The notes beneath the pieces are model-generated. The model was given only the letters and a program-made list of their open reading frames with translations. It made no database searches and was not told the origin of the DNA. From contig OZ116712.1 of the NCBI GenBank assembly GCA_964199315.1, positions 21,328,001 through 21,392,000 on the forward strand: a stretch of 64,000 nucleotides of DNA, written 5' to 3'. Shown in pieces: positions 1-64,000 of the stretch. A program made the position numbers and the translations under genes. This stretch comes from Orbicella franksi. Lineage: Eukaryota. The first letter of the stretch is position 1; each line of letters begins with the position of its first letter.

Positions 1-25708: not shown

Positions 25709-26740
25709 TTAATTTTTTCTGGTGTAGTAGTTTTCTATTAGATAATTTCCAGTTCTCAAATTGCCCCATTTTAGGAAGCATGCTCCATTGATTCTGCAAT
25801 CCCAAGATACCAGCCACCACGCTAGAAAAAATCCTGGATCCGCCAATGGGTTGGGAAGCACCCTAGCTAGTTGACCTTTAAAACCCATCTGGTCTTTAGT
25901 TCAGTTGCACAGAAGCTAAAACTATTAAAAGCAGAGTATAAATTGTCAACACATTTGTTTCCGTGTTACCTTTAATGTTCTCAATATTTAACTTGCTAAG
26001 ATCTCCACAAATGACCATAAACACAAATGCGAGTATCTCCTGTCACATAAGCCTCATTATCAGCTGTTTTTTTTGAAAGTGGTAGCCAGGCAATTCTCTA
26101 AGGAGTGTGCCACTCGAGGAGACGCCATAAACTTCAGGCTAGTGTCAGTCGTGCCATAGTTTAAAATGTTCTTGCATACAAAAAACCATTTTAAGGCATG
26201 CATAAAACAAATAAATTTTTCTATAACTCAATACTTAGTCAAAGTCTGAGGTTTTAAGCACCTAATGCTGTCAAATAAAGAACCCAAATATCTTGCAAAA
26301 CATGGCTTCTAATGAGTTCTGGCATGTTTCATAATCAAAGATCCAGTTACTTTAATTTCAACCTTACTGCCTTTAAGCTATGGTAAACTCCGACTTCTGG
26401 TACTTCTGAACAACTGGGGATAGAAAGGTTGCTTTTATTTTGCAGTTTAATAGCTGACTTAAATGCTAGATCATGATATCATAAAAAAAATTCTTGAGAG
26501 AAAAAAATAAATGTATTGTGAGACTGATCCCCACTTGTTACCGTACATCATTCTTACAACCTTGCTACTCTCTATAGCTGTATCATAGCATTCAACTTTT
26601 GGGATAAGAAGTCATTGTCACTCCACCATGATCTAGCTTGCAGCATCTAAGACTTTCACATCATAAAAACTACAAACATAGAAGCTAAAAGTGGTCTACA
26701 GCTAACATGCAATGATATTAAAACCACTTTTTCTCAGCAT

Positions 26741-29700
26741 TCAGTCAACCTCTTCAATTGTTGGTCCCCCTGAGCTGGTTGAGTCTGAAGTGGGAGCCCC
26801 ACCCCCCTGGGGAAATCCCCCTGCTCCTGGAGGGGTACCACCAGCACCCTGGTACAACTTTGTTATCACTGGATTACAGATACGCTCCAGTTCCTTCTGG
26901 CGCTTATCATATTCTTCTTTGCCTGCATCTGGATTACTGTCAATCCAACTGACTGCCTCATTGCATTTGTCAACAATTGTTTTCCTGTCATCCTCTGAGA
27001 TCTTATCTCGCACCTGAAGTGAGAGGCATTTGTAGATGTGTCAGAATGAAAATTCTATAATACTAAATTTAGCTTTTGGCTGAGCAAACAGATTTCTGTT
27101 TGTGTTTGCCAGTTTCAGAACTTATTTGATGGTTTGACAGTTGATGTGCTGATATTCTACAACTTACATAGAATTTTCCCAGGCCCAAACAAAGCAATGA
27201 AAAACAAACAATGAATAAAATGTTCGTGTGGAGCATCTGTCAAACCATGGAATAATATGACTGTTTTATCTACCTTGTTTTTAAGCAAACCAGGACCCTA
27301 CAGTGCAACATGGAATAAGGAATTTACAATACAACTGTTTTATTTTCCTTGTTTGTAAGCAAACTAGCACACTACAGTACAACAGGGGTTCGTATTTGCA
27401 TGTTGTAATGACGTCAAATAATAACAAAGTGCAAAAGTTTCATCACGCTTTCTAAATAATCTGTGTAAAAATAATATGTGTTCAAACCTTCTCATCCTCG
27501 ACTGTACTCTTCATGTGGTAGGCATAACTCTCCAATGAATTCTTGGCCTGGACTTTGTCACGTTGTGCGTCATCTTCTGCTTTGTACTTCTCTGCCTCTC
27601 GGACCATGCGATCAATGTCATCCTTGGACAGTCGACCTTTGTCATTGGTGATGGTGATCTTGTTTTCACGCCCAGTGCTCTTGTCCACAGCAGAGACATT
27701 TAAGATGCCATTTGCATCAATGTCGTAGGTGACTTCAATCTGTGGTACCCCACGAGGAGCCGGTGGAATTCCAGACAGCTCAAACTTTCCAAGCAAATTG
27801 TTGCCTGATGTCACACCTCTCTCACCTTCAAACACCTTGACAAAACAACAAGGGACAGTTAGGCCACAGCTAACACAACTGTTGGTGTTACTATTTTGAC
27901 ACATGAGCATAAAATAATAAATTAGTACTTTGTTACTGAAGAAGGAATTTTGCTCTTTCCCCTAGACAAGATGTTAGGCCAAGCTATTGGCAACATGTGT
28001 ATCCATTTATATTCGTGTAGCATAGGTTAAAGTATGACAGACACAGACACTGACCAACCTCAAAAACACAGTTCTCGTCCTAGAGTTCCTTGTACCAACT
28101 CACTGACACATTCTAAATTTGACGGAATTTGATGCTTTTCCCAGCTGCAGTACTTCACACCAGCACCTGTCACCTACAGTCCAGGGTATGGAATTCTACT
28201 CAATAACCTAAGCATATAAAATTGCTTCAGATTATAAAGTCTCATTACCTGAATAAGAACACTGGTCTGGTTGTCAGAATATGTAGTAAAGGACTCAGTT
28301 TTTTTGGTGGGTATGGTTGTGTTGCGTTTGATGAGGACCGTCATAACACCTCCTGCAGTCTCAATTCCAAGGGACAGGGGTGCAACATCAAGCAGCAGTA
28401 AATCCTGGACTTCACTACTCTTATCGCCACTCAAAATTGCAGCTTGAACTGCTGCTCCGTAAGCCACAGCTTCATCAGGGTTGATGCTCTTGTTGAGCTC
28501 TTTGCCATCAAAGAACTTCTGCAGAATTTCCTGAATCTTTGGGATACGGGTCGATCCTCCAACCAACACAACCTCATGAACCTTCCCTTTCTCAAGCCCA
28601 GCATCACGTAGGGCCTTCTCAACTGGCTTTTTGGTGTCCTCAAAAAGAACATTATTTAATGACTCAAACTTCGCGCGGGTTAGTGAGGTGTAAAAATCAA
28701 TCCCCTCAAACAGTGAATCAATCTCAATGCTAGTCTGAGTACTGGAGGACAGCGTTCTCTTTGCACGTTCACAAGCGGTCCGGAGGCGGCGCAATGCACG
28801 TTTGTTGGTTGACAGATCTTTTTTATACTTCCTTTTGAATTCCTCTACAAAGTGGTCAACTATGTTGTTGTCAAAGTCCTCTCCACCTAAGTGAGTATTG
28901 CCCGCTGTGGACTTCACCTCAAAGATTCCATCTTCAATGCTCAAAATAGAGACATCAAAAGTGCCGCCACCAAGGTCAAAGATCAGAACATTACGCTCAG
29001 CACCGACTTTCTTGTCAAGACCATATGCAATAGCAGCGGCAGTTGGTTCATTGATAATGCGCAGAACATTGAGACCAGCTATCACACCTTTAAAAAAAGG
29101 GAAAAGCATTGAGCTTCATCGAAAGTGAAGGAGCAAAGAGATATAGGAAATTTACATATGGAAGCTGACTGAAAACGAGTTTTCATCTAGTTTGCTGGTC
29201 CGCAATGCAAATGAGATCATTGATATTTTAACCTACCTGCATCTTTGGTAGCTTGGCGTTGAGAATCATTAAAATAGGCCGGCACTGTCACCACAGCATC
29301 TGTTATAGTTTTGCCAAGATATGCCTGAGCTGTTTCTTTCATCTTTGTCAACACCATGGATGAGATCTGAAAAAGATGTCAAACTGCCAATTAACAATGA
29401 TGGCCTGAATCAAATCCTGATCGAGAAAGCAACTTGAAATGAGGCTGGATTGCATGTTGATTATCAAAATTTTCCTACAGAATGTACTTCACATACTATC
29501 TTGCTTGAAGTAGTTAGCAAATAATTTTCTTTTGCTGGCCTCATTAAAACCCTGTGAGTGTACATGATTTAGCACATGAAAGACCACATTTGAAGATTAT
29601 CAATTCATTTATGAATGAATATTAGTAACAACTTGTGTTGAGCTGCAAATATGTAAAATCCATATAAAAATTTGTTCTGGATAGGAAAACAGAGGAATAT

Positions 29701-31287
29701 CAATTTGAAGGAAGATCAACTTTGCTATACATGCAAAGATTTTACCATTCTTTGACAAACATAGCTGACCTTTGAATAATTTCATATATATAATGTGCAG
29801 TTCCAGAAAATATCCATACCCGTGCCAACAATTCTAAGGGAAAAGTTTTAAAACGCTTTAAAGAAAAGTATAAAGATAGACCAGAATTTCCAGGGGCTGG
29901 GGGTTCAAACTAAAAATCCTTCCATGGGAGGGGTATGGATATTTTCTGAACAACACAATTTACTCTGTTTATATTTGTCTAAATAACACTATTATTGCCA
30001 ATTCTTCAGACTCTTGATTGTGTGGAATTCATACAAGTCCCAGTTGACAAGTCCAACCAATCAAGATAAGGTAAGGTAGGGTAAGGTAACTTTAAGTTGT
30101 AAACGTGGGGAGTGGTTGTCCAATCTCCCGAGCCAGGGGCTCATGACAAAAACGCACGACTATTTCCAATAACAATACTACTTACAATAATTATTACTAT
30201 ATTCGCTAAGATAAATTCACAATTTAAATATAACATATTCCTAAGAGTAACTAGTCCTAAGCCCCTGTAATGTGCAGTTCCAGAATATATCCAAACCATT
30301 CCAAGAAAATGTTAACGAATTCTAAGGGGGAGGAGGGTTTCAGAAGCCAAAATTTTTAAAGGAAGGTGTGAAGCTAAACCAGAATTTCCATGGGGGGAGG
30401 GGTGGAGGGTGGGTTCAAACTAAAACACCTACTGTGGGAGGGGTATGCATTTTTTCTTGAACAACACAATCAGGCCCCTAGCAAGCAGCTACCAATGAGT
30501 AACCAATGTAAAGAGATGATTGACAAACTTGACCTTCAGCCCAGTTTAGGCGTCGTAAATAAAACTACACCTGAGTGAGCATAATATTTAGTACAATATA
30601 TGATCACCTGGTGCACCATATAAAAGTTAAGCCTTTTAATACCTCTTCTGCATAAAATGATTTTGTTTCTCCTTTATATTCCACGCGTATTTTTGGTCTC
30701 CCAGAGTCGTTGATGATCTATTTAATCAAATGGGAAATAATTATTAGCTTACTTCACCTAGACAAGCTTATTCAACAACTTACAGCTTGTGCATTACGAA
30801 AATGTAAACTAAATGCTACTTAAATTGATACTTAATCATTTACGGCGTTCCAATATATTCTTTGAAAGACTTAAAATCTTAAAATCTCAACTGAGGATTC
30901 AAGAAATTAAGCCATGTTGTTCAAATACCTTGAAAGGCCAATGTTTCATGTCATCTTGCACAGATGGATCATCATAACGCCGTCCGATTAACCGCTTTGC
31001 ATCTGCAAAAGAACACAAGCGAAAATTCAGAAACAAGTGTTCGGAGCGACTCTTTTCTATCAGTAGATTGATGGAAACCTACCGAAAATCGTATTGCTAG
31101 GATTCATAGCCACTTGGTTCTTAGCAGCATCGCCTATCAAGCGTTCGGTGTCCGTGAAGGCCACATAGCTCGGAGTTGTTCGATTTCCCTGGTCGTTCGC
31201 GATAATCTCCACTTTCCCATGCTGAAAAACTCCAACACAGGAGTAGGTGGTACCGAGATCGATTCCAACTGCTGGTCCTTTCGACAT
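26741..31287 (-). CDS. HSP70: Cytosolic HSP70 (HSC70/HSPA8-like), 647 aa; exons 31287-31083, 31002-30929, 30717-30643, 29366-29237, 29087-28249, 27835-27488, 27013-26741
   Basis: [45 protein letters not shown] and C-terminal GPTIEEVD. Seven GT-AG exons sum to 1944 nt with consistent phases. Confidence 0.97.
29793..29959. mobile_element. MITE in HSP70 intron 3
   Basis: TIRs ATGTGCAGTTCCAGAAAATATCCATACC / GGTATGGATATTTTCTGAACAACACAAT. Confidence 0.75.
30270..30470. mobile_element. Second copy of the same MITE family in HSP70 intron 3
   Basis: ATGTGCAGTTCCAGAATATATCCAAACC ... GGGAGGGGTATGCATTTTTTCTTGAACAACACAAT. Related fragments at ~15965-16045 and ~52545-52730. Confidence 0.7.
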
Positions 31288-31423
31288 GTTGACACACAAG
31301 ATAAAAGAAACCACGCAAAAAGGTTCGCACCTCAAAACAATCCACCAACAGGCTCTGTTCTTCCGCGATAACGAAAACGACAACGTCACGTGACTAGATC
31401 TCACGCCCTACCCAGCAATGAGC

Positions 31424-31494
31424 ATTATATGTTGTCTCGTTCTTGGAACTGTCTAGAACATCCTATTTGTAGAATGTTTTGGAATGTAACATTC
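31424..31494 (-). promoter_or_regulatory. HSP70 proximal promoter: TATA-like box and heat-shock-element-like arrays
   Basis: GAA(31446)-GTC-GAA-TCC and GAA(31472)-TTT-GAA at the 5-bp nGAAn/nTTCn spacing. ATATAAT on the minus strand at 31424-31430, 140-200 bp upstream of the ATG. Palindromic E-box GTCACGTGAC at 31385-31394. Confidence 0.65.
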
Positions 31495-33171
31495 TAGTGT
31501 CGGTGTAATAAAAAAATTGTAATTAATTTTAAAATGTGAAAAAGTACACAATGATGTATGTTTCTAAAAATAGGATGTACAGATCCTTGGGACTCGCATC
31601 ACGTGATATTTCAGGTGAGTTGGTCACAGAGGAAAGGAATGATCTCACTGCACGTCGCACCGCTCCAACTTGCTCCCATTATTACTCGAGTCCCCGCTAG
31701 GCAGGCTAAAGGCTTGCAAGATTTATAATGAATATATTAATAGGCCTTTTTAATAGTTATCTACTGTAATTACCTCTTCGTCTTATCACGGGGGGTGGCG
31801 GGGGAGAACTCCTAAATGAAAAGGTCGGGGTTAGGGGTGTTCGTCGTCTCGCTTAGAAGTGTAAATGAAGGAATCAATGATTCTGGTGTCACTTAGGGTA
31901 TCCATGACGAAATGCCTCTATTGCAAGCTGCCAAACTATCTTTAAGGGTGCAGTAGAAATTTTAAAAATGCCTTTGTATCCCCGGCCCCGTTTTTAGGCT
32001 CGATTTCCGCCGGTCTCTCGAGTCCGGCAGTGGGGGCTCCCTTCCTGAACAGCGGCTGTTTCGTGGTATCTTGCTCTAGCCGACTAGCCACGCCCAAATT
32101 GGCCTCCATTAGGAGTTTAATTCACTATCTTATTAAAAGAGCTTAGAATTTGTAATTCATCATTGTTAAGAGTGGTAGTTTTACTCTATGTGTACATTAA
32201 GTTTAATTCACCTTTATGATTAGTATTTCAGTATTATTACATGACCGAGAAAATTGCTAAAAAAAAATGATTTGCTGAGAGCAGGCCAATTTATCGTTAG
32301 TTTTTAATTTGCACTTCACGCACGCGCTCGTAATTTTCTCAGATAATAAATGAATAACTAGACATTTGAAAATTCTTTCAAATTACACTCGCCTGAAGTT
32401 TCGTGCAATATTGCACTTGTATTCAATTACAACATTTCCTCACTTGAGCGTGGGGCAGTTATTAACTTCGTTCCAAGTGTTTCGGGCAAGCTGCAATAAA
32501 AGAGATCTGGGAACAAGGTACCTATCGTATGTCTCACAAAGTACCGTGCAGAGGTGGGGTAAGGAGTGGTGTAAGCACTCTTCAAGAGTGCTTCAACAAA
32601 AGTTACAAAAGGTGGCGATATTTCTTTCTTCCTCTGTTATCTTGTATATAGAGAAAGTGTGTAAATAATAGCACTAATCCAGGAGCTGCACTAATCCCAA
32701 CACTTGTTTATTTATTAATGTACAAAACTCAGAACAGCATAACATTCCGTCGTCAGTTCCTACTCTACACTGATACATTATGGTTCTCTTACATGAAGTA
32801 CAAAGATCAAGAACAGGACTTTAAAAAAAATAACAATAACAAAAACAAAATTTAACAAAGTGACTAAATTTCAATACATTTTCCGCTGGAGGTGTCCATT
32901 TCCACAGTCACTAATGTATCTTATTTTAAACGCTCAAATGAAGGTTCCCTAAATAAAGACTATTTTTTGTCTTAACCCTGTATGTTGTCACTTCATGGGA
33001 TGAAAGTATTTATTCTTTATTATTTAAACCGTCTACGGCCCTATTTAGCATAAAGTAGTATAAAAAGTCCCACATTTAAAAATAACTTGATAAAAATATA
33101 TTTCAAATTTCCACGGCGTCACTTCACACTATTATTTCTTTTTAAATGTATATGTAGAAATGTCTGGTCCA

Positions 33172-36100
33172 TTAGCACCACGTGCTTGTACATCTTCTAT
33201 TCCCCACGAGCCTTGTTCGCTCATCAAAGCTGGGGAACTCTTCCTCAAGATATCCTCGAGTTGATTGGTTTCTTTCTTGTTCTATGTGCTGGTCGTGGAA
33301 GACTGGGCCTGCATTAGAAACCTTCTCCAATATAAACTTTTGACACACTGTGGATCAGAGAAAATAAATACGCAGGTTTCGTAAGAAAGACTTATCATTT
33401 GATTTGTTTTTTGATAACGTTATGAAAGTATTAATTCACCGAGCCAAAGAGAACTGAAAGCCAAACTAACGCACGTAAATCGAGGGCGTGGTCGGGAAAC
33501 GTCATGACGTCATGTTAGGAATTTGGATTTGATTGGTCAAAATGAGAGTGATTGTGGATCATGCATCATCACTCTCATTGCGTATTTTTCAAACTACAAG
33601 AAAATAATTAAATTCATAGTAAAAACATCGTTATTTAGCTTGCTAACGTATCTGCCATGATCAGCCTAAAACTGCGTCATCTGCTGCTCTGCGTAACACT
33701 GTCATTTTTCTAATTGAATTTGAATGAAAATGCTCTTCAAAAATGTTTATGAAACAGACGCTTGCTATTACGGCTAGATAATACTGTAAACAGCAACAAT
33801 ATCAGATGCCAATACTACGACGTGATTCAGTCCTTTTATGTTATATGGGATTGCATTTGGCTTGGAAGCAGCGGAGAAGAAAAAATTCTGCTACCTAAGA
33901 ACTTTACGCGAAAAAATTTGTTGGTTCACTGATCAATGACAAAATTGGAAAATTATAAATTTTTCAAAAACTTATTGTAAACTTTTCTAGGGTGACGGCA
34001 GAACTAATCTCTCTTCTATGATTGCGTGGGAATTTACTTTAAGAGGGAGAGATGTAACCTTAAAAGTGAGCTTATGCAATCGACCTCTGTATCCTTGTGA
34101 CACATGCGTAAAAATTAAAAGCACTGTGGCGTTAACATGGTCGCGGGCAATACAAAACCATTATGTGATGCAGGAAAAGAGTTAACCAATCCTGAAATGA
34201 TCCCAAATACAATATCAGGTCTACATTATTAAGAGAGAATCTCTGGCTGTATCGTTACTTATTGAAATTCCGAAATCTGTTTAAAACAAACTCCCTTAAT
34301 TAACCAAGGATGCAGCATATGCCCTCGGAAAAGATAGTTATAAGACTAGATCTGTGAATTGCGGGAAATTCAGAGTGTGTGTTGAATGATTTGATATTAT
34401 AACCAAGTTACACAATGTATTCTCTCGATCATTTTAAAAAATTTCTCGTACGGGTCGGAGATAATAAATATATATCCGTCATTAATCGTGATATAAGAAC
34501 GCCAAATCAGTATTCTTTATCATTACAACGCTAATGGAATTCTTTAAAGCAAGCATAAGATAAATAAACGTTGGTAGTAATCAAAAAAATGTTTGGTATT
34601 GCGTTTGTTAAGAGGTGTGACAACGACTGAATTATTAGTTTATCTTGTTGCTTAGCGTATCAGTCAATGGAAGGAAACTTTTAACGCACTGTACACCACA
34701 CGAACTTCACTTCATATTATATTTCCGCTGATTCATCTTATAATTGTCCCTTGAAAAAATTAGTTTTCTAAACAAGAGTTCAAAGATATTGTCCTTTAAA
34801 GTTAATTAGCTTGTTATCTCATGTGTATCGATGGGAATATATGTTCAGCTAAGGTGAATTATGATAAAGCAAAATTCTTTTCATTGAAAACGAAACAGTG
34901 GCCCAGACAAAGGCAAGTCGCTTCCTTTCAGAGATAACTCTCGAAATTGGCTCAACTATAGCTGCATGACTATAAAACAGTGAGCAGTAATTCACAGCAG
35001 TTTAATACAGATTCCATATCAACTACAACTACAGACCAAACGCTATGAAAGTAAGTACGAGAGCTATTCACAGATCTCATGATTAACCCGCCCGGAAAAG
35101 ATAACAGTCAGAGACTTCGTAATTTTTTACGAAGCTGTATAGCTTTAATCATTGAACCCGAAACCTTACCCCCCCGCGCAAGGGCAGTTTCTAGGATAAG
35201 ATTTCGCTGTGACTGAGAGAGATTGAAGTGTTCCATACTGATGGAGGAAGGAAGAAGTAGAAGAGCCTTCGTTTTTAAACGATCTAGCACTCAGTTTATC
35301 GGCCAGGTAATCAAGTAAAGTTAAAAAGAAAAATAAATAGTTACGTTGGCCTTTTTACCAGTTCCATGCCAGTGAGTACCGGATAATATTGTAAGAATTC
35401 TTTTGGTGTTTATTCAACTCATTAGCAAATGAACACAGATATATATAGGACTGACTTAAAACTGGCTCAGGTTTTTTAGATGAGGTGGAGGTGAACGTGA
35501 TAGCAAAGTTAATTAAAGCTGCTGCATGTTATAAATAAGTTATTAACCTACCGTAACAGCCACAAGGCCACAGGAAATTTCGTGGAACAAATCCTTGTTC
35601 CCGATGTACATTCTCGACCCACCACCAGTCATTGTCATCTTTGCTAAGTACCCTGACGAGTTCCCCTCTCATGACGGAAATATCATCATCGTCACAAGCT
35701 TGGAAATCAAACAAGACCCGGAGCATGGTCTGTCTTTCACGAACCCGCAGAGCTTCCCGCGGGTCAAGGCCACGGGATTCCCGAATTGAGCATCTCATCT
35801 GACCTGCCCGAGTGAAATTTACTTTGTCATCATACACTGGCTCCTCGTTGACACTGGTGTAGCTTTCTGCTGGTAATATAATATTCACTGGTTCTGTATA
35901 ATTTTCTTTCAGTTTTACCTCAGGCTTAGAGAAGGTACCTTTTTTTCCTTCTTCTGGCTTCCTACCAAATATTCGTTTGGTCTTTCCAAATATCTTTTTG
36001 GTCGCTCGCTGAAGGAAGTTTCCTTTCCGTGGGCGGTCAGAAATGCCATTAGTTTCGTGTTGCTCCTTCAGTTTTATTCCCTGTTTTTTCGACGTGAAGC

Positions 36101-36412
36101 AGTTCCAAGCTTTAGTTTTGTTAGCGGTGGACATCTGTCCTGAGTAATAGCTTTCGTCGCTGAAAGCGATGCTCGAGTCATCTTGAAAACCAGAGTCGTC
36201 ATCCACCTGAACGACGCTGTACTCTGAATAGAGAATCAAATTAAAACAACAGTCATTCCTTAATACCATAGCGTGGGAAATAACTTAGAGATGTTACAAG
36301 CGAAATAGAGACTTGTGTTATTAGTGATAAACAAGACAAGTGACTAAAGTTAAAGAACTTTTAGAGAAGTATTTGTTTTTTAGGATGCAAAGCAAATCTT
36401 ACCCCGCTTCAT
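33172..36412 (-). CDS. SH3-domain protein, uncharacterised; exons 36412-36403, 36223-35552, optional 35283-35170, 33308-33172
   Basis: SH3 consensus VLFDFQACDDDDISVMRGELVRVLSKDDNDWWWVENVHREQGFVPRNFL. Phase-1 junctions ATGAAGCGGG|GTAAGA, TTCAG|AGTAC, TACG|GTAGGT and ATGCAG|GCCCA are in frame. The flanking exons are less certain than the SH3 exon. Confidence 0.7.
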
Positions 36413-38660
36413 CACCAAATCTCGTCTGAGGAATCCAGGTGCTGACAGCGTGATATATCGCCTCGCTTGTCGCAAAATATCAAATAGTATATCTGTCACG
36501 AGACTCAGTGATTAATTACACTTCAATTATGCCCGAGGGAAGTCCAATAACACAATTTAGTAAAGCGACTGTAAAATTTCTCGCCGTGTAAAGGCTCCAG
36601 CAGGGATAATTATCTTTTCGTTTTCACTACTGGACTTTTCACATGCTAATTGTCAGTTTTGACGCACCGCAATATTCTTGAGAGGGTCACGAGCATGCAA
36701 GCATGTGATTCACTTAGACAGACAATACAAAACCACATTCACTGTTTTTCTTTAATATTGTTAGTGAACGCATCATTGAAATCTGCACCAAGCTCAACGA
36801 ATAAAAATTGACTAGCTTTGAATTTAGTGTCAGGTTGAGAATTTGGCGGTTCCGTTCACACCAGCAAAATAGCTGAGTCAGTTGCGACTGAACCTGTTGT
36901 GTAAAGAGAAATTATGACTTGATCACACGCGGAAGACAAACAATTTTAGAATGAGATATCAAGCTTGCTCTATAAAGGGAGTTTGACTCGTGAATCGGGT
37001 GTGTTTTCCTGTTTTTCAGAGACGGCTGTTGTTTTTTGTTTTGTTTCTGTTAATGTTAGTCTGTCGGTTGGCAATTAAAGAAATGTGTCTCAAAATAGCA
37101 CAGTGGAGCAAAGAGACACTTCTGCCCATAAGAGCTCCCTCTTGGCTTTGGCAAACAAAGGTCAAGAATTGGGTTAGAGCAAAATAACCGTTTCTGTTTA
37201 CAAGAATCACAGCTCCTTAGAAGTTGTGGTTCCACTTGAAAACATGTCTAGAAAGTTTCATGCATTTTTAGTTTTTACAAATAGTCTGTAACTTGTATGT
37301 CGCGGCCGAAGAACCGACAATGTATATTGCTCAGGCGTTATGGCCGAATATCTTCAGAGGACGATAACAAAGGGGCTAGTGTTACAATATTTCACGATTC
37401 AAACCTTTTCTTTGTTACAAAGGCCTGCCGATAAAGTTTGCCTATGTGTCGCGCCAGTGCTCGGCTCAATACGTAATCAAAGTTCAGAGCGCATTATTCG
37501 CGTTGTCCTGAAAACAATGGCACGATCTTTCCTCTTTAGTATTTTATCTAGAAGGAACATCTATTAAACGGAAAAACAAGCTTGAGATAAACAAAGGTAC
37601 ACTAATATCAAGGATCCACGTAACTTATTCAAGTACATACGTCACTTGTCAAGTGACCCCACTGTTCCGCTCACGCTGGAGTGATTCAGGAAGTGTGCGG
37701 TTGTTTTGGTCTGATGAAGATCACGGCATAGTACCAAGACATAGTATGACATAGTACGGCACGCTAGAGTCAGACATCTCGGTCAGCAGCAGGTGCCAGG
37801 AACTTATGAGTGACCAGGAAGCCTGATTTGAAGACCAGGCACCCTCGTATCCAGGGTCTTCGTTCCCTTTGACCAGCGCTCGTTTCGTCAAGCCAGCATG
37901 CACAGTAAGGAACGAAGACGAGGTACGAGATTGAAGACCGTGCAGTTTCGCGGTCTTGCCAAATATGTTGAAGGGATTGGTTAACGCTGGCCGATAACGA
38001 CAGACCCAAGTGACAAGATTGAATTCTGGGAGACGACTGAAGCAAGATGCTTCATTGATACCGTGAAGGTCCTGGGTTGGAGATCGAATCAACAAACTCT
38101 TAACCTTTCAGAAACCTTCTTTTTATTCTCTTCTATTTCAGAAGCTTTCTATTTTGAAATCCACACATTGTTATGATTTATTTCACCTGTTAACACAAGA
38201 TTATCACATGATTATCACGCGAGTGTGTTGAAACGTTTCATAGCTGCATGTAATAATGCGAAAAGAGGTTAGCTCCTTCGGTTTATCCGTGACTGAGTGG
38301 AATGAAACGTTTGTGGCATAAAGACCATAAAACAAAATGAGCTTAGCGAAGACCACGAAAAAATACATTTGTATCTGAACTAAATTAGAAAACATGAATG
38401 AAGTTAGATTAGTCTACGAGGTACAAACAGGTCGCTTTATTGTGCACTTACAGTGTTACATATTTATCAGCCGTTTATATTTAGGGACCGGCATGTTTAC
38501 GACTGGTTTCCTTTGCGCAGTTATATTTCAAAAGTCTTGTCAAACTGAATTTCGTAACCGATTCTTATGATTTGTAATGGAAACTGCATTGCCTTCTTTT
38601 TTTTCTTCTTAAGTCTCCTCTCAACTCCGGAGTTGACTCAAGCTCGACGTCTGCAGGACA

Positions 38661-40179
38661 TCAAGTTTCAGTCTGCAGATTTTCCGACGAGTGACAGTTT
38701 CTCTTTCCATAGCCATTGGCGCTTGTGATGCTGTCGAGATGTCGTTGACTTACTGACCGCAAAGGAGTGAAGGCCTGTAGCTGTTCCTTCATGGCGCCTG
38801 ACACTTTTTGCAGACGCTGGAGCCGTTTACCTGTGCTTTGGTTCTGATGACGTAGACTTTCCTAGGACAGTGAAAAAAACTCTGAATTTATCACTATATA
38901 GTTACGATCAAAAGAAGAGCTAGTCAGATTGCACACTCTGGAATTGATAAGAACTCTTAGCCTCAATAATGATTAGCATCTATTTCAGTTATCTTTAGAT
39001 ATCAATGCAAAATCACTAGAATGAAGAGGAAACTGCTTTGATATACTAGTGTCACAACAGTTCTTCCTAAAACTACCAACGAACGTAAAAAAAAGAAGTG
39101 TGAAATGAGTTCGAACACGTTTACAACCAAAGCAATAAGAGAAACATGGGCTGATTCTACAGGTGAGTTTAGGATAAGGATTAAGTAGAAAACCATCAGA
39201 AAAAAAAAACAAAAAAAACCCCAATAAACTGAAAACAAACAAGGGTGGGCACGAATTTGAAAGATTAAGACGAATTACGAACGACAAACTTGATAAAGTT
39301 GGCCATGGTTCTCTACATACATCGTCCATCTTAGCCACTCTAAGTCAACCCATACAACGAATCATTACTCTTTCGTAATATGCCGGATTGAAGAACTATG
39401 GGTAACATTATAGTGGGCTGCACTAACAAGCAGGTGGAAATTAAAACTTAATTTTGAAAAGAATATTTAATCTCCAAACATTAATTTCGAGTGCTTTTGC
39501 CGCCAGATTATATTGATGCTAAAGTGATGTGTGAAGAAATAAGTTAATTTCTATTTGCTCCGCGCGAATAGGAATTCTTCGATTCACTGATTTGAATCAT
39601 GTACTCGACACTGCCAGCGACAAAAGAGTTACTTTTGTACTAATTAGTCACGTCGGCTTTAAAATATGTAAAACAATTTTCACTTTAATTTTATGCCGAC
39701 GCATCAGTCTATGCGGTCGACAGTACTTAAAACTTCCACAATGTCGAATAAAGCCAATTTCTCTGTTGCGTTATGTGAAGTTTGCCAATTTTGTCAACGT
39801 AAAATAATGTTTGTTTTCATTCTTCTCGCGCGCGACTAACAATATCCAGCAATACATATTGACAAAGGAAACCGCATTGTTTTCGTTAAAGGACATCTAG
39901 TATGTGGCGCACTAAAAGTTGTCCTTTACTCAACAAAAACCTTACCATATCGCGCAAAAGTCCCGAGGTTTCTTCCTCTAACTTCTTTGTACTTGAGCTC
40001 ATTTCGTAGATAATCTCATGAAAGGATTTTGCCCTTTTTAATGGGTTTTTCCTTTCGCGAAAGAACCTTGGTGAAAGGGATTCCCCATCGCTACTTCCTG
40101 ATGTTAAACTTTCAACACTGTGGCTTGTCTTGAATTGCCGGCGTCTCGTATTTTCGTGGAATTCGTTTCCAAAAACCAT
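38661..40179 (-). CDS. Small orphan coiled-coil protein (144 aa); exons 40179-39946 and 38861-38661
   Basis: ATG-initiated 78-codon exon ends ATG|GTAAGG. Acceptor CCTAG|GAAAGT continues the frame, and a heptad-like helix (LEEETSGLLRDM|ESLRHQNQSTGKRLQRLQKVSGAMKEQLQ) runs across the junction. Confidence 0.65.
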
Positions 40180-40870
40180 GCTTTAAGTTAAAGCTTTCAG
40201 TTGGTAATGGTAGAAACCTTCTGACTGAAGAGAAAATTAATTTCATGTATTCGTTGAATCACTGATATCGCATTTTATGGACGCGATGCCATGAAGTAAA
40301 CAAAAGTTTCGCAGATTGACTTTGACGTAAATTTTGATTGGATGCTTTATGCTAAAAATCTTTGAATTATTTATTGCTTTGTTGCGCACGCGACATGAAG
40401 GACATGTGAAGATGTTTACGGCTACGAAACAGACCAAGTTAATATCAGAGACAAGCACAGAATACAAATCAGGAATCTGTTGAAATACTCTTTAGCTGTA
40501 TGGATCTACACTCGCTTTTAAAATCAGCTCATGCCTTTGCAGGTCTATTATAAAGAAGTGGCGAACCTTCCCAAATATAACCTCAGTGCCAATGAGCTGA
40601 GATAAATGAATTTAACTTTTTCTCGCGAACTCAATGAGCCTTGGGTTACTCTCCTATATTTATGAGTTGTGTTGTACGTGCCTCCGCAAGAGGCATTTTT
40701 TTGATTTTGCTCTTGCTTCTTAGTCTGAAATGCGGTTAAAGATTTTGCTTGTATAGTCTGTTTTGCTTGCAAGACTGTTATGGCCTACCGGACGTAAACC
40801 TAGCACCTTACCCCCCCCCCCCCCCCCCTAGCCTGCAAATACAAAAAGTAACACTTGTGACACGGTGTTT

Positions 40871-41026
40871 ATCAACGTATTTTATATTACAATGTAACCC
40901 TCCGACGTACACACAGATCCACACAAAGTCGTATACCCATCATGGTTCATCAACGTATTTTATATTACAATGTAACCCTCCGACGTACCGGCACAGATCC
41001 ACACAAAGTCATATACCCACCATGGT
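40871..41026 (+). repeat. 2 x 78-bp direct tandem duplication
   Basis: ATCAACGTATTTTATATTACAATGTAACCCTCCGACGTAC...CACAGATCCACACAAAGTC at 40871 and 40949. Confidence 0.85.
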
Positions 41027-41760
41027 ACGGGCCGTGGACCGGGGTATGGGTGGACAGATGGATAGAGCTCTTCCCTGGGTTTTCGTTTTAATATGACATG
41101 TTTTTTTAAAGATTGTTTTGCGTTTGTTATTTATTATATCTATCAGTTATTACGCGCACTGTGATTGGTCAATTTAACAGGCCGTATTCTACTGTACGGC
41201 CCGCTAAAATTTAAAGCTGTTTTTTGTTGTCAAAATGTTTCATGATTTATCGCCAAGTCCTCCGATTTATGGCCCAAGCACGAAGCGCGCGGGCCATAAA
41301 TCGAAAGGAGAAGAAACTCGGTCCGTAACTTACAGTATGGACCTCGACCAAGAGGTATGAATAGGACGAGGAGACGCGCGGAGACGCGATAAGGACGAGG
41401 ATGATTTTTGTCGTAGCTCTTTGCTCATCCCCACGCGGCTGATCCCAAGGCTAAACCTTAGAAAAATGAGGGAATATCCGTAGTCTGTGTGGAAAACCAC
41501 TAAATAAGCAATCTCATAGCGGAAGACCACGATCTCTTTAGTCAAAGCCTTGTGGGTGCTCACGGGAATCCAAGTGCTCGGTCGAAAGAGACTGGAAAAT
41601 AGTCGCTGGTCCAGCGGCTTCATTCCATAGCAAGAATTGCTCTGTGTAGTTGTGGTCCTGGCCTGTGGACAGGTAAACCACATGCAATCAACGAAATGAT
41701 TCTGGAATTTTAGACCATTGCTAAAACCTATAAGGTTTTTAAACTTTGCAGGGAAACGAA

Positions 41761-44682
<2,922 letters not shown>

Positions 44683-46804
44683 ACTGGTTAGTCAAATGTG
44701 TTGGGAAACAGGCAAGATTTTAAATAATTTCAGTTAGTTCTATATTATCAATGATTTTGTTTGACAAGACTGGATTCTTGGAGTTTGTACTTAAATGTTC
44801 AGAACTTTCTGGGCAGCAACATTTATTTTGATAATCATGGAAATTATATTCTGTTGAAAAGTTACACAGTCATGCAGAAAAATGCTGTCCATATGTCCTA
44901 TTTAAATTTATTTAAGAAGCCAAATTATTCTTGCATTTGGATTGGTTTTTACAAGTTTATGATCCATAATTTGGAGGACAAATCTATCATAGATGGCATC
45001 ATCAAGTTAAACAATCTTTTTTGTTTCTTCGTAATTAGATTCGGATTAATTTGTTTTAGATTAAGTTGATTCCATGTTGCCATTTATCTGTTCAGTAATA
45101 GATCACAGATGTCAAAATGTGGTAAGAACATCAATGACACACTTGGCTATCGCCTTCTGTGCCACTGTTAACTTTTTACTCCATTTTGATGTCATCTGTG
45201 ATCTGTTGTTGAACAGACTCATGGCAAAGTGGAATTCATCTATTTGTTAAATGAACTAATTATTAATATTACATATAATTATGTAAAATTATATGGAGAA
45301 ATCCAAAATATTAACAGGTTAAGAAGTGGCCAGTTTGACAAGGTATTCAAAAATGTCTGACTATGTTGCCTCTTTCTTTTTGTTTAGATGGCAGCAGACC
45401 TAGAAGACACAAAGGGGTCATCTTAGCTTTTAAGACAGTGTGAAATTCTAGTTGAACTCTGGTGGAGTTTTTCACACCATTATTGTACTGGCTGTACCTT
45501 GAGCAAAATGTTTTGACTTTTCAAAGGGAGTGACGACATGTACCTCACCAGTCATATATGGACAGTTTGTAAAGTAATCAGAGAACAGAAAACCTCTGCA
45601 AGTAGACTTTGTTAGTCTGGAAGAATTTAAGGTACCGGTACTACGAATCCGAGATGTAGGCAAGTTGAACACAAGATTTTGAACTGTTTGAAACACAAGA
45701 TTTTGAACTGTTTGAAACACAAGGAAATGTTTAATTTTCCATTACGATATAGCGTTCTTTTGAATTGTCAAGGAAAGGAAATGGCTGTGCTGCTATCCTT
45801 TTCATCATGTAATTATTGACCACACTTTTTTACTTCACGTAATTCTCCTTTAAAACTGGATTAGCTTATGATGAACTAGGCTCAATTTCCACAAGTTTTG
45901 TACACCCCAGTTCCTCAACACACTATTGTAAACAGAGTGAAAACTGGACTTGCACAACAGCTGTAAAACAGAGCTAAATGATAATTATACTTTTAGCAAC
46001 AGGGAGAGAGGTTTATCATTGTACTATACAAACTCAAGAGATGCTCAATTTTCTGTTGATAATTTTTATATTTTGACAAATATAATTATTTCTAGGCAAA
46101 ACTGTATAAATAATCATAATCCATAATGAAAACAAAGCATACACTGTATTTTTAGTGTGTCACTCATTCATAACAAATCACGTCTTGCATATAGAACTAA
46201 AAAGTATTTAACGCAGGTAATAAAATCTAAGTAATTCTATCTGAACCTCTTTGATTTACTTGTTGTGACTGGGTACAATTTTACAAACAGTGAATGCTGT
46301 GGAATGGAAATTATAATACTTGTATGTACTTATGGCATTTTTGTCTTTAAAGACAATAAAAGGAAATTAAAAGAAAGCTATGCATTACCAGATAGTTATT
46401 AAGTTTGAAAAGTTTTGTTAAACAAGATCTGTGTAGTAGTAGCCATCTCAAATAATTATTTTTCTAATTAATTTTTTGAAAGCTGACAACCTTATTATAA
46501 TTATGACTCTGTTGAAGACCCAGTTTTGGCCAGGATGCATTGTGCACTGTGTAGCATTGAAAAACAATTGGAAACTCGCTACCATGTAAACCAAAACAGT
46601 CACAGACATGCAAAAAGCATCGTGGTCAATATTGGCTCCTTCTAAATAGGTCCCCAGTTCAAGGAGAGCCTTCAGCTTGCTGGGTCTATTTTTTCCCCTA
46701 CAACCCCATCCTCCCAACCAAGGACCCTTATAACCATAATCTACTGTAGATGTAAAAATGTTAATATTATCCTAGAACAGTGGTTTGAATGAGTCTTATT
46801 CAAT

Positions 46805-49715
46805 TCACTTTTGTTTACTAGAACTTTGTTCTGCATTAATAACTGGCTTGGCCTTGACAAGCTTTGCTTCCACAACTGCTGCTACAACTCCACTAAACAT
46901 CTCATAAACTCCTTGACCAGTGCTTGCTGATGTTTCATAATACCTAAAAAAATGAAAACAACAGACTGACAATTCAGCTAATGTGCAGATTTACTTATTT
47001 TTAATTGTATGTGGTTTATTAAAACCTCTTGTGTTTAATCAAGTTTGATGTGACAATGAAGTCATATAAGTAAATATATGAAAGATCATATAGTTGAACT
47101 GCAGACAAAGATATGAAGACATGATTGATGATCACAACTATATACACAACTTAAACGGCTGAGAAATCAAAGCCTGAAAACAAAAATAGAGGCTTGAACA
47201 GGATTTGAACCCATGATCTCTGCGATATTGGTGTACAAACCTTAAATCACGTGCCTTAGCCCATCTCTGTCCATCTTTACTGCTCACAACTCTTTTGGAG
47301 GACAAATCAGTCTAGAGCAACGGAAAATATAACACAATGATTTGAAAATTATGAGGGTGGAAAAATGTTGTGGTGTTGACACCAGAGATTCCACTCTCTA
47401 AGCTGCAGTGTCAGAGCCAAGTCAAAAGAACATAGTCCATTTCTAAATTTTCTAAAGAGTTAGTGTAGGCAGTCACTTGGTCCTCGTCTCCAAAGATAAC
47501 AAAACTGACACAAACTGTTCTCTAATACAGACACTTGGCTCTACAGTTTGCTCATTGTCTTTGTTAAAATGAGGCTTGATCAATCACAATGGTTCTTTAG
47601 TTTGCTGTGTGACGACAACTGAATGCAAATACGATCAGAAAGACTAAAACAATTAATGTTATCAATATGTTGTTTTTTTTATAAAGACGAAATGGATGAT
47701 TCTCACCTTATTAGCCACCACAGCCATTACAGCTTGTTTCCCACCATTGCTGGTGAACTCTTGTAACCAGTAGTCCAGGGAGTCAAATGACAACTTGTTT
47801 GTGACATCAAATACCAGAATACAAGCCTGAGATAGAAAGTGCCACAATGATTAATGTTAGCACAAATTCATCTGATGTCTCAACCAGGGTTCAGAGCTAC
47901 TCATACATCTTTTGGAAATGAGAGATTACAGATAATGCTGAAGTCTGCATAACACTCCAACCTGCGTCTGTCCATATAGTTCCACTCTTATTTCATCATA
48001 ATCTGTGTGACCACCAAAATCCCAGAAGTTGATCCTATCTGAAAAAAGTGTAACATTAAATTACTTATCAGTCATACTATCTCTGATACAAATTTCTTTT
48101 CTTCTAGGAATAACATAAAAATGTCTGAAGGAATCAAAGTTGAAGGATTTTTAGAAGTTTAATTGAATCCTAATAATTCTTACTCTTAAAAACATTTGAC
48201 TGAATAATATTTATATTAACGTTAAAAGCCGACATTTCGACATCATCATGACACCAATCTCAAGGCAAAGTGAATAAATAACGCAAAGATTTGATTTATA
48301 TACAGTCTCTACGAATTAGGATTATAACAAAGGATCACAAGTTCTTCAAGTGAATACCTTTGTGCGAACTGAGTCCGTTTGCACTTAAACCATCCCTAAA
48401 TGTGCAAATGGACTCGATTCGCGTAAAGGTATTCACTTGAAGAACTTGTGATCCTTAGTTATTATGCTAATTCTTAAAGACTGTATATGAATCAAATCTT
48501 TGCATTATTTATTCACTTTGCCTTGAGAATGGTGTCACAATGACGCCGAAACGTCGGCTTTTAATGTTACTATTCACTTGCTTATGTTTTAAGAAATCGT
48601 AATTGATTAAACATTTATATTAGTAACTTCAAAAAAGATATGGCACATTTGTACAGTTGCACACACAATATGGCTTAGTTTGACAATTTATAACAGTTAT
48701 ACTTACAGTCAGTGCCATTAATTTTGTGTAACTTGAAACCTGAAAGCAGTAAACACTAACATTTACTACAAGTAATGATAGTGATGAACAGATCTGATGT
48801 ATTATCAACCAACATGCTGACACAAGAAGGGTTGGGCACCATTTTGCAGTCCCAATGCAAGAGGAGGGGGTCTAACAGCAGAAGAGGAGGGGTTCAAGAA
48901 TAAAAGAGATGTGAAGGACTCCTGGCCTTAGGGTATGAAATTGTCAATGTAAGTAATGTTTTTGTTTCTCTGGTATTTTATAGAATGCATGAGTTGTACT
49001 CAGGCACTCAAGGAAACCAAAAGACCCAAACTCAAACTACCTGAAACAGAATTTAAGAATTGCAAAGTTTAGTCTGACAAAGAGCAGGTCACTGCTCATA
49101 AAGTTTAAACTGCTGACCAACAGACATAACACCACACAGTTACCCTGTTCAGATATGTTCAGCTCAGCTTTAGAGCAAGTTCTCACAATGCTTTCAAAAA
49201 ATGTCTGGAACAAGTTTGCAAGCCTACTGGTTGCAACTGGTGTCACCGTCTGCAGTCTGCAGTTGCTGCACACTAACAAAACTGAACCTACCATAATCAA
49301 CTCCTGTTGTAGGGTGATAGCTCTTTGAAAACTGTAAGAGAAGAAAACAGTACTACAGCTGTAATTACAATACACAGTCACCTGTAGGCAGATCAGATCT
49401 AAAAAGAAAAACACTGTGAAACTTACTTTTTTCTCACAAAAGTTTTTAACGAGACAGGTCTTTCCCACACCATCATTTCCAATTCCAACAACCTAAAGGG
49501 AAAGTTAAACACATTTTCTCAAAAATGTCTGAACTCATAGCAGAGGATTATGAAGAACTAGTGGCCCTTTGTGCTAAAAATAAGCTTGACTGGTTTCAAC
49601 AGCACCCTTATTTGGAAGTAAAACTGGCGCTATTTTACAGCTTTACCTTTATCCAGAACAAAGACCCAGCAATCTCTTGAACAGACTTGGTCAAATGTCC
49701 AGGTTTTCTGTCCAT
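46805..49715 (-). CDS. DNAJC27-like: RJL-family (DNAJC27/Rbj-like) Ras-superfamily small GTPase lacking the J-domain, 204 aa; exons 49715-49647, 49492-49427, 49331-49292, 48739-48707, 48038-47962, 47826-47707, 47311-47241, 46943-46805
   Basis: G1 GNDGVGKT followed by CLVKNFCEKKF, G2 TTGVDYG, G3 DFGGH (His in place of catalytic Gln, an RJL hallmark), G4 NKTD, G5 ETSAS. Eight exons sum to 615 nt. No CAAX motif; stop follows the G domain. Confidence 0.85.
47080..47237 (-). mobile_element. tRNA-derived SINE fragment (5'-truncated)
   Basis: Minus strand: ATCGCAGAGATCATGGGTTCAAATCCTGTTCAAGCC (B-box GGTTCAAATCC), then body ending GATCTTTCATAT. Confidence 0.65.
48218..48568. mobile_element. 351-bp palindrome (167-bp arms, ~17-nt loop), probable inverted pair of Penelope-like element pLTR fragments
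   Basis: 48218-48384 is the reverse complement of 48402-48568, with scattered (often CpG-type) mismatches. Both outer ends carry a hammerhead-like motif. Confidence 0.75.
48520..48558 (+). ncRNA. Minimal type I hammerhead ribozyme motif (U3-A8 variant)
   Basis: GCC-UUGAGAA-U-GGUGUCA-CAA-UGACGCC-GAAA-C-GUC-GGC: stem I GCC/GGC, 7-bp stem II, GAAA, loopless palindromic stem III (ACGU), GUC cleavage triplet with scissile bond after 48555. Confidence 0.7.
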
Positions 49716-49823
49716 CGCCACATCATAATCTCTTCAAGTTTGGTTGTCAACAAACTGGTTACTCTGTGCATTTGTAACCACGCTTGATTGATCGCCTGGC
49801 TACCAAGCCTTCCAAAGTTCAAA

Positions 49824-51577
49824 ATGGCGGAGTTTGCGGCTCATCTGAACCAAGGGACTACAAATGCCAACCCTACAATATTCGAGATAGTCGCCGAGGA
49901 ATCTATGGCATCAGTTTTTAGACCGGCAGTTTCTTATGGGTTAAAAGTGCTAGCAAGTTCCAATCCTGGCAGATGGGGCTGGATTTGGCGTTTCGGAGAC
50001 GAACTTCACCTCTGTTTAGATTACATCGTTCAGAATTACTACTTGAAGAACTTTGGAGGTTCAATATCTGAACATTTTTACGGTCTTAAAAGAGTTAACA
50101 GGTTTAACACAGAAAAACACGAGGGAGAGCTTTCAAGTTATCAGAAGTATCTATCGGTGATCATGCTTGTCGGAGTACCATATGCAAAGCTGAAACTTGA
50201 TCAACTGTTTGAAAGAGTGAAAGAAGAGTATGTTAGCGGATATTTGTCCTCTAACCCGTCACGAAAGAATTCTTATTTTCTTCACCTTAAGAGGACATTT
50301 ATTTACGTTTACCCATTCTTACATTTCTCCTGGGAAGCGGTCTTCTTATGTTATCACTTACTGTACATATTCAGATTCTCTGAGGTCCACTCTCCTCTCC
50401 TACATGCTATTGGAGTCTCGCTCCAGAGACTCACGAGACAAGACATTCTTGCGCACAACGTGCAGAACAGTCTGCCCAACATACTGAGTGCAAAGACTGT
50501 GGCCGAAAGGATTTTGGCAATTCCAAGCTCAGTGACGCAGTTATTAGCATCAGTTTTTGCCAATGGTCTTCCAGTTGTGGTGTTCTTTCTCAAATTCGTA
50601 GATTGGTGGTATTCAAGTGAGAATAAAGGTGCAGTGCAGTCTGTGATTCAGTTACCAGTTCCTTCTCCACCACCTCAACCTAAGGTAACAATACCCATAA
50701 TTCCAGAGGAAGTGCTGCATAGAGGAGGGGGGGGGGGGGGGGGAGGTGGGGCACTTCAATGAAACAAACCTCTTATGTGTCATTGCACCATTGATTTAAT
50801 TTGCTTTGAAAGCACCATCCAAGATTTGAGGCACAACATTAGACATTGACCAGGGTTTTCATTAAATTTCAAGTCACATATCCTTGTTCTTTGCACCCTT
50901 AACACAACCTTGTTGTTTTGTGGATAAATTACCAATTCCCTTTACAAGACAAGCCTGCAGGGAATCATGATAGTTGTATTCATTATCTTGGACTGGATGT
51001 TTGTTTTGATGAATACAACTCCCATGATTCCCTGTAGGCATGTCTCACAGAGGGAATGGGTATTGACAACAGGCAATTTCAACCAATTTGACAATTTGCA
51101 TATTTCTATACATAAGCAACTTAACTGGCTTAAAACTTTTTAATCTAAATCTTGGACGTCTGTCTTTTGATTAGTTGAAAATACAGTGAACTCTCTAGTA
51201 CGAAGGGATTTCGTACTACTCGTCATGGCTGCAAATGTTTGGTGAAGTGATGGTTTTTTAGGCAATGCCAAGAAAATCACGAGTTTTGATGAAGTATTGT
51301 TGTCACTGGTTAGTGTCTTGTGGTTAAACTGAAAAGAAACTACTTTGTTCTCTTCCCACAGCCTGCCCAACATGGAACTCAACTTCCTCCTCACCCAGCA
51401 CAATGTCCTCTGTGTAAGAAGGTCCGCACTAATCCTGCAGCACTGTCATCATCTGGTTATGTGTTCTGTTACCCTTGTATCTACAAATACTTGAACCAAC
51501 ATGGTTGCTGCCCAGTCACACATTTGCCAAGTGCAACAAAACAACTTGTTAGACTTTATGTTGATGATCGAAACTAG
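49824..51577 (+). CDS. PEX12: Peroxisome assembly protein 12 (RING peroxin), 358 aa; exons 49824-50684 and 51362-51577
   Basis: MAEFAAHL..PTIFEIVAEE, GGSISEHFYGLKRV, VVFFLKFVDWWYSSE, and the degenerate RING CPLCKKVRTNPAALSSSGYVFCYPCIYKYLNQHGCCPVT. Phase-0 intron AAG|GTAACA...CACAG|CCT. Confidence 0.95.
50931..51062. repeat. Imperfect ~130-bp hairpin (MITE-like) in the PEX12 intron
   Basis: CCAATTCCCTTT..GCCTGCAGGGAATCATGATAGTTGTATTCAT vs ATGAATACAACTCCCATGATTCCCTGTAGGC..AGGGAATGGG, ~25-nt loop. Confidence 0.7.
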
Positions 51578-53397
51578 AAAAACACTGTTTTGTTTAACTG
51601 TTAGGTTTGAGATGGCATTGTGTACTTAGAAAATTAGATGTAGAATTTGTTAGCTCTTTTACATGTAACTGATGTTTAGCTTGAGACGTAATCCATCACA
51701 CAGGTAATCCCTAAAGAGAGGATCTCACTGATCAACAGATTTAACTGATTCTGGATTACATGCTGCCCTTGATGAAACTCCTCCCCTAGCTAAATACCTC
51801 ACTTGACAGCAACAAAATATCATTAGAGCTGCCCTCGCACAACAACATGGCACTTACATGTAATTGATGCACTTGAGTTTTAGAGTATGCCTAATGCAGC
51901 TACATTTACTTGACCCTAAGACAATGGCAATGACATTTTAAACTTAGTTTTGGTTATTTTTTCTATCATTTTGGATAAATGAGTTTTTTTTTATGTTTAG
52001 TAAAGATTGTTTCTTAATTACAAATTTTAATCAAATACTGTAGTTGAGAAATTTAATGAGTTCCATGGTGCATTATCGAGTAACACTGTGACAATAACCC
52101 TGCATATTGCTAGGCTTAGTTTAGTCAGTTCTATCATCCTTCAAAGAACGGTTTTGAATCTAATGCCAATATTACAGCAAATATGCAAAACCAACGAGTT
52201 GTTCACAAATTTAACTTGAGCTCATGAATGGTACGTGTGGGTCTGTTGACTGGTTTAGTAACACTAGTAAATAATTACTTTCTTTATTGAAATATACCAA
52301 AATACTGTTATTTGTGGAATCCAACATACCTGTAACTGAATCATCAAAAACTTATTACATTATATGTTTACAGATGGTAAAGCAGTGTCAATCCTCTAAT
52401 CATTATCAAATCCCCAGATGCTTTATCGATGCAAGTTCTAATAAATAATAAATATATTATATGGGGGATAAAAATTAACATCACAGCTTGAGTATTGACT
52501 TGACATGCCACAAAGTTATTGTCAGGACTAGATTTAATGTGGGTTACTGTCCAGAAAATATCCAGTCCACCTTGCAGGTTTGGTTTGAATCCCCTCCCAC
52601 TGCTCCAGAAATTCCAGTTCAGCTTCATACTTTCAGTTTCAATTTTTGGTTTTTGAGAACCCCTTCCCCTCAGAATTTCAAGTGACCGTCCATAAGGTGG
52701 ATTTGGTTACTTTTAGGAACCACTGACACATAAGTCAATCAGTCCTGCATTGTCAATGGATTTTTGGCTCAAATTGGATACAATAATTGTATCCTTTTTG
52801 GTACCCTCTGGCACTATATCAAGCTTGTTTGGTCTTGCCATTGGTATTTTGGCTCAACAGCATCAAGCCTCTTCCAAGCATTAGCATACCAGAAAGGTTC
52901 CATTAGGTGCAAGTACTCAGAAGAGTCTATCATGAAACAAGGGATGTTCTTTGTACATAGTTGCAGATTTCTAGGGGCTGCAGGCCTTCAAATTTTGGAA
53001 CAAACAGAAACAAAAGGGCAATATTCCAAAGTGCAATCAGTATCAATCCCACCCTTTTACTCTGGGATTGCTGCACCTTGTATGCTAGTCTGCATCTACA
53101 ATAGCTCCTGTTCATGCTACCATTACTTCCTACTTTTGTTGTCACGCAATCCGCACGTGGCTAAATTGATTTTTTCAATTGACTTTAATTGTCCATATAC
53201 ATCTATGTATAAATAACAAAACAGTCCAAAACCTCTCGCAAGCATAAGTGTTTTTTCTCTAAAACAAGTTCACAGGTGACAAAGGAATCACAGTTCTCAC
53301 AACAATAATTACATACTGTTTACCCACCTGTTGCTAGAATTGTCGACAACATCGATCTCTAAAATATTTATGTATTTGGTCTACAAACTATCCTTGG

Positions 53398-64000: not shown

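Follow-up and report, generated by a model that had tools for sequence, protein, structure and literature searches.

Two minimal hammerhead motifs in a probable Penelope-like element remnant within an intron of the coral Orbicella franksi

Hammerhead ribozymes in Penelope-like elements

Minimal hammerhead ribozymes (min-HHRs) of Penelope-like elements (PLEs) have been described with an extra nucleotide after A9, a G10.1-C11.1 pair, a long helix II and palindromic positions 15.2-16.2 (Cervera & de la Pena 2014, PMC4209133). The same work, published in 2014, reported a variant with U3-A8 and pairs of min-HHRs on opposite strands 100-700 bp apart; it also found that a single min-HHR gives no detectable cleavage in vitro and that cleavage is poor even for dimers. 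The elements themselves are known for 5' truncation, for inverted 5'-truncated partners and for a one-sided tail of 30-40 bp (PMC8557442).

The locus considered here lies in a 64,000-nucleotide stretch of O. franksi DNA (contig OZ116712.1, positions 21,328,001 to 21,392,000; hereafter the window) and is an ordinary example of this published kind. It shares with the metazoan min-HHRs of PMC4209133 the type I layout without a helix III loop, palindromic positions 15.2-16.2, the extra nucleotide between A9 and 10.1, the G10.1-C11.1 pair, a helix II within the 6-8-bp range and a short, open helix I. Placement on the PLE sense strand, frequent solitary copies and opposite-strand pairs 100-700 bp apart are likewise common to both. 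The U3-A8 core of the window is that of the Cercyon PLE of Schistosoma mansoni (PMC4209133), and in the literature searched U3-A8 is mentioned only in that 2014 paper. Differences are that the host is a stony coral, with the same motif in a sea anemone; that U3-A8 is found in every sampled family of the window's PLE clade and not as one variant; and that helix I is only 2-4 bp.

Canonical endonuclease-bearing (EN+) PLEs (Craig et al. 2021, PMC8557442) offer the second comparison. The window's family resembles them in the reverse transcriptase (RT) and C-terminal GIY-YIG domain of its homologues, in a 30-40-bp tail at one end, in a hammerhead near the 3' end and in the use of microsatellite targets, and the window locus itself shows the heavy 5' truncation and, on its 5' side, an inverted copy that is likewise 5'-truncated. 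In contrast to a canonical element, the window insertion is a 394-bp stump, with no RT sequence and no direct pLTR; a single ORF with RT followed by C-terminal GIY-YIG is found at the level of the family only, the window holding 18 codons.

Non-LTR retrozymes of animals, among them repeats of 220-240 bp in Acropora millepora (Cervera & de la Pena 2020, PMC7229834), are also coral hammerhead retroelements that, like the window element, need PLE machinery. They consist of tandem units that are arranged head to tail and do not code for protein; their hammerheads have the canonical CUGANGA and loop-loop contacts, and they give rise to circular RNAs. The window, by contrast, shows no tandem array, its family is coding and its ribozyme is minimal with U3-A8. 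Non-coding tandem units of 170-400 bp, CUGANGA and contacts between loops 1 and 2 are all absent. The retrozyme reading was rejected for want of a tandem array and because the family is coding, and with it goes the label "retrozyme-like" that an original prediction, made by a model from the sequence, had attached to the locus.

An intact hammerhead with a U3-A8 core

48520-48558, + strand: intact minimal type I hammerhead with U3-A8 core (descriptor, model R1 and minimum free energy fold)

Stem I of this motif is an open helix of 3 bp (GCC/GGC) without a loop 1. The core, UUGAGAA, has U at position 3 and A at position 8, and U48530 stands unpaired between A9 and G10.1. Stem II comprises 7 bp (48531-48537 paired to 48541-48547, one of the pairs being U.G) and closes on a CAA loop, so that G10.1-C11.1 is G48531-C48547. 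GAAA follows stem II and is in turn followed by a loopless ACGU (48551-48554). The catalytic boxes UUGAGAA, GAAA and GUC thus span 48523-48555 (+) in the order seen in min-HHRs. C17 falls at 48555, and cleavage is predicted between C48555 and G48556. The ACGU is palindromic, and a putative 4-bp trans helix between two copies can be written. The minimum free energy fold gives stems I and II; a cofold of two copies returns a domain swap of stem II and not a double hammerhead, in a nearest-neighbour treatment that cannot judge a tertiary fold.

A descriptor of this anatomy, run over both strands of the 64 kb, matched only at 48520-48558. It matched none of 300 Markov-simulated windows, for a chance expectation below about 0.01 per window. 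R1, a covariance model from which the window's family had been left out, gave just two matches in the window, this one (48.7 bits, E 1e-11) and the mirror copy discussed below. The original prediction of a complete minimal type I hammerhead with U3/A8 is thereby borne out by descriptor and fold; the elements that it listed are all present, and the unpaired U48530 is an addition to its account.

The Rfam models Hammerhead_1, Hammerhead_3, HH9, HH10 and Hammerhead_II describe, in principle, the same catalytic fold. They expect C3-G8 and a closed helix III, whereas the window motif has U3-A8 and a helix III without a loop. None matched the window at gathering score, nor the 601 bases of 48100-48700 at E <= 10. 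It had been foreseen that such a core would escape a CUGANGA search; in fact both the Rfam models and a CUGANGA-based census miss these hammerheads.

Anatomy of the insertion

48209-48218: left target-site duplication, 10 bp, ATTTATATTA (same 10-mer at 48613-48622)
48213-48384, - strand: left arm, a 5'-truncated PLE copy in inverted orientation (alignable to every family locus)
48346-48384, - strand: PLE ORF C-terminus remnant in the left copy (by comparison to L026, where the ORF end is intact)
48383-48612, + strand: right arm with its tail, a 5'-truncated PLE copy in forward orientation (alignment of family loci begins at 48383 and ends at 48610-48616)
48384-48440, + strand: PLE RT/GIY-YIG ORF end, 18 codons, LKPSLNVQMDSIRVKVFT (matches the C-terminus of ORF piece L026:6995-7792)
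48574-48612, + strand: 39-bp terminal tail, right end only (two classes of family 3' ends)
48613-48622: right target-site duplication, ATTTATATTA (adjoins the composite's right end)

The intact hammerhead sits in one arm of an inverted repeat, whose two 172-nt arms (48213-48384 and 48402-48573) are 88% complementary and separated by a spacer of 17 nt. A 351-bp hairpin had been placed at 48218-48568; it is real and falls inside this repeat. The right element copy, however, extends to about 48612 and not to 48573: it carries the last 18 codons of an ORF with its TGA stop (48438-48440, +), the 3' UTR, the intact hammerhead and the terminal tail. The left copy retains 12 ORF codons (48349-48384, -) and a stop (48346-48348), with a translation ending in ...VQTDSVRTKVFT*, followed by the 3' UTR and the decayed hammerhead; it has no tail and ends 18 nt past the cleavage site. 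The two copies meet at 48383/48384 with a 2-nt overlap, and their 5' ends are 20 nt apart in element coordinates. Inverted PLE copies were thus correctly anticipated, but they are not pLTRs in the strict sense, being truncated ORF-plus-3'UTR copies.

The target-site duplication frames both ends of the composite, with moderate significance (shuffle P = 0.015) in AT-rich flanks; the last 6 bases of its left copy overlap the family homology of the left arm, as microhomology.

The insertion lies in an intron of a Ras-family GTPase gene on the minus strand, between the exons encoding switch-I (about 49.27-49.33 kb) and WDFGG (about 47.96-48.04 kb). The intact hammerhead is consequently antisense to the GTPase, and the decayed one is on the strand present in its pre-mRNA. 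An orthologous locus (L018), 98.9% identical to the window, keeps the hairpin.

Sister copies and the link to a Penelope-like element

Twenty-five coral metagenome loci share graded 5' truncation and common 3' ends. With the start of the search-seed match at 48500 as the zero point, family 5' ends fall at -10, -20, -24, -40, -54, -75, -117, -188, -397 and about -450/-490, and 3' ends form two classes, at about +73 without a tail and at about +110 to +117 with one. A unit with a shared 5' boundary at 48383 was considered and rejected, the all-versus-all comparison of loci having given the graded series. Palindromes are the exception among the sister copies, most of which have a single arm and form a graded series of lengths. 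Head-to-head pairs recur in six loci (L001, L019, L022, L032, L034 and L036), and the window layout of inverted partner and one-sided tail is seen in all of these other than L019. Insertions into microsatellites are found in L001, L014 and L017, and the L032 pair has microsatellite flanks. Within the window itself, BLAST of the arm against the remainder of the 64 kb gave no further copy, tandem or direct; seed scans of viral contigs gave no match.

On their 5' side the longer sister copies extend into an ORF that ends in a GIY-YIG domain. The ORF piece at 6995-7792 of L026 encodes 266 aa with GIY-YIG (Pfam E = 5e-4), the Pfam scores for this domain (19.5-20.7 bits) lying slightly below the gathering score of 22.6. 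Homologues of the ORF at 57-90% identity carry RVT_1 and HTH_animal, with or without GIY-YIG, and L034 includes a 637-aa gene with all three domains. L026, at about 970 bp, is the longest copy of the window's own family, of which no full-length element was recovered; the family is accordingly tied to reverse transcriptase through homologues of at most 90% identity. A PLE remnant had been proposed, with RT/GIY-YIG neighbours as the mark to look for, and these are what the long sister copies and the homologues supply.

These observations bear on a quite different origin, in which the hairpin would be a MITE, a foldback DNA transposon or a plain palindrome, with a hammerhead-like motif arising by chance. 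The hairpin shape with terminal inverted repeats, the AT-rich surroundings and the silence of the Rfam hammerhead models are what such an origin would produce. The sister copies, however, are mostly single and graded rather than of the uniform, TIR-bounded length expected of a MITE or foldback element, on which ground that class was rejected; they have a common 3' end and a PLE ORF upstream, and both the failure of the descriptor in 300 simulated windows and the independent R1 match at E 1e-11 speak against chance. This origin is extremely improbable.

We put at roughly 90% the probability that the locus represents a single old insertion, now decayed, of the 3' end of a canonical endonuclease-bearing PLE, in two head-to-head copies each with its own minimal hammerhead. 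A single insertion into the GTPase intron would have left both 5'-truncated copies, the 10-bp target-site duplication around the pair and the 39-bp tail on one side being its likely marks. Each copy would have brought along the ribozyme of the element's 3' UTR, a minimal type I hammerhead without a helix III loop. From the literature, ribozymes of this type may be active only as dimers formed through the palindromic ACGU, and their proposed role is to process tandem PLE transcripts. Neither ribozyme is expected to act at the window locus, since each strand has one sense copy, locked in a hairpin of about 170 bp.

The hairpin in the pre-mRNA

On the GTPase pre-mRNA strand the hairpin has an energy of -242 kcal/mol (z = -32), in agreement with the long intronic dsRNA that had been predicted, and it follows as a by-product of the head-to-head architecture. 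It could in addition have been co-opted, the dsRNA of about 170 bp feeding small RNAs, A-to-I editing or GTPase splicing, and such a role would be compatible with origin as a transposon remnant. The great stability of the hairpin and its persistence in the orthologous locus would fit, but that locus is too similar to the window to reveal constraint, and the divergence of the arms matches the neutral rate of the family. Searches with Rfam at E <= 10 over 48100-48700 did return miRNA-like matches; these are far under their gathering scores and only mirror the hairpin shape. Co-option is accordingly thought unlikely.

Decay of the sense-strand copy

48228-48266, - strand: decayed hammerhead on the GTPase pre-mRNA strand (model R1, 28.9 bits, E 7e-6)

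In the mirror hammerhead A9 and C15.2 are both replaced by U, stem II has two C>U changes, each of which makes a G.U pair out of G-C, and the loop has one change. The substitutions at A9 and C15.2 and the weakened stem II had all been noted in advance, and all are present. The motif fails at A9 in the catalytic boxes, and its local fold is not better than those of shuffled sequences (z = -0.4). Against the family majority, 5 of its 39 positions are changed, three of them by transitions at CpG sites, of which the motif has 5; the intact antisense motif has one change, in the loop.

Two explanations had been offered for this asymmetry. Under the first, selection would have killed the ribozyme on the sense strand of the gene, shielding the GTPase pre-mRNA and sparing the antisense copy. 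The only intact copy is indeed antisense to the gene, and the sense copy is changed at a conserved core base (A9>U). Yet the arms as a whole are equally diverged from the family majority (12 of 172 positions on the right, 13 of 172 on the left, relative to a majority-rule reference that covers the 235-nt 3' stump and serves for counting differences), and Fisher tests give no significance to the excess of changes that the sense hammerhead shows (p = 0.17 within the arm and 0.20 between arms). The share of CpG transitions also tells against selection, as does the state of the family at large, in which only about 5 of 19 copies keep the motif intact, regardless of location. Further, there would be little to select against, as a lone min-HHR does not detectably cleave in vitro (PMC4209133) and this one is buried in the hairpin. 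Selection is therefore very unlikely.

The second explanation, neutral decay, stands. CpG decay is sufficient for the dead copy and selection is unnecessary, given equal divergence of the arms, three CpG transitions among five changes and an asymmetry that is not significant. The CpG observed/expected ratio of the genome is 0.51. After insertion both copies would have decayed neutrally, by about 7% each, the gene-sense copy happening to receive five changes, A9>U among them, in a CpG-rich motif, and the antisense copy one.

U3-A8 hammerheads across related families

In a protein-guided sample of related PLE families, one of them from a sea anemone, a U3-A8 hammerhead follows the stop codon in every family. 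It starts 79-82 nt past the ORF stop in the window's family (window and L026) and lies 60-160 nt past it in the related ones. All four bases occur at N7; stem I is variously GCC/GGC, CUC/GAG, CAC/GUG or GC/GC, and stem II takes four different sequences. The unpaired nucleotide between A9 and 10.1 and the G10.1-C11.1 pair are invariant in 11 related-family sequences. Pair counts, on an alignment that was fitted to the structure of the model, show 87% of cells paired and, in 6 of the 10 pairs, changes in both partners, and none of 500 shuffles matched the observed score. Conservation and covariation of stems I and II, on which the original prediction had staked its case, are thus present, and R1, a hammerhead model that tolerates U3-A8 as it had advised, finds both window copies.

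A weak hammerhead-like site (21.6 bits) was also seen upstream, at 586-626 of L027; this locus contains no direct repeat, so no pLTR can be demonstrated there.

On this comparative evidence U3-A8 appears to be the normal state of the PLE clade and not a local mutation. It seems somewhat more probable than the contrary that a hexacorallian clade of PLEs, present in stony corals and in one sea anemone or more, swapped C3-G8, a tertiary pair that is almost universal in hammerhead cores, for U3-A8 in every sampled family, with free variation at position 7 and in both stems I and II.

Significance

The locus itself is of little import: it is a dead intronic transposon stump, whose strand asymmetry is a chance product of CpG decay. 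The more useful by-product is a cnidarian PLE clade whose minimal hammerheads are of the U3-A8 type throughout and show textbook covariation. These PLE hammerheads are missed by the Rfam models and also by the published census of coral hammerheads, in which CUGANGA was a requirement; if the swap is indeed clade-wide, such ribozymes would escape coral hammerhead censuses of either kind, and coral counts would be underestimates. A small covariance model like R1 would permit a proper census. The clade would also represent a natural compensatory-mutation experiment on the 3-8 pair, and its U3-A8 variants would offer a test of pairing at 3-8 versus base identity in hammerhead catalysis.

An intronic palindrome with one intact hammerhead

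A repeat search of the window returns an inverted repeat, 48213-48384 against 48402-48573 (172 nt per arm, 88% complementarity, spacing 17 nt). Repeat search, fold and descriptor all confirm the original prediction of a hairpin with a minimal hammerhead at its + strand end.

Components of the hammerhead at 48520-48558 (+)
48520-48558, +, stem I, GCC/GGC (sequence, fold)
48520-48558, +, core UUGAGAA (sequence, fold)
48530, +, single unpaired U (sequence, fold)
48531-48537 with 48541-48547, +, stem II of 7 bp, loop CAA (sequence, fold)
48520-48558, +, GAAA followed by loopless ACGU (sequence)
48555, +, C17 (sequence)

At -13.7 kcal/mol (z = -2.2), the local minimum-free-energy fold of 48520-48558 (+) recovers both stem I and stem II; shuffled sequences fold locally as well as the mirror copy does (z = -0.4). 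A descriptor built from the listed features, with C3-G8 and U3-A8 both accepted in the core, has this site as its sole match on both strands of the 64 kb, and matches nothing in 300 first-order Markov simulations.

The hammerhead has exactly the traits that define those of Penelope-like elements (PLEs): helix III and loop 3 are missing, helix II has 7-8 bp and helix I is short, one additional nucleotide separates A9 from 10.1, the G10.1-C11.1 pair is conserved, and 15.2-16.2 is palindromic (Cervera & de la Pena 2014, PMC4209133). The same study describes dual motifs on opposite strands, 100-700 bp apart, and about 1,300 matches to a variant with a U3-A8 core in the Cercyon PLEs of Schistosoma. 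The C3-G8 pair is established (PMC3884650), and a census of Acropora millepora that required CUGANGA counted >6,000 hammerheads of type I, most of them minimal and PLE-type (PMC7229834). The family in the window is a new family of the kind described in 2014.

Sister copies and the architecture of the insertion

Metagenome contigs were scanned with a 23-nt seed just upstream of the hammerhead, from a stretch identical in both arms. The scan found 25 coral loci, of which about 17 are distinct. One of them, L018, is orthologous and matches the window at 98.9% identity across 2.66 kb, both arms included. Comparing all loci with one another reveals graded 5' ends, at -10, -20, -24, -40, -54, -75, -117 (the window copy), -188, -397 and about -450/-490 from the seed, and two classes of 3' end, at about +73 and about +110 to +117. 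From these shared classes it follows that the right copy spans 48383 to about 48612, 39 bp past the palindrome; the left arm, a copy in inverted orientation, ends in the +73 class. Head-to-head pairs also occur at L001, L019 and L022.

Features of the insertion
48209-48218 and 48613-48622, 10-bp direct repeat ATTTATATTA adjoining both outer ends (P = 0.015, AT-rich flanks shuffled)
48384-48437, +, last 18 ORF codons of the right copy, stop at 48438-48440, matching the L026 ORF end
48574-48612, tail, on one side only

The 5' ends of the left (48384) and right (48383) copies overlap by 2 nt and lie 20 nt apart in element coordinates, an offset that accounts for the hairpin's "17-nt loop". This insertion shows four of the PLE hallmarks listed by Craig et al. 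2021 (PMC8557442): 5' truncation, an inverted partner that is itself 5'-truncated, a hammerhead close to the 3' end, and a 30-40-bp tail confined to one side. We infer that a single event made both copies.

Other insertions offer parallel observations. The ATT/ATTATC-type microsatellites in which the family copies at L001, L014 and L017 lie agree with the reported preference of PLEs for microsatellite targets. At L032, about 1.5 kb separates the opposite-strand hammerheads of an inverted PLE pair, 1306-1342 (-) and 2824-2860 (+); the same trinucleotide microsatellite lies on either side of the pair (1033-1101 and 3026-3115), which suggests insertion into it. L034:1-2466 holds two head-to-head PLE ORF copies with 99.8% identity over 515 bp, a young case of the inverted architecture; one of the two is a gene of 637 aa that encodes DUF8422, RVT_1, HTH_animal and GIY-YIG.

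The link to Penelope-like elements

Translation of the long family copies, interrupted by some frameshifts and stop codons, yields the tail of an ORF with a GIY-YIG signature (Pfam E = 1.2e-3 at L015). A homologue search found 553 proteins, Porites and Acropora models among them, and one (P0005) led to the locus L026, where an intact 266-aa C-terminus (Pfam GIY-YIG E = 5e-4) ends in SIRAKVFT and is followed by the family 3' UTR. Among homologues of this piece, P0122 (90% identical) carries RVT_1 and HTH_animal, and P0155, P0173 and P0186 carry RVT_1, HTH_animal and GIY-YIG. The left copy in the window retains 12 ORF codons. The GIY-YIG tail of the long copies, the reverse-transcriptase-bearing homologues and the ORF end in the window together identify the family, on sequence grounds, as the 3' end of a canonical EN+ PLE. 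The earlier reading as a PLE remnant was essentially right, with GIY-YIG and RVT_1 supplied by sister copies and homologues.

The U3-A8 hammerhead across related PLE families

Related loci were picked by protein similarity alone (52-70% identity to the 266-aa L026 piece): L027, L029/L030, L031, L028 (the sea anemone Actinostola), L032, L035, L033, L034 and L036. All carry UUGANAA-U-[stem II]-GAAACGUC 60-160 nt 3' of the stop, in UTRs that otherwise look dissimilar by inspection. Position N7 takes all four bases (G, U, A, C); stem I appears as GCC/GGC, CUC/GAG, CAC/GUG or GC/GC, and stem II as GGUGUCA/UGACGCC, GGAGUCA/UGACUCC, GACCUC/GAGGUC or GACCGA/UCGGUC. An 11-sequence alignment shows no variation at U3, A8, the bulged U, G10.1-C11.1, GAAA or C15.2-G16.2; G16.2 is changed to A in two further copies (L036), and U16.1 is altered in two examined copies, one in L032 and the inverted copy in L036.

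Rfam returns no hammerhead at the gathering score and none at E <= 10 on a 601-base stretch. A U3-A8 covariance model built from seven related-family sequences, the window's family left out, finds both copies. It has exactly two significant sites in the window.

Covariance-model sites
48520-48558, +, 48.7 bits, E 1.1e-11
48228-48266, -, 28.9 bits, E 7.4e-6

Among the 28 model matches at all loci, 87% of cells are paired (77% in shuffles, 26-62% with partners slid), 6/10 pairs change on both sides and the covariation score is reached by 0/500 shuffles; because this alignment was fitted to the model, the cleaner evidence of covariation lies in the raw sequences. Conservation and covariation of stems I and II, whose lack was to count against the original prediction, are both present across the related PLE families sampled. 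L027 also holds a weak hammerhead-like site (586-626, 21.6 bits) about 3.3 kb upstream of its 3'-UTR hammerhead on the same strand, with a UUGAUGA core that would be U3.G8. It may be an upstream pLTR ribozyme, but no direct repeat was found at that locus.

Decay of the left copy

Two explanations had been proposed for the dead ribozyme on the gene's sense strand: selection protecting the host transcript, or neutral decay. Measured against the family majority, the window left out, the arms have diverged by 12/172 (right) and 13/172 (left). The right hammerhead (39 nt) has one change, a CpG transition in a loop; the left (39 nt) has five, A9>U and four C>U, three of these at CpGs. The motif holds 5 CpGs, CpG observed/expected in the window is 0.51, and Fisher tests on the motif changes give p = 0.17 (within arm), 0.30 and 0.20 (between arms). 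The motif is intact in only about 5/19 family copies. On arm divergence, CpG content and these tests, neutral decay is sufficient. Nothing calls for loss through protection of the transcript, in part because a lone minimal hammerhead is not known to cleave; single ones gave no cleavage and dimers weak cleavage (PMC4209133).

Gene context

The insertion sits between the switch-I and WDFGG exons of a minus-strand Ras-family GTPase gene.

Exons of the host gene
~49427-49492, -, P-loop exon (Ras/Roc)
~49.27-49.33 kb, -, switch I exon (Ras-family motif)
~47.96-48.04 kb, -, WDFGG exon (Ras-family motif)
47662-47847, -, G4 exon (Ras E = 7e-7; PDB Rab matches, DNAJC27)
~46.85-46.97 kb, -, G5 exon (Ras-family motif)

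The same intron holds a short G-rich tandem repeat unrelated to the PLE (48859-48908, period 23, 2.2 copies). Head to head with the GTPase gene is a PEX12-like gene, 49788-50762 (+) and 51320-51577 (+), in which an N-terminal Pex2_Pex12 region (E = 6e-35) precedes a C3HC4 RING exon. Given this arrangement, the roughly 300 bp at 49.5-49.8 kb probably serve both genes as a promoter region. At 53398-54471 (-), an ORF of 357 aa without introns combines an N-terminal TM2 (Pfam E = 1e-10) with a C-terminal DnaJ (Pfam E = 1e-22), an architecture that resembles DNAJC22.

Hairpin RNA and expected behavior

Folding bears out the long double-stranded hairpin expected in the intron: either strand transcribed across the repeat gives about 170 bp, with folding energies of -242 kcal/mol for the pre-mRNA strand and -235 kcal/mol for the + strand (z about -30). 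Sub-threshold Rfam miRNA-precursor matches at its tip, 48351-48434 (+), among them mir-277 (25.7 bits, where the gathering score is 43), are due to the inverted repeat itself. The hairpin is far more stable than the ribozyme fold (-12 to -14 kcal/mol); ribozyme activity at this locus would be unlikely, and double-stranded RNA pathways may possibly use the intronic hairpin.
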